Shown: positions 1 through 64,000 of the stretch, one piece after another
How the letters are laid out: every line of letters begins with the position of its first letter
Position numbering within the stretch: the stretch's first letter is position 1
DNA from: Lepidodermella squamata
Taxonomy: Eukaryota; Animalia; Gastrotricha
DNA: 64,000 bases
Assembly (NCBI GenBank): GCA_047495785.1
Contig: JBLDXI010000025.1
Coordinates: 1,364,001-1,428,000 of the forward strand
Direction of reading: 5' to 3'
Made by a program: the position numbers and the translations under genes
Notes under the pieces: model-generated
What the model was told of the DNA's origin: nothing
What the model saw: the letters and a program-made list of their open reading frames with translations, nothing else
Database searches by the model: none

Positions 1-1338
1 AAATTTTGAGCAAAACAAGGGTCAACAAGTCAATACTTGAAACGATTAACTGGGAATGAACGGAACTACTTATATCACGGCAGAAAAAAACAATATTGAG
101 CATGAGGCAAGTATTCATAGCAATAATTTATGGTATTTTTTTATATTTTTCCTTCTCTATTAAAAAGAGATTCAAGTACTAGAACGACTAAAATTTGAAA
201 TCTGGGCGTCAACAACTTAGGCGTTAAAGCAAATCTTGTGGAGTAACTTGATGTGTTAAGACGCAACTGCATACTAATCATGAGAAGCTTGTACCAATGA
301 GTTTGGGTTGGGTTTTTTCATCTCGCTAGTGCATGAACTAAAGTAACTTTCTGTTTACTCAACTCTTACAAGTCAACCAAACGAATTGCCGCAAAAAAGT
401 ATAAAAGCGAGAAAACCGCAGGGACTGTTTCGCTAATCATGGAGTTGGACCTTGAAGCGTTGTAGCTCCATCGTTTTTCTTTAAATTAAACGTTTTTTAA
501 ATAATCAAGAAACTATTCAATATTAACTAGCAATAAATATCTAAACAGCCTCGCTTATCCGAAAATTAAGTCAGTGAGCTCAGTAAGTTTCAGCTTGATT
601 AACGCTAAATAGGTATATGCTGCAGGAGCTCGCAATGTTATGAATCAATTATTCTAGTATAGCTAAACAGCGCATTTTCAAACTTATATTATCATACTAT
701 TATCCATTAATTTTCTCGCGATCGAAAGCCTCAAATATCTCGACAGAGTATTTTATGTGAGCTTGAGCATCGAGAAATGACGAACTACCTAATAAGCCAT
801 CCGAGGCCGATTCGAGGTCAAATCCATGCAGTCTTCAATTAAAGCGAAATATGAAATAATTCCGATCCCAAACAAAATAAACTAAGCGTTTCACTATGGC
901 TTTTGTTGAAATGTTCGAAGATTCTAGTGCGGCTATCGTTATATTTAAAAAATCGAGCATTAAATTTGCACCGAATGCCACCGGTAAAATTGTTTACTAT
1001 TTCTACTGAGATGGGCTAATAAGTTCTATAGCCCTATATCAGGGCACTCAAGACTTCGATTTCCTCGAGAAATGTGAAAGCAGTGGTATTGCAAAAATTA
1101 GAGCGAGAGATATAAAATTGTCCACCAACAAATTTGTCATGACTTTTTTTATTTATTACAAAAAAACGAGATCGCATTTTAATGCCTTAAAACTAGACTA
1201 GAACTCACCACTCGTTTACGAAACATCACGTCACTACTCGCGAGATTAGCCAAAAACGTTAATAACAGGATTAAAACCCGGATGAAAGGCCTTATTTTCA
1301 CTACTAGTGCAAACTAATTTCATACACAAAAAAATGTA

Positions 1339-2046
1339 TCAGCTTACATCAGTTTCCTCCCAGAAGTAGGGGCCATTTCGCGGCAGTGTTGCCAGCGACG
1401 TTAACGAAGCGTTGCGACGGTGGTTTTTCTTCGCCACAGCTTCCAGCTCGGCGCGTTTCGAAACCGAACCACTGCGAGTTAGCGGCGCGAAAGCACCGGA
1501 TTGAATAACCGGCACTTCGAAGACTGGTTTGACGTAGTTACTACCATCCGATTGAGCAGCATTCTCGACCTTCCGCAACGGCGGTTCGACTAGAGTTGTT
1601 GTTGCAACAGCAGGTTTTTGAGCATCATTCTTCGACTTTTTAGCGCGTAACCGTGGCAATGTTCCAAAAATTTGAGCGATTTGTATTGAAGCAGATAACG
1701 AATCTGAGCTAGGCCACGCTGCATTAGTAGTAGTAGTAGCAGCATGGCTATTACACAAATCCTGAGCCGATTGCGATTCCAATATCACAATTTCGCTTTG
1801 ATTCGACTGACTACCTGGTACAAAAATGAATTTTTTATTTTTGATTGACGATGAACCGGTTGATTGTTGGTGATTTCGGGGCAGAGTTGCGTAGGACGAG
1901 GCGGGCGAGGCCGAATCAGGCGAACCCCGCAGGCCATGAACCGAACTGAGCCGACCCTTGACTTTTCTCAGCAGCGAGGCGAAATAATTGCGAGGCGAAG
2001 AAGACGAGGCATAGTTTCTGTTATTTCTCGAAAAATTCTCCGACAT
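1339..2046 (-). CDS. Uncharacterised low-complexity (Ser/Thr-rich) 235-aa protein with three TLPR motifs
   Basis: Uninterrupted ATG-to-TGA ORF. A TTTTAG acceptor-like site lies 9 nt upstream of the ATG and AATAAA lies downstream on the minus strand (~1148-1157). The recurring YATLPR/FGTLPR/LATLPR motif argues for coding. Confidence 0.65.
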   Translation of the reverse strand: MSENFSRNNRNYASSSSPRNYFASLLRKVKGRLSSVHGLRGSPDSASPASSYATLPRNHQQSTGSSSIKNKKFIFVPGSQSNQSEIVILESQSAQDLCNSHAATTTTNAAWPSSDSLSASIQIAQIFGTLPRLRAKKSKNDAQKPAVATTTLVEPPLRKVENAAQSDGSNYVKPVFEVPVIQSGAFAPLTRSGSVSKRAELEAVAKKNHRRNASLTSLATLPRNGPYFWEETDVS

Positions 2047-3495
2047 AAAAAAACACTAAAAAAATTGAAAAAATTACCAATAAGTTTGTCATTTCATTTT
2101 CAATTTTAATCTCAATTTCTTTCAAGGCTCTTTTCCTGCCAATATTTCAGGATTTCATGCTTCAATTCGATCAATTTTTCTTCTTCGTCATTAAATATAT
2201 CATTATTACGTGCACTTGGAGAGTGTTTTTTCATCATGCGTGTCGAAAAAACTACAAGAAGTATCAATACATGAATATTTTATGAGGTGGTTTCGTGTGT
2301 GCATCTTCTTTCTCGCGCTCAATATATATAGTTGTAGACATTTATAACAAAAATACACGATTAGAATTCAAGCGCCGTGAGAGAATAAGATGAAGTAGTA
2401 ATTAAGTACGCATAACACCCAATCGCAACGCAAGAATTTATAACGAAGGTGATGGAGGCACGGTAGAAAATTTCCTCTCAATTTAATTTGCATGCAGTTC
2501 GGTTTTGTGATTAATTTTTGAGGCCGCTGAAAGCCGCACTAAAATCAGAAGACGACAACATTGAATAGCTAGAAGTTTCGTCACGGGGCGATTAAAGGAG
2601 TATATTTCTTTGAATATCGTCGAATAATAAGCTGTTCCCGGAATTCACATTAACTATAATATGATTTGAAGACAAAACAGCACCAGGATTTAGTTAATTA
2701 AAGAAGATTTCTACACGAGATGATGTACAATAATGGTAATATTGTAGACCGATGCGTGATTCATTTTTCGTAAAAAAGAGAGCGAGAATTAAGAGAGAAA
2801 GACAGGTTTGCTCAACTTTTTTCGTGTATGTGTAATGGAACTCGAACGACTTCTATAAAGCGCGGTTTGGACTGATTAGCGGCGGAAAAAAGGTTGAATG
2901 GTTCAAGTCGCAACAATAAAGGGCAGTGAGAGCAGAGAACATTGACAGTAGGGCAAGAATTAAAAAGCCGATTTGTTTCACTACGTATTGTTGGTAGTAT
3001 TTATTTTTGGCAGCAGAATTTTAAACTTGCGTTCACAGTTTTGTTGTTATTATTATTATTTTAGCGATGATTTTTCACTCACACGAGCCGCGCATGAGGA
3101 CCGTAGGGAGCTGTCACTCGCGCAACTCCCAGGTGTCACAACAGCAAAACAGCTCTTTTGCATTGCAATAGTTTATTATTACTCTTTGTTTCGCGAAGTA
3201 AAAAATGTTATATGGCCACATTAAAATCCGCCTCAAAATTATGGATCGGGAATTGGAGGAAAAATAAAAGAAACCTTTAGGCCAAATGTCTCACAGAACT
3301 TCATAAGAGGTTTAATTACGACTTTTTGGCACGAAAATGAAGAATTTTCGTTAAAATTTGAAAAGAAAAAATCCTCCTTAAAAATAAATTTCTATATAAA
3401 TTTTTTCAAAATTAATTTCAGAATCTGGATTGAATTTCTCGATAGTTTTGAAGGCGGATTTTCGGACCAAATTCGAAGATTGAGAGACTGTGAGA

Positions 3496-5791
3496 CTACC
3501 AATAGAACTCGCTGCTTTCGTTGTAGTACGAGTAATCAGGCGACATGGCTCGTAGTTGCGACTTGTACCGCTGATCTTCCTCATTGAGAAGCGTGCCTGG
3601 CAATGGGCCGAAATGGTGTGCGATGATGTTGAAAGACGGCCCAGAGTCACCCGCCGCGTTTTGCTCTTCTTCCAGCGTCAGGTCGTTCGGGTCGGTGGGT
3701 ACGACCTCGACGATGTAGTTTTTACCGAAATGGTTGTCCCACCGCTCCTCGCCGTCTTCGAACTGCAGGCAGAAGCAGAACATGACGGCGCCGCCGCATA
3801 TCACCGGCTCGTTGGCGGGCGGCACCGGGGGCAGGGTGCGTTCGAGCACGTAGCGCTGGTACATGACGGCCATCAGCTGCGACGTGGCCATGCCCGCCAG
3901 CGGGATGAGCGTGCAGTCGACGTCGTCGAACGATATCCAGTTGTTCAAGGTGATGCGAGCGAACACTCGCTTCACTCTCTTCACACATTTAACCTGCAAT
4001 GGCAAATTTAATTTTTTAAATTAACGATGACGAAATAATCCTGTTGATCCCAGTCCAACGCTTTTATTTTGGAATAGAGAATTTTTAGCAGAATTTTATC
4101 GCTAGGAAGAGATTTCAAAGAAAATTGAATAATAGCGAATTAGACCATGTTTTACTATCAACTCCGATTAGATTGAATTCGCTGTTATTCCTGATATTTT
4201 CAGGATTTATAAACAGTAATAGTATATGTTACTAATTATAAGAAATTGCTGCATTTAACCCAGTTTCCCGAATGATAATAGTATACTCATGCTTCAAATA
4301 TGAGTTCAACATGTTGTGAGTTTCGCTTCACTCTATTACAGCAACAGTCATTCCAATCATCAAAAATTTTGCATTTCAACCTTCTTTCTTCATCGATACC
4401 TGGTTTCTAAATTATGAAATGATTTTCGCTGTTTTAATTTTTTCACAGATTCACACCCACAGATTCACGGAATAACTCATGAGATACTGGAAAGCAATCC
4501 TCGCTCTAGTCTTAAATATTCAGCTACAAAAGCACATTTTCCCTCAAATTCGATAAATCGATGACATGCGACCAAACCTTGGAATGAAAACTAGTGAACT
4601 CAGTTTTTCAGGCCATATATTAATTTTATCGTAAGATCATTTTCGAAAATTCATCCTCCAAGGCCCAAATCGTCGTTTAATTTTCAGCTATTACCCACAT
4701 TTCCACGGTGAATGATTCATTCCATCAATTAGGCTGGGCTGCGAATTTCTTCATCTGCAGCTGAAATAAATCTTCTTAGTCAACATGGAAATATTAAGCA
4801 AGACGGCTGTAATATCAGTAGCAACATGAGTATCATGTCAACTGTAAAAACATAACGGCGCGTTACTAGCACTCCATATAGCAGTTTTTTCCATGAGCTT
4901 TCTTCCAGCTAAGCTTATTAATCAAGAATTACTCATAAAGCGCACGTGTTCACGTGAAAGCGAAATGACGCCATAAATCGTGAAAATTCATACCACCCTA
5001 TTCTAGCGGAATAAAGAAGATTGTAAAATAGCCTAAAATGTTGAGACTAAATTGAGTCTGTCTCTTTCATTCAGATGCGTCAAAAACGAGCGGGATGTCA
5101 GCAAACATGAAGTAACTTATGAATAGTTATGAATCATTTCCACATTCAATTTTACAAAAAAATATTATTTAACCACCCGGTCCCAGTAATCGTGAATCAA
5201 ACAGTCACAAAAATAAACAATGTTTCAGGTTTTTATTTCGTGAAAGCAGTAAACAATTCTTACCTTGACTGTGCATATGAGTTTATCGTGATTGAGAAAT
5301 ACATTTTCGGCCAAAATCCACTGCTCCTCGACGTGTCTCGCAAATTCCGAGTAATCATCGATCGGCTGCGTGGCTTCCGTGTACGCCCATTTGCCAGGCG
5401 GTTTTTCGGTCGAATTCGACCTCGACGAGAGCTTGACAGCGCCGAAGAGCGTCGGCTCAACGTAAGACTCTTTCATAATCGCCTTCACGTCCAAATCCGG
5501 CGGAATATCACTCGGCGGGCATTCTTTCGAAGCGTATAAATCCCTGCCCTCGTCATCTGCGAATCGAACGCGAAATTTCGCCGTTCGTCGCGATGATTTC
5601 GCTGAACTCGATCTGCATGAGTGAAGTTGAGACGACGAATCGTTGTGAGGACACTGGCACTCGGCTGATTTCACAGATTCCGGTGATGTTGGAGCGGTGG
5701 AAGCTGACGATTCGGGAGAACTTAGCGCGTCGAATTTCGCTAGCTCTTCAACAACGCGCGCAACGTCGTCCAGCGCAATATCAGCACTCAT
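3496..5791 (-). CDS. PPP1R3: Protein phosphatase 1 glycogen-targeting regulatory subunit (CBM21 domain), 2 exons: 5791-5264, 3993-3496
   Basis: RVxF docking motif KFRVRFADDEG. CBM21 signatures ICTVKVK..RITLNNW and WDNHFGKNY. The AAG|GTAAGA donor and TTGCAG acceptor join in phase 0. Confidence 0.88.
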
Positions 5792-6978
5792 CTCGAGTTG
5801 ATGATAATAGAGAGAAAAACCGAGGCATTTCGTGTGATTAAATAAAAATTGATAAATTGAAAGAAATAAAAAATCACAACGAAATGCGACACGGTTCTAC
5901 TTCAATTTCTCGCCATTTTTTATCACAAAAAATCTAAAATTTAATAACAATTTCGAAGTTAAAAACTGAAATTTGTGTCTTTTTATTGTTGTTTTATTTA
6001 CAGGTTATTTTATCCGGCTGCTGCTGCTATGGGTTATAACGGATAGAATTTGAAGAAGCCGCTGCAAACACCCAAAATTGAAATCGAGCGAGAAGAACAG
6101 TAAACAATTCATGACACGATTGTAATATCTCATAGTAATAAACTTTGGTGGATACTTGTGTGTCTGCCCGGTGTAGCACAACGCGTTTATCTGTGTAACA
6201 TGTACGTGTAATAGGGGCAATCAAGAATTACAGAGAAAAAATCACCGCTGATGAACAATAATAAAGACTTTTTCAATCATAATATTTCATCGGGTTTAAG
6301 AATTATTACCATATTTTTAAATCGCAGCAGGGCGCACCTCAATGTCTTGCAAGCGGGTATTATTTACACGTAGATATATTCATAGGTTTTGCTATCACTA
6401 TTATTTCAGTTTTTTCCATCAATAACACAGAACTCACGAACCAGCCTCAATTTTTGATGTAAGGCCAAAATCATCATTACATTTATCAACCAGTCATGGC
6501 GGACGAACAATAGATTGGGAAATAAGAAAGAGAAAAATATATGTAGAAGAGATTATTTTTCATCATCATGTGTGTGTGCTTTGAATTTTGATTTTTAAAC
6601 ACAGCCGCCGCAATTTTTGCAACGAGAAATTCAATTTTTATTGAATAACAATTCTTTGTTGTTGCCGTGCAGTATTGAAAACTTCATTAGACCGTGCCCA
6701 AAAAAATTATGCGGCGAATAAGAGATATTTTTGTATTATCAAAGAAGAAGGACAGAAATTCGGAGAAATAATAATAAGAAGTCTAGAAAAAATCGATAAC
6801 AACTTGCCCGCAGTAATTTAACGATCACGTGTATAGCTGCAGCAATAATCTACTAGTACCTGTCTATATTATTTCGAGCCGAATTAAGTTGAGAATAATT
6901 ATCGATCAATATTTCCGAGAACAAGGAAACAAACAAGCGTTAATAATTATGACTCAAAAATGAAAAACCAGTCGCCTA

Positions 6979-7018
6979 ATCCGACATGTTTCAGCTTTTA
7001 TTCAGCCATCTTCAGGGT
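6979..7018 (-). ncRNA. Mirror copy of the minimal hammerhead ribozyme (sense with respect to SLC20 transcription)
   Basis: Exact reverse complement of 7301-7340 within the palindrome. Confidence 0.72.
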
Positions 7019-7300
7019 CTGACAACAAGTAAGGAAATCAACAATCAAGTTTCGAGACTAATATTAAAACAAGTTTACCAATTTTGTCACCAATCGTTTT
7101 TTTCCGTGTAATTATCAAAATTAATCAAAAGAATCAAAAACAGAAATCATGATCTATTTTAATAGATCATGATTTCTGTTTTTGATTCTTTTGATTAATT
7201 TTGATAATTACACGGAAAAAAACGATTGGTGACAAAATTGGTAAACTTGTTTTAATATTAGTCTCGAAACTTGATTGTTGATTTCCTTACTTGTTGTCAG

Positions 7301-7340
7301 ACCCTGAAGATGGCTGAATAAAAGCTGAAACATGTCGGAT
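7301..7340 (+). ncRNA. Minimal type I hammerhead ribozyme (Penelope-type)
   Basis: Sequence cc-CTGAAGA-t-ggct(gaataaa)agct-GAAAC-at-GTC-gg: conserved core, short stem II, palindromic stem III (ACATGT), GUC cleavage triplet ending at 7336, and cc/gg stem I. Confidence 0.75.
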
Positions 7341-7491
7341 TAGGCGACTGGTTTTTCATTTTTGAGTCATAATTATGATATCGCTTTTCCATCAAATCCT
7401 ACGACTAAAAAGCGTTAATAAATCAGATCTGAGAACATCCACCTTAATAACAGAAAAAAATAACGGTTTTTTCCACGTAATATTAATTTCT

Positions 7492-9807
7492 TCACAGGAA
7501 GGCGGGTAGTACAGTAGTGGTAGAACTAGCATTCATGAATTGTGTCACATTTGAGGCATTAAGTGATGACGGGTCGAAGCCCTCATTTGCAGCCGGGTAG
7601 AAAATTTGACGAAGCGCGGCCATGACAGCGGCAGAGAACGCCCCCGACGCCGGTACGGTGATGAACCACGCGAGGACGATATTTCGGAAAATATGCCAGT
7701 CCACCTGATTGCGGCCTCGACACAGCCCGACGAATACAACAGAACCAACCTTGCAGTGGGTTGTCGAAACCGGAATGCCGATCTGCGACGCGAATAACAC
7801 CGTGGTCGCTGCCCCGATTTCAATGCTGAAACCGCTGGGCGGGGTTACCTGCGTCAAATCGTTACCGACAGTTTCGATAACACGCCGGCCCAACACCCAC
7901 AATCCGACTGAAATTCCGAAACCGCCAAACAGTAGAATCCACCACTCAGCTCGAGCATTCGTCGGCAACGCACCGAACATGTGCAACTGGTAAATTCCGA
8001 TAACAGGGCCCACTGCGTTAGAAACATCATTACCACCATGCGCGAAAGCTCCGAAACACGCAGTTAGAATTTGAAGAAAAGCGAACAACCGCAACACGTC
8101 CGGCCATTCATTCACATCGTTATCCATCCTCGAGCTAGCAACAGACCTGGCTGAAGTCGCAGACCGGGCCGACTGGGTGCGCTTCCTCCTGCCAAGATCA
8201 CGACCGATGAATGACGTCACAGTTAACTGATTCTCGTCTTCGTAGTTATGATGGTGATGCATGTGGTGATTCGCCTCGTGGTCGTGTTCAGCAGCGACTA
8301 ATGTGACAGTTTTAGTCGCTGGAATCGCCGCTTCCGAGTTGGAAACCGGCTCGTCCACCTCACGATTTTTCAACGAAGCCTGCAGACTCGTACCAGGGAC
8401 AATCGTCGTCTGTTGCTGCTCATCTTCGACTTCATCTTGTTCATAGAATTTCGCTGATTTCTTCTCAATAGCCGAGACGACAGTAACCAGAGTTTCGCTC
8501 GAATTCGCGACTGATGGCGTCAAGGAGGACAGGATATCTTGGTGCTTCCGCGGCCCTAATTCCGGGCTATTCGGCGGAGTTGTAGCGTTGCTACTCGCTG
8601 TCATGTACTTTTGAGCAGCCGTATTCAAACTAGGCGTTTTTCCAGCCCGAGGCGTGACAAGCAACGGGGTTGACGAGCCGGAAACTTCGGCGGATGAAGC
8701 CGTTGATGAGGTAACAAAACCGCTAGGGATTCCGCAGTATTCACTGCTCATTTGTTGCTCGAGCGGGATTCCAGTCAGTGCTCCATTCAAACCCATCGAA
8801 AATTTACCTGAATCCGATTGCGACTGGCGCCGCGACGGTCCGAGCGATACAGCTGTAACTGTAATCGCCTTGCCACCACCGTTTTCCCGCTCGATTTTCA
8901 CCGATGAAGTGTTAGCAACTTCATTAGATTCAGCAACGGCCGGTAAAGGCTTCTTCTCGACCTCTGACTTGGCTGAGGTATCTTTTTCATCGACATTAGT
9001 AATAGCCGGAGGTTTCGAAGTGTGATCATTTGCGTCGTCATCCAACGCCGACATTGCTACCGATTGATTTCTCGTGAGGATAATGTGCCGTTTAAGTCGA
9101 GGGGCAACAATAAAACGAACAATGCCAGCAGCAATAAGACCGACGCCAAGACTGATAATCAAGGCGCCCCACCACGGCACAACATGGAAATATAAAATCT
9201 CAGGGCCATCCAGCACCACCGAGAAACAGTTGACAGCAAATGTCACCGAGTAGAAGAGAGGAAGTAGCAAAATTCCGCGGTTCAGTTGTTTCTTATGGTC
9301 CTTGATTTTCAAAATTGTAAAGCGAACGAAAGAATATAACCCGGCTGACACAATGCCAGATAATACGGGCGAGATGAACCATGACGCCGCGATTTTGCCA
9401 AGAACCCACCACCTCACACCTTCGGCACCTTTCACCACGAGAGTGAAGCCAACAACAGCGCCGACAATGCTGTGAGTTCCAGAAACCGGTAGTTTGAACA
9501 AAGTGGCAATCAGTAGCCACAAGCAAGCGCCTATCAATGATGACAGGTAACCCAATAAGAGGAGTTCGACGGCATCTTGGTAAAGGGCGATATCAATAAT
9601 GCCTTTCGAGATCGTCGAAGAGACTTTTGCGCCAACCAAAACAGAACCAGCTGTTTCGAATATCGTTGCTAATATACACGCTGCTTTTAGCGTTAACACT
9701 TTAGATCCAACAGATGTGCCGAACGAATTGGCGACGTCGTTAGCGCCAATACTGAAGGCTAGCGCAAAGCCGATAATAAACCCAACAATAACAATCCAAA
9801 GAACCAT
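7492..9807 (-). CDS. SLC20A1: Sodium-dependent phosphate transporter, SLC20/PiT family, intronless CDS (771 aa)
   Basis: N-terminal GANDVANSFGT and C-terminal HGGNDVSNAVGP signatures, plus PVSGTHSIVG and PVSTTHCKVG, with a large central hydrophilic loop. Assignment to paralog A1 versus A2 is not resolvable. Confidence 0.95.
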   Translation of the reverse strand: MVLWIVIVGFIIGFALAFSIGANDVANSFGTSVGSKVLTLKAACILATIFETAGSVLVGAKVSSTISKGIIDIALYQDAVELLLLGYLSSLIGACLWLLIATLFKLPVSGTHSIVGAVVGFTLVVKGAEGVRWWVLGKIAASWFISPVLSGIVSAGLYSFVRFTILKIKDHKKQLNRGILLLPLFYSVTFAVNCFSVVLDGPEILYFHVVPWWGALIISLGVGLIAAGIVRFIVAPRLKRHIILTRNQSVAMSALDDDANDHTSKPPAITNVDEKDTSAKSEVEKKPLPAVAESNEVANTSSVKIERENGGGKAITVTAVSLGPSRRQSQSDSGKFSMGLNGALTGIPLEQQMSSEYCGIPSGFVTSSTASSAEVSGSSTPLLVTPRAGKTPSLNTAAQKYMTASSNATTPPNSPELGPRKHQDILSSLTPSVANSSETLVTVVSAIEKKSAKFYEQDEVEDEQQQTTIVPGTSLQASLKNREVDEPVSNSEAAIPATKTVTLVAAEHDHEANHHMHHHHNYEDENQLTVTSFIGRDLGRRKRTQSARSATSARSVASSRMDNDVNEWPDVLRLFAFLQILTACFGAFAHGGNDVSNAVGPVIGIYQLHMFGALPTNARAEWWILLFGGFGISVGLWVLGRRVIETVGNDLTQVTPPSGFSIEIGAATTVLFASQIGIPVSTTHCKVGSVVFVGLCRGRNQVDWHIFRNIVLAWFITVPASGAFSAAVMAALRQIFYPAANEGFDPSSLNASNVTQFMNASSTTTVLPAFL

Positions 9808-11161
9808 GATCTCGCGAATATGTTAACTCGGACTGAACAGAAATGAACTTTCGAATTAAAGGAAATTTCTCATTATCTCGCCTGTGTATCGCGAATCACG
9901 CCACAGGCAATAAGGCGATGGAAATCACGGAGTCCATTCCAGGAAATGTTGAATCAACTTGTCGAATAAAATTCGCGGATATATTTTAAAGGTGAAACCC
10001 TATTACAAATAGCAAAAAGTCATATAATTCCATCAATTCCAAGACCCAAAAGTCACTGTTAAATCATAGGTACAAATACGCACGAGAAAAGCTGCTAGTA
10101 ATTGATAGGGTAATAAGAATCTCATAGCATCCCCTTAACACCCTGCCAGACGCAATCGTGAGAGTCGTAGTCTGTAGTCTGTCGCCTAAAATGTCATGCA
10201 ATTGGATTGTGGAAGAATCGTTCCATTTTAACACAATCCTTGATATGAAAACAGTAACTTAAATCCAAAGAGAAAGCTACTAATCAACATCTGTTTGCCT
10301 AGGTTACGATAGAGGCGACCTCTTCAGATAAGCTACCAGGCAAATCAATCCCAACGCATTTGTTCTGTGGCCCGTGGCTCTCAACCCTTGGCTTCCAATC
10401 GCAATCAACTCGTAAAATAACTAGATAATAATGTACGCAATAAAGCTTCCCGATATTTAATCCAGCAAAGCTAAATTCGAGATTTGAGATGATCATCACT
10501 CATCACCGAGTGTACTTACGTCTGAATCAATTACAGAGTATCATAAGTTTGCTGATCAAATGACAATTTTTTACATTTAACATCAAATAAAAACCACCTT
10601 GAGCATGATATTCGGACAAGAAAATAATATATAACAATTAACAATGCCGGCATTGTCAGGTATGTAACCGGTAACAGGTAGACAATGGGGGCTCAGATGT
10701 CTGAAATGGATTATGGACTTTGCTAGTTTTTCCCAAAAATCGGCCGAAAACGCGGGTCAAGTTGGGAAATATCCATTCGTTGTTGTGCGACTATTAATAA
10801 ATAATCTGGCAACGTTAATTTGGGTTTATTTATATTATATTTACACTATTTTGTAAATTCATGTGACCATGGTTACAGCGTCCACGTGCCGCATACGTTC
10901 TTTGTGGCCAAGTCAGACTTTTATTACAATATGTGTGTACCTTATACAAGACAATTTGAGAAGTCTTAAAGCCTGAATACTTACTTATCCGCAAATGTTT
11001 TATAATTTTCCCTTTCCTGGTTTTTAAGCTCTTGTAATTCTCTGATTCTAGATTTGTTGTATTATCGGAATGTCATTGTCGAGTGCCTGTGTCAATCTGC
11101 GAGGAGCTTTTCATTCGATGTAACGTTTTATTAATTCGGCTCAACTTTCTGCGGACATTCG

Positions 11162-14100
11162 ATGGCGCCATTACCAGCGACGAGGCAGAACTTGAAGCTC
11201 ATCAAGTCCCCATACTTCCCCAACTTCCTCAAAAATGGGGCGAAGTTGATGGATGCCCTTTGTTCGCTAGTTAGCGATCTTCAGGCTGATAGAGAATTTA
11301 CAATTCATCGTTTTCTTGAACATGCCGGCTCAGAAGATTTTATCTGGGCGATATTAAAGCTTCTTGGATTTCAAAATGAAAAGTAACATTCACTTGGCAA
11401 TCGCTAATAGCAATTATTAATACCAAACTTTCGTTTCAGGATTGCGGGCAATGCCGCGTATGTGATTGGAACTCTGGCTGATACTGGTGCGGGATCGGAA
11501 CGGTTGATCTCTTTGGTGAGGAAATCTGAGGAGACGGGACAGAAGGTTTTGAATGATTTGCTGCGCCTACTCAGCTTTCCCGATGATGAAATAATGTTGA
11601 ATGGCGTCGGGGCACTCGGCTCACTGGTAATATATTTTCTGATATTCATTACTTAGCAACTTCAGGTGTCAATCACAATAGGTTGATTCCGATCCGGGGC
11701 GCCTATGGGTTTGTAATTCACCCCAACTCGATCAATTATTGGAGAAAATTTGCTCACTTCTACGCAACAAAAACGTCTGGATCGGAAGCAACAGTGCTTT
11801 GTTATTAGCTCGTTTAACAATATTAGATGCTGGTCTTTCTCGAATGCTGGTGCATCCTCATGCCAAGGAAATTTGCATCAATTTAGTTCTGTCGCTAGGA
11901 TCGGACGCCGCCGGTCGCGGGATGAATGCGGCCTTCGCTCTTGGTCGAATCGTTGATGTCGCCGGTGGCCAAGAATTAGTTTCGGTCTTGGAGGAGGATT
12001 TACACAAAATGATGGTGAAAGCACTGTCGAAAATGTTTCAAGATCGAGATGTCGGTACTGCAAAAAATGCGCTATACTGTCTCAGCTGTTTAGCTGGACA
12101 AAAGCCCGGCAGCACGATATTGGCTCGCAATAAAATCATCGAACAGATTGCCAAGTTTGTTTTGAAGCGAAGAAAAAGAACTCATCATTGTTACTTATGC
12201 ATTTTCAGGCATTTAACTGATATGCTGCTCAATGACATGGCAGACAACGAGTTGCGCTGGTTTTGTGCCATGACCTTACGTTCCTTTGCCTGCCAGCAGA
12301 AGACTTGCTTGGAGTTGAAACGGCTGCATTTTGTTTACAATAGCTGCAGAGTGAGTTCCTTGGAAAATTTCACGAAACTTGTACCTTACTAACATATTTT
12401 TCAGTCTGCCCTAAAAATGCCGAACCTGCCCGAAGATATAAGAGATGAAATAATCGACGTGTTTGAATATTTGAAACCGCTTCCCCAAATGTCACCACCT
12501 CGTTTAGAACTCACGGGTCCGCTTACCATCAAAGTCGAATGGGATGTAAGTGCTTTAAAACCTGTAATTTAAACTTTGCCTAGAGTTGCTTTCTAAAAGG
12601 AAATCAAAATTCATGGCCCGTTCCAAGCTCGTTATGCTGTATTTCACACCCCAGAGAACGAGGAGCAAAAACAAGTCTACACCGGTCCAGATCTCGTCTA
12701 TCATCTCACTGATCTAAAACCATACACACATCACACATTTCGCATTCGCATGGTAACAGACCACGAGGAAGGCCCTATCAGCGAGCCTGCTCATATTAGG
12801 ACAGAAGAATGGCTGCCGGGCCAGGTTCGAAATCTTCACATGGTCGCGAATACCGCCACCCAAATCAAAGTAGCGTGGGACGAACCCCTTGACACAAACG
12901 GAATAATTCGAAATTACGTGCTATACGTGGGTAAGTTGATGAAAAGTTGAAGTTTTCATAGCTTAATTTTTCTGTAAATATAGATGATAACCCGAATCGG
13001 ATAGGCAGGACCGAGGAAAATTATTTCATCATTCAAAATCTTAACCAAAACGGCATGGATAAGACCTCGTATACTATTCACGTCGCTGCAGTAACCGGTC
13101 GAGGCGAAGGTCTCAGATTATCTCTAGAAGTTTCGACAGCCGAGGCCGGAGATTGCCGACCCTCAAAACCGTCAGTCACAGCGCTTGGTCGCAGTGAAGT
13201 CTACGTCACATGGAACGCTCCAACCAACCCGCCTGGTAAAATAATTCGATACGAGTTGATGGCTAATAACGAAATAGTTTACTCCGGGACGGAGCTATAC
13301 GCAACAGTCACTCGGCTACAACCGGAAACCGAGTATAGCTTTCAAGTTGTTTTATTTTCAAACGAAGGCCGGTTTCAAAGTCAAGTTACGAAGCGAACAA
13401 TGCCTAGGGATGAATTTTCAGCATTAGGATCACGCTCGGCCGCTTCTTCGTCAAAAGGCCGTCGTTCTGCGAAAAGTGGCGTGAGAAAATCTGCGGCAAC
13501 AACTGAGTCTCAAACCACGGAAACTATGGCGAATGACCCGAAAGAAACGATAGAAAACACGTGCGTTGTACCGCCGCCATCGACTGCTCCAGAAATTGAG
13601 ACAGGCGATAATTCGAAGCCATCAACGCCACCCCCGAAGTCGTTCTCGCGCAGTAAGACAGTTGCAAGTGGCAGGCGAAAGTCGTCAATGTCGCGGCGGA
13701 CGTCGCGCCGCGCTTTACCGCCCGTTGTACTAACATCGACGCAATCGATGCCTATTCAACGCTCGAGTGAGAAATCAAGCAGCCCGCCATCACCTCCGCC
13801 GTCAAATAGCAATAACAAACCCAATTCACCTCAACACATGAATAGCAGCCAAAAGACGACCCCGGTTGAAGTAAATACGGATTATCACAAAAGAGAGCGC
13901 AGCAGTACGACAGGTAGTAGTAAAAATAGCGATGCGGGTATCAAAGAAGCCGTCGCTAATGTTCGCCAGCACAGAAATAGATCGTTGTCTATGGTTAATA
14001 AACTGCTCGTGACGTCACGTGGCCCGGCTAATAAGCACGAAGTTGTTAAGCCGCATGCTGAAATCAGCCGAAATTTATCGTACTCCGGCTTGCCGAACGA

Positions 14101-14740
14101 CATAAAATGCTCTGTAGTCACCCTGAACCTGCCGAATGATGTTGCTACGTCGTTTGAAGTCGGCAACAAGTGGGCCTATGGCATGCTGTCCCACAGCCGG
14201 CCTGATTTAATTAGCGCGAGTTTATCGCCTCAGCGAATCGCTGGACCGGAACCGGTGCGGCGAGCCGCAACTTTGATGCAATCGTTTGCTGGGACTACAG
14301 CTACGGTCAACCCTGCTGTGCCTTCAATGGGCGCGAGGGGTCATACAGTTTTCACCGAAAGTGGCCGAGAAAATGTTCAAAATTCGACGCCAGTTGAATT
14401 TTCAAATCAAACATGGTATTATAAGATTTTTCCATTTTTTCAATTTTTTTCGATTTTTTCAAGAATTTTAAAACCAGTTAAACCACCGAGAAGCGTTCAG
14501 GAAGCCGGAAAGTAATTTTCCTTCAGCTCTTGGCTAACTGTACTTTTTTTGAACTTACGAGTACTAAAATTCCCCTGTGTCTATCTGTCACAAATTTTAC
14601 GTTTTTTTTCTCTGAATTTCTTATTTTTTTGTTTCAGCCGGGCTTACCCGTCAGCATTCTCGACTCAACCGCGGCTCTATTTACTTCACAAACAGCGGAA
14701 ATCTCTTCGAATGAACTCTTTGGCGCAACATATGAACTGA
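11162..14740 (+). CDS. Armadillo-repeat + fibronectin type III domain protein with a low-complexity C-terminus. Exons ~11162-11382, 11440-11626, 11682-12154, 12209-12350, 12405-12545, 12600-12930, 12984-14511, 14638-14740 (both ends uncertain; alternative stop at 14515)
   Basis: Phase-consistent GT-AG introns, mostly 53-57 bp. ARM-like repeats (GNAAYVIGTL, NAAFALGRI, NALYCLSCL). Three FN3-like units (LKPYTHHTF, VAWDEP..NGII, VTWNAP..LQPETEYSFQV). Confidence 0.82.
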
Positions 14741-15123
14741 TAGCTGAAATTATAATTTTTGTTACATTTTCCAACCTCGAAAAAATCCCCGGTATAAACA
14801 GAAAAATTCCGAAATTATTTTATGAGTGAGATTTTTCCTGACTTGCTCTTTCCGGTATGATGAAAAAAAATTGGCTCTATCCTGCTTTTTCGTGATAAAA
14901 ATTGTTTCGTCTTTACGTTTTGTCTTCCAAACTTTCATCGTCAGAAATTATAGGCCAAATTATATTTATTCAGTAGATTTCAATAACTGCCTGTTATATT
15001 ATTATTTCGTAATTTTTTCATTAATATTTGAACTGCGATGTGAGAATCGAGTGAAAACATGTGCGATGGTGGTGAATAAAAAAAATTTGAGTTTGATTTT
15101 TTTCCGTCTTCAAGTTTTTTTCT

Positions 15124-16704
15124 TCACAATTTTCCGCCGTTGCGTTTGCAAATCGATCTAAAATCCGGGCAGCAGTCGTCGCTAACCAGATTCGGCGCGC
15201 CCTTGTGGTACGTTTTGTACGCCGCCTGGCAGTCGTCGTCGCAGTAGCACAGGCCGTCTTTCAGATCGCTGAAATATTTCGGCGGCGTCCACCACCAATT
15301 GTCGCCTTTGTTGCTGGCGCTGTTCCAATTTCCGGTCAGCATTTTTTGCTGCTGAGCGATTGTCAGTAAATTGTCGCGCGTTAGCAACGGCGCCACAACG
15401 CAAGAATCATTTCGACCTGTATAAGAACATTGAATATAAAATCCGATGATGGAAATAACCATGATATGGACGAGGCTCGCACAATTTTGTCCTTTTTTGA
15501 TTATTTCATCCAAGTTTTTTCTATAACTTGTAGCCCCAACCGCCCCATCTCAGTGTCCTCAATATGGACTTGACTTAATAATGGCATTAAAAATTAATTG
15601 CACCGGTATCAAGTCGTTGGTTCCAAGTTTTTGATCGCTGTTGCCACCCACAGTTGCCTTATATTTTATGCAGTAACCAATAAAAAAGCGGAATTGCACT
15701 CGATGCGCTTTGAGAGAAAATGCAATTTTGCCTCCCACAACATTTTATCATCGTTAAAAAAGAGTAGTAGAGACTTTTTTTTGGGAAACTTGGTACATTT
15801 CGGGAATTTTCTAAGAAATTAATTCTCCTGATGCGAAACCAAACAAGAGCTGCAAAAATATCGAAACGAGCTCAAATAAATGGAAAACAAAGAAGAGTCG
15901 AATCAATGTGAAAACGATTTCACGCACATATATCTGTCTATTTTGAATTCTGAAGAATAATTCTAAAATCACGATTAGCTAACTAGGTATTTCATAAAAG
16001 GATTATGGAGTTCACTAAATTCGAAAATTCGTTCCAATCCTACGGAAATTCTGGAGGATATCTAGATGGTTTAAATTTTATGCAAAACTCAGAAATTAAA
16101 TGTTCCCCAGGTTTTCAATTGATTGTTTTGCAATTAGCACTTTCACTTGATACTGTGATGAAATGCCGTGATTGGGCATATCAAATCATATCAAAGATGG
16201 CGAGGCAAAGACCCTTGGATAGCCCAAAGGAATACCAGCCTGGATATGTAAAATGCACATCATTGCAACCCTTTTCTGTACATGAAATGACAAGTGAAGT
16301 TGTGAGACAGTTTCGAAATGTTCTCTTTTCCGTAAAATTTCGTGACTGCTCAACGGATGCCGCCTCATCCGAATGGCAATTTCTCCATTTCCATTTTTAT
16401 AAGTATTTCTCTTTCTCCTGGCGATCCTTACCGTCGTCGATTTTTGAATTCCATCATTGGACACGCTTAGGATTGACACAGTTGAAAAAATGAAGCAACA
16501 ATAAAAATGAATTAAGCGCTGAAACCTTGGATGAATGATGAATGATGATGACATTACTACTCGAACTTTGTTCTTTAGTTAGTTACATTTGCAGCAAAGC
16601 CTATCGATGACCTGAACGGCAGCTGTTCCTTTCTTCTGGCCGAAATACCGCAGCTCGACGTTGGCACATGGAAACGGCTGGTTCGGATTTGTCGTGGCGA
16701 AGTA
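15124..16704 (-). pseudogene. Copy A of the somatomedin-B protein gene. Exon 2 (15416-15124) is intact; exon 1 (16704-16587) is truncated by a MITE insertion
   Basis: Near-identical to copy B (24329-25917). Homology stops at the TA (16703-16704) where the TIR CAGTGGAACCCCG begins. I did not find the ATG/signal-peptide part in the window. Confidence 0.7.
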
Positions 16705-16772
16705 CAGTGGAACCCCGATTTTCCGTCATTTGCGGTTCCGTGAAAAAACTGACGGAAAATCGAAACACCTCC
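16705..16772. mobile_element. Left end of a pogo/Tc1-mariner-type MITE inserted at TA
   Basis: TA|CAGTGGAACCCCGATTTTCCGTC terminus with an internal inverted motif GACGGAAAATCG. The right end was not located. Confidence 0.6.
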
Positions 16773-16776
16773 TTAA

Positions 16777-17168
16777 CCCTTAGCCGCCGGCGCAATGACG
16801 TGTTAACTCGAGCACCTTTCAGAAAATCCCAGAAAATCAAGAAGAGGCTAAAATCAAATTCTGAGTCGGCAGAAAATCTTACATTCAGCCTTAGATTGAA
16901 AGCCGAGCCTCTTTTTCAGAAGAAATTTACCTGGGTTGCCGTTGCTATGACGTGTTAACGCGTTTTCATGACGTGTTAACAAGTCATTTAAAATTTTTCT
17001 CACTATTTTCGACCTGGTCAGAATGGCTTTGAAAATTTGGATTTTCGGGGAGTGCTTGTTTCTTGCTATTGATTTATCATAATTTATGACGCAACAATGC
17101 CCAAATCCTCCGACCACGGTGAATTTTCTCCGGAATTAACGCGTGTACACGTCTTCGGCGGCTAAGGG
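16777..17168. mobile_element. piggyBac-like MITE (392 bp)
   Basis: TTAA TSD on both sides (16773-16776, 17169-17172), 13-bp TIR CCCTTAGCCGCCG/CGGCGGCTAAGGG, and repeated subterminal GACGTGTTAAC motifs. Confidence 0.88.
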
Positions 17169-17842
17169 TTAAAAGGTTAGAGCTGCCGAATTCAGTTGTT
17201 TTAGCGAATGTATATTATTAAAATGATGCTTCGCAAACGTTTGAAACAATTTTAAGCGAGTTATACTCTCATAATCGTTATAATACATCTACAATACCAC
17301 TATACCGCCATAGAACTGGCTACATCGATTCTGAATTTTATTTTGGTATAAAATCCGCCGGGAAAGTCGAAAGTTAGCCTATGCAATTGCCGCGCGCGGT
17401 ATTTCACTACTAAACTAAATGCGGGCAAGGCTACAACTTGTGCGCGCGCAATTTCGCAAGTCTTAAAAATTGAAAAAAATTCAAGTTCTAATAAGCTAAT
17501 CGAATTATAATGGAATATCAAGTGTTTACCGCTCTGTCCGATATGCTTTCATGTTCATGACCGAAGAAAAATTTTGTTAATTGAATTATTTATTTATTTA
17601 TTTTATTTATTTATTTCAAAGCTATGACACCCAGAGAGGGCAGCTCGACAAAGTTAAGTTTGAAAGGAAACAGATAATTGCAGGACAGTTACAAAAGGAT
17701 AGGACAATTGGAGATGACATAAATTTGAGTCAACAATAAGTAAAACGAAACAATATTACAACAACGGCAGCTCGCCGTTTTTTTAAGGAAATATAAAAAT
17801 AGAATATATAGAGCTTCATATTATAGAAAAAGAATTGGTATA

Positions 17843-18130
17843 TACCGTACTGCCCGGAACAAAAACCATGACATTTATTTTTTTCAAACGGTGATGAACC
17901 CCTGACATTTAAAAGGGACTGACATTTATTTCGGGCCTGACATTTATTTATCCGAACCAACAAGTACTTGGCTAGATAACCAAAATGGCATACACTTCCC
18001 TGAGATTATACGTATTTTGACCCGAAAAATTGGTCCCTGACCTTTTTAAGTGCCAAGGGCAGAAATTATGTCCAATCAGAATGGCAAAAACTACAGGGTG
18101 TTCCTTTCGAAACCGAACATCCTGCCGTAG
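17843..18130. mobile_element. Two adjacent Tc1/pogo-like MITE ends (TA|CCGTA.. at ~17843 and TA|CAGGGTG.. at ~18092)
   Basis: Typical terminal motifs, with GACATTTA repeated four times. Partner ends were not found. Confidence 0.4.
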
Positions 18131-19053
18131 TCGCGAAAAAAAATCTGCCGGTTAATTTGAGAAAATAATTTACTAAAATAATTTTTAAACACTTTTAATA
18201 CTTAATTATTTTTAATTTTATTTTCAATTGCAAAATGCCCTTGAATTTTAGCGCGCGTTACCACGTCGACGCGTTGCCCTACCGATAGAAAATTGATGAA
18301 AACGTATTACGATCGTAGAGGTCGTGGTGAAAAATTGAAAATTTCGTACCAATGCACATGAAATCAAGTTGCCACTTCGCTACTCGCTTTTCTCAACGAT
18401 CGTACTACGATCGTGAAACTTAGCTCAAAAAATTGATCAAGTCGTGGATCGCCGGTCAGCTCCCGGCGGCTGCTAGCGCCTTGGTTTGCAGGAAATTCGT
18501 GTTATCCGACTCAAATTGTTTGCTAAATCATCTTCTAAATATTTTGTGAGATTTCTATTTTAATAGAGTTCAAAAATAATTAATTTTTGTGCGCTGGAAC
18601 GTCGTATTTGTCTGAAAAATGCTAAGTCCGAAGTCGTGAGCTGCCGAAAGTCCGCGATAAAGCCTTTTCGCTTTTCGTGCGCCTTATGTTACAATGTTAC
18701 CTTAATGGATTGAAGTTGAGTTGCATATGTTGTATTGCTAGAGGGTATGTATTAGACATGTGGCTTTAATGTTAGATTTCGCCATCAGTGTTTTTGCCAC
18801 TTCTGTATTCATGATTTCTTAGTAGATGGTAGCTAGTTGGCACTTCTGTTTTATTTTAGCTTAAGAGCGAAACTAAGATTCTTATCATGGGCCATAGATA
18901 ACAATGATGAGCCCACGGCATCTTTAGAGGCAGCTGCTTGGTTTCAGCCACCTGAAAAAACAACTGTTATTCTCGGTTCTGATTGTTGTCTAGACAAGGA
19001 ACCGAGAACAACCGAGGCCAAATCATTCGCACCACGTCCGTCAACTCTCGCTT

Positions 19054-20204
19054 CGACGAAGGTCCTCAACGGCTAAATTTGAATTTTCCTTTGTATTTGC
19101 CGGCATGCTTAAATAGTATACTTCCACTCACCCGGTAGCCAAGTGCTTAGTGTCATTAGATAGAGAATAAAAAACTACTCGAGCGAATAATGCCAGATTT
19201 CGAATCCGTCAAATCCGCTGTGTCAAAAATGCCAAAAAACAAATAGAGCGCTTTCTGATTTTGAGATGCCGATGACATGCCTTGACAACATATGCCCGGG
19301 CCGATGACAACTGATCAAGCCTTTCATTCATTTGGAGGCAAAATTTCCCCAATTTTTCCCTTGGACCGAGTATTTGAGATTGACCAAGTGCTGTCATCAC
19401 TCGAGCTCTACTCTATTTCTGATTTTTTTTTTCTGAACAAATCAGAAATCGATTGCGAATAAACCGAAATCGATGTTTCTGGGGATTCTAAGGTGGCTTT
19501 TTCGTGGCTTAGAAAATCCAAATCCAAATCTCGGCCAGTTTCATATTGTATCAATTTTGTAAAATATATTTCACACTTCATTTTTCGGCTTATTTTCTGC
19601 TCAAGTTATTTTACAATTTTGCTTTCCACGTCGGGGTAGAGTTGATGAAGAGCCGCGGTTAAGGCCAGTCGATCACATTTTCGGTAATTCTACATCGGGA
19701 TCTTGCTGGCGGTAGCTATTAGCAGTGACTGATTTTATTGTCCAACCAACATTAGTTTTCTTAGAAACAGGCGCTCGTTCTTAGGGAATAGCATTCCCCG
19801 ACCCCGGGGACTTGTCCTTGGTTGAGATACTGGAACCCCGAGAGTCAGGCGACGCGACGCCCGGCGACCGGAATTTTTGAATTTCCCCGCAAACGCGTCG
19901 CCATGGAAAATATTTAAATTTAAATAATAAAAATTAGATTTAGTAAATAAATAACTGTTTAAAAATGTTTTCGTATTTTAAGTTTAATTGCGTTCAAAAT
20001 CAGAAAGCGCTCTATTTGTTTTTTGGCATTTTTGACACAGCGGATTTGACGGATTCGAAATCTGGCATTATTCGCTCGAGTAGTTTTTTATTCTCTATCT
20101 AATGACACTAAGCACTTGGCTACCGGGTGAGTGGAAGTATACTATTTAAGCATGCCGGCAAATACAAAGGAAAATTCAAATTTAGCCGTTGAGGACCTTC
20201 GTCG
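19054..20204. repeat. 211-bp perfect inverted repeat (19054-19264 / 19994-20204) with a 729-bp spacer
   Basis: The arms read as identical in reverse complement. No TSD is visible. Confidence 0.9.
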
Positions 20205-20416
20205 TTTAGTATTATAGATTAAGGATGCTAATGGTATATCATGCGGCCCTGATAAATTGTTGATCAAGTTTAAGTCCGCGGATCAGAGAACCGCACCTTT
20301 TTTGGCTAAAATGCAATGCTGTAAGCTGTTTCACGGTAAAAATGGTAGTGGCGTCATATAAATGGACGGAAAGACGTGTAAAAAATGTCGAGTTTGCACG
20401 TGTTGTAGATCCGAGT

Positions 20417-20767
20417 AATCTCTGATCACCTTGCCTTGTTTCTTTTTTATATTAATAGTTCAGATAGAAAATGCTGAATATAACCGCGGCCAAGCCTTTG
20501 AGATCAGCTTTGATCACCCAGGAAGAATGGACTACGTTATCACTGCGGATGACGTAGTATACCAACATTTGTATTACATTTGCTCCCTCTTCATTATCAA
20601 TAACCTCACATCCTTGTGTTGGAATACTACGTCATCCGCAGTGATAACGTAGTCCATTCTTCCTGGGTGATCAAAGCTGATCTCAAAGGCTTGGCCGCGG
20701 TTATATTCAGCATTTTCTATCTGAACTATTAATATAAAAAAGAAACAAGGCAAGGTGATCAGAGATT
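20417..20767. repeat. 151-bp inverted repeat (20417-20567 / 20617-20767), one mismatch, 49-nt loop
   Basis: Direct comparison of the arms. This explains the mirror ORFs 20431+ and 20574-. Confidence 0.9.
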
Positions 20768-20820
20768 TGATTGGCAATTGAGCCACTAAACTTTTGTTGA
20801 TTATATTTGCCGTTCGTAAC

Positions 20821-21178
20821 GTCGCCATGTTAAACTTCCTTGCTAAGGTTAGTGGTTCATATCCCTTTTACTAAGCATAACCCTGGCAAGTCCATGCTTA
20901 GTAAGGACTGGCTTCCTAACAAGTATCCTAACTATCGACTGCATGCCGCATCATTTAAGGTGCACAGCTCTATCTGAGATCAGTTCCTTAGATCGCCTAG
21001 ACTTTGAGGCGGCGAATTCTGAGTAAGCCACCAGTGACACTGCATCCTTACTAAAAGCCATCTTGCTAAGGATGTCCTAGGCAAGTAAGGCATAACAAAG
21101 ACGAGCGTCTCCACAGCGTCTCACTAACTTATTTAACATCCTTAGCACCCTTAACAAGGAAAATCAACATGGCACGAC
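20821..21178. mobile_element. MITE with imperfect ~28-bp TIRs
   Basis: GTCGCCATGTTAAACTTCCTTGCTAAGG matches the reverse complement of CCTTAACAAGGAAAATCAACATGGCACGAC. Internal CTTA/TAAG motifs recur. Confidence 0.55.
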
Positions 21179-21759
21179 CATTCGCTCCATTCAAATCAAG
21201 TTAAGTGTCAAACAAAGCGTCATATAAGCTGTGGTATTCCTAACACAAAAGATCAGCACCACGTCAGTTTGACAGGTTGATCTCCTGTTGATCTCCGCAT
21301 CTACACATGTTGAAAACGATCGGTCCGGCGTGCTCGCGTAGTTTCACTTTTGTTGTTAATCTGAGAATCTTTTAGTTAACGCTATTTTTTAACAATTAAA
21401 CTCAGGGACTGACTTAGAAATGCTTAAATATTTGGACCTACTTTCCATAATCTGGAGTCTCGATCTCAGCAAATTCTTCCGCGCACGGGCGTGATGCGTC
21501 TTAAAGCGTCACTACCTTGTTGCATGCATTTCTCCCCACTGCGCGTCCTAGCTATATTGGTTAATGCTAGAGCTTTTGCAACCTTATTGATTCTTGAATT
21601 CAGTTTAGATCCCTGAAGGAATATGGCTAATGTTTATTGAGAGTGGGCGTTATGAACTTATAACGCTTGGTTGTATAGTTTCTCCAATAAGTCATTTGTT
21701 ATTTGCATGTAGGAAAGCAAATTAATAAACTTTTTTGTGTCGGTTGGGCTTTTTCAAGC

Positions 21760-22919
21760 ATGAGCCAGCAACAACTTTGCAATGGTGGATCGCCTGACAA
21801 CCCATGTTTCTGCCGTATCAGTCACGAAGCACTGCTTGATCGGAATATCGCCGTATGCCCGGACGCGGACTGTAAGCACGGAGTTGGAAAGCATCCCAGT
21901 TCAACGGTGGCACCAGGTTCGGCTCTTTGCATTGATAGTATTTATTACAACTTATTTATAATTTTGGTGCAGTGACTGCCGTGCCAAGCTATTTCGTCCT
22001 TCCTGAAACTCGGGACAAAGTCGGGGTTCTGTTAGCGAAGGAACAGGCACTCTGCGATGAATTTGATGGTTTGTTTCACATAGCATTGTTCGTTACCTGC
22101 ATATTGACCTTATTTCTTCAGAGCCTGCTCGAAAGAAGCCGCACTTTTCGCCTCCCCTCCAGAAGAATTCGCCTGAAAATGCAACTGCGGCAAATCCTAC
22201 TTCATCATCACCACCGAAAGTGTTTCCATCAGATCTTCCAGGAGAAGGTTATTTCTTATTCATTTCAACCTTTTTCTTTTAAAAATTGTCTTTTAAATAG
22301 TAGAACGAAGTATTAGCAAACGGAGCTGCGAGACGTATAAAAGGGTTGCTGCAATTGTTTCGTGTCGTCGCTTCTTGTCCTTCATTGCGTTTACGCTAGA
22401 ACTTCATTATAAAAGTATGATAATACATGATTGTTGAGCCTATATTAAAGTAAGTTCATTTCTGTAGTAGAGAGACGCTTCAAATTCGCAACATTCGCCG
22501 ATTTCCTCTGGATTAGGGACAACCTAGGAAACTTCGTGGACAAATTCGGCAGAGTTGTGAACGATCCTGAAAAAATTGTGAATTCGGAACAATATGGATT
22601 GTGGCAAGTCACCTACGAAAAAAAGCAGCCTTCGTGCGCTGATCTCTCTGATTTTTTTACCGAGTATGAATGGGACTTCTTGCGCGACCTTAACACGATT
22701 GTAAACGAGGAACTATACACTCAGCTGACTCCAGTTCGCAAAAGTGTGAAAATCATTTTGCCGCCGAATTACGAAAATATTTTTCAAGAGGACTCAGTTG
22801 GCATGCTAGCTGGAATTGCGGAGAAGGTTTACAAAAAGGGCACCAAGGTTACCATATCATCCACAGGTGACATCTCGTTCAGCTCTGCTTCACATTCTTT
22901 GGATTCAAGTGCTTACTAA
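21760..22919 (+). CDS. Uncharacterised ~314-aa protein with an N-terminal Cys/His cluster. Exons 21760-21916, 21973-22068, 22122-22247, 22301-22414, 22468-22919
   Basis: Four phase-1 GT-AG introns of 53-56 bp join into one stop-free frame. AATAAA at 22976. Confidence 0.75.
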
Positions 22920-23327
22920 CTCCCCCATGTAAAGTATTTTCTGTTTCTTGTAATTGGTGTTTTTGTACCTTTGTAAATAAATTTGCGGAGTTTATATCTT
23001 GAATCGTCAATTTTTAATGACAATAAAATAAGAGATGGAAATTATATGTCTTATCAATTTACAAAGTTTTTGCATAAGTTTCTTATATCAATTACGAAAG
23101 TTGCTACATAGCTAATAAAAAACGACAAAACTTATTTACGTTATTATATATTTACGTATTTACTTGTTCCTACCACGCAAAGAACGATAAGAAAGCACAG
23201 CCACAACGAAAGAAATGGATACAAGCTAATGGATTGTGAAAGAAATAGATGAGAAAATAATTTTGGAAAATAAATTAACAATTTTTTTCTAAAATAATAT
23301 TGTTAATAAATTTCAAAATAAATAGGA

Positions 23328-24293
23328 GGTTCTACGACAACTGAGATCCGACATCCGAGAAAACGACAACCGAGAGCAGACAGCCGAGACCAAAATTTAA
23401 ATAAATAATTTTAATGCCGACATCCGAGACCAATTAATTACAGTGCACTTTCACTATAACGAAATTTACCGCGCCACCCAAATCCTTTCGCTATAGCGCT
23501 TTTTCGTTTAATTGGAAGTTGAATGAAAAATATATCAATTTGAACTATTTCACGACTGTTTCTCAATATTCGAGTCACTAAACGATATATCATTACCGAT
23601 GGTATGTTTGGGCACTGATAATGGCCTCTTAAGTTGCTTTTATTGTCGAAAATCACTTGTTGGAACACTTTATTACCTAAATAACTTCTTTTTTAATTAA
23701 GTATAATGATGTCATTGATTGGAAATCGGAAAAAAAATCGAGAAATATTCTGAAAAATGAAGCGCGTTTGCTCACCCTACATACGTTCTTCAATTTCAAG
23801 ACGTTTAGATTCTCCACCCTCGCTTATCTGTCATATGCAACGCTTGAATCTTGATTTCGCTATAGCCTACAAAATATTATGGATTTTTTCCGAGAAAGCC
23901 ACGAAATTCTTTCGAAATAGCGATTTTTCGCTATACCTATTTCGTTATAGTGAAAGGTGACCCCATGCAAAACAGGCAGACGCTGGCCGAGCCACGCAAA
24001 TCCTTTCGATATAACGGTTTTTCGCTATATTGGCGTTCGCTATTATAGTGAAAGTGCATGAACGTGAAATGAAATAAATTATTTTTATTTTTCTCACGAC
24101 AACCAAGACACAGACAACTGAGACCTGGACAACCGAGACAAAAATATAGGAAACTGTAAAATAGGTCGTGAAACTGGGACTTTGGCTTGGAATCGCTGGC
24201 CTTGTCCACGTTGATATCGTGTTAAGGGCGAGTTGAAAATTTATTTTCACGATTATTGATTATTGGTCTCGGTTGTCCGTGTCTCGGTTAACC
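23328..24293. mobile_element. Non-autonomous DNA transposon with GACAACCGAGAC subterminal repeats, interrupted by a nested MITE
   Basis: Tandem GACA(A/T)CCGAGA units at 23335-23430 and 24098-24140, and inverted units (GTCTCGGTTGTC) at 24265-24290. Confidence 0.5.
23441..24060. mobile_element. pogo/Tc1-like MITE nested in the previous element
   Basis: Left end TA|CAGTGCACTTTCACTATAA and right end TTATAGTGAAAGTGCA-TG, with internal CGCTATA repeats. Confidence 0.7.
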
Positions 24294-24328
24294 GATTAAA
24301 AAACATTAAAATTTATTTAGTTTTTTTT

Positions 24329-25917
24329 TCACAATTTTCCGCCGTTGCGTTTGCAAATCGATCTAAAATCCGGGCAGCAGTCGTCGCTAACCAGATTCGG
24401 CGCGCCCTTGTGGTACGTTTTGTACGCTGCCTGGCAGTCGTCGTCGCAGTAGCACAGGCCGTCTTTCAGATCGCTGAAATATTTCGGCGGCGTCCACCAC
24501 CAATTGTCGCCTTTGTTGCTGGCGCTGTTCCAATTTCCGGTCAGCATTTTTTGCTGCTGAGCGATTGTCAGCAAATTGTCGCGCGTTAGCAACGGCGCCA
24601 CAACGCAAGAATCATTTCGACCTGTTTAAGAACAAAAATTTAATGTGAAACCCGATGATGGAAAGAAAATCAATGAAGAAATGTTAAATTTAGGGTTATT
24701 CTTACTGGTTAATTAGAATAGTCTCGCACCATTTGTTCAAATTTCGATTATTACATCAAGTTTTTTTCGATAACGTAGCCCCCAATCGCCCCCTCCCAGC
24801 GTCCTCAATATGGGTTTGACTTTGGCATTAAAAATTGATTGCACCGGTATCAAGTCATTGGTTCCAAGTTTTTGATCGCTGTTGCTATCCACAATTGCCT
24901 TATATTTTATGTAGTAACCGATAAAAAAGCGGAATTGCACTCGATGCGCTCTGAGAGAAAATGCAATATTAATTCCCATTAGCTAGGTCTTTCCTATAGC
25001 GAATATGGGGTTCATTCAATTCGAAAATTCGCTCCAAGGCTACGAAAACCTGGCGGATATCTGGATGGTTTGAATTAGGGCGAAAATTCTAAAAATTCAA
25101 CACATTTTCAATCGGAATATCTTTTAGCGGAACCAAATATGCTGTAGCGGAAACAAATTTACATTTTGCGGAACCAAAGTCAAAATATGCCAAGATTCGT
25201 ATTTTGAATAATTCCACGAATTTTAGGCGAAGCATGAGTTCAGAATTGAACACTTTGTCTTATAGAGAATATTACGCTGAATTTACTGATGATTTTCGCA
25301 GAATTATTGTGCTCAATCTAGACCCGTAAGAAATATCAAAAAGTGATTTCAGGCCGCTAAAAAATTCCCAAGTTTGGTTCCACTATAGCAAATTAGGTTC
25401 CGCTCACCGTAAATTTGGTTCCGGTAAAAGGTGGACCTATTTTCAATTGATTATCATGGATTAGCATGATTCATTTGGCAGTGCCACTTGGGGTGAATTT
25501 TGGCAGTGGGTCGCCCCGAAATGCCAAAATGGGGTGACCTAGGCCCTGGGCATATAAAAAAATCGAAGATGGTTAGTTAAAGACCCTATGGGTGGGGTAC
25601 CGTTGAATAGCCTAAGAAAAGGCCAGCCTAGATGAGTGAGATATACAACTCATTTCGAGGCGGGTGATGAAGCTGAGAAGAATCCGTGGATGAATGATGA
25701 CGTTCCTATTCGAAAATGTTCGATTGTTACCTTTGCAGCAAAGCCTATCGATGACCTGAACGGCAGCTGTTCCTTTCTTCTGGCCGAAATACCGCAGCTC
25801 GACGTTGGCACACGAAAACGGCTGGTTCGGATTTGTCGTAGCAAAGTAGAATTTTTTCGGCGAAGGAAGCGCTGCGACAAAATTTACGCCTAGCAAAATC
25901 GCTAAAAATATCTTCAT
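24329..25917 (-). CDS. Small secreted somatomedin-B (SBSPON-type SMB) domain protein, copy B, 159 aa. Exons 25917-25731, 24621-24329
   Basis: Signal peptide MKIFLAILLGVNFVAA. The spliced product has SC..CCKGRNDSC..CYCDDDC..DDCCPDFRSIC, the SMB cysteine pattern. The phase-1 intron fits. Confidence 0.85.
25113..25438. mobile_element. Mutator-like MITE in the SMB copy B intron
   Basis: 9-bp TSD ATTTTCAAT (25104-25112, 25439-25447), imperfect TIRs, and GCGGAACCAAA subterminal repeats. The empty site is seen in copy A near 16111. Confidence 0.75.
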
Positions 25918-26475
25918 CTCCACAAAAATAGCATGAACTGACTGTAAGGTGGCTGCAATAACGCCCAGGACAACAATATCGAAATTATTAAATTAAGTTG
26001 TAAACAAACGCGGCGACCACTTTTCATTCGATTACTCGAAATTTATTTTCAGCACTCAGAAATTCGATTATTATCAACAATGCGAGGAGTTACGACGGTA
26101 CGAGACATAACACAAAAGCGGGCGGGATATAAATTTTTCGAAAATTCAATCACGCTGTTACATTTTGAGGTTTTGCTTCGCTGGTTGTTGGCTATTGTTA
26201 TTGTTGTTGTTGATGACGCTGCTGCTATTATAATTTTCGGTTCGGCTAGGCTCCGCCTGGCTTGCTGCCTCCTGGTCTGACTCGTTCGGCTCGTCTTGCC
26301 GTCGCTTGACGTCGCGCTTGCCCGCTAGTGACAAATAATGAGTCCAATATTCACGCGAGTTGACGCGATTTTTCTGAAACGGCCTGCCTCGATGAATCAT
26401 CAGCGGGTTTCAAATTAATGGTAACAAAAAAAAGAAATAAGCTGAATAATTGAAAGCGGATGGATTAATCGAGAC

Positions 26476-29400
26476 TCACGTTGCCATTTGAACTTTTTTC
26501 TGGACCAACAACTTGGCAGCAGCCATGCGAGCCTCGGCCAGGCCGCGATTTGCGCCACCCTCCGTTGTCATCATTAGCATAGGCTTTCTCGCATCTGAAA
26601 AAATTGAAAAATTACCAAAAATTACCAAAAAGCAAAAACATTTCAAAATCCTACACTTAGCAAAGTTCGGAGTAAATGTTAGAATTTTTTCCAAATCAAG
26701 GATATTCAACGAAAGCAAGGATAGCAAACTCTCATTAAAATTTTGACCGATTTATTCATCAAAATTGGTGAAAAAAAATCCTGAACTAAAAATTTACCAA
26801 AAGCAGATATATTTTGCCCAATTTTAAATTTTTTTCTAAAATATGCAAAATTGAGAATTTTTGTTCCACAAAAGTTCCCTATTCTCAAATTCTCGATTTG
26901 CGTCTTGAAAGACAGAATAACGCGAAATTTGCCGCGATTTTCACTAGATTATTTGCTCCACTCAAAACCCACGAAAATTTACCGAGACTTAAGAATCTAC
27001 CGAAGGCGATAGAAACATGCCTTACCTGCGACTACCGTTGGTAGAGAAGCGTCCATCAACGGCGGGCATAGAGACCGCAGCAGGGTATGTATCGACATGG
27101 CGATTCCACGCCGTTCAAGCCTCATTTTGACCTCCAAGCAATATTGTAAATACTCCTCAGCAAGCTAAAATTCAGTAATAAATATAAAAATTGCTGATAT
27201 TTCGAAGGAGGATTGAACTCACGAGTTCAAAGTCTTTGAGGAGCAGTTTTTGCTTGAACCGCTTCGAATCAACAAGTTGAGTCGGAATCGCTTCATCGAG
27301 CGGTAAAACTGAATGATCGTCATCACTAAAACATGTAAAAATCAGCATTCAGCTTTCATCAAAATGAAAAAGAGAACTCACGATAAGACAGAACCTTCAG
27401 AAACTGTATCGACGTAATTTGATAGTTTAGTATTTTGCCGGCTTTCAAGATTCGACGCTGATTTCTCCTTTGAAGACATAACGCTATCTAGAGGCGCTGA
27501 CGAAATTCTTCGAAGCGGGCTTAGAGACCGATTTCTTTGATTAAAATTATGGCTACACGAAGTTGAAGAACGAACTGAAGGTGAAACGAACTAAATGAAA
27601 AAAATATCATCATTATTCATCTTTCAGAAAATTATCGTGACTAACATGTCCATTGGGTCCTATTCTACGCCGTCGATAGCCGCCCGACATCGCCTCCTCC
27701 TCGGGGGTCATAACTAAGGTCGAGCCAATCATAGGCCGGCCACCAAACGAAAAATTACTCAAATCGTCCGGTTTCCGTGATTTTTTCTTGCTATTATTCC
27801 TAGGGCTAGGCCTCGACTTTGACGCTGAATGCACATGCGTTTCAGTTTCGTCTAAATTCGCTACAACTTCGTCCGTATTTTCGACAATTGAGTCGCGGCG
27901 AACGGGTGATTTTTTGCGAATTCCAGCGTCTCGGCGAAATTTCAACTTGGCCAGCCCGTCCGCGGTTGTTACACCGTTTTCGCGAAATAGCCGCATTTCA
28001 TCGATTGAAGCCACCTTACGCGTCAACGGCTTATCAGCTGATTGAGCTCGAAGCGGGTGGTCTTCAACAACAGCGACGACCGGCTTTGATTTCGCCATAT
28101 CTTCGCTCTGTTTATTCAACGCTTCATAGTAGTGATCGGTCAGAAATTTGTTGACCAAAGAACTGACGATCAACTCTCGCCGCTGGTCGTCCAGCATCAT
28201 TTGATCGGTAAAACCCGGCCCTTTTTCGTCATTTTCCGACTTTTCAACATTTTCCTGCCCGTCATTAGCAGACTTTTCCTGGTTTCCCTCCAAATTATTC
28301 TCGATTTTGACAGATAGAGTTTGAGGTTTTGTAAGGCTGTTCTTGTTTCTAGGCGACGGCATGCCGTAAGCTTGGCTAGCGCTCGAAGCCTTACGCGGCT
28401 TGTACCGACCCTTGGTGAAAAAAGATAAACAATGTCAGAAAAAATCGATGCATTGTCATAAATCATAAATTATTAACAGCGAACGAGAAATCTTGTCGAA
28501 AAACAATATTTGCTATTGCTAGGATAATAACAACAATTATTGTCAAGTACACACCTGAGCGGCTTTCAGCCGATTGCTAGGTGCACTTTTCGGCCGCGAG
28601 TCTGTAATTGACACCGGTGTGGCGAAAGTAACGCCTGAAGAGCCGCAGCTAATGCCGGAATTGCCGCCGTTTGACTTGGGCTCGACGGCTTGATATTCGA
28701 CTCGTTCAGCGACTTTATCGTGGTACCTGCCGAGTATGTAGGTCCGTTTTGACAACCGAACAGCGCCCTTCTGCTGGGCTGATATTGAGCGGGTTTGAGG
28801 CTTGATTTCATCCGCAGGCGGGATGAAATTGTCCGAGATTACTTGAGTTACCAGACCACTAGCTGGACAAGTTCGAGGTCTCGGACTTTGCTTCTGTAGG
28901 CGTGTTCTAGATGCTAGCGGAACTGGTGGCATAGCTCCAACAATTTGATACAAAGGATCTGAGGAAAACAAATCAAAATCTCGACTCAGTTTTTATATAA
29001 AAAAATTACTGTTGTTTGATTCCCCTGGATCTAAATGGCACGATATCATGCTTTTATTGCGCGGCTTTCTGCCATGCATTGCGAGGAAAACGTTGAAAGC
29101 CGTGTTGCTGCCCTTTCCCTGCATTTTTTGCATGAGAAGACCGACCTCTGCTTTACGACCCAGGTCAGCGATTCTACTTGAATCAATGTTTGAGTCATCG
29201 TCGCTATCGCTGTCTAGCCAGCCTGCAACAAAATCTGGAACATCGATGATGTTCGGCTCGTCCTGGTCAGCATTGTTCGCTTCTGCTGTAGTGATTTCTT
29301 CCAGACGTAAATCACTGCTAGCGTCGTCTTCTGATGCAAATTCGGTAACATTGCCGAAATGCACGCGTCTTTGGCTTGATGACGGGGTTGGTTCATCACG

Positions 29401-30145
29401 CGTAGGAGAGTTTAACCTTTCGCTGCATATGGGAAACGTTAAATTAAGGAGGAAATTAAGATGATATTAACCTATTGCGGGCAAGCAAGAAATTAACAAA
29501 AAAATATTAGCAATTCGGCAAATAAGATGATAAATGCCACACAGTAAAGTAGTTGAGACCGGCAAATTATATCAAGCAATATGGAGATTGTTATGTCGAC
29601 AAACAGGCTTTGAGCTGCTTCAACATTAGGGGAACTGCAAGGAGGTCGAACTGACGATTCGATTATTTTCGGAGACTCCGGAACAGAGAATGACTTGATC
29701 AAATGACGTAAATACATGCTAAAACCACTATGATAGAGATATAACAATTAAGATACGGGATTGTTTCATGCCAAGCTCTGCATTAGTGGTTGAATACTTA
29801 ATAAAACAAGCGAATACTCCCTATCTATGGTCTATTGCATATCTAGTATACTTTCACAACGCATTGTTAAAATGTTAGATGATCATGAGTTTACAAAAAG
29901 CGAATATCGATACTCGCTGAAGTCAGGAGTACGCCGATTTCCACTTGGAACGAACCTCTCCCGAAGCTCTGTTCTTTGCCTGATGTAATTTGAGTTTTGC
30001 TTTCCATATTCTGAAACGGATACGCCCACAGCCGGCGCTCAATTCAACAGTCCTCATTTATTCAACAGTCGAAATACTCAACTCTGAGAGACCAGCAAAA
30101 TCACTATCGCTGTCAAAGTCTGAGTCAGCTTGTTCACTCAAATTG
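26476..30145 (-). CDS. Uncharacterised large low-complexity protein. Exons include 29422-29009, 28958-28555, 28410-27646, 27590-27382, 27325-27223, 27164-27026, 26594-26476; the 5' end is unresolved
   Basis: Phase-consistent chain of GT-AG junctions. The C-terminal segment LAEEYLQYCLEVKMRLERRGIAMSIHTLLRSLCPP looks structured. Confidence 0.7.
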
Positions 30146-30983
30146 TTCAGAAGGAGAACACGTGAGCAGTTTTCTTAAATAAGTCGGACAACCTGAAACA
30201 TTTCGCGAAGGAGGCCATTTTATGACTTGGTCGGTAGCATATCCCACCTATCCTATCATTCAATTTACAATGGCTTCGGGAAAATCCTCGAACCTGAGCA
30301 GTTTCGGACTTGAGACTATGGCACTTCGCCAGGGTAAATGCAGGAAGCCGGCATGATAGCGCATTAATAACTAGAGAAGCTAAAATAATTTTAATGTTAT
30401 TTCAGTGTTAAAATAAAGCAAGAATACGATTTATAATTTCTGGGCAAGTATACTTATTTGTGACCGCAGGTTATTGTTGCTACCCAATAATCGAACGAGA
30501 ATTAATTGTCTTACGCCGCTGCGCTGCGCTTGCAGCGTGGCGTAATGGGCAGGTCCCAATTTGGCAATTTGGATAACAGAGGAAAGTGAGGCGACCAATC
30601 TCAAAGATCATAAGGGGGCGTATTAGATTGTGATCCCAGACCTTTTGTCTCAATTTCGACGAGATATCAGACGTTAGACAGGCTGTCGACTTCACCTGGT
30701 TCGCCTAGATGCCTTGAAAAACAGCGACCAGCTTGAAATATCAGATCTTCCATTCACAAGAGTCAAGAGTCAATCAACGAGTATTGGCGCGTTTGATCCG
30801 CCGTTTCCACTCAGTTTTACAAGCTCCCACAAGCTCTCATCGGAATTCTTCATTCAGTTTTATTGTGCTCAGTTGCGTATCTCAATCTGTCCGTAGAGGT
30901 ATGATTTCACTGCGCAATTTTAACAAGTTGAAATCGTTTACTAGTTTTGGTACAGACCACGTTGATGTCTGTTGAATTGAATT

Positions 30984-31548
30984 TGACCGAAAATAAGTGA
31001 AAAGTGGGGTTTGGCGAAATTTTTGACATAGTGAGATTTTGATGCCACTCTCAAGATCTATTAACGAGGAGTCGAACGGTATAAGAAAGGGGTTGATATT
31101 CATCAGGGTTTGTGAGAAAATGGGCTTGAAAGTATACGAGCGAAAAAATGCAAATTTCAAAAAATTTAGTTTTTTATTGCATCATTTAAAAATTCCCCAC
31201 GCAATAAATTCTGATATTATTTTCTTATGCGCAGTTGACGTTTCTAAGGGTAATCTGAGGTGAGGAATCTCGCTATATTTTCAAAAATTTTGTTGGGATT
31301 AAGATGGTGTCTCTACGACAACCTGAATCAATAACACTTTTCAGGGCTGCTCTGGGGTTTTCCGTATTTTAAGGCGGATGGGAGCCTCCTAGAGGTCTGA
31401 AATTTGAAAATTCGAAATCCTCAAGAAAAACTGAGTAAAGACATCTAGGAATCCAAGAATCGTCCCTCTTCACGTCAACATACGTTTTGCCATTTGCTTG
31501 AAAATACGAAAAATACGCCAAACCCCACTTTTCACTTATTTTCGGTCA
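30984..31548. mobile_element. Non-autonomous TIR DNA transposon, copy 1
   Basis: Perfect 33-bp TIR TGACCGAAAATAAGTGAAAAGTGGGGTTTGGCG. A second diverged copy lies at 49287-49918. Confidence 0.88.
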
Positions 31549-34500
31549 TTTATCACTTCGAATTCGCACGTGAGTCAAAGCCAACACAAATTTAGCAAAC
31601 GAGCAACTTGAGAGCATAGAGAACAAAACTTATGTCTCTGTGCTTTTTATGGCGCCTTTCGTGCTTGAGCAGAAATGCTCAGGTAAGGATCGTTCGAAGT
31701 GGATAATGATGAATGATAAGCATCTACACTTCTGCGCTTATTGACGATTCTGAACTCCGAATTTCTCTCGGTTCCATCACGCTTCCAACGAAAAATATGC
31801 CAACTCAATATCAAAATTGGAAGCACAATTGCGCTCGATAGATTAATCTCGAAGGAATTCAGCCGGTAAATTTCTGAGAAGATCTAGAAGTTCAAGAGTA
31901 ATCAAGAGGAATAAAAGTAACATAAACTAATTGGATTGAGGCCGATGGCTGATATCAATATTATTCCATTTGCGAAGAACTCTCAGGGTAGCTTCATCTC
32001 TCAGCATTATGCTTCTGCTCTCTTTAGATGCGTATTAAGGTTAGATCTCGGAATGCGTACCATTAGAGGAATTAGCTCTATAATATAACAGCGTTCTTCC
32101 GATAATAGTTTTTCGAATATAAAACTAAACAATTACTGATGACTAGGTATTGAATAGATCTTAGCCATGTCGTAGAGAAGCTTTCTTCCGACATTACTTG
32201 CTCTTTATTAGATACGAAACTCACATTTTATTGATCACTGAAATCACTGATTAATTTTAACTGAATGATAGCGCAGCGTGATTAACCTCATTGAGATTCT
32301 GGATTCTGGAATGACTCCGGAGCTTCTCAAGGAGCAGCAATCCTGTAATAATAATAAAACGTGAGCTGACATGAGTTCAGCGAAACCTAAATTGTGTGCT
32401 CGAGGCATTAGGGTATGTTTTCTATAAATCAGATTATCTTAACCTATAAGTCATGTGCTCGGAGTTCGGATGTTGAACAAAAATAAACAATATCAACAAT
32501 GTTGAACATTGTTCTAAACAACGGCAACCCTGCCTTTGACCCAGAAAAAAGTGTGGGTGTTGAGAGTGTCTCATCTGCGAATCATACGCACAAGAGAAGC
32601 GGGAATTGTAGTCTGCAATCATATTTCAATGGCATTGCAGGCGTCGTGTGACAGCAATATAGAAAATAGAAAGTGGATGAAACGATGATCGGTGAAAATC
32701 AGAAGTCTTCCATACAGGACAATTGATCGACTACTATCGAACGGTGATAAAACACACCTCAGTGAAGAGGCGTTCTGCTTTGATCATCGTAGGCTGATGA
32801 TAATGTTGAATTGAAGGCGAAGGGGCATTGGAAATGTATCGTTTGTGAATCAGAAGCGCAATCAGAGTCATTTTAGCTATTTGCAATCTCATCTTAACTG
32901 CAACGACGCAGGCTTCAGTGATTTTCAGTGAAATACTCAGTTGACTAAATCATTGAAATACTTCTCACGATGTCGCGGCTTCGTTTGTCTTTGCTCATTT
33001 TGAAACGGAAATTGTCTCAACCGTTCTTTGCGTATCAGTTGTCAGTGTGATTATGGATTATGCACATCTCACTGATACCGATGGAGTGGTTCTGAGCCTA
33101 CCGTCTCGCCAGTGGCGCAGTTAATACTCCACTGCTCCTCTTCTCACATTGGACCTGCGAGACGGAGCGAGCAGGGCGAGTAGAGTGGGGTAGATCTCAC
33201 GCGGCATTTGTTGTTCTACCTCCTTTTGATACAGAACCCTCCCTCAATAAGTTCTTCTCGTGTGGCGCAGTTAATACTGCTCTGCCGCACGGCTTCCTTA
33301 GTTTTCAAACAGGACTGTGCGACAACCTTGTAACGATGCTGCTCTTGTCGATGTTTTCGCCTCTCACTTACAAAATCTGTCGATGAGGGTAAAGCCAGCA
33401 TGAGCAGTCTCTCCTCTAAATTAGGCGAGACCTAATTTGCATAATAATAATGCAGAATTTGAATATTCACAGAAAGAAATCTAATTAAAACAAGTATTCG
33501 TAAAGATTAAAAAAATCTTCAAGAGATTAATAGTATTTGAAGTCTTGAGCTGCCGCAGGTGTTACGGACGGAGAAAAACTGAGGGGTTGGCTTCCGACTA
33601 ACAGCAGTCCCCCTCCGGGGACCTGCCCATCAAAGCACCGAGTGTTCTCAGCCTGAAAGCAAGACAAACTGTGAATTCCGCAGCTCCGATGACGGCAGCC
33701 TCAAGGTCACGTTTTATGATAGTAAGAAACGAGGCGTGAATATCAAATAAGCGTTCCGTTTCACTTGGCATTTCGAATGGCGGACACCTGATCCAATTTT
33801 GTGTCCACGGGAGGTCTGAATGGACCAAATAGATAACAGCTCTCAACGAAAACATGGCACAGATAACCAGCAATTTTATTTTTCAGTCAAACGGAATGGA
33901 CGTCGTTCAACCAGGGCACACAATCGATGTTGCCCAGGCTACTTGATTTCGCGATAAAAAAGTTTCCATAGTTTATAGTTTATAATCTGGGGTTTTAAAA
34001 TATTCATCGGGCATTATTCTGCCAGGCGAGGTAGCAGGGTCTACGATACACACGTTCATGCATTTTCTGCGTCAGGTGTAGTCTCTGCGGCAAGTTCATA
34101 AATCGTATTAAAATCTTACTTTCAGTAATTCAGGGCAAACAGCTTATTCATACGCGCAGCGCGCATAGCCTGGATTCTTTGGCCACAAATACTATGTGAT
34201 ATGTGATATGTGATCAATAAACAATACTTGGTATAAATCTAGAGTATCGGTGATATGATTTATATATGTCCAATGAGAGAGTCAAACAGTAGGACAAAGT
34301 CAGGAGTTGAGTTCTGTCAATGTTTTCATAACAGCAAGTTCGATTTTATGCTTCCAGCTTAGGCGATTAAATTTTCAATGAGCAACAAACAAACTTGTTT
34401 GCAGCAGGGCACTTCGGACATTCTGAAATGTTATTTTCAGGCTACATCAATATTCGCTGACTCGTGGGGCATTCGTCACAATGTGAGGAAGTAATATTAT

Positions 34501-35099
34501 ACTCGCTGAATCGCGTCAACTCCCCACACCGCCTCCGCCTGGCGACTAAAAGAGTTTACGATTGATTAAGCGGACGCAGAATTGAAAATGACGCCTTTTC
34601 TGGGCGTTGCTTATAGCAAATACTACAGCATTGTTATGCTATTTGCCTTCCGCCGGCTGTCGTTTTTTATAGTGTAAAGTAATTGTTTACTTGTACTATA
34701 GAGTATAGTTATTTTTTTCAACCCAATAAAATTGACTATCGTCAAACGTTAAAAGTTATATATCATCCATTATTCATCGATGTTTATCATTCAATCTACG
34801 TATACAAAACACTCACTGTATTTGCACCTGCACTAACAGTTTTTGTGCAAGAAAAAAATTTCACTACGCGCAACAAATCCTACGCAGCGGCAAATTTAAT
34901 CCCGATTCTGGCACGGGAGACCTGCGCCAGACTTTAGAAGTAGTAGCATTTCTGATGCACCGTTTCGATTTAAAGGTTTCGTTCATGATAAAACTACAAC
35001 TAATTTCCAAAGAGCAGTAAACAAGCCCACTCATCTATTAATCTTCGCGAAGATTTAGTCGTTGAATCGAAGCCTTAGTAAAACAAATATTATTTTTGA

Positions 35100-35657
35100 A
35101 TGCCTAGTTTTAAAAAAATGACCAGTTGTAATATGGCAACGTTTCTGGCTATAATGGTGCTACCATTGGCAAGCTGTTCCTTTCTCGATGGGTTGAGAGG
35201 AAAGTCGTCGAACAATCTTCTTCTACACATTCGATTTCCTTCAGCTGGCAATAACATAACAATGACGTCCCCGGCTGGTCCGGTGGCAGGCCTGATGCGT
35301 TACGGCAAGGTCACGCCTGGAGCGGCGAAATTCAACTTTCAAGCTAAAAAACCCCAATCGAAGCTCACGAACCCAACAGATGTTGTTCTGAAAGCAATAT
35401 TCCCCGAGGAGAAACTCGCCGAATTGAACTATGAAAAGGTCAGTGAAGCGAGGAAATCTCTGAGCAAGCTCTTCTGTGAAGAGATGCCGAAAAACAAAGG
35501 CGCTCTCCCTCTGGTTTCCAGTATGCAAGTTATGTCGATGGCTATCAGGTGCCATCGAATGCTGCGACATATTTGCGGCAAAGTGACTGGCGACAGTGAT
35601 TACGAGGGATTCATGCATGATTTCAACGTATATACCAGCATGTGCACGCGTTCATGA
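35100..35657 (+). CDS. Secreted protein (185 aa; true start possibly at a downstream Met), candidate neuropeptide precursor
   Basis: Intronless ORF with a hydrophobic signal-like MATFLAIMVLPLASC, a GLMRY-GK amidation-like site and four C-terminal Cys. Confidence 0.65.
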   Translation: MPSFKKMTSCNMATFLAIMVLPLASCSFLDGLRGKSSNNLLLHIRFPSAGNNITMTSPAGPVAGLMRYGKVTPGAAKFNFQAKKPQSKLTNPTDVVLKAIFPEEKLAELNYEKVSEARKSLSKLFCEEMPKNKGALPLVSSMQVMSMAIRCHRMLRHICGKVTGDSDYEGFMHDFNVYTSMCTRS

Positions 35658-36160
35658 TACTGGAACATATACATTTTTAGGCTGATGGAATTTTTGTATG
35701 ATTATTCCTTGACAATTAAAATAAGAGAATTCTTGCCGCGTAAAGAACTGTGTCAATTCTCGGTTGACTGGGGTCAGGTGATCAATAATTGCAAACCGGG
35801 CTAGGTTTGATTCGATGGGGATTATTCGGTGCGCTATATGCCTACATCAGATTTCGTTGATTTTCAGCCTAGAGAAGTGACAACATTGAGAAAAATCCTT
35901 CTAAGCCGATGCCTTCCGTTCTACTTCTGTGCAATTGAGTTTTTTGAGCCACGCACTCGTTTATGATTCGTTTTACAATTGGCGTAGTAGCATCAAAAAT
36001 TGATTAATAACTTTTATTTTGTTTACCAGGAAAACACTTATTTACACCGGAATATTTAATTATCAACGGAAAAAGAATCGAAATTATGGTAGCAAAAGTA
36101 TCTATAGAAAGATAGAATTTCTGAAAAATCTCAAATTAGTATTTAAGAAGTAGTAATAGG

Positions 36161-37779
36161 TCAGTTCTCCGGGACACTGAAAATAGCCTTCAAAATAGCA
36201 TCTGGATCCAAAACTGCATATACCATGCGAGATTTCTCGTTGAGGGGACCTATCGCTACGAATTCTTCATGCTTCAGCCATTTCATGGCAATTCCCAAAT
36301 ATTCGGTTGGCGGCAGCTGTTTCACCGGCTTCGTGATCATCGAGAGGCACGAGGAGCCATCAACCGTTTCTAGCATCGCAAGCATGAGAGATCGCTGAGT
36401 TACGATACCGGCCAACTTCCCCTTTTGATCTCCTTCGACCAGCAGAACCTTTCTCGGTGAAGATTCAAGTAACTTGACAGCCTCAGCTAAGCAAGTCGAA
36501 GAAGGCACGGTAGGATACGGCTTTAGACGAAGATTCCCAAGCTGCAGCTGCCAGATTCCGTTCTTCAAGTAACGCTCTGGGACGGGCATCAAGTGCCGCG
36601 CGATTAGCCAATCATCATCCAGATGCTTTGTCATGTAATTCCTGATCGAGTCTGCGAAAATCACGACGCATCTGTGATGAGCCGCAAAATTTGCTTCTTT
36701 GCACGCCTTGATTGCAGCTGCGAGCGCACCGCCTGAGGAACCACCCGCTAAAATTGCTTCTTCCCGCATTAGACGGCGAGACATCTCGAAAACTTCCCGG
36801 TCGGGGATATAGTACCACTTATCCACAACTTTCGTGTCAAAACAAGCTTCAAAATACTAGTTTAGAGAAGAAGATAGTTGATCGAGACATTGAGACACTT
36901 ACCTGGGATGAAGTCATAGCCGATACCTTCTACTTCGAATGAGACACCCTTACCCGGAGCTGCTAAAGCTTCTGGGCCGACACCAACAACTAAACATCCA
37001 GGGATTCGATCTTTGATTCTTCGGCCGATTCCAGTTATGGTTCCACCAGTTCCAACAGCCACAACCACCATATCAACTTTTCCATCGCACTGCTCAATGA
37101 TTTCATCTGCTGTTCCGTCGTAATGCGCCAGCGGATTAGATGGATTGCGATATTGGTCAAGAATATGCGAATTTGGTATTAGCTCCAATAGCTCCTGATG
37201 ATTTCAAAGATAAATTCTAAGCTGAATTAAATTCTTCAGTCTTACCCTGGCTTTCATGTGGACAGATAATGGACTGTCGAAAGGAACTCCAGCTGGGGTC
37301 CTGATACATAGAGCTCCAAGGCCATTGATAGTCGCCTCTTTTTCATGGCTCATCTTGTCGGTCATAACTACTACCGATTTATAGCCTCGGGCCGCAGCTA
37401 CCAGGCACAGACCAATGCCTGTGTTTCCACTACTCGGCTCGATGATGGCATCACCGCTTTTCAACCGGCCCGAATCTTCCGCATCTTGAATCATTCTCAA
37501 AGCAATGCGGTCTTTGATTGATCCTCCAGCGTTGAAGTACTCGCATTTTGCCAGAACTTCACATTGCACTCCCTCTGATTTAGGGATGCGATTAAGCCGG
37601 ACAAGCGGAGTATTTCCGATTGCGTAGGTGATGTCTGGTAGTATCTTTGGTCTGACGGCTGTTTTCCTAGTTGAATGGACGAACCTTGAAGCCGGGCATC
37701 CAGCCGCCCATTTGCATTTTCTCGCCGATTCCTTCGGCTCAGTTGGCAAATCCCAAAGATCGCGCTCGTCAGTAGTCAT
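36161..37779 (-). CDS. CBS: Cystathionine beta-synthase (503 aa). Exons 37779-37246, 37194-36903, 36846-36161
   Basis: [24 protein letters not shown] (PLP lysine), [40 protein letters not shown]-terminal heme-type Cys/His (KCKW..VH) and a C-terminal Bateman module. Confidence 0.97.
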
Positions 37780-37814
37780 AATAATCTAAGAGTACCACAA
37801 AATTATTATTAACC

Positions 37815-39234
37815 TTAAGAATTATTCGCTAAGCGACGCATTAAACGTAAATAAGCAAAAATAATTTTGTCTTTAAAGGATTTGTCGTTTTTAGGAGTTA
37901 GAGAATCGTTTCGCTTCCCCTCGCCGTTCATTTTGTGTTCAGGATACAGGCAGTAATGTTGAACCATGAAGACAACATCGAAAAATATGGAAAATATCCC
38001 CATAGTGAACTTAGTAGCATTGCCAGTGATTGAGTTCCAATCATCTAGAATAAATTATCGGAGGTTTTTAGTGGTCAGAGGCCAAGTTCTTACCGAAGTT
38101 ATAGGCTAAAATGATCATTTGGATAAAACTGAAGATACCACCGACAAAATCTATGAGTGTTCCCCATATGCTCCAACCAGCAGTTGATTTCAAGGTGTAG
38201 TTCATGTAGACTTGCGGAAAGTACTTGATGAGCGATGCACATATCCTAATGTAGCTTAGCAGTTGAATCACCATCAGCCAATTTAGTTGACCAGCAGCTC
38301 CAACTGTGATAATGATGAACGCATAAAGCACGGCGACCGCAGCCAAGGCCTTGCAAACCCAAGAAACTCGTTTCCCACCACGCTATAAAAAAGCGAGATG
38401 GACATTATTATTTTAAATCTGAAAACAAACCTCGAAGACGGCGATTTGCACTACGGCAATCGATACCGCAGTCAGAGCGTGAACAACGTGGCAAACGTCC
38501 GGCAGGGTAACTGGAAGGCCTCCTCTTGGATTTAGCTCGTAATATTGCATCTGAAAAAGTGTTAATTCTCCTGTCCTCAAGTAAGTGATTGGCTTACGTG
38601 AATTTGCGAAGAAAAGTACAGGCTCATAATGTAGACGGCGTAGAACGAAAAACCAATGACGTTATAGGTTACGAAGTCGAAATTGTACCCAACTACACTT
38701 TTACGATAGAAGTTGAGGATCAACTGAGGCCAAAAGGCGACCGTGAATGCTGCGAAGTATATCCAGCCGATAATGTCGCTGAGAAGCACGAGCCAAGGCA
38801 CGCGGAATATGTTCACAGTGAGGTAGATGCTTGCCAAACTAAAAAGAAGCCAAGTTAAATTCTTGGAAATTGATCACATGTTACAATAAAAACTCAGTGA
38901 ATTGCGTTGAGTTGCTCCTCAAGCCCAGATACATGTGGCCACCGCTGTTGCCTACAACACTCATTGTGTAGTGGCTCGAATTCTGAGGCAGGGTTGCCGA
39001 AGAGTTGAAGTCGAAAACACAATCATTTCTTGGAATCTCACTTGAATCCCCGCCTTGGCAGTAAAATTCTATTTGCGCCTCTTCGACAAGAGGCTCACTA
39101 GAGCAGAATGAATTAGGGGGTTTGCAGCCTAACTCAATTCTAGCTCACCTTGCAACGAGTTTCACTAAATGGCTGTGGCCGACAGACATATCCAGCCGGC
39201 TGGGAACAAATTGAAAAGTCAAATTATTATCCAT
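37815..39234 (-). CDS. CTNS: Cystinosin (lysosomal cystine/H+ symporter, PQ-loop), ~389 aa. Exons 39234-39149, 39097-38894, 38838-38598, 38550-38431, 38382-38094, 38044-37815
   Basis: [56 protein letters not shown]. All junctions are phase-consistent. Confidence 0.95.
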
Positions 39235-39659
39235 AGCTGTAAATATCAAGTGTCAAGGAATGAGACCAAGCTGCATTGTCTCCAACCGTCAATAACCTGT
39301 TGCACTCGCAAAGAATTAACACGGGATGACCACGGCCTATTTCAATCTTTTGCCTCAATTCATCGACCGAGTGCGTTTCAGGTGCTTTTCAGGTGCGAGT
39401 CTTATCGAGTTTTTTGTTTATGATTCAACGCGGAAATTTACCGGTATGGTTGTACTGTTTCCACGTTCAGGAAACGCATTTATCCTGGGTAAATATTAAC
39501 GCGTCCTTCTTTCTGGGGCGTATTTTTACGCATGTCAAAGTAAATAAACATTGTACATGAACTATTTTTCAAAAAAGAGTGTCCTTGATTCGTACATTTT
39601 ATTTTCCATGAAAAATATGCGGAATATTTTTGAGGAAAATATATAAGCCAAAGAAACAG

Positions 39660-40805
39660 TCAAATTTCTTTTCCATCCAGGAACCAAAAATGTTGCCGCA
39701 GTGCCTCCATCTCCATAATTTCTTTGCCAGCCTTATCAGGATTGAGGCTCTTAGCCATGCACATAAGCACCATTCCTTTGAATAGTGTTGGCGAGACCAA
39801 GTTGCATTTGACTATTTGATCGATGAATTCTTCGTCTAGATTTGAAATAACACTGTCCAAAAATATGGTCAAAGCTTCTGCCTTGCCGTGCAAATTAGCG
39901 ACTAAATGCTCAACAGTCGCTTCGAAAAGTGGCAGGAAGTGACTTTTATCTCTCAAGGCAGTGTGAAACGGTAGCACAAGATGCAACCGCCACGACTCTC
40001 CAAGTGGCAAAGGTTTCTCGAAATAAGTGGGCATGAAGTAATTGAGAATAGAATTAAAAAAATTGCTCAGCCGTGCAGTAAACGGAACATGGACGAAAAT
40101 TTGCACTGTCGGGTCTTTCGTGGCAGCAACCATCAGCTCTGAGCCTAGATGCTTGGCTGTACAGACATTGCACGATACGGGAAAATTTTCATTTGGAAAT
40201 AAAAATGACTTTGGGAAGATTTTTCGTAAATAAGACTCCGATTCGGATGCATCCAGCGTTGTCACAAAAACACTGTTGCGAGGTCTAAATTTGAGAATTT
40301 CATGAACGCGGCTAATGTTAACGCCGCAACGTCTCGAAGTCCACATAGCTCTGTACTCGTTCTTGTTCAGAAATAGTTGCTGTGACACGTCATTATCCGC
40401 TGTGGTGAATGCATATATGAATTTAACTCCTTTTCTGCGTAGATCTTCTTCCATCGCCCTGATCAAACAATGCCCAATGCCCCGTCGTCTATGCTGAGAA
40501 TCGACCCTGAGGTTGAAGATGTATGATACTTTTTCATAGACCTGGTTATCTGGGTCGAACAGAACTTGGCGAATGTTGGCAGCCACACCTCCAACGACGC
40601 AGCCGGAACTCCGCTCTTCACAAAGAAGCAAATATGATTCTGCGAACTTGGCGTGACGAGGTGGATCAGCTCCCATACGGAATCTAAGACCCTTCCCCTG
40701 TGGATTTCGTTTTTCTAGGTCCGCAACGCTCTCCAGGTCAGATGAGCTGTTGTTGAATGGCCGTATGATGTAAGGATCACTGTTTGCATTTCGCTGATCG
40801 CCCAT
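39660..40805 (-). CDS. GNAT N-acetyltransferase, HOOKLESS1 (HLS1)-like, intronless (start could be up to 40880)
   Basis: Acetyl-CoA binding motif A LRVDSQHRRRGIG, followed by AMEEDLRRKGVKFIYAFTTADNDVSQQLF. Confidence 0.85.
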   Translation of the reverse strand: MGDQRNANSDPYIIRPFNNSSSDLESVADLEKRNPQGKGLRFRMGADPPRHAKFAESYLLLCEERSSGCVVGGVAANIRQVLFDPDNQVYEKVSYIFNLRVDSQHRRRGIGHCLIRAMEEDLRRKGVKFIYAFTTADNDVSQQLFLNKNEYRAMWTSRRCGVNISRVHEILKFRPRNSVFVTTLDASESESYLRKIFPKSFLFPNENFPVSCNVCTAKHLGSELMVAATKDPTVQIFVHVPFTARLSNFFNSILNYFMPTYFEKPLPLGESWRLHLVLPFHTALRDKSHFLPLFEATVEHLVANLHGKAEALTIFLDSVISNLDEEFIDQIVKCNLVSPTLFKGMVLMCMAKSLNPDKAGKEIMEMEALRQHFWFLDGKEI

Positions 40806-41518
40806 TGTCGGAAAAGAAAAGTTGAGCTGAGTCAATTCGAGCTCCAGAGTGCGCACAGGTATCGCATTACCACGCCCCATGCCGGATTTATTTGCTCTAC
40901 GCTGTTTGCTTGGCTGAAAATGGTATATTTGAAACACTTAACGAGCAACATGACAGAAAAAGTGTTCTCTTTTCAGACATTCCTATTTAGAGGCATCCTT
41001 TGAATCTATTGCTACTTTCCATAATCGTTAACGACACGCCAAAACAACCGCTTAGATGACTCATTCGAGCGTACTTTTGGTAGCCTACCGTAGTAACGAA
41101 GTACGTTAGGCCTATTGAGCACCGAACGTACTTTCCTCATAAAATCTATAAATAGTGTGTTTCGCCATTTTCGCGGCGACAAGGCCAAGGAACGCCCACA
41201 GAAATAATGGAGATCACAAAAATAAGACGCAATTGTATTTATTGCGATGTTCGAAGTTTGATTTTGAAAATTGAAATTAGGGTAGCTATTGCGAGTAAAT
41301 GAAGCTATTGCGGAATACTGAATCTCCATTTCATATTTCCAAATAAAGCCCAGAATTTTTATTGTATAACTTGAGCAATTTCAAAAATATTATTCTTGCT
41401 GCCAGTATACAAGAGGTTGCTAGAGCACGATTCGATACTCGATATACCATTCGAGACATTCACTCTTGAAGAAATCTCTTGAATTTATTAGCTTTCTATA
41501 AAACTAGGAGCATGCATC

Positions 41519-43051
41519 TCACAATTCATTTTTCACGCAATTTTTCGCCCATGTTGTCACGTTAACAATATTATAACCACGATTAGTTAATTGATCGGCG
41601 ATCTTTGATCCCATTGAGTCTGAAAAAGATGTATCTTCCTGAAGTCCTCCAATCTTTGCATCTCCTGCAAACTCCGCTATGTATGGCAGTCGGTAGTGAA
41701 TCATCCTGCCATCGCTCTTCTCATTCACGGTATAGGTCGAACCACCATTGGTTATGTCATGTACCGATAAATAAAGCACATTATCCACTCGAACTATGGT
41801 CTTATGGCGCCCATCCTGCGTTGCATGACTAGCGCGCCACGTCATATCGTTGATGCGGGAGTAAAGCGTTTTGTTACCAGGATTTCGACACCCAGCTGGT
41901 TCCATATCTTTAGAGCCGAAAAACCAGTTTTTGAATACGATTCCGCCAAGGTTCCCACCATTGTCGCTGTTAATTGCCTCTAGATAATCGATTAAATTTG
42001 AAGCTTTCTTTGAGTTGGTCGACGGATATAGCTGAAAGAACTCATCAGCGTCGAAGAACGCAAGCCAGTCAGCCTTACCTGGAAATTGAACAATTGAGCA
42101 ATACCATAAGAAATCATTGCAAATTGAGCACTCACCTTTCAGCCGATACAAACAATCCATTTGGGACACTTGTTGCGACCATTTCCCCAGGTATTCCACA
42201 GGGGCGTAAAAGTAATACGGCGCAACTTGGGCGATTTTCAATTCATTCACGTATACATAGAGGAATTCTTCGAAACCAGTAGATGAAGGCTCATTGACAT
42301 AGATGATGAAGTAATCGAAGCCTACTAATCTGTGGTACTCAATCCACTCCGGAAGCCTGTCCAGTTGATCATTTGCGACGAGGGTGCAAGCTGCCAGGCG
42401 GAATTTGGGCTTCGGAAGTTGGAAGTTGCAAGATAAAAGATCCCGCCCGTGAGGGTTAAAATTCGGCCTATTCGTCGCCGTCAAATTGTAGCGGACACCG
42501 TTTTTGTAGATGTCGTCGATGAATAAAGGCGATCCATCGAGCGGACATTCCAGGGTAAGGGTCCAAGTGTGAAGATCGGCTTCGCCCTTATTATTGGTAA
42601 CTGCGGAGCAAGGTACGCTATGGCCATTGCTCTCTAGCAACCATTGAGTCTTTTCAACCCAAACCTGGTAGTCTTTCATCTTATTCACAGAGGAGACCTT
42701 AACTGATGGGTTTATCGATTCGCACATGAAAACGACGTTGGCAACAGTTCTGCCTTCTAAGCGCCGATAAAATAGGCTCCCTGGTACGGGTAAATGTGGC
42801 TGGGTGATGTATGCACGCCTTGCGTTCGCCTCATTGTTAAAACGGCGCCGACATTCGGCGAAGGACAGTAGTGACCATTGCTCGCGGGCAGCATCCAAGC
42901 TCGTCGCGTTTTTCGAGAGAACCATCCTCTCGCGTGCGATGTTACTTTGAATGTTGCCAAGTTGTATCAGTATACAGATGGCAATAGCCAATACGCATAG
43001 CATTCGGGTTGCAGTTAGACAGCAATATCTAGGCTGCCAATATTGAATCAT
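41519..43051 (-). CDS. Glycosyltransferase family 92 (DUF23) type II membrane protein. Exons 43051-42136, 42078-41519
   Basis: N-terminal TM anchor, LAACT..EWIEYHRLVGFDYFIIY, Q..DCLYR and the WLAFFDADEF (DxD) motif. A 57-bp in-frame GT-AG intron is present. Confidence 0.88.
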   Translation of the reverse strand: MIQYWQPRYCCLTATRMLCVLAIAICILIQLGNIQSNIARERMVLSKNATSLDAAREQWSLLSFAECRRRFNNEANARRAYITQPHLPVPGSLFYRRLEGRTVANVVFMCESINPSVKVSSVNKMKDYQVWVEKTQWLLESNGHSVPCSAVTNNKGEADLHTWTLTLECPLDGSPLFIDDIYKNGVRYNLTATNRPNFNPHGRDLLSCNFQLPKPKFRLAACTLVANDQLDRLPEWIEYHRLVGFDYFIIYVNEPSSTGFEEFLYVYVNELKIAQVAPYYFYAPVEYLGKWSQQVSQMDCLYRLKGECSICNDFLWYCSIVQFPGKADWLAFFDADEFFQLYPSTNSKKASNLIDYLEAINSDNGGNLGGIVFKNWFFGSKDMEPAGCRNPGNKTLYSRINDMTWRASHATQDGRHKTIVRVDNVLYLSVHDITNGGSTYTVNEKSDGRMIHYRLPYIAEFAGDAKIGGLQEDTSFSDSMGSKIADQLTNRGYNIVNVTTWAKNCVKNEL

Positions 43052-44651
43052 TTTCGATCGAGGATTTGCGGAGCCTAGATTGAAATCATGACCGGAGCGA
43101 CGTATGATAAGATGCGATGAAAATCGTGGTTTATGATTAAAAGATTAAAAGATTGAAAAATTTAAAGAGAAAGACGAATAAAGAAAGACGATTGAAAGAC
43201 GATTTCGGGTCGTTCAAAGCCAACTCATCGAGTTACTGCGCACTGTTAGTTAGTATATTGACATATCATTGGCGTTTCGTTAGCTATTAAGTATTCATAA
43301 GTAACTTAGTGCCTTCTTTGTCGAGGGTATTGTGAACTATCGGCGCGGTTTGCCCGGTGTATGTCAGTCGCAAAATGCTTGCCGCACGCAGCAAAATTAT
43401 TTATCGGAAATCAATAGAATTCGTTGGCTTGTTTCAGGTCTTGAAATTGTGAAGAACATCCTTCCCGAAAACTGTCAACATTGCCGAAAATATGAGAAGT
43501 GAAAACCTCAACACCTGGAAAACCTGCCTGGTTATTGTTAGTTGGTGGTGAGCTTTCACTACTAACTGTGTGGTGACTGGACTACTAAATGCTAAAGAGC
43601 GGCCCACTATTCCAGCATTTAAGGTATTTTCCCACTTTATCCGAAAGCTGAAGCAGAAATGGCTACTCTAAATGCGAAATCGAAAGTTGGAAAAGTTTGA
43701 GATCAAAGCTAATCAAGATAATTACCTCAATGTTGTTATTGGGAGCATTGGGAGCATGCGGTCCAAGCACCAAGCACCTCACAGGCGAGTGGGCTTGTGT
43801 TCAACCCCGCCACAAGGAAGAAACACAAAGGTTCAAGAAAATATCTCGTTGAAATTGTTGTAAATATTATTTATTAATCAAATATGTAAAAACGCGTGCC
43901 TGGCACGAGCCTCAATTAACCTAATTAAATTTAACGTATAACTCTGTGCTTGCCGCGTTGTTTTACTGTATTTAATGGCTGAATGAAGCGTTAATCACTA
44001 CCGCTTAACAACGTTTCATTCAGGGTTTTCTTCAACTCAATAAATCAACATTCTCCGATCAAAATGCATGTAATTTTTTTCTGAAACGCTCAAATGATCA
44101 CACGAAGAAGCTGATGAAATCGAAAGGTCCCCCTGTGGCTTTTTAGCCGTTCTCTTTTAAGAATTTCGCGATAGGCGCCCACAACACCTGTACTTCGCAG
44201 CCTGCTTAGATTCAATTCTCCCGCTCACCTCAAGTATTTCTATTGCCAACAGTGATTTTGTAGGATGACGAAAAACACTGCAGCCTCTACGTGAACTCTC
44301 GCACTTTGATCCTGCAAACCTGAGACGCAACGCAGTAGAACTTACCGAGTTATTCTTCGCCTTGAAACATTCACAAAAAACAAGCAAGTGACGATTGACG
44401 ATTTATTAATCGATTTTCCGAACAGTACAAATAATAAATACCATTAACAATCATTGGGCAAAGATGAGCAACACAATAATTTCACCATCAATATATTATA
44501 GATATAGGCAGGGCAAAAATCACCGAAAAATCAGTTTTAGTATTCTCACAATTTCTAAAGCACCAGCATAACAAATGTTTTACTACCACTATCCAAGCTT
44601 ATATCAAGGGTAGGAAAAGAGTCAATTAGAAGCAGGCAAGACGAGGCTCCG

Positions 44652-47600
44652 TCAAACAGTCGGTTTGAAACCGAGATAGTCGTTGATGCCATCAGCCAGG
44701 GCGCGCAACCCCTCCGCCAGCCGGTCATGCGGCAGGGCTGTCATCGAAACGCGCACGCCCCAGTGCGAAGTCTGCTGGCGGTTGCTAGGCAACAGGCACC
44801 GCGAGCCGTCGACCACGCGGATCGAATGACGGGTGCGCAGGTAGTCGACCAGCGAGGCGCTTGTCTCGTCGCGGGACGCCGATTTCGGGACCTTCAGCCA
44901 GATGAAGTAGCCACCCTGCGGCAGAGTGTAGACAACATTGCCGGGCAGATGCGCAGCAAATATGCCTTGAGCAATCTCGAAGCGAGACTTCAGCTCTTTG
45001 CGAATCATATCTGTCATTATATCGGCAGAGCCATCGGCGATCATTTCACCAACCAGGCTAAAATAAAAATAAGAAAATTTTGTATATTGTGTTCATTTAC
45101 AAAGTACGTTCAAGTTGCGAATTTGTCGAAATTTAGTTCAAATGTTGAGCTCTTCAGTTTAGGGAAACACATTTTTCTGATAGTAATTACTAACAAATTG
45201 TTTGCGGGAATCATTTATCGAGGTAACACAAGTCAACCATCGGCAAGCAAATGGTCCCAAGGTCTAAAAAAAAGCCCCGCGATAGATGAAGCGGGCGCTG
45301 CTAAGCGCACCCGAACCGTTATCTTTACATTGCCAAAAGCTAGCCTTCAAATGTACTAAATTTATGAAATTTGCTTAAATTGGTCAAGTAGCAAATAGAA
45401 TAGGCAAAGCCGGGTAGGAGAGCCCAGAAAAAACGCCGAAAAATATGGTGATATGAATAACATTTTGACTGATATCACCAGTTTCATCACCCTGGCCGAG
45501 CTTTGTTTAGTTCACAATTGCCTGCTTCACCATTTATAGAAGTAATGCCCATCCCTAGGTGCATGAAAATCCTACTTCCGACACTCTGAATAGCTGTCAC
45601 TTTAGAAAATGGACATGGAAGCATTCTTATTGAACCGTTTGGCCATCTCAACTTCCAATTATCAAGATTTGTTACCGAAATTCGAACGCAGGAGGGCGAT
45701 CACTACGCTGGTTCAAGCATCGTTTCTCACATTGACAACATTTTCAGTTATCTCAAATCAAAAGGCCGTGATCTGAAATGGCGATCGAGCGATTCATTTC
45801 TGCAACTGCATTTATCTGTTGGCTCTGTTCTGACTCGAAATCAGCGAGAACTCAGAATTCTGCGCCGTTTATCAATGAAAACATCTCAACAAATTTCTCC
45901 GTAATTTCACCATGAAAAAAACCGGAAAGTCTGACAATTTAGACCGCGTTAACGAGCTGGCGGTGGAGCTCGATAAGTGCATGGGTCGTTTCAACGTCGA
46001 GCTTTGCGTTAATTGCAAAAAACCGAGAGGGTCAGTTGTAGTGTCGACCTGAAGTGAAAATTGTATGCCCAAAACTCCCAGAACCGGTCATCATTCCAAG
46101 CACGCCAAGAAATCCTCCGAAGTAACAAATTTAGAATATAGCTTCAAAATATGTTTGCCATATGTTAGTTCAAAATTGTTCAAAAGTGCGCCAAAACCTC
46201 CATCGCCGATATGGAATCTTAACGCGCCTAGCTGACAATCAAGATCTGTCAGATTTCGCCGCCTTCTTCGGCATGCAGGCTCGGTCACTCGGGCTCATCG
46301 ACGAGGAGGCAATTCAGGCATTAGCCTTCAAACTCAGCACGGCAAATAGCCGCGCCGTTTCTTTCCTGCATTCCACTCGCGCATCGCCCGTTAAGGGTCC
46401 TTCTGTCGATCTGCGGTTCTACAGCCTTCGACTAAGCAGGTCTGGCTTACTCGCGCCGGCTACCGAAAAGCCGGAGTTGAACCCACAACCATCATCGTGC
46501 CAGTACCTGATAGTCGAAAGCTGAAGCTGCTAATTATGGGTTGGGCCCGACTCTGTTACACGCGACAAAACGCGACTGTGTCCGGTTACTTTCCATTTTC
46601 GTTCGCGATTGACAATTTCAGAACCTTGCTACTTTGAGAAATGTTGAGACAGTGGGGAAATACTGTGACGGACCGCAATCAAGATGCGACAATCATGGGC
46701 TAAGTCAAAAAGAAGAGGAAGCCAGTGCGAAAGCCGGTCGCTGATGAGCTCCACGCCGTGGACTTCAACGGTGTTATCCGCGAGACTCTGACCGGACACT
46801 TGTGAAATCCACTTTTTCTCCTATCATCATTCCTCGAGCTTCCTTACTGGATTTAGTCTCGTTAAATACATAAATGATGATAGCGTGCGGAAACGCAATG
46901 TGTGCAAAAACCTAGCATGAAACATTTTCTGCGGATTTTTAATCACATGCGGAAGTACCAACATCCCGCAAGCTACCTTCTTTGTCCAACAAAATTGAAC
47001 ATTCACCGGAGAAAACCCGGAATGGTAACTGATTCAGTAATTTTCGGTATTTTACCCGGATTACAATCGTGGTAGTCAATGAGATCGCCGATTTGAGTGT
47101 CAGTACGGGCAAAATCTTGGAATACCGGCCAGGTTTTGATTGGTCAATGCATGGTTCCAGCCAATTTAAAAAATATCATTTCTAAGCAATTTTTTTCATT
47201 TTTTAATATTTTTAATATTCAATTTATCAATTTATCATAGAAATTCCAATCAAAAGAAATTCATAAAAAATGATGAGTTTTATTGTTATGAAAAAGCTTA
47301 CCAAGCAATATATTGGTTGGGACAGCCTCCAGAGAGGATAAAACCAGACTCATCGATTCGTTTTTGAACGCGTTTCGACGCAACAAACCATCCAAAACGC
47401 AGGCCGGGTCCAATAAGTTTCGACGCACTGCCCAGCGTGACGATATGGTCCGACAATTCGCCGCTGTCCGTGCTTGTCGACGGCAGGTACGGCAGGGCAT
47501 TCAGCGTGCCGGGCGACATGTCGCACAGCTCGCTGAAATTCGTGAAGCTGTACACGTCATCGGCCATGATCAGCACGTTGAATTGATCGGCGATTTTGCC

Positions 47601-50600
47601 GAGTTCGAGCAGGCGCTGGCGGGGCAGCGACCAACCGCCTGGGTTAGCGAAGGCGGTTTGCAGGTACAAAATGCTGGCGTAACGGTTCGATTCGATCGAA
47701 GCGGCTACGGCCGATGGGCTGATCGAGGATTCGACCGATTTTTTGAACCCGTCGGGAGTTACGCCGTATTGATCGGTCTCAACTAAGGAAATAACAAATT
47801 CAGAAAAATTCAATTTCGAAAACGTAACTCAGAAAAAACTCAGAAAATTTAATATTCAATCGCTCGAAATATCTGCGAATGCGATTGCGATCTGCGAAAT
47901 TCTGAGTTTTTAGCCTTGATACTGGCTGTTTTAACAATTTTGTTAGTAAGATGCCGTGGTGGACTCATAATGGTTACTTTTGTTCCCTTTTTGTTTAATT
48001 AAATGGAGGTTCAGTGCGAAAAGCCAGTGAACCTCTGCAACGCTGGAATTAGAATGTTATCGAGTTTGATTCCGCCGCGCCTAAAAATAGTTCGCGTGGC
48101 AATTCATTTAGACAGATACGAATCTCTATTGAGCCTCAAAATTGTAACACTTTTAATGAGTTTTCCCAACCTGGAACTGGTTGGAAAGGATTTTTTTGAA
48201 ACCAGCAGTTTCTACCACGATATTCTAAAGCCGATCATCGGCTGTTATTTTCACTTTTGCCAAGCTATTCTGCGAAAGTTAGCCTTTCTAGGCTTGTGGG
48301 ATGAGTACGCCGAAACGGGTACTTTAGTTCGCAAAGCTATCCGCCGGTGCATGGCTCTGGCTCTAATATCGAATAACCTCGTTGGAACCGTGTTTTCTCA
48401 CACTCACAATGAAGCTTTGGCCCACGAGAAATTCTCTAATTTGCTTATTCGCGAACAACGGATCACAACAAATGATCTTCGGACGACCGCAGCGGTCAGC
48501 CCGCAGGATATTCAGGAAATCCCGACGCGCCAAGTGGAGACAGAAGGTGAAATCAGCTGGTAAAGACCCACGGAAATTATGGAAAATTGTAAATGAATTT
48601 CGACCAAATAATGACTTTTCCGGACTTCTCTCTTCCGGACCTGAACGGCTGGCACTACAGCTGTTATGAAAACATGCTGGTTGCCGATTGAGGTCGACCT
48701 TTCAAACGGCGTCATTCCCCCCCCCCCCCCCCCCCCAGGTACACTGTCTTTCCGGTCACTTCGACGGCTCACATTGCAAACATTCTATCTTTTTGTTAAA
48801 TTTTCACTCGACAGTTTTCTTTTTGGCGAAGAACGAAGAAGCTGCTATTGCTGTTTACACTCTCCAATCATCAGTATACTTTATTTATTCGACTTCGAAC
48901 TCGTGTCTCCATATTGCCAACAAATTGCCAACAAAGCCAACAATGCTTAGTATGAGCAACAATTTCTTTAAATTCTTTTACAAGTATATTGCGAAATGTA
49001 AGGAGATATCCGAGAGTGACACTGCCATCTATAACCCAATCATATCAGATCGAGAAGGCCCAGTTCAAGCTAGCCAACAATAGGAAGCAAGTGGTACGCC
49101 AAATAATGGACGCAGACAAACCGCAGCAATGCCCTATCACCACGAAAGACCTAAGCACTGCCTTCGCTCATCTAGATCACCTAGATTGTACGGTATCATA
49201 ACACTTGGCGAAACAATGCGAATTTGTTGAGTTTTATGCAAAAATAAGGCGCCTGCCGAAATATCTATTTTAGGGCTAATTATATGTGACCGAAAATAAG
49301 TGAAAAGTGGGGTTTGGCGTATTTTCTGTATTTTCCAGCTAATCGCAAAACGTGTGTTGACTTGAAGACGACTTGTTGACTTGTTGACGATTCTTGGATT
49401 CCTACATGTCTCTACTCAGTTTTTCTTGAGAATTTTGAATATTCAAATTTCAGCCCACCAAAATGCTCCCATCCGCCTTAAAACACGGAAAACCCCAGAG
49501 ATGCCCAGGAAAGTGTCATTAATTCGGGTTGTCCTGGAGACACTGGCTTGATCCCAAAAAAATTTTTGAATATATAGCGAGATTCCTCACCTCAGATTAC
49601 CCTAAGAAATGTCGACAGCGCGTGAAAAAACAACACCAGAATTTATTGCGCGAGGGATTTTTAATACATGTAATAAAAAGTCAAATATTTTAAGTGCGCA
49701 TTTTTCGAAATTAGAAATTTTCACCCCTAAACTTTGAAGCCCATTTTCTCTGCAACCCTGATGAATGTCAACCCATTTTTTATACCCATAGAGAACGTTC
49801 TCTATGTTTATCTATGTTTATACCGATCGAATTCTCGTTTATTGATCTTGGAAGTGGCATCAAAATCTCACGATGTCAAAATTTTCGCCAAACCCCACTT
49901 TTCACTTATTTTCGGTCATATTTTTGATATTTTCTGATATTTTTTATATATCTATTTTTTTTAAATCAGAAACGCTGCCTCCGTCGCTGCCTTCTTTGCC
50001 TTCGCCATCGCAGGCTCAATCGTCATCACAGTCTGTATCGCCATCGCTGTCTGTATCGCCGCCGTCGTCTGTGGTAGCGGAAGCCGGCTCTGGGAGCTCA
50101 AGCCGCAGCCCGCAGCCGTCAGGGAGCTGGCTGGTTGCCGCATCCGGCACCTCTACTGACGTAGAGGATGTCCGGACGGATAGCTCGAGCAGCATGCCAT
50201 GAGCCATAGGCCATGAGACCGTGGAATAAGACCGGAAAAATGTCATACATTCTTCTATGTCCGGTGAAATCTTGGAAATATTTCCCGTTTGTAACCAACC
50301 ATGCTTGGAATTTCAAAAAATATTACTCATAGCTGGCATTCATTGCGTCGTCGCAGCTCTAGAGCTCGCCTTAGAACTATCCGCTTGAAGTGATCTGCCT
50401 CGATTATGTTAAAAAATTGTTGATCTCCTTTTAAAATTATCTCCAGCCTCATTTTTCTGCAACAACGTCTGTTGGCTCTTTCTTATTCCCTTGAAAATTG
50501 TCAAAATTCTCTGAAATTCTTCGACCTTCCGGAAAAATTATTCGGAAAATATAAGAAGAAGAAGGCTTTCATATTTTGTTTTTTATGTAACAGAGTGCAA

Positions 50601-52117
50601 CAATCATTAACACTAACTAAAAAATGATAACTAAGAATGAGAATTCATCGTCAACGTTAAAACAGCTAGTGACCGGGATGGTTTCTTCCCTTGTTTTATT
50701 CTTCGACCCTTTTGGGCGACCTCCAGGCATAATTGTTAATATTGTTGAAATATGGCAATATTAATATTGTTATTAAGTCTATAATTTTGATGTAATGAAT
50801 TTCAATTAAAATAAAATCAATTAATATTAAAATGAAAGATGAGGATCAGAGTGTCAAATTTCAAGGTTATTTCTCGAATTCAAAATGTAAAATTATAATT
50901 ATTATGTCAGTATGCTAGTATTTTTCGTCTTGAAAATGTGTCACACCCTACGCGCCAAAAATCGCCTGAGGGCAATTATAACGCTGTTTCCATCTTTGTG
51001 CTGTTCCGTCGCTTTTTCCCGCTATATCGAGTATTTACTTGATATCTTTAATATTCTTCTGCTATCGGATAGCAGAAGAAAGCTGATGATCTAGATCTAG
51101 GCAGGTCCTGCCTAGATCTAGATCATCAGCTCATCAAGATACATCTAGATCCCCTATTGTTGCGCTTTTAAAACTTCCTGTTAATGAAAAATAAATATAG
51201 TATCCTTTTATGTGTCACCGGGCAACAGGGAGCCAATGCGCAACCCGCAGACCACCGTTTTTTGAAATAAACGATTTTGTGTTTTATTATTACTGTATCG
51301 TATGCGGGTTGCATTTTTATATTTTTATATTTTTTGGTTTTACCTGGTAAAATTTCGTAGTTGAAATCTTTCGAGAAGATGTCTAGCGCGTGCATGTACG
51401 TCGGCTGTTCGACGAAAACTTTTCCGCCGGGCAGCGGGCCGAGAATCCCCGGCAAATAGCTCAGCGTGTGCGAGGAGCCGGCCATTACGAACAGCCAATC
51501 GGCTGACACGCCGGTCCGGTACCGCCGGCTTAAAAACAACGAAAGCTGTTCTCGACAATTTTTCGGCCCTGGATTGTCGTTGCCGTAATCGAGAACTTCC
51601 GACGCAGACATATGCTGTTGGGCGAAAAAATAATTCATCAGTTCTTCGACGAAAATTCATCTCGAAAGACTTTCCTGATTTCAATGTTCAAGGAAAAACC
51701 CAATAAAATATTTTTTACAACAACATGAATTCAATTTTAAAATTTAAAAATTCAAATTTTGAAAGTTTTAAGAAATTTCAAGCCAAAATGTGCAAGTCGA
51801 GCGAATTTAAAATTCTCATAGTCTTGAAATTCCATTGAAAATTGAAATTTTTGCAAAATCCAAAAATCAAACATTTCGAATTTCGATTCGACTTAAAAAC
51901 CAAAATGTTGACAATTTTTGAAAATTCAGAAATTTTGAAAGGCTTTAATTCGAAAAATTAGAAATCGTACTGAAAAACTTACCTTAAACAGTGTTTCACT
52001 CGTTTTTGTGACATATTTCGAAGAAGCTTCGAGAATTTCCGGCGGCGGCATTCCGCTGGCTAGGTCGAGAAGCGGCGCCGTTGCCGTTGCGGGTTTGGCG
52101 ACTCCGTTTTGTGTCAT
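44652..52117 (-). CDS. PLP-dependent aminotransferase class I/II (2-aminoadipate/kynurenine transaminase-like), 430 aa. Exons 52117-51983, 51614-51344, 47782-47302, 45057-44652
   Basis: LDLASGMP, VEQPTY, FANPGG, ADDVY, GSASKLIGPGLRFGW (PLP lysine), PQGGYFIW. Junctions are phase-consistent. Confidence 0.92.
45600..46524 (+). mobile_element. Decayed Crypton-like (tyrosine-recombinase/DUF3504) transposon in aminotransferase intron 3
   Basis: The translation LNFQLSRFVTEIRTQEGDHYAGSSIVSHIDNIFSYL matches the Crypton/ZMYM-type core-binding motif. Downstream HRRYGILTRL..FFGMQARSL resembles a degenerate recombinase C-terminus. Stops and frameshifts are present. Confidence 0.55.
48200..48450 (+). mobile_element. 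MULE (Mutator) transposase fragment
   Basis: IIGCYFHFCQAILRKLAFLGL..Y..RRCMALAL, the CxFH signature of MULE DDE transposases. Confidence 0.8.
48450..49201 (+). mobile_element. Non-LTR retrotransposon fragments (LINE ORF2 pre-RT linker; R2/NeSL-like segment)
   Basis: RRAKWRQKV..DPRKLWKIV and NRKQVVRQIM..QCPIT..LSTAF resemble pre-RT motifs. Confidence 0.45.
49287..49918. mobile_element. Non-autonomous TIR DNA transposon, copy 2 (inverted relative to copy 1)
   Basis: Same 33-bp TIRs. The interior is homologous to 30984-31548 in reverse complement. Confidence 0.88.
51081..51131. repeat. Perfect 25-bp-arm palindrome
   Basis: AGCTGATGATCTAGATCTAGGCAGG-T-CCTGCCTAGATCTAGATCATCAGCT. Confidence 0.9.
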
Positions 52118-52548
52118 AGCTATAGGCTGGAATTGGTAGTAATTGCGGGTTAGGGGTAAGGCGGGTAAGGGGGACCAACAACCAGAACACCGGGATGGGT
52201 TAGTATGGGGACTTGCTACCCACGGGAGGTTACTAGAAAAATACACAGATTTTCTGACGCCAATCCGCTGGAAAATTTTTAACATAATGGTTTACCTAAA
52301 TAAAAAATTCAGAAAAATTAAATCAAATTAAGAAAGAAAAATCCTGATTATTTTATTGCGAAAATTCTGGAAGAGTGAAATTGCATTTCTCCATCACGAT
52401 AAAAACCTCTTAAAACATTACAATAAAAATGAGTAAAACCGGCCTATATTTGGCATAATTATGCGTTACATTATCATTATAGTTGCAATCGCTATTTCAT
52501 CGATAAAACAACTTTGAAAGATTCGATAAAAGTCCTGCGGTGGTTAAA

Positions 52549-55500
52549 TTACAAAAAAGCAACGCCCGACCCGCCTCGAGCACTCAGTCGTTGCAGTGCG
52601 ATGATAGGCGCCTCGAAAACAAGTGAAAACAACGTCGCGGCGATGAAAGTAACGCACAACAAGCCGCAGAAGAGCACAGCCATGGTCAGATCAGCGACGT
52701 GAAACACGCGCTGCGAGGTTTGCGAGAAGTACAGCAGGATGAACGGGTGAATTAAATACGCCGAGTACGTGAGTTTCGCCGGCAGGGCCCAACCCGGCCA
52801 GGATAGCACTTTTCCGACCGGCCCGGCGCGGTTCACGACACAGGCGAGCACGAGCCAGCCGAGGGCGGCGCCCCACGCCGGTCTAGCCACTGCATGGTAA
52901 ATAGCGTTCACGATTTTCGGGTTGACGTAGTAGCCGGCGTTGGTTCCGAACTGGCCGTAGACGACCAGGCCCATGGTTGCGATGCATAGAGACCAGAATA
53001 GCGTGGGTAGGTAGGGCCGGGCGAATAAATTGCGGGTTAGGTACAGCGAGTGTTTGACGACAATGTGGCCGAACATGATACCGACTACGTATGGGCCGAG
53101 GCGGCACCATGGTTTCGTGTAAATTGCGTTGAAGTAATCGTGAGGATCAGCGCCAGTCTCCGGGGTGCTGCAATGATTAAAACAACAAAACGTAAAATGA
53201 ATGTAACAAGCACTTGGAGTGTAGACGTAAAATGAATGTACTTGGCAAAAAAGACCCCACACGTTCCAAGTCCACTTAAAATTACACGTGAAATTTTATC
53301 AATGGAAAACCTTCAATCCAATATAAAAAATTAGAAAAAATTAGAAAATTAAAAAATGTTGTAAAATTTCCCAAAAAATTAGCACTCATCAAAGCGAATA
53401 AAACTTCATCAGTAAAACCTGAAAATATGTTGTAGACGTTCAACACATCAATATAGGTAACGTCTTGGTTCAATAAAAAGCGAAAATTGCGACTTCACAC
53501 TGCCGCAGACTGGTTAGAAAATTATATTGTAGCTAATTTCATCATGTATCATTTTTAAATAACTTTACCTCAAAAATGAGTGGCAAAATGAAATTTTCAA
53601 ATTTTTGCAATTTATTATTGCAATATTTGATAGAAGCAGGCTAGCTTTTAGGAAAAATAGCTCCCCGAAGCCACGAAGCTACGCACTTCGTATGAGCTCG
53701 AATATTATGCGAACCAAAAAATCGCAAAAAAAGCTGAAGTTAAATTGTTCCTTATATTCTTCCAGCCAGTGATATGAATTCAGTTGTTTCTGCTTAGAAG
53801 GGCTAACAAAATTGTCATTTGGCTACGAAAATGTTTGAAGTTGAAAGAAGAAGGTTGTGGTTGGATCTGGTTTTAATCAAACCGGAGTAACATAAGGGCT
53901 TTTTCGCCCCATTCGCTAATTTACAGTTGTTTCCCCAAATTTAAGTAAAACCCAGTCCTTAAATCAGAACACCTAAGTACATTCGACATTCGATAATCTG
54001 GTTCGCTTTTTCTCCCAATTAAATTGGTATTTTGTTAGCTTGTAACTTAATTGTTAACTGTCTCTATGGCTCTTTCTATCGGGGCGATAGAGGCGTTGAT
54101 TGAGAAGACGTTAGCCAAAAAAATAGATTCCGTAGTTAGCGCATCAGTCAAAACTAGCCCTGGGCCTCCCCGAAGAAAACTAGTAAAGAGCACACATTTT
54201 TTCTCCAGAAAAAGGCGACACGAGGCTCTATCGGCAAATTTTCGTATATGCAAATAGGAGGCATGCGCTGCTTTGAGATATCAAATCCAATAAAAAAAAT
54301 CTCATCAAATTCACAGTGCTTAACACTTCACAGATTTTAAAGTTCTTCAAGCATTATACAAAAAAAATTTCTCAGAAATTCCAAGTATGCTCTTGTCTTC
54401 AACTCATCCCCTTTACACGCAAGTAAAATTATTAGGCTTACACAGGGGCTGTGGTGTTGCTTGGCATCGCGAACATTGTCGGCGCAACATCGTAGACCAT
54501 AGTAATCGCCATGGTAGAAGCGATTTGCCCAGCCAGCGCTAGAAACGCCGCAGCCCAGCCAACTTTCGGCCGCCAAGCGAACAGAACAACAAGAAACGGC
54601 GCAAACACGAAGAACTGCATGTCATTCGCGAGGTACCATCCCCAGCCAACACAGCCCGTGTTCGAGAAGAAGTTGTTGATGTACAACAAATTGGTCCACC
54701 AGTAGTCACGGCACAGCTCATCAACGCCCTGGAAATAGGTCGGGCCATTGCCGAGATGCGCCCACAGGCCTAAATCGATCAGAATTATAACGACATACGG
54801 CGGGGTGAGGCGAATTAATCGATGTAAATAGACGAAAGGCAGCGTTTTCCAGAACCAAAATCGCGATTTAGTCTGCTGGTTTTTGTGGCTATGGAACAAA
54901 TCGAAGTGTTTCGACAGCGACCAATATGCGAAAAATCCGGATAGGAAAAAGAACGTGTCAACAGCGTACAGCCCGGATAGGACGAATTGAAACGAGAAAC
55001 GCTTCATCCAACTCGAGGCGACTAACAAATTGTCGTAATAGCCAATGTAGAACGCGAAAACGTGGCCGAGAACGACCCAAAACATGCTGAGGGTTCGAAT
55101 TGCGTGCAGCGAGCTGAGATTCGGAATTTGTTGAGACCACGGCGGTAGTGTGCATAGTTTACCCATATTCGTATAGGGCGAGAAGCAGATCAGCACTCGG
55201 GCTAATTTTCGCAGGAATAACGCTGGGCTGATCGAGCTGATTTTGACGCCTGGGCGGTATTGGTGGCCGGTTTGAACGTGGTTAACGAGTTCGGGCCGTT
55301 CAATGCCGTTTCCTAGGCCGTTGCCATGCCCGTTTTGGCCGGCGATCGGGAAGGCTAGACTGGCTGAATCGCCGTCGCAAAGAGCCGCGGCTAGCAGTTC
55401 TTCGTCGATCGTATCGCCGCCGGATCGATGATTTGAGGTGTTGTTATTTCGGTGGCGAGATGAGCCATTTCGAGCCTGGTCGGGTAGGAGATTCGAGTAG

Positions 55501-56842
55501 CCACTGGCGATTGTGGCACCGTCGCCGAAAACCATGTCGGTTACGGAGGAATTGGCGGTCGCTGATTTCGCCCATGAGTTGGCCCAATTGCGGCATCGAA
55601 GGATCACGTCGATTAGGAAACCGAGCAAGACGAAAAAGCCAATGGCACCCATAACTCCGCTGAAAAATTAAGTCAGAATTGTACAAAAATAGTAAAAAAT
55701 TACTATCGTTTGATAATATGATCGATCCAAAATTATCAAAAATATATTCGATAATCATTCGAAATGATCATTCTTGATTTTATTGGAATTCAAATTAATT
55801 TTGAAAAATTAAAATATTGAGAAACTGAATTTCCTAAAAAAATTGGCGAGCTAAATGATAATCGAGCAAGGCGAAATTGTAATAAATCGCAAAAGTCAGA
55901 GAAATTAGGGCTGAGATTTCAATTGTAGACCCGAAAAAAGTGACGCGAGATCTCCTAAAATTAATGAATCTCAGAAAATATTTTCGAACTCACATGGCAA
56001 TGTAGGTATATTGAGTAACGGGCGGATCTTGGAGTTGGCAGTAAGACCATTGGGACGAGTAATAGACTCCAACATTCGAAGGAACTAAGAATAAACATTT
56101 GATTATATTTTAAGGCATTCATTTCTGAATAAAACCTACTCAGAGCAACAAGAATAGCGCCCAATGCATCAACTGAGCAAGTTTTTGGCACGCAAAGGCC
56201 AAGAGTCAGCGCTTCGCCAAACATCATAATTGTTTGAGGCTGAATAGTTTCGTTGGCTTGATTCGTCAGGCCAATGTGGCAATATTGTGGTTCGATTGTC
56301 AGATTTTTCGAAAGCCTTTGCGGCTCGATGTGGGTACATTCATCGAAATCGCCCATCCACATGAGCGCTCCATTCATAATACCAGGCGGCGGTTTGGTCC
56401 ACGCATCCAAATCTAGAAAAAAATCCAATAAATTTATCAAAATGTTGAGCGACAACATATTCAATTTTATTGAAATTAATTTTAAATTTCAACAAAAATT
56501 AAAAATGAAAAATATTTTTCCAAAATACTTACATTGCAAAGCCCATGTTTGCTTCCCTGGATAGACTGAAATTGCGATTTTTTCAAGGCTTTCCAGGCAC
56601 AATTTTTCGTCGTCATTCTTCACCGCAGACCACAGCGATGAAAAATTGACGTCAGGCGTGAGAAGCGGAAAAATTTCAGCATTCAACAACGAATCCTCAG
56701 TCATGGGATTGGCTTGCAGGGTCACATCTCGGCCCAGTACAGCTCGCAAGTACGACGCACTCGGCGATTTGTGTCTCAACGTGTTTTGCGCTGATATTGG
56801 CGCAAGGAAACAAGTCAGCAACAAAAATTTGAACAAAATCAT
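52549..56842 (-). CDS. nrf-6: Nose resistant to fluoxetine-6 / O-acyltransferase-like protein, copy 1. Exons 56842-56533, 56412-56140, 56084-55994, 55659-54442, 53167-52549
   Basis: Signal peptide, NRF domain (DAWTKPPPGI..G..W.GDFDEC, LGLCVP..CS) and acyltransferase-3 motifs (IRTLSMFWVVLGH, VDTFFFLSG, HRLIRLTP, WYLANDMQF, YTKPWCR). Confidence 0.93.
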
Positions 56843-57030
56843 AGTAACAACTAAAAATAGAAAATCAAGGTGAGATACGAAAAAAACGTCGTCTAAATTT
56901 GATCAAAAAATGAGGCTGATGCACATAAGAAAAATGGTTTTGTTGTTTGATTTTAGGCTTAAAATGAAAGATCCAACAAAAGTTGAAGATTCCTCGATTA
57001 AAATCATTAACAAAAAGGCTAAAAATAAGT

Positions 57031-60000
57031 TTAGATCTGATGATTATTTTCGTGTTGCTGAGCAGCTGAGAAACTTTGAAAGCGTGGTCGAACGTAGAAA
57101 CGTTGCAGTGAAAGAATGGGCGATTCGAAGAGCAGCGAGAATAAAATCGAGGCGAGGTAGGTTACGGCTAGGGTGCCGCAGTAGAACCACGTCATGACGA
57201 TATCAGTCGCGTGAATCGGCCTTCGGCTCGTTTGAACGTAGTAGATCAGCAGTAATGGGTGTACAAGATACGCCGAATAGGCCAACTGAAAAATTAAATT
57301 AAAAATTAAAAATCGCATAATGAATGAAAATTCGGTTGAGCGTGTCATTTTATAGCCGGATAGCTCAGACATAAAGATGATACGATGAGAAATACTTATG
57401 CCTTAAAGGGGTCATATCTAGAACAAAAGCAGCGAACATGCCATCTCGGATGGACGCAGATGTTACTAGTAAACAAAGGCGACAGTTGTTTTGACCTCGG
57501 CTGCGGACAAGACAAAAATCGTCCTTAAAATGTGAAATTTCAGAAAATTGAATAATTTATCGGCCAAGATATCAAATTAAATAGACGAGGCCCTCTGTAA
57601 TGTTCCTAATATCAAATCTTAGTGAGAATAATTCCTTGAGCGGAATCTTAATTTTAAATTTTCTCATTTTTTCCCGGAATTGTCCAGTTTAGAGGAGCAA
57701 AAAGCCATCAACTCAAAGGTTTTATTTACGTCGCACTAATGTGACAGTTGGACGTGCCAAAAATTTTTGACCTCAACTACGGACAAGGAGACGGTGCAAA
57801 CTTTACGCATCAAGTCATAAATGAAACTGAACTCACGGAAGAAAAAGAAAAATTAAATTATTTTATAAAAATTAGAATATTAACAAATATTCATTTTTCG
57901 TTTGGATTCATGATTTAACAAACTTCAGAAACTTTCGAACAAATCTCAGAAAATGAAAAAAATGGCTATTTGGATCTCGAAACGTGCAGTGGTTATTTTC
58001 CACCTTTTCGGACTACCGTAATTTTTACTCGATCCTGGGCCTCTATTCGCAAGGTGCCCGTGGCTTTTCAGCTGATCAAAGATAAATTGTCTGACGCTGA
58101 TGACTGAAATATAAACCGCTCATCGAATATTTTGAGCGATAGCGCTACTCTAAAGTAAATTGTGAGGGAAGGAATGTGTCAACCGAATCAATTCGGACAA
58201 ACAATTTTGTGGAGGGGTGAAACTACAAGATCAATCGATTCACCTCGGTTTTTGGCGGTTTGTAGCCATGCTGCTATTGATTTAATTGGCAAATCTCAAA
58301 TCCGAATCTCAACCAATTCAAACAAAATTCCCAGGTCGAAACTCATGATGAAAACGATAACTCCACGGACTACTTTTTCATAATTATAGGACTACTCTAA
58401 AGCAGCCGTAAAATAACGTAAGGCAACGAAGCAGCCTAAGAAAAATTCGACTTTTCTGGCTGCGCAAAAATCTTTCATTTTAGTGTCATTTTTCTGCAGT
58501 AGTCCCCATAATTTTGAACGAAAATTAACTCTGGGTGATGTAAAATGGAAGTTATCAATTTTTTGCGAAATTTGGATAGGAATAATAAATAATAAATAGG
58601 AATTAAATTTAAAACTGAAATATAAATTCGAAATAGTGTTTTGTTTACCTTAGCGGGAACTGCCCAACCTGACCAGGCGAGAAATTTGCAAACCGGCCCC
58701 GCGCGGTTAGTGACTGAAGAAATGACAATCCAGGCAATAGCTAGGGCCCACAGTGTTCGAGACAGCGAGTTGTACATGGCGTGGACTACGGGCGGGGCTT
58801 CGTAGAACTGCGCGTATTGGCCCCACTGGCCGAAAACTAGCATGACAATGGTGATGGTGGCGGCTATCCACAGTAGTATCGATATCGTAGGTGTCAGAAG
58901 TCGTTTCAGCAAAGCGGCTCGTTTTGCGATGAGGAACCCCGTAGTCAGACCAACGATGTAGGGAGCGATCCAGCATAGTGGTTTGATATAGATCATGTCG
59001 AAGTAATGGGCAAAGTCAGATTCTGGCGTCAACTCCCTGAAAAATTGAATGAAACCTCAATAAACACGAGTACAAATCGAAAATTACTAAAATCGAAATA
59101 AAATACCAAATAATGCCAATTTGTCTGGCATATTTTTCATTCTTCGGAGATATCGCGGTTAAATGGATCAATCTTCAAATCGAATGCTGAATTGCATTCG
59201 GTTCATGTGCTACTTTCCCCTGGTGTATAACCTTAAGAGAGCTTCGGGAAAAAGATGGCCAAACAATTTTTCTTCGTCAAGAAACGGCTTCGACTAGGCC
59301 ACATGCCAACTGGCTGGGACCTATTCCGAATTCAAGCAGCTCAATTCGTTCCCATAGCCGAACCGGGGGACGAGTTTTCTGAGTTCAAGGACTACTTCCA
59401 AGCCACATAAATGGGCAGCCCGCTCGATCTCTGGTTTGAAGGATGGCCTGGTTCCTAATTTTCGACAAACAATGGCCTTCGAGGCAGCCAATAGTGTTTT
59501 GAAGAATGAGAATACTGAACGGGTATTGCAGACAGTAGCAACTTCCTGGCGATAACTTCCGAGATAATCGATAGTTGGACGTCAAACTGGGCCGAATGGG
59601 CAGCAAAACCGATTGATGGATGGCTCGAAGTGTATCAGACTGGCTACCTCTACTTTTTGAAGTCATCTGATCATTTCAGTAAAATCGACGATGGCAAGCG
59701 GCTTAGGGTGCTAGCAGCTTGTAACCCATGGAAAAGCTGGCCGACGAAGCAAAGCTGCTTCAGCTCTGGTTCGCCAGCCGTCGCCCGAACGGTCGAATGC
59801 TGAATTTTGAATTTTTCGACACTCGACAAACTATCTGTAAATATGTTGTCACTTTCAAAACTATATAAATAACTTTTGTTGCTTCCTGTTGGTTAATAAA
59901 CAATCACTTGTGCGCTCGCCTATAATAATGCTAATAATCGTTCCCAAAGTGGCTGTTGCTCAAGTGGGGGTTGCTCATCTGGGGGAAAGCCCAATTACAC

Positions 60001-62807
60001 TTTTATCTATTCGAGTCTCTTGTTGAATGTCTTGTCGACTCGAGCTCTTTCGATGAATCAATTGCTCACATTCGGACATATTTAGGAGGATATGAATGCT
60101 ATTGCTTGAATTTAAATAATCATACTATCTCAAATTCAATGAATTAACGATATTAAACCGCATAGCCAATATAATCTCACAATTCACTTCTGAATTCTCA
60201 AAACTTGCATTGAAAATTAGACATTTCGAACTAAAACTAGAATATTTTCGAAGTATAATTTTCTTGTCAGAATAATTTTCTTTTCTCAGAAAATTATTTT
60301 ATTCTTTAGAAATTATTTTTTTTAGCAGAAAGACATTTTTCCGCCAGAAAACATATTTTTCCTGCCAGAAAAGAAAAATATTAGCGAAGTTGTCATTCAT
60401 TTCATGGCAACTACTCGAATATTCGAACACGATAATTATACCCGGTGCAACAGATGCTAGTCATTGTGTCCTATTTTTGCGGGGAGGTCATTCAAGAAAA
60501 GGCTAGTACATTCAACCTTTCGACTTACGAACCCGAACAATAAATTCCTTTCGCTCACATTTTCATATAATAAATGTCAGAGCTTAGTTTGTCGCTGGAG
60601 AAAATTTCAATCTACCTAAAATATTGAATCCCATATATTGGATAAAGGCGAGCAGATTCAAAGTTGTATGTATTGTTAGGAATTTTTTATGAGGCGAAGT
60701 CCTGGGATGAAGCGAGGGGCATTCTTGGGCAAAGTATACGATGTTCACCCCGGACAGCGCTAGGGATTTTTCATTCTCAGCTAGCGCGGGGACTTCTTAC
60801 ATATACATTTTTCGGTTACACAATTTGTGTCTTGGGAATCGTTCGAATTAGACAATAGTGTCTAATCACTGACTGATGTGCGGAGAAGTGTATCACGTTA
60901 ATTGGCCATCGCTAACGCCAAGCAATCTTTACCGTTCGGAAACAGAATAGTTACCGGTGTTACCGGTACGGCAGCATTCTGAGAAACAATTTCAAACGGA
61001 AAAATACGTTTCAACGTTTCTACAATTTGGGAAACTTTTCGTAGTTTTACCGTAGTGCTACGGAAAAACGGCATTAGCAATCGTAATTAAAAATAAATTA
61101 AATTTTTCTGAAGAAAAAAATATGGTCCATATTTTCGGGAAAAGCTTGGAATTGGCACCATTATTTCCAATATTGCGATTTTAAAAATTATGGCTTAGTA
61201 GGAGAAAATCTCCGCAATTTAATTCAAATTTACATTAAGTTGCTGCTCAGTAATATGAGATTACTTGGGTTCTTCCAAGTCTCAATACAATTTCTAATTT
61301 CGACCACAAATTTTCCCAAGCATAGAAACTGTAATGAAAATGAATAAATTAGAAAATGAAATTGATTAGCAGCAAATTATGCATGATAAATTGGCCAAGA
61401 AAATGCTCTTTCCAACACCTCTCAATACTAATACTTTAATGTTCTGATGGTAATAATAACAATAATGATAGCTAAACAAACCAATAGTAATCAGCGCTAG
61501 CTGGAAACGATTCTGACAGCAGCGTTACATTGCCATACGCTTGAATGTCTGCGAACAAAAGAGAAAAAAAACCACCGATTTTAATTGACAGGTTAACTAC
61601 TACAACTACTTACCCTGCATATCAGGCAGCAGCGTTGAAGGCAGGCGGAATACAACCGTCAAAACGGCGGCAATCAACGCTTGTAACAACAGCACGCCCA
61701 GCGTCAAATACACAGCAACATTTCCCCAGCGTTGAAACGCGAAAATGGCGAAGGGCGCCGCTAAACTCAGCTGCATATCAACGGCCAAGTACCACGTCCA
61801 GCCGACGCACATGCGCGTTGAATGCACCAAATTGTTGACGTACAACACGTTTGTCCACCAATTCTCAGCGCAGTACTCGTCCAAGCCCTGGTAGTACCAC
61901 GGGCCGTTGCCCAGATACGGCCACAGGCACAGGCTTATCAGAATTACGACGAAAAGCGGCGGGGTTAATCGGATAAATCGGTTGAAGTAAATGATGGGTA
62001 GTGACTTTAAAAAACTCTGTTTTGGGTCTGCGTAGAATTTCAACGTGTTAGCTAGCGTCCAGTACGATAGGAAACCGGATAGGAAGAAGAACGTATCGAC
62101 GCCTAAAACACTTCCGAGGACGATTTGATGGCCGAGCGATTTCCTCATATCGAAAACGGTCTGCAAATTATCGAACCCGATTTGGAGGAAAAAGTAGCAG
62201 TGGGCTAGAACGACCCAGCCGAGGCTCAGGACTCGCAGCCCGTTCAGACATTTCAAACTATCCGATGATTCAGTTTTAACCGGGCTATTAACCGTGAAAA
62301 GTTTGCGTAAATTCGTGTAAAGCGAAAAGCAGACGATGAAACGGAACAACGCGGCGAATCGGTGTATAGACGATGAGGGTACTGAGCTGAGGGACCGTGA
62401 TACTTTATCGTCGCCGGTGCTATCTTGCGGTGTTATCATCGATTCGCGTAATGTAACAACTTGTGTCAACATGATAACGTTTGTTGCGTGTTGTTGTTGC
62501 GGCGTCGACGGCGGCGGTGTTACAATTTCTCCGGCCGTTTGAGATATAGCCGAATTCAGCGCGCGGCTTTCTCGAATTTGAATTGTTACGTCGAAAATTG
62601 TGGCGAAAATCACCAGAAAGCCCCAAATTGCCAAGAAAATTCTGAAAAAATCGGCTTATTATTGCCGTTTCGGATATCGATAGAAATCATACATTGCGGA
62701 TTTTGCTTTCCAGTCAAGGGGTATTTCATTTTCTTGGCACTGGGTCGCATGAGGCGCGAGGTGGATATCCTTCAAAATCGGGTACTGAATTCGGGCTTGC
62801 GGCAGCG
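57031..62807 (-). CDS. nrf-6: NRF-6/O-acyltransferase-like protein, copy 2 (5' exons lie outside the window). Exons 62807-62693, 62641-61614, ~59036-58649, 57285-57031
   Basis: GLRVLSLGWVVLAH, VDTFFFLSG, NRFIRLTP, WYLAVDMQL, YIKP, LAYSAYLVHP. One junction is phase-discordant at its best splice sites. Confidence 0.85.
59170..59720 (+). mobile_element. Decayed MULE transposase fragment
   Basis: RFMCYFPLVYNLK and EFKDYFQAT*..WFEG..STNNG..ANSVLK motifs, with stops and frameshifts. Confidence 0.6.
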
Positions 62808-63199
62808 CTGAAAAATAAATCAATTGCTCTTCAAGTCTTTTGGTTTGCCTTGCTCGAAACCCGAAAGGGTATAGACGCTCAGTCGCGGGGAAGTGAAACA
62901 AATAAAATCATTTTCAATCATTTTCATTTCAAGTCGATGTAAATTATTCATCATCATAAAATTCAAGAATAGCTCGATATCGAATTGTCAGACGTGAAAT
63001 TGTTTCTATTTCATGATGAGCTTTTCCAATTTTATCGCAACTTTCAGAAATATTTATTAATGATAATTTTAAAACGTTGATTTAAAGGATCGATTCCTTC
63101 AGGATTGATTTCATTAGAAACGTTGGAGATCCGTGTTTCTATTCAAAAAATTTCATCAAAGCCGAAAAAATTCAAAAAGTATAAAAAGCAAGTAGGCGA

Positions 63200-64000
63200 T
63201 AGTCTTGCCTCTGGTGTCCTAATGGGAGCAGCGGCTGCTAATAATCTGGGCAAAATCGGCAACAGCTAGGTACATACAACCCGGCTCAACTCAATCGCCC
63301 TCCACCTTGTCTAGGGTAGCAGACAACTCCTTCATGTCGGAATTGGCGCCAGGAGTACCATTGGCAATATCAACCCCGGTAAATTGGTTTACTCGAAAAC
63401 GATGAAAACACTCAGCTCGTGCGCTGCGCCTCAACTTTTCTTTGTGATGATTTTCTTGATCAGGCAAGTCTCGAGCAATTTCCACCGCCACATGGCTTCG
63501 AACTAACATTGCCCTTTGCCTGATAACCAAGTATCGAACCATCTGGAAATACCAGTCGTTAGCCCGACGAAAAAACGATCTCATCTTTGGAAGCAAAATG
63601 AAGGAAGATTTTCTAAAAGTGCAGAATATTTTGTCTCCGACCTAAATAATTTGGTGACCCCAAATAGAGTTTTTTATTCGAAAGGCCCAAATACCCAAAT
63701 ACCAAATATTTTGTATTTGTTATTTGCCCACCTCTGACCATCATCAACCATTTCTTCGTTTTAGCAAGGCTCGCTACAACCGACTTTAGCGAAGACTTCG
63801 CCGCACCGCAAAATGAGCGACCGACAACCGCGCTCGAGAAAACACTTCGACCAGAGCTGGAAGCGTTTTTTCCGCAAGATCATTGTTACGATGAAAGCAC
63901 TCAGGGGAACTTCGATCATTATTTTATGATGCTATTTCCAAACTTCGCAAACTTCGCTTCCATGTCGAGACAACGTGTTAACCGAACCGTTGTTAAACAA
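63200..64000 (-). mobile_element. Possible decayed hAT-like transposase in an nrf-6 intron
   Basis: CFHRNNDLA..RARLSVAHF and RANDWYFQMVRYL resemble the hAT CxxH and TRWNS regions, but are heavily degenerate. Confidence 0.35.

Follow-up and report, generated by a model that had tools for sequence, protein, structure and literature searches.

A palindromic Penelope-like element insertion with a minimal hammerhead motif on each strand lies just downstream of an SLC20 phosphate transporter gene

Introduction

Endonuclease-bearing (EN+) Penelope-like elements (PLEs) are characterized by an open reading frame in which a reverse transcriptase (RT) precedes a C-terminal GIY-YIG nuclease. The structure of EN+ PLE insertions is reportedly covered in the 2005 account by Evgen'ev and Arkhipova. 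PLE insertions combine an inverted, 5'-truncated copy with a tail of 30-40 bp at one end (Craig et al. 2021, PMC8557442), and inverted pLTRs with a 31-bp tail and palindromes at their junctions have been interpreted as products of self-priming (Arkhipova et al. 2013, PMC3846280). Experiments with a purified PLE protein showed that it cuts each of the two target strands and extends both; reverse transcription began at two neighbouring internal sites of an AC-rich stem-loop, and the sequence between these sites makes up the tail (Frangieh et al. 2024, PMC11167929). PLEs also carry small ribozymes. The minimal hammerheads of metazoan PLEs have low activity in vitro and depend on dimer formation (Cervera & de la Pena 2014, PMC4209133). 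Cleavage required the help of protein in the single PLE examined for it (PMC11167929). During the life cycle of the element itself, the hammerhead would process multimeric transcripts, acting as a protein-assisted dimer.

Here we analyze a hairpin-forming insert next to an SLC20/PiT phosphate transporter gene in a 64,000-nucleotide stretch of Lepidodermella squamata DNA, hereafter the window. The layout of the insert is the published signature of a PLE insertion. We consider it very probable that the insert is a solo, 5'-truncated, pLTR-only inverted dimer derived from the 3' end of an EN+ PLE, which was dead on arrival and carries its hammerhead as a passenger. It is an ordinary product of the known PLE mechanism and belongs to a previously undescribed family.

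Results and Discussion

Anatomy of the hairpin insert

A repeat search of the window identified two inverted-repeat arms of 216 nt each (6943-7158 and 7161-7376), which are 100% complementary and separated by a 2-nt spacer, in full agreement with the perfect 216-bp hairpin proposed in a first-pass annotation of this DNA. The insert is bounded by the 12-mer AAGCGTTAATAA, present at 6935-6946 and again at 7410-7421, which we assign as the target-site duplication. On the left, nucleotides 6943-6946 are common to the duplication and the inverted arm, while on the right an unpaired tail of 33 nt (7377-7409) sits between the hairpin and the duplication. The duplication starts with two As that possibly belong to the variable 3' end of the element, which puts the duplication at 10-12 bp. 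The earlier description of a hairpin with a 12-bp duplication thus held for the presence of the 12-mer at both ends, but needed amending with respect to its length and to the tail that sets off the right copy. The features of the locus are as follows.

6935-6946, unstranded: AAGCGTTAATAA, target-site duplication on the left; the final 4 nt also form the beginning of the arm
6943-7158, minus strand: tail-less inverted arm, PLE 3' non-coding (pLTR-like) region; the element's sense strand is the minus strand
6981-7017, minus strand: mirror hammerhead on the SLC20 sense strand; core 7015-6983, predicted cleavage between 6983 and 6982, loop AAUAAA at 7002-6997
7159-7160, unstranded: spacer TT at the palindrome centre; continues the sense arm, with the 4-nt microhomology TATT at the junction
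7161-7376, plus strand: sense arm, the last 216 nt preceding the PLE tail; begins 21 nt past the ORF stop of longer copies
7302-7338, plus strand: minimal hammerhead motif; core 7304-7336, predicted cleavage between 7336 and 7337
7377-7409, plus strand: PLE tail of 33 nt, on one side only; 22 identical copies genome-wide
7410-7421, unstranded: right copy of the target-site duplication, repeating AAGCGTTAATAA
7492-9807, minus strand: single-exon ORF of 771 aa for an SLC20/PiT (PHO4 family) phosphate transporter; stop codon 7494-7492

The insert (6947-7409, about 475 bp) lacks coding sequence. In the last 21 nt of its tail, 17 positions are A or C (81% A+C), and the outer end of the tail-less arm (6943-7158) matches the internal, tail-less end position of other copies of the family. 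Both flanks are single-copy in the assembly, where neither an empty-site allele nor a second copy of the flanks was found.

A young family of Penelope-like elements

When the sense arm with its tail (7161-7409, 249 nt) was compared against the 121-Mb assembly, 50 matches were obtained, often arranged as inverted pairs, and nine of them align over the whole query with 97-100% identity. The family's longest member (L031) lies on contig C48 and forms a perfect palindrome, its two 1444-nt arms being separated by a 5-nt spacer. Each of its arms carries a 399-aa ORF with Pfam matches to RVT_1 and GIY-YIG. The GIY-YIG domain scores 22.9 bits (cut-off 22.6), whereas RVT_1 stays below its cut-off with 20.8 bits because this ORF retains no more than the C-terminal half of the RT. 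Having longer copies that encode both RT and GIY-YIG supports the Penelope identity that had been suggested from the window sequence.

We then aligned the family to its longest copy, used as reference, and compared the copies pairwise. The exact tail occurs at 22 places in the genome and at 27 when up to three mismatches are allowed. All 27 tail-bearing loci are 5'-truncated, each at a different point, and all terminate at the tail, most of them adding up to five further element bases (...CTAAAAATTG), such that tail length varies from 33 to ~38 nt across the family. About 16 of the 27 have an adjacent, tail-less inverted arm ending at reference position 1433-1447, with the tail starting at 1443. 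The spacers between the arms measure 0-61 nt in all dimers but one (911 nt), and a second tail is absent from every one of the ~16 dimers. The tail-less position is also the end point of three solo copies. The family has two discrete 3' end positions, at ~1439 and ~1477 of the reference copy (~35 nt apart). At least 14 copies have a target duplication of their own, ranging from 10 to 14 bp. Consistent with the proposal that the window insertion is very recent, family copies are 97-100% identical, the two arms are identical to each other and the duplication is perfect.

The members of this family share their main properties with EN+ PLEs such as Penelope/Poseidon, Neptune and Nematis. In the longer copies, a single ORF encodes RT and then a C-terminal GIY-YIG domain. 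Likewise, insertions are heavily 5'-truncated, with a head-to-head inverted copy, a palindromic junction, a one-sided tail of 33-38 nt and short, variable target duplications, and the hammerhead is located downstream of the ORF. Unlike those elements, the window copy consists of pLTR-like sequence only, without a coding part, and the search for a full-length master copy of its family in the assembly found none. A complete textbook PLE unit is present in a different PLE family of the same genome (L057), in which direct pLTRs of 156 nt, 100% identical and 2593 nt apart, flank an 832-aa RT ORF. An inverted copy of 1564 nt and a tail of 34 nt complete this locus.

The family census also bears on two quite different origins of the palindrome. 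A non-autonomous DNA transposon of the MITE or foldback type would have long terminal inverted repeats, and the near-complete palindrome with its target duplication has a superficial likeness to such an element. In the family, however, it is the outer ends that are constant, while the inner breakpoints differ in every copy; the extra 33-38 nt tail is always on one side; and the target duplications vary between 10 and 14 bp. Moreover, solo, non-palindromic, 5'-truncated copies exist, and the longer copies encode RT and GIY-YIG rather than a transposase. On this census we rejected the MITE/foldback origin, to which we attach next to no probability. An assembly artefact, for example a fold-back chimeric read, is scarcely more credible. 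Chimeric long reads can yield perfect palindromes, and inverted PLE structures are known to trouble assemblers (PMC8557442, PMC3846280). Against this stand the modest length of the palindrome (only ~475 bp), its position inside the contig between single-copy sequences and the perfect target duplication that bounds it. Furthermore, this design recurs at ~16 independent loci that differ in breakpoint and have separate duplications, and the artefact was rejected on these grounds as very improbable. The insert is a real, independent insertion of the PLE family.

The central junction and the mode of integration

At the junction between the two arms, the longer reference copy reads ...TATTTT followed by AATAGATC..., and the TT spacer of the window copy therefore continues the sense, tail-bearing arm. 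The four nucleotides TATT are common to both arms at the window junction. Throughout the family, junctions show either 2-4 nt of microhomology or untemplated runs, exemplified by an untemplated T-run in L067. The loop does not always extend the same arm. It continues the tail-bearing arm in at least two junctions (the window copy and L062) and the tail-less arm in five (L059, L060, L067, L071 and L076).

From these features we infer an order of integration steps for the window copy. Reverse transcription would have been primed on a nicked, AT-rich target and begun at the outer of the two internal start sites, yielding the tail-bearing arm, and cDNA synthesis would have halted 21 nt short of the ORF. 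The 3' end of the cDNA may then have primed on complementary DNA via the 4-nt microhomology (TATT/AATA), the template being either the cDNA itself, in a snap-back reaction, or a second cDNA made off the opposite target strand. At the window junction, the cDNA 3' end (...AATA) would pair with TATT six nucleotides back and be extended on antisense DNA. The resulting head-to-head copy would end at the inner start site and hence lack a tail, and repair would finally produce the 10-12 bp target duplication. As the loops differ in the arm that they continue, a single snap-back of tail-bearing cDNA cannot explain all copies. Priming on both strands together with a jump between two cDNAs would account for the mixed loop orientations. 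In most dimers the two truncation points lie only 0-61 nt apart, a proximity that both-strand priming leaves unexplained.

The best-characterized system for comparison is the Poseidon element PAc of Anolis carolinensis (PMC11167929). PAc has two adjacent internal RT start sites separated by the length of the tail, and the copies analyzed here correspondingly end at either ~1439 or ~1477; an AC-rich initiation region and AT-rich targets are further common features. In PAc, the top and bottom strands did not differ in their start sites, whereas every one of the ~16 dimers analyzed here has exactly one tail. The position of the start codon links PAc to one of the sister families: the AUG of the ORF lies inside the hammerhead core in PAc and in L057, but in the window family the candidate AUG (7374) is located 38 nt past the predicted cleavage site, outside the ribozyme. 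Twin priming of LINE-1, which causes 5' inversions, is similar in that both target strands may prime and thereby generate inverted segments within one insertion. In LINE-1, however, the inverted segment comes from a neighbouring, different part of the element, while the two arms analyzed here are identical in sequence and make up a true palindrome. For PLE biology, these young and near-identical copies represent a clean natural data set on a poorly understood integration step, and the ~16 very young, one-tailed dimers could serve to separate snap-back from two-strand priming models.

A conserved minimal hammerhead motif

The first-pass annotation had placed a minimal hammerhead on both strands of the palindrome, with AATAAA as its stem II loop. 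Both assignments proved correct, with cores at 7304-7336 on the plus strand and 7015-6983 on the minus strand and with the loop sequence GAAUAAA. On the plus strand, the core segment C3-A9 is CUGAAGA (7304-7310) and helix I is formed by CC/GG. Helix II (GGCU/AGCU) pairs 7312-7315 with 7323-7326 over 4 bp and is closed by the GAAUAAA loop. With GAAA at 7327-7330, U7335 and C7336 as C17, the catalytic core, comprising C3-A9, G12-A14, A15.1, U16.1 and H17, is complete. Helix III is the palindrome ACAUGU (7330-7335), represented in relatives by ACGCGU or ACGU, and U7311 remains unpaired between A9 and position 10.1. The conserved G10.1-C11.1 pair is replaced by a G7312-U7326 wobble in the window family.

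This architecture corresponds closely to that of metazoan PLE hammerheads (PMC4209133), which share the type-I topology, the complete CUGANGA...GAAA...UH core, the unpaired nucleotide between A9 and 10.1, a helix I of 2-4 bp and a palindromic helix III (here ACAUGU) that implies dimers. Even the dual motifs described on opposite strands, 100-700 bp apart, have their counterpart in the hairpin analyzed here. The motif differs from them by G10.1-U11.1 in place of the highly conserved G-C pair and by the AAUAAA in loop II. Its helix II, moreover, has 4 bp versus the 6-8 bp typical of PLE hammerheads from Schistosoma and Drosophila virilis (PMC4209133).

An Infernal scan with the Rfam hammerhead models, suggested as a check in the first-pass annotation, gave no support: for types I, II, III, HH9 and HH10, there was no match at the gathering score or at E<=10 in the 2.5 kb and the 86 nt that were scanned. 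Such a miss is expected, as PLE minimal hammerheads have no closed helix III and require a special descriptor (PMC4209133). Other Rfam families did not match at the gathering score either, and their sub-threshold matches (MIR837, Plastid-psbA-4, SpF43 and others) were dismissed as artefacts of the long hairpin.

We therefore relied on comparison among the PLEs of the genome itself. A pattern that prescribed no more than CUGANGA and GAAA together with a helix II of 3 bp or longer was run over all fetched PLE loci and returned 14 hammerhead-like variants together with one apparent chance match. The loci of the 14 variants had been selected by similarity to the ORF of the present element (27-78% amino-acid identity) or to its 3' end (80-91% DNA identity), and 12 of the variants were aligned. 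Features that the pattern did not prescribe are shared by the entire alignment: all 12 variants have the extra base after A9, which is always U or C, and a palindromic helix III. Helix I, likewise not part of the pattern, covaries between CC/GG, GC/GC, GAC/GUC, UGC/GCA and AGU/ACU. In the 12-variant alignment, 85.5% of cells are paired, compared to 18-36% with slid partners. Compensatory changes affect six of ten pairs and are seen in helices I and II, the latter having been partly preselected by the pattern, and in 500 shuffles the observed score was never reached. The 10.1-11.1 pair is G-C in nine of the 12 variants, and a sister family that is 80% identical to the window family keeps G-C. 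Among the six variants nearest to the window family, five have kept AAUAAA in loop II. A covariance model built from the four most distant PLE hammerheads ranked the two window copies at the top of the 64 kb, albeit with a weak and indecisive score (14.8 bits, E ~0.1). Taken together, comparison and covariation among these PLEs support the assignment of the motif as a conserved PLE-type minimal hammerhead.

A separate question is whether the window family still has a working ribozyme or has inherited an inactive relic of a genuine ancestral PLE motif. Several properties would fit a relic, namely the G10.1-U11.1 wobble at a position where the 80%-identical sister family has G-C, the short helix II, the weak score obtained with the covariance model and the lack of a full-length master copy in the assembly. 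In addition, the hammerhead is not the predicted minimum-energy fold of either the monomer or the dimer; the hammerhead fold scores -2.5 kcal/mol versus a minimum of -9.5 kcal/mol. Yet every position of the catalytic core is intact, and the G-U wobble preserves both the pairing and G10.1 itself. Among the fetched loci, the 85 intact motifs of the family itself do not differ at any of the 51 nt compared, although in copies this young such identity says little about selection. We regard a relic as the less likely state of the motif, while giving it appreciable weight. In either state, the window family adds a G-U variant to the PLE minimal hammerheads, with covariation support from the sister families of one genome.

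Position and possible consequences for SLC20

The gene next to the insert is clearly identified, with the 771-aa ORF matching Pfam PHO4 (PF01384) over the entire profile (1-350 of 350; 1.1e-125). Exactly 70 nt (7422-7491) separate its stop codon from the right-hand duplication. Scanning of these 70 nt on the gene's strand revealed neither AATAAA nor ATTAAA, in line with the earlier description of a hairpin beginning 70 nt past the stop with no intervening AATAAA. Reconstruction of the empty site places the first AATAAA of the gene's strand at +374, and the target site may thus have lain in the native 3'UTR. The insert itself adds ATTAAA at +235 (antisense arm) and +328 (hairpin centre) and AATAAA at +489 (hammerhead of the sense arm), again on the gene's strand. 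For comparison, we inspected the eight long ORFs of the window, a sample too small for calibration: AATAAA is located within 60 nt of the stop in two of them and ATTAAA at 20 nt in a third, whereas a canonical poly(A) signal is missing within 200 nt of the stop in five. The three close signals indicate that short UTRs occur here, and the five ORFs without a signal make canonical poly(A) signals a poor guide in this genome. Judged from these sequence features, the case for the insert being within the SLC20 3'UTR is about evenly balanced.

If the insert is transcribed with SLC20, the antisense arm would be made first, followed by the sense arm with its hammerhead, and the two would then zip into a duplex. 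The predicted fold of this transcript is a duplex of 215 bp (-373.4 kcal/mol, z = -44). The first-pass annotation had envisaged that such a hairpin could act in the SLC20 mRNA as a dsRNA substrate for siRNA production or editing, as a new poly(A) site or as a self-cleavage site near 6983. The missing poly(A) signals between the stop and the insert, the native UTR that may span the target site, the signals brought in by the insert and the stable duplex would all be compatible with a role of this kind. However, the short UTRs seen nearby weaken the premise that the insert is transcribed, and with the same structure present at ~16 unrelated loci, there is nothing specific to SLC20. Overall, we consider a role in the SLC20 mRNA unlikely, with its parts differing in plausibility. 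A dsRNA fate or premature polyadenylation of the mRNA is a speculative possibility. Self-cleavage near 6983, in contrast, appears improbable, and the earlier suggestion is not favoured by the modelled structure. Each strand carries a single hammerhead copy, whereas the motif acts as a dimer; PLE hammerheads have low activity in vitro and needed protein help in the PLE tested (PMC4209133, PMC11167929); the hammerhead fold is not energetically favoured; and the motif would base-pair along its whole length with the opposite arm, locked in the predicted duplex of -373 kcal/mol.

For SLC20, little can be claimed from the insert, which amounts to a recent transposon scar shortly past the end of the transporter ORF. 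A more far-reaching outcome would be a newborn hairpin-RNA gene carried by the mRNA of a housekeeping transporter: read-through from SLC20 would deliver the 215-bp hairpin to dicing, and the resulting small RNAs would silence the young PLE family in trans. We rate this scenario, too, as having only a slim chance of being realized.

One tail per inverted dimer

Among the 27 tail loci of the genome (L059-L085), none of the approximately 16 inverted dimers carries two tails; each has exactly one. Solo copies of the insert's Penelope-like element (PLE) family end with the tail in some cases and without it in others. At five dimer junctions the loop extends the tail-less arm, and at two or more others it extends the tail-bearing arm, a mixed pattern that is not predicted by a simple snap-back model, in which the 3' end of the cDNA primes itself to give the inverted arm. 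The spacer of one junction (L067:1322-1353, G000:C16) holds an untemplated run of 16 T, GG and 7 T. Another junction (L065) contains short tandem duplications, with CAGAAGAT present twice. These sequences suggest polymerase slippage during a template switch.

Coding capacity of the insert's family and of a full-length relative

The longest copy of the insert's family found in the assembly is a palindrome:

L031:1009-3901 (G000:C48:312708-315600), perfect palindrome of 2.9 kb, arms of 1444 nt, spacer of 5 nt

A 399-aa ORF comprising the C-terminal part of the RT and the GIY-YIG domain is open in both arms. Despite 97-100% identity among copies, a full-length master copy of this family is absent from the assembly. 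In the window, the reading frame set by an ATG at 7374-7376 (+) has no stop across the entire tail (7374-7409, MISLFHQILRLK). If rotifer PLEs are a guide, the ORF of the element may have its first codons in this tail. A full-length PLE belongs to another family:

L057:1863-6212 (G000:C2:1970362-1974711), full-length PLE

Its direct pseudo-LTRs (156 nt, 100% identical, 2593 nt apart) both contain a hammerhead, and its 832-aa ORF has an in-frame AUG within the hammerhead core (CUG-AUG-AUG), as likewise seen for the ORF of Anolis Poseidon. The element is adjoined by an inverted copy of 1564 nt with a 34-nt tail at its outer end.

Hammerhead loop II and Rfam matches

In the alignment of 12 PLE hammerhead variants of this genome (columns 24-30), loop II contains AAUAAA in the insert's family and in five of its six closest variants, AAUUAA replacing it in the sixth (L049); all four distant variants lack the motif. 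It may also serve as the PLE's poly(A) signal, yet inserted copies run ~75 nt past it. Sub-threshold Rfam matches to MIR837 (56 bits vs a gathering score of 117), Plastid-psbA-4, SpF43 and lactis-plasmid, all centred on the palindrome tip (window 7103-7216), were rejected as artefacts of the perfect hairpin.

ORFs downstream of SLC20

Two ORFs lie downstream of SLC20 on the same strand:

window 3496-4005 (-), CBM_21 ORF, glycogen-targeting PP1 subunit-like
window 5225-5791 (-), 188-aa ORF, no Pfam match

Both may be exons of a single gene, whose ATG would lie ~1.1 kb past the insert.

What the first reader, a model, noticed from the sequence alone, without database searches (positions are those of the whole stretch)
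36161..39240. Cystinosin and cystathionine beta-synthase only 35 bp apart: candidate animal cysteine-homeostasis operon
Seen: on the minus strand the CTNS stop (37815) is separated from the CBS ATG (37779) by 35 nt. The gap has no AATAAA and no room for a promoter, but it has a TCTTAG acceptor 6 nt before the ATG. Known: CTNS exports lysosomal cystine, CBS commits homocysteine to cysteine/H2S, and animal operons are resolved by SL trans-splicing. Inference: a dicistronic, functionally coherent unit coupling cysteine salvage with de novo synthesis. I know of no description of this linkage.
Basis: partly seen in the sequence, partly recalled or inferred. Interest (0 to 1): 0.85.

Follow-up and report, generated by a model that had tools for sequence, protein, structure and literature searches.

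The report
Cystinosin and CBS genes 35 bases apart
In a compact animal genome (probably the gastrotrich Lepidodermella squamata), an intact cystinosin gene ends 35 bases before a divergent cystathionine beta-synthase gene, which fits a spliced-leader operon, but no RNA data cover the junction and the closest relative found lacks the pairing.

Summary
On the minus strand, a 6-exon cystinosin gene (389 aa, stop 37817-37815) is followed after exactly 35 nt by a 3-exon CBS gene (503 aa, ATG 37779). A CTCTTAG acceptor lies 6 nt before that ATG.

The operon reading is plausible but unproven. The gap holds only AATAAT hexamers. The next AATAAA on this strand lies after the CBS stop. Five of seven Pfam-backed gene starts in the window carry a lone acceptor within 35 nt of the ATG (P=0.011). 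Earlier notes of this scan, on other DNA of this genome, report leader-RNA genes and many operon-like clusters. I did not verify those notes.

The only RNA-like run has almost no coverage at the junction, so neither co-transcription nor a leader on CBS is shown.

The "cysteine-homeostasis unit" reading is weakened. The window's CBS is the fast-evolving B copy of an old duplication. In the closest relative found, B sits behind CBS-A, with no cystinosin in the 4.1 kb upstream. Three other spiralians and 80 metagenome CBS loci also lack the pairing. The linkage is therefore young and lineage-specific, and chance juxtaposition is not excluded.

Verdict: a likely new member of a known kind. Interest is moderate to low.

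The parts
37815..39234 (-). Cystinosin (CTNS, SLC66A4-type) gene: 6 exons, 389 aa, stop TAA at 37817-37815. The C-terminal tail carries a YLRL tyrosine-type sorting motif.
   Evidence: Gene model. Pfam PQ-loop twice. Best PDB matches are all cystinosin, E 5e-27. The spliced exon 3/exon 4 junction is seen in run X1 as a loose end at 38705.
37780..37814 (-). 35-nt gap between the CTNS stop and the CBS ATG. It is the whole candidate 3' UTR of CTNS plus the 6-nt 5' UTR of CBS.
   Evidence: The X2 contig 37686-38003 shows no difference inside the gap.
37786..37792 (-). CTCTTAG: candidate 3' splice (trans-splice) acceptor. The splice would join a leader to 37785.
   Evidence: Read directly from the sequence. 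It resembles the cis acceptors of this locus (ctctag, ttctag). Chance expectation is 9-22%.
37802..37831 (-). Three overlapping or adjacent AATAAT hexamers, starting at 37826, 37810 and 37807. They are the only poly(A)-signal-like hexamers near the CTNS stop.
36161..37779 (-). Cystathionine beta-synthase gene, B paralogue: 3 exons, 503 aa. It has the heme ligands Cys and His, the PLP lysine motif SIKDR, and a C-terminal CBS/Bateman region.
   Evidence: Gene model. Pfam PALP plus CBS domain. Human CBS E 1e-55. It groups with the relative's CBS-B at 100/98 support.
36013..36018 (-). First canonical AATAAA downstream of both genes, 143 nt after the CBS stop. An ATTAAA lies at 36060.
   Evidence: X1 contigs cover 36072-36145, so the CBS 3' UTR reaches at least 36072.
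39235..39241 (-). TTTACAG acceptor 2 nt before the CTNS ATG. This is a candidate leader acceptor for the first gene of the pair.

Best explanation
Two intact genes lie head to tail: cystinosin, then a divergent CBS paralogue.

Most likely (inferred, not shown), both are transcribed from a promoter in the roughly 360-420 nt upstream of cystinosin. The precursor would then be cut at or just before 37786. Cystinosin would be polyadenylated using the weak AAUAAU signals around its stop. CBS would receive a spliced leader at the CUCUUAG acceptor, giving a 6-nt 5' UTR. This is a zero-spacer operon junction, as in Ciona operons and the SL1-type operons of C. elegans.

The pairing arose in this lineage after an older CBS-A/CBS-B tandem duplication. 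It is not an ancient cysteine-homeostasis module.
For: The 35-nt gap and both reading frames are confirmed.

There is no AATAAA on this strand from the last CTNS exon until 36018, beyond the CBS stop. The neighbouring genes GNAT, GT92 and CBS each have AATAAA 30-143 nt after their stops.

AATAAT at 37810/37807 lies 16-24 nt before the acceptor, the usual signal-to-cleavage distance (established knowledge).

Five of seven Pfam-backed gene starts in the window have a pyrimidine-rich YAG within 35 nt before the ATG (binomial P=0.011). Spliced 5' ends are therefore the norm here.

Earlier scan notes on other DNA of this genome report leader-RNA genes, a leader seen on some mRNAs, and many tight gene clusters. 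These are leads that I did not verify.

The two operon types, with and without intercistronic sequence, are described in PMC12582326.

The tree and the relative's locus show that the linkage is derived.
Against: No RNA read or contig covers the junction. X1 depth is 0-0.11 over 37540-37907.

The acceptor is expected by chance in 9-22% of such stretches.

A promoter inside the cystinosin gene cannot be excluded.

The pairing is absent in the closest relative found.
Confidence: 0.5

Rival explanations
1. The genes are independent, overlapping transcription units. CBS has its own promoter inside the 3' part of the cystinosin gene (last intron or exon). Cystinosin transcripts end in or beyond the start of CBS. 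The 35-nt spacing simply reflects genome compaction. The CBS 5' end may still be trans-spliced.
For: The genome is very compact, with introns of 47-56 nt. Internal promoters are known even in real C. elegans operons (established knowledge). The pairing is not conserved. The acceptor is not significant on its own.
Against: Cystinosin has no canonical poly(A) signal before the end of CBS. No recognisable core promoter element is seen by eye in 37815-38100, though that is weak evidence.
Confidence: 0.28
2. Both genes share a cis-spliced 5' exon, as at the cholinergic VAChT/ChAT (unc-17/cha-1) locus. A common non-coding first exon upstream of cystinosin would be spliced either to the TTTACAG acceptor of CTNS or to the CTCTTAG acceptor of CBS.
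For: Both ATGs are preceded by an acceptor, at 2 and 6 nt. GT donor-like sites exist in 39235-39660. An earlier scan note found that one checked 5' end in another cluster was an ordinary intron (unverified).
Against: This would need a 1.5-kb intron in a locus where all seven introns are 47-56 nt. No such junction appears in the available contigs.
Confidence: 0.08
3. A mature bicistronic mRNA is made, and CBS is translated from it by reinitiation or internal entry.
For: There is no canonical poly(A) signal between the genes, and a shared AATAAA follows CBS.
Against: Reinitiation after a 389-codon ORF is very inefficient in eukaryotes (established knowledge). The frames differ, and a second stop follows one codon after the first, so readthrough fusion is excluded.
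Confidence: 0.05
4. One reading: the pair is a selected, functionally coherent cysteine-homeostasis operon that couples lysosomal cystine export to CBS chemistry.
For: Both proteins act on the cysteine pool. The literature connects cystinosin-dependent cystine efflux with cysteine metabolism (10.1101/606541, PMC6562400). The 129 nt around the junction show no difference between the window and the roughly 2% diverged X2 contig, where about 2.8 differences would be expected (P about 0.06).
Against: The closest relative found has CBS-B behind CBS-A with no cystinosin. None of Lineus, Lottia, Bugula or 80 metagenome CBS loci shows the pairing. In a genome with many tight pairs, a few functionally suggestive ones are expected by chance (my estimate). 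The linked CBS is a divergent paralogue of untested activity.
Confidence: 0.12

Closest known systems
Ciona intestinalis operons and C. elegans SL1-type operons (no intercistronic sequence)
   Same: The genes lie on the same strand. The upstream gene's 3' end signal sits immediately before the downstream gene's trans-splice acceptor. The downstream 5' UTR is a few nt long. See PMC12582326.
   Different: Here neither the poly(A) site nor the leader junction has been observed. The poly(A)-like hexamer is AAUAAU. The phylum (probably Gastrotricha) has no published record of trans-splicing in the searchable literature.
C. elegans SL2-type and Schistosoma mansoni operons
   Same: A polycistronic precursor is resolved by spliced-leader trans-splicing, and the genes are mostly unrelated in function.
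   Different: Those operons have about 100 nt (median 99 nt in S. mansoni) between the poly(A) site and the acceptor. Here the whole stop-to-ATG distance is 35 nt.
Cholinergic gene locus (unc-17/cha-1; VAChT/ChAT)
   Same: Two functionally linked genes are expressed from one locus using splice acceptors in front of each ORF.
   Different: That locus uses a shared cis-spliced 5' exon and a nested arrangement. Here the genes are strictly tandem, and a 1.5-kb intron would be atypical for the locus.
Animal heme-containing CBS (human, Drosophila)
   Same: It has the PALP fold, the heme ligands Cys and His, the PLP lysine and a C-terminal Bateman region.
   Different: This is the fast-evolving B paralogue. 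It differs at 34 of 142 columns that are invariant in 12 other animal CBS, against 14 for the A copy. It has lost the CXXC motif and has a short deletion in the 'DPEGSI' region.

Membership tests
Spliced-leader-resolved animal operon | Two or more same-strand genes with a gap too short for a separate promoter and terminator | tested here: met
   35 nt from stop to ATG, with both ORFs intact.
Spliced-leader-resolved animal operon | The organism carries out SL trans-splicing (SL RNA genes, leader on mRNAs) | not tested
   Only earlier scan notes on other DNA of this genome say so. Rfam found no SL RNA in this window. Indirect support: 5 of 7 gene starts have a lone acceptor before the ATG.
Spliced-leader-resolved animal operon | The downstream gene's mRNA carries the leader at the acceptor | not testable with these tools
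   The only RNA-like run (X1) has depth 0-0.11 over 37540-37907.
Spliced-leader-resolved animal operon | A polycistronic precursor spans the junction | not testable with these tools
   No RNA contig crosses 37780-37814.
Zero-spacer (Ciona / SL1-type) operon | The poly(A) site of the upstream gene abuts the trans-splice acceptor | tested here: inconclusive
   AATAAT lies 16-24 nt before the acceptor, and there is no AATAAA until after CBS. The cleavage site itself was not observed.
Cystinosin (SLC66A4, PQ-loop family) | Two PQ-loop repeats with the conserved PQ motifs, and closest to cystinosin rather than other PQ-loop proteins | tested here: met
   PF04193 twice. All four PDB matches are cystinosin or a cystinosin homologue. 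The motifs FWPQ and YFPQ, and the LIDF aspartate that aligns with human LLDF, are present.
Cystathionine beta-synthase (animal, heme type) | PALP catalytic core with the PLP lysine, N-terminal Cys/His heme ligands, and a C-terminal CBS-domain pair | tested here: met
   PALP plus a CBS domain, only one CBS repeat above threshold. Alignment to human CBS covers Cys52, His65 and the SxKDR motif. Enzyme activity was not tested, and the sequence is divergent.
Conserved metabolic operon | The gene pairing is retained in related genomes | tested here: not met
   In the closest relative's contigs L081/L082, CBS-B follows CBS-A, with START-domain genes and no CTNS in the 4.1 kb upstream. The pairing is also absent in Lineus, Lottia and Bugula within 10 kb and in 80 metagenome CBS loci.

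The most novel reading that the evidence does not exclude
After an old CBS duplication, the fast-evolving CBS-B copy was captured directly behind cystinosin in this gastrotrich lineage. It is now co-transcribed with cystinosin as a zero-spacer SL operon. Lysosomal cystine release and a specialised CBS activity (cysteine-consuming, H2S-forming or cysteine-forming) would then be expressed in lockstep. That would be a rare animal operon with metabolic logic, in a phylum where trans-splicing is unpublished.
Probability: 0.12. Interest if true: 0.6.

Novelty: new member of a known kind. Interest (0 to 1): 0.35.

Why it matters
If co-transcription were shown, this would be one more SL-type operon junction in a phylum (probably Gastrotricha) where the process is unpublished. 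It would be of the rarer zero-spacer type. It would also be one of the few animal operons whose two genes touch the same metabolite pool.

As it stands, the scan has already flagged many operon-like clusters in this genome, and this pair adds only the functional coincidence. The more solid new facts are these:
- This lineage has two old CBS paralogues.
- The copy next to cystinosin is the divergent one.
- The linkage is young.

Tried and rejected
1. RNA evidence. Only two runs hold the stretch. X1 is cDNA-like, with short palindromic contigs from a slightly diverged strain, and leaves 37540-37907 uncovered. X2 is DNA.

2. Exact-sequence look-ups of window ORFs (SLC20, CBS exon 1) found nothing on record.

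3. The full spliced proteins could not be given to the search tools because no reference exists for a spliced sequence, and I did not type them in. I searched exon pieces instead:
- CBS exon 3 against the representative library gave no hit above 46% identity.
- CTNS exon 5 gave no hit in the allowed length range. This says nothing about full-length relatives.

4. The metagenome scan with CBS exon 1 returned 80 loci. None is a close relative, and none has CTNS beside CBS.

5. A CTNS-CBS fusion by readthrough or by splicing to the CTCTTAG acceptor is rejected. The frames differ, a second stop follows one codon after the first, and the two GT sites in the last CTNS exon would give out-of-frame products (read).

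6. A crude whole-window scan for tight ORF-to-ORF junctions was too noisy to use.

7. Rfam and tRNA scans of the window found nothing.

8. Literature searches found no paper linking cystinosin, CBS and operons, and none on trans-splicing in gastrotrichs.

Full report
**What is there**

On the minus strand, a cystinosin gene ends with TAA at 37817-37815. A cystathionine beta-synthase gene starts with ATG at 37779.

I built both gene models by script.
- CTNS has six exons: 39234-39149, 39097-38894, 38838-38598, 38550-38431, 38382-38094 and 38044-37815. It encodes 389 aa, with introns of 47-55 nt.
- CBS has three exons: 37779-37246, 37194-36903 and 36846-36161. It encodes 503 aa, with introns of 51 and 56 nt.

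Both identities check out.
- Pfam finds two PQ-loop repeats in the first gene, and PALP plus a CBS domain in the second.
- For CTNS exon 5, the only solved structures matched are cystinosins (E 5e-27).
- CBS exon 1 matches human CBS at E 1e-55. The alignment covers the heme ligands Cys52 and His65 and the PLP-lysine motif.
- The cystinosin tail ends with a YLRL tyrosine-type motif, so the stop codon is credible.
- The relative's two CBS genes align from residue 1 of the window's CBS, so the ATG is credible.

A fusion protein is excluded. The frames differ, and a second stop follows one codon after the first.

**Which genome**

Earlier notes of this scan name the gastrotrich Lepidodermella squamata as the probable source. 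The published assembly has 122 Mb, 157 contigs and 43% GC (PMC11660948). That agrees with the scan's 147 pieces and roughly 1,990 windows, and with the window's 41.6% GC. I treat the identification as probable, not proven.

**RNA evidence**

Only two public runs hold this stretch.
- X2 is DNA. One of its contigs, about 2% diverged from the window, spans 37686-38003. The juxtaposition is therefore real and not an assembly chimera. None of that contig's seven differences falls in the 129 nt around the junction. About 2.8 would be expected, so this is suggestive at most.
- X1 behaves like amplified cDNA of a slightly diverged strain. A loose end at 38705 carries the spliced exon 3/exon 4 junction of cystinosin, which confirms that intron and shows the gene is expressed.
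- X1 depth is 0 to 0.11 across 37540-37907.

The junction is therefore simply not observed. There are no spanning reads, no leader and no poly(A) site. Both reads tools were then at their caps.

**Sequence signals**

The acceptor CTCTTAG sits 6 nt before the CBS ATG and resembles the cis acceptors of this locus. On its own it is weak evidence. A comparable pyrimidine-rich YAG is expected by chance in 22% of 35-nt stretches and 9% of 12-nt stretches of this window.

Two other observations are more telling.
- Five of seven Pfam-backed gene starts in the window have such an acceptor within 35 nt before the ATG: CTNS at 2 nt, CBS at 6, an acyltransferase at 7, SLC20 at 25 and GNAT at 33. The binomial P is 0.011. 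Spliced 5' ends therefore seem to be the norm here.
- The only AATAAA on this strand, from the last cystinosin exon onward, lies at 36018, 143 nt past the CBS stop. The neighbouring GNAT and GT92 genes have AATAAA about 60 and 30 nt after their stops.

Cystinosin has only AATAAT, at 37826, 37810 and 37807. The last two lie 16-24 nt before the acceptor, the usual signal-to-cleavage distance. This layout matches operons without intercistronic sequence, namely Ciona operons and C. elegans SL1-type operons. Operons with roughly 100-nt spacers are the other known type (PMC12582326).

Earlier notes on other DNA of this genome report leader-RNA genes, a leader seen on some mRNAs, many tight same-strand clusters, and a recurring "poly(A) hexamer / ~30 nt / TAG acceptor / ATG" module. 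These are unverified leads. I confirmed only the lone-acceptor pattern, and only in my own window.

**Is the pairing conserved?**

The closest CBS sequences in the libraries I could search come from two ENA metagenome contigs, L081 and L082. They overlap at about 98.6% nucleotide identity over 3.5 kb. They are 58-64% identical to the window's CBS at the protein level, while all other animal CBS are 44-52% identical.

In that relative, CBS is a tandem pair.
- CBS-A is intronless.
- CBS-B follows it after about 470 nt. It carries an intron at exactly the position of the window's intron 1.
- The 4.1 kb upstream of CBS-A holds two START-domain genes on the other strand and no cystinosin.

A maximum-likelihood tree places the window's CBS with CBS-B (support 100/98) and CBS-A as their sister (100/100). 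The duplication therefore predates the split of the two animals. The window's gene is the B copy. Because tandem duplicates arise side by side, A-B adjacency is the older state, and the cystinosin-CBS-B adjacency is a later, lineage-specific rearrangement.

The B copies evolve fast. The window's protein differs at 34 of 142 columns that are invariant in 12 other animal CBS. CBS-A differs at 14 and the relative's CBS-B at 29. The catalytic motifs I checked are kept, but the activity of this copy is untested.

Run X1 also contains a spliced CBS-like transcript that diverges from the window after exon 2 (IPAVLDRKIVD against the window's [11 protein letters not shown]). It has far higher nominal depth (decoded). 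This is most simply a second CBS, perhaps the A type, in that animal.

Other checks also found no linkage.
- No PQ-loop gene lies within 10 kb of CBS in Lineus, Lottia or Bugula.
- None of 80 metagenome or metatranscriptome CBS loci has cystinosin beside CBS.
- No paper links the two genes in an operon.

**Reading**

- Most likely (about 0.5): a two-gene, zero-spacer SL operon, with a promoter in the 360-420 nt between GNAT and cystinosin. Every processing step is inferred.
- Main rival (about 0.28): an independent CBS promoter inside the cystinosin gene.
- Minor rivals: a shared cis-spliced 5' exon (about 0.08) and a true bicistronic mRNA (about 0.05).
- The further claim that the pairing is a selected cysteine-homeostasis unit gets about 0.12. 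It overlaps with the operon reading rather than adding to the other odds. The biochemical link is real in general. But the linkage is young, it involves a divergent paralogue, and a genome with many tight pairs will contain a few suggestive ones by chance.

**Verdict**

- This is a likely new member of a known kind.
- The scan had already found operon-like clusters on other DNA of this genome.
- Interest is moderate to low until RNA data cover the junction.

Noticed in passing
window 36846-36903 (CBS exon 2/exon 3 junction), run X1: X1 holds a spliced CBS-like transcript that matches the end of exon 2. It then continues with a different exon 3 sequence (IPAVLDRKIVD) at much higher nominal depth (145 against about 1.7). 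This suggests a second, perhaps dominant, CBS gene (A type) in that animal.
   Followed up: partly
L081:850-4413 and L082:4179-6992: The closest relative found (unidentified, from ENA metagenome assemblies) carries a tandem CBS-A/CBS-B pair. A is intronless. B has a 65-nt intron at the same position as the window's intron 1. A TTTTCTAG acceptor lies 38 nt before the B start codon.
   Followed up: yes
window 39660-43051 (-): Upstream on the same strand are a GNAT acetyltransferase ORF (39660-40937) and a GT92 glycosyltransferase ORF (41519-43051). Both are single-exon, and each has AATAAA soon after its stop. Four co-oriented genes therefore sit in 7 kb. The GNAT was flagged separately by the scan as a transfer candidate (s1-394217).
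   Followed up: no
window 41036-41200: There is a high-copy repeat boundary. X2 depth jumps to about 5,750, and many loose ends fall at 41123 and 41156 in both runs. This is probably a transposable-element end.
   Followed up: no
window 39149-39234 (-): The cystinosin model starts without an obvious signal peptide ([15 protein letters not shown]...), although the N-terminal roughly 100 aa carry several N-glycosylation sequons. I saw no upstream coding exon in 39235-39660.
   Followed up: partly
window 51168-62634 (-): A cluster of at least three Acyl_transf_3 (NRF-6-like) ORFs lies on one strand (52549-53262, 54438-55652, 61606-62634). One of them has a TTTTTCAG acceptor 7 nt before its ATG.
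   Followed up: no
window 35700-41200, run X1: X1 contigs are short (79-202 nt) and full of 'opposite strands' joints 70-140 nt apart. This pattern fits palindromic amplification artefacts, so this run is a poor source for transcript ends.
   Followed up: no

Follow-up and report, generated by a model that had tools for sequence, protein, structure and literature searches.

The window analysed here is a stretch of 64,000 nucleotides from the genome of the gastrotrich Lepidodermella squamata (assembly GCA_047495785.1, contig JBLDXI010000025.1, hereafter C25, forward-strand positions 1,364,001 to 1,428,000). On its minus strand, an open frame extends over positions 39660-40937, and the ATG at 40805 in the ORF list opens a coding sequence of 381 amino acids. 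The predicted protein matches the GNAT acetyltransferase family of Pfam (PF00583, residues 54-145, E 1.1e-12), and matches in NCBIfam are to generic GNAT models only, all of them sub-threshold. The intronless GNAT of about 380 residues described in an earlier note on this DNA is thus indeed present. Both the length and the start at 40805, which is taken here, agree with those of all paralogs in the alignment; use of the ATG at 40880 instead would give 25 extra amino acids. The AATAAA past the stop codon is likely the polyadenylation signal. These and other features of the locus are listed in Table 1.

Table 1. The acetyltransferase gene and its immediate surroundings (positions refer to the window, residues to the protein starting at 40805).
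Feature	Position	Strand	Basis
HLS1-like tandem-GNAT acetyltransferase CDS, 381 aa plus stop, single exon	39660..40805	-	ORF list; Pfam GNAT; start common to paralogs; AlphaFold2 pLDDT 92, pTM 0.88
N-terminal lobe, canonical GNAT domain, residues 12-170	40296..40772	-	PF00583; secondary structure of the model; single-GNAT PDB chains align, Z 12-13.6
Motif A H-R-R-R-G-I-G, residues 105-111, predicted R-x-x-G-x-G acetyl-CoA pyrophosphate-binding loop	40473..40493	-	Alignments
C-terminal lobe, second GNAT-like fold without motif A, residues 171-381	39663..40295	-	Strands and helices of the model; whole-length matches to tandem GNATs and N-myristoyltransferase
Conserved C-terminal end F-L-D-G-K-E-I-COOH, residues 375-381	39663..39683	-	Alignments
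Alternative in-frame ATG, +25 residues	40878..40880	-	Read directly from the sequence
TTTTCAG, possible splice acceptor upstream of the alternative ATG	40914-40920	-	Read directly
AATAAA, putative polyadenylation signal, about 60 nt past the stop codon	39598..39603	-	Read directly
Dispersed repeat copy, unit about 135-150 bp, within the spacer that separates GT92 from the acetyltransferase gene	41024..41157	.	Depth spike; genome-wide similarity

The neighbours of the gene are of animal type. According to Pfam, the window also codes for an SLC20 protein, an fn3 protein, NRF-6-type acyltransferases, a GT92 protein, and split cystinosin and CBS genes. The start codon of the cystinosin gene follows about 420 bp downstream on the same strand, as expected from the earlier placement of the acetyltransferase directly upstream of CTNS-CBS. 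The further description of an intronless gene among intron-rich neighbours is accurate for one side of the locus: the downstream cystinosin and CBS genes are split, but the upstream GT92 (510 aa) and SLC20 (771 aa) genes each consist of one single ORF. The spacer toward GT92 contains a dispersed repeat with a depth of 1319 in the DNA run, as compared to 50-100 around it. At least 42 stretches matching this repeat at 75-94% identity occur across the genome, with the best 40 of 154 first-look candidates scored, and an Rfam scan of the spacer, including the repeat, gave no match.

The published assembly of L. squamata was obtained from DNA amplified by multiple displacement, and 370 non-metazoan contigs were removed from it (PMC11660948). 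With such a library, the gene might derive from a co-sequenced microbe or lie on a chimeric contig. However, it is located 1.40 Mb into C25 between split animal genes, and its paralogs are spread over three contigs of a genome that is an animal genome as judged by the presence of Wnt genes. Contigs from the DNA run span the gene and its neighbours without joints, and the even depth of 50-100 equals that of the neighbouring genes, with allelic SNPs. The composition of the gene family (GC 0.445, GC3 0.457; correlation of RSCU with the host ORFs r = 0.81) is host-like. In addition, an array of related genes has a syntenic counterpart, with flanking genes of animal type, in a metagenome that was assembled independently (see below). 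The even depth without joints, the host-like composition, and the animal neighbours thus make contamination or chimerism very unlikely, to the point of being almost negligible. The acetyltransferase gene is physically integrated, with split animal genes on its flanks, the same depth as its neighbours, and a syntenic array in a second species.

A paralog census of the host genome (121.2 Mb in 151 contigs) revealed at least 15 intact, full-length copies that are free of stops and, like all copies found, intronless. The window gene is the only copy on C25. Twelve intact copies reside on contig C3 (one at 1.086 Mb and the rest at 1.131-1.178 Mb, single strand), where three degraded copies also lie inside the array, and two more are found on contig C19 (498 kb and 805 kb). 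The other intact copies share 33-43% identity with the window protein. No tRNA genes occur in the C3 array, and a 151-aa type of GNAT, apparently another family, is present on contigs C28 and C33. The gene is therefore not a lone oddity, but one of at least 15 intact paralogs with an orthologous array in a second species. This array is located on a metagenome scaffold of 29 kb (L009, ENA ERZ23486764), which contains nine tandem copies and eukaryotic flanking genes. Its 5'-nucleotidase is 69-80% identical to C3:1178.7-1184.7 kb and its UAA transporter 75% identical to C3:1080.1 kb. Since these flanking genes bracket the array on C3, the two arrays represent orthologous loci in two related species. 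The second species, as represented in the metagenome, also has dispersed copies that adjoin Sec1/Brix and a kinase gene. In the phylogenetic tree described below, the copies from both species interleave, and hence no fewer than four gene lineages are older than the divergence of the two species. An array member (C3:1174019-1175155) is the sister of the window gene (support 96/86). Ten paralog pairs show dN/dS values of 0.09-0.25, and six of the ten SNPs seen in the window gene in the DNA run are synonymous and four non-synonymous. For the window gene and its family, the analysis as a whole establishes an intact reading frame, membership in the HLS1-like superfamily and its fold, the number of copies, their synteny, and selection of the purifying kind.

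An AlphaFold2 model based on an alignment of 24 proteins (pLDDT 92, pTM 0.88) consists of two alpha/beta lobes, and the predicted fold is that of a tandem GNAT, like N-myristoyltransferase (NMT). The N-terminal lobe should, from its sequence, bind acetyl-CoA. Its motif A, HRRRGIG, corresponds to HRRLGIG in plants, and the alignment across kingdoms shows no variation at R107 and G109. Within the genome, G109 is replaced by N or K in 10 of the 15 copies, and the plant-like RGIG loop occurs in the window copy only. E119 is kept in all copies, and Y131 and N138 in nearly all of them. The copies with N or K at position 109 are still under constraint. Because 10 of 15 copies are without this first glycine of the motif, some family members may have another way of binding CoA or may not bind it. 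The C-terminal lobe (residues 171-381) has no Pfam match and diverges faster, with a mean identity among paralogs of 29% compared to 37% for the N-terminal lobe. By analogy, it presumably binds the acceptor, and both the missing loop and the faster divergence fit an acceptor-binding role as in other tandem GNATs. The protein ends with a motif, F-x-D-[GP]-[KR]-[ED]-x, which is common to the plant, protist, and prokaryotic relatives; D377 is nearly invariant in the alignments, and in the joint alignment most chains, whichever group they belong to, stop within very few positions of one another. By eye, neither a signal peptide nor a membrane segment is apparent, and the enzyme is expected to be soluble and intracellular or cytosolic.

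Among fold matches in the ESM Atlas, an HLS1-like cluster of the Streptophyta ranks first (TM 0.82 over 355 residues, rmsd 3.0), followed by clusters of Bathyarchaeota, haptophytes, Bacteroidota, and Chloroflexota (TM 0.70-0.75). The best matching solved structures are NMTs (Foldseek TM 0.52-0.56; Z 20.1 over 289 residues, rmsd 4.2), and other tandem GNATs (the glucosamine N-acetyltransferase region of 4zm6, 7q3a, 2wpw, 9emd, and 5kf1, also Eis-like proteins) align over 278-287 residues with Z scores of 16.6-18.9. The high ranking of the NMTs, and a Z score of 17.1 for 9emd, could indicate that the family evolved rapidly out of one of the tandem GNATs that animals ordinarily have, NMT or histidine N-acetyltransferase (NAT16). 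However, identity in these fold alignments amounts to 8-13%, no NMT domain appears among Pfam matches at E values up to 0.1, and profile searches of the PDB sequences, whether with the animal or the plant alignment, matched neither NMT nor 9emd. The plant HLS1-like model fits far better, and an origin from one of these animal enzymes is highly improbable. When solved structures were searched by sequence, generic GNAT matches were obtained only, among them a weak match of 5kf1 to the N-terminal lobe, and the family has no solved member among the PDB sequences covered by the profile searches. The C-terminal half taken alone yielded weak leads in the ESM Atlas, namely hypothetical proteins of Bacteroidota (0.91) and the C-terminal domain of fungal LYC1 (0.87).

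Sequence comparisons extend the likeness to plant HLS1 far beyond motif A, as the earlier note had stated. In hhalign, the animal-type profile (24 proteins) and a profile of eight plant HLS1 proteins align with a probability of 99.8% (E 3.6e-29) over 288 columns, reaching residue 301 or so. This alignment leaves the last 80 or so residues unaligned, a stretch that MAFFT aligns loosely. The similarity greatly exceeds what chance would produce. All segments that the earlier note gave as HLS1-like are present, and each aligns with the matching segment of the plant consensus in the profile-profile comparison: IRPF (residues 14-17), DLESVADLE (23-31), GADP (45-48), YIFNLRV (95-101), HRRRGIG (105-111), AMEE (117-120), DN..S (137-141), VTTLDASESE (181-190), and FLFP (201-204). 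In the joint alignment, a K-x-L motif and the F-x-D-[GP]-[KR]-[ED] C-terminal end are common to the animal and plant proteins, whose overall identity is 18-21%. The nearest feature neighbours in the ESM Atlas are clusters of Streptophyta with lengths of 379-411 aa and a score of 0.97. Thus, the evidence supports homology to the plant HLS1 family over the full length of the protein, which is more than just another GNAT.

An exhaustive phmmer search of 1.84 billion representative proteins, with the single protein as query, returned 66 matches, and source names were obtained for 30 of them. A group of metagenome proteins comes first, followed by land plants as the best named matches, several of which are annotated as 'probable N-acetyltransferase HLS1'. 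The euglenid Entosiphon, the diplonemid Rhynchopus, the apusomonad Thecamonas, and metagenome-assembled genomes of Chloroflexi and Bathyarchaeota follow. Two further matches that belong to the protist clade described below reside in compact, non-animal eukaryotic genomes, and haptophytes have family members according to the ESM Atlas fold matches. In profile comparisons, homology to the prokaryotic and protist proteins is full-length as well, with E values of about 1e-30 and, in the case of the prokaryotes, 313 aligned columns. Animals are represented neither among the 30 named of the 66 phmmer matches nor among the ESM Atlas neighbours, and widespread metazoan orthologs, which the earlier note had named as evidence against a transfer, were not found in this set. 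That note had also suggested homology searches, an alien index, and a phylogeny as checks. The alien index, a rough figure, is at least 16 (best non-animal named match 7.2e-11, no animal match at 1e-3) and would still be at least 10 if one of the 36 unnamed matches, at 1.3e-6, were animal. Viral contigs searched with the single protein yielded nothing, a weak negative that lends no support to a giant-virus source.

In a maximum-likelihood tree (51 rows, 373 columns, LG+C20; support given as ultrafast bootstrap/SH-aLRT), the animal proteins form a clade of their own (100/100), next to an exclusive land-plant clade (100/100), a prokaryote clade (97/90), and a protist clade (100/98). The animal clade lies outside the plant, prokaryote, and protist clades and is nested in none of them. 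Branching among the four clades is weak, the grouping of prokaryotes with protists receiving 90/79. Thecamonas is the one close relative of animals that was sampled, and the animal clade does not group with it. By profile-profile scores, the animal clade is equidistant from plants (226), prokaryotes (229), and protists (224), and these three are somewhat closer to one another (250-268). Because the animal proteins are not nested in the plants and are no closer to plants than to prokaryotes or protists, the label 'HLS1-like' holds at the level of the superfamily only.

These results bear directly on the possibility, suggested by the heading of the earlier note, that a plant HLS1 gene moved into the animal, perhaps recently. 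Streptophyta do provide the best named matches and the best ESM Atlas clusters, and the RGIG loop of the window copy resembles that of plants. However, plants form an exclusive clade, identity to their proteins is only 18-21%, and the profile distance to them equals that to prokaryotes and protists. Moreover, the family had several copies by the time the two animal species diverged, and it shows no compositional anomaly. A recent or plant-derived transfer is accordingly most unlikely. As judged from these sequences, the tree names no donor clade, and a plant donor is not supported.

Vertical inheritance deserves more attention. An early-eukaryote family may have been kept and expanded in the gastrotrich lineage but lost in fungi, choanoflagellates, and nearly all other animals. 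Members of the family occur in land plants, Euglenozoa, an apusomonad, haptophytes, and other compact protist genomes, and a grouping of the animal clade with the whole protist clade is not rejected by the AU test (p 0.18). The fully host-like composition and the several old paralog lineages are also in line with vertical descent, and the absence from other animals derives from one single-sequence search with names for 30 of 66 matches, from which divergent animal relatives could have escaped. On the other hand, a grouping with Thecamonas is rejected (p 0.019), although this grouping was chosen after the tree had been seen, albeit given by the species tree. Every aligned member of the protist clade has some 50 additional hydrophobic residues inserted between the lobes, and this insertion is lacking in the animal proteins as it is in those of plants and prokaryotes. 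Vertical descent would further require a dozen or more independent losses, and it has to account for the intronless state of the copies throughout and for the absence of animals among the named matches. We regard vertical retention as less likely than acquisition.

An ancient acquisition is favoured over vertical retention because no animal match was obtained, the copies are intronless, and a dozen or more losses would otherwise be needed. On this reading, the family goes back to one ancient acquisition from a non-animal donor, after which the gene ameliorated and duplicated and the copies diverged in acceptor specificity. The window ORF is, on the same reading, a genuine gene that selection maintains and that encodes a predicted acetyl-CoA-dependent N-acyltransferase with the two lobes of a tandem GNAT. 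We put the probability of both parts together at about 0.55. The original suggestion of a horizontal transfer candidate thus survives, but with no donor clade, no compositional trace, and an ancient date if the event was real. A more specific version, for which the odds appear roughly even, holds that the gene was captured from a non-animal donor, possibly a prokaryote, that land plants perhaps obtained HLS1 likewise and independently, and that an expansion to at least 15 members followed in which the acceptor pockets diverged.

The mode of action can be outlined from the motifs and the model. In the N-terminal lobe, the R106-x-x-G109-x-G111 loop together with Y131, N138, and E119 would bind acetyl-CoA, and the transfer would be performed there. 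The C-terminal lobe may form the acceptor pocket, by analogy with NMT and other tandem GNATs. Given its strict position, the C-terminal tail F-x-D-G-K-E-I-COOH probably lies close against the active site. In NMT the terminal carboxylate acts in catalysis, and we hypothesize a similar role of the C-terminal carboxylate in the animal enzyme. For most tandem GNATs of similar structure, the acceptors are small amines or peptide N-termini. The window gene is a dispersed copy of a lineage-specific expansion, which forms its own deep clade in the HLS1 superfamily.

HLS1 is a much-studied regulator of plant development whose biochemical role is still debated. Its two-lobed family also has members among prokaryotes, in several groups of protists, and in a single animal lineage, which provides a wider comparative basis for the function of this fold; in the animal lineage the family is under selection and strongly expanded. 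If the gene was acquired from a non-animal donor, an enzyme of a type known from a plant hormone pathway would have been reused by an animal for its own chemistry, for example to acetylate proteins or amines taken from the diet or the environment. In the same case, the view that HLS1 originated in embryophytes (PMC10133230) would be too narrow. The family is also a well-anchored addition to the few gene families considered candidates for a foreign origin in microscopic spiralian animals. Testable leads come from its conserved C-terminal tail and its NMT-like architecture.

Of the known systems with a comparable architecture, the glucosamine N-acetyltransferases 5kf1 and 4zm6, the histidine N-acetyltransferase 9emd, 2wpw (CBG, clavulanate pathway), and 7q3a (MAB_4324) resemble the animal protein as tandem GNATs at the level of the fold only (10-15% identity). 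Since the similarity is restricted to the fold, the substrates of these small-molecule enzymes cannot be transferred to the animal protein. NMT likewise has two GNAT folds per chain, with its acyl-CoA site in the first lobe; at 8-11% identity and with no NMT Pfam domain in the animal protein, however, no relationship exists at the sequence level. Closer are the prokaryotic GNATs of Chloroflexota, Bathyarchaeota, and Bacteroidota, which are full-length homologs with the same C-terminal end (TM 0.70-0.75) but are shorter (320-360 aa). The protist relatives in Thecamonas, Entosiphon, and Rhynchopus are full-length homologs with the same C-terminal end as well, but carry the insertion of about 50 hydrophobic residues between the lobes. 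To our knowledge, no member of either group has been characterised.

Plant HLS1 offers the most detailed comparison. One paper reports that histone H3 and ATG18a are acetylated by AtHLS1 (PMC12146776), and a 2023 study places the origin of HLS1 in embryophytes, with absence from algae, and lists the conserved C-terminal residues L327 and E346 of AtHLS1 as the sites of hls1-6 and hls1-1 (PMC10133230). The portions of the literature on HLS1 and on gastrotrich genomes considered here do not mention an animal homolog. Like the animal protein, plant HLS1 comprises about 380-410 aa with an N-terminal GNAT domain and an H-R-R-x-G-I-G loop, its conserved segments are collinear with those of the animal protein past the GNAT domain as far as residue 300 or so, and the two share one predicted fold (TM 0.82, 355 residues). 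The animal proteins nevertheless differ in being intronless, multi-copy, and arranged in tandem arrays, and at 18-21% identity they constitute a separate deep clade and are not orthologs of AtHLS1. The family is thus not a new kind of system; it adds a new and expanded animal clade to an enzyme superfamily that was already known.

In 10 of the 15 intact HLS1-like copies of the L. squamata genome, the acetyl-CoA loop of motif A, R-x-x-G-x-G/A, is replaced by R-R-A-N-L-A or R-R-A-K-V-A, as seen in an alignment of 24 animal-type HLS1-like proteins (A1). The altered-loop copies have a dN/dS of ~0.2, and this subclade of the family appears to be still functional despite the changed loop.

Coordinates of the features discussed (G000, the L. 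squamata genome; C3, C28 and C33, its contigs; L numbers, loci)
Feature	Position	Strand	Details
Altered-loop copies (examples)	L016:2170-3273; L011:6082-7236		G000 array; alignment A1
HLS1-like tandem array	G000 C3:1086082-1177528	single strand throughout	loci L011-L017, L002-L008
Short GNAT	G000 C28:1438589-1438885; C33:603287-603583		~151 aa; two copies with identical scores
Protist-clade relative	L028/L029		metagenomic contigs from ENA (42 and 233 kb)
Dispersed repeat	window 41024-41157		~135-150 bp; in spacer upstream of the focal gene
Glycosyltransferase family 92 (GT92) gene	window 41519-43051	minus	single-exon, 510 aa; PF01697, E 1e-17
Acyl_transf_3 ORFs (n=3)	window 52549-53262; 54438-55652; 61606-62634	minus	NRF-6-type membrane acyltransferases

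Within the window, depth climbs to 1319 at the repeat, versus 50-100, and 42 matching stretches with 75-94% identity were recovered genome-wide (40 scored of 154 first-look candidates). The repeat has no match in Rfam and probably represents an element of the MITE or SINE type. The GT92 gene is the immediate upstream neighbour of the focal HLS1-like gene, with which it shares the strand, and an AATAAA lies ~30 nt past its stop. The three Acyl_transf_3 ORFs look like locally clustered paralogs or exons.

Elsewhere in the genome, the short GNAT bears no relation to the HLS1-like family, the identity being 31% over 100 aa. The contigs carrying the protist-clade relative represent an extremely compact eukaryotic genome, with intergenic gaps of a few bases and no obvious introns. 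In the tandem array on C3, 12 of the HLS1-like genes are intact and 3 are degraded; the array is flanked by a UAA transporter at 1080 kb on one side and by duplicated 5'-nucleotidase genes (1178.7-1184.7 kb) on the other. The orthologous block spans ~105 kb in L. squamata, as compared to ~17 kb in the related species known from a metagenome scaffold.
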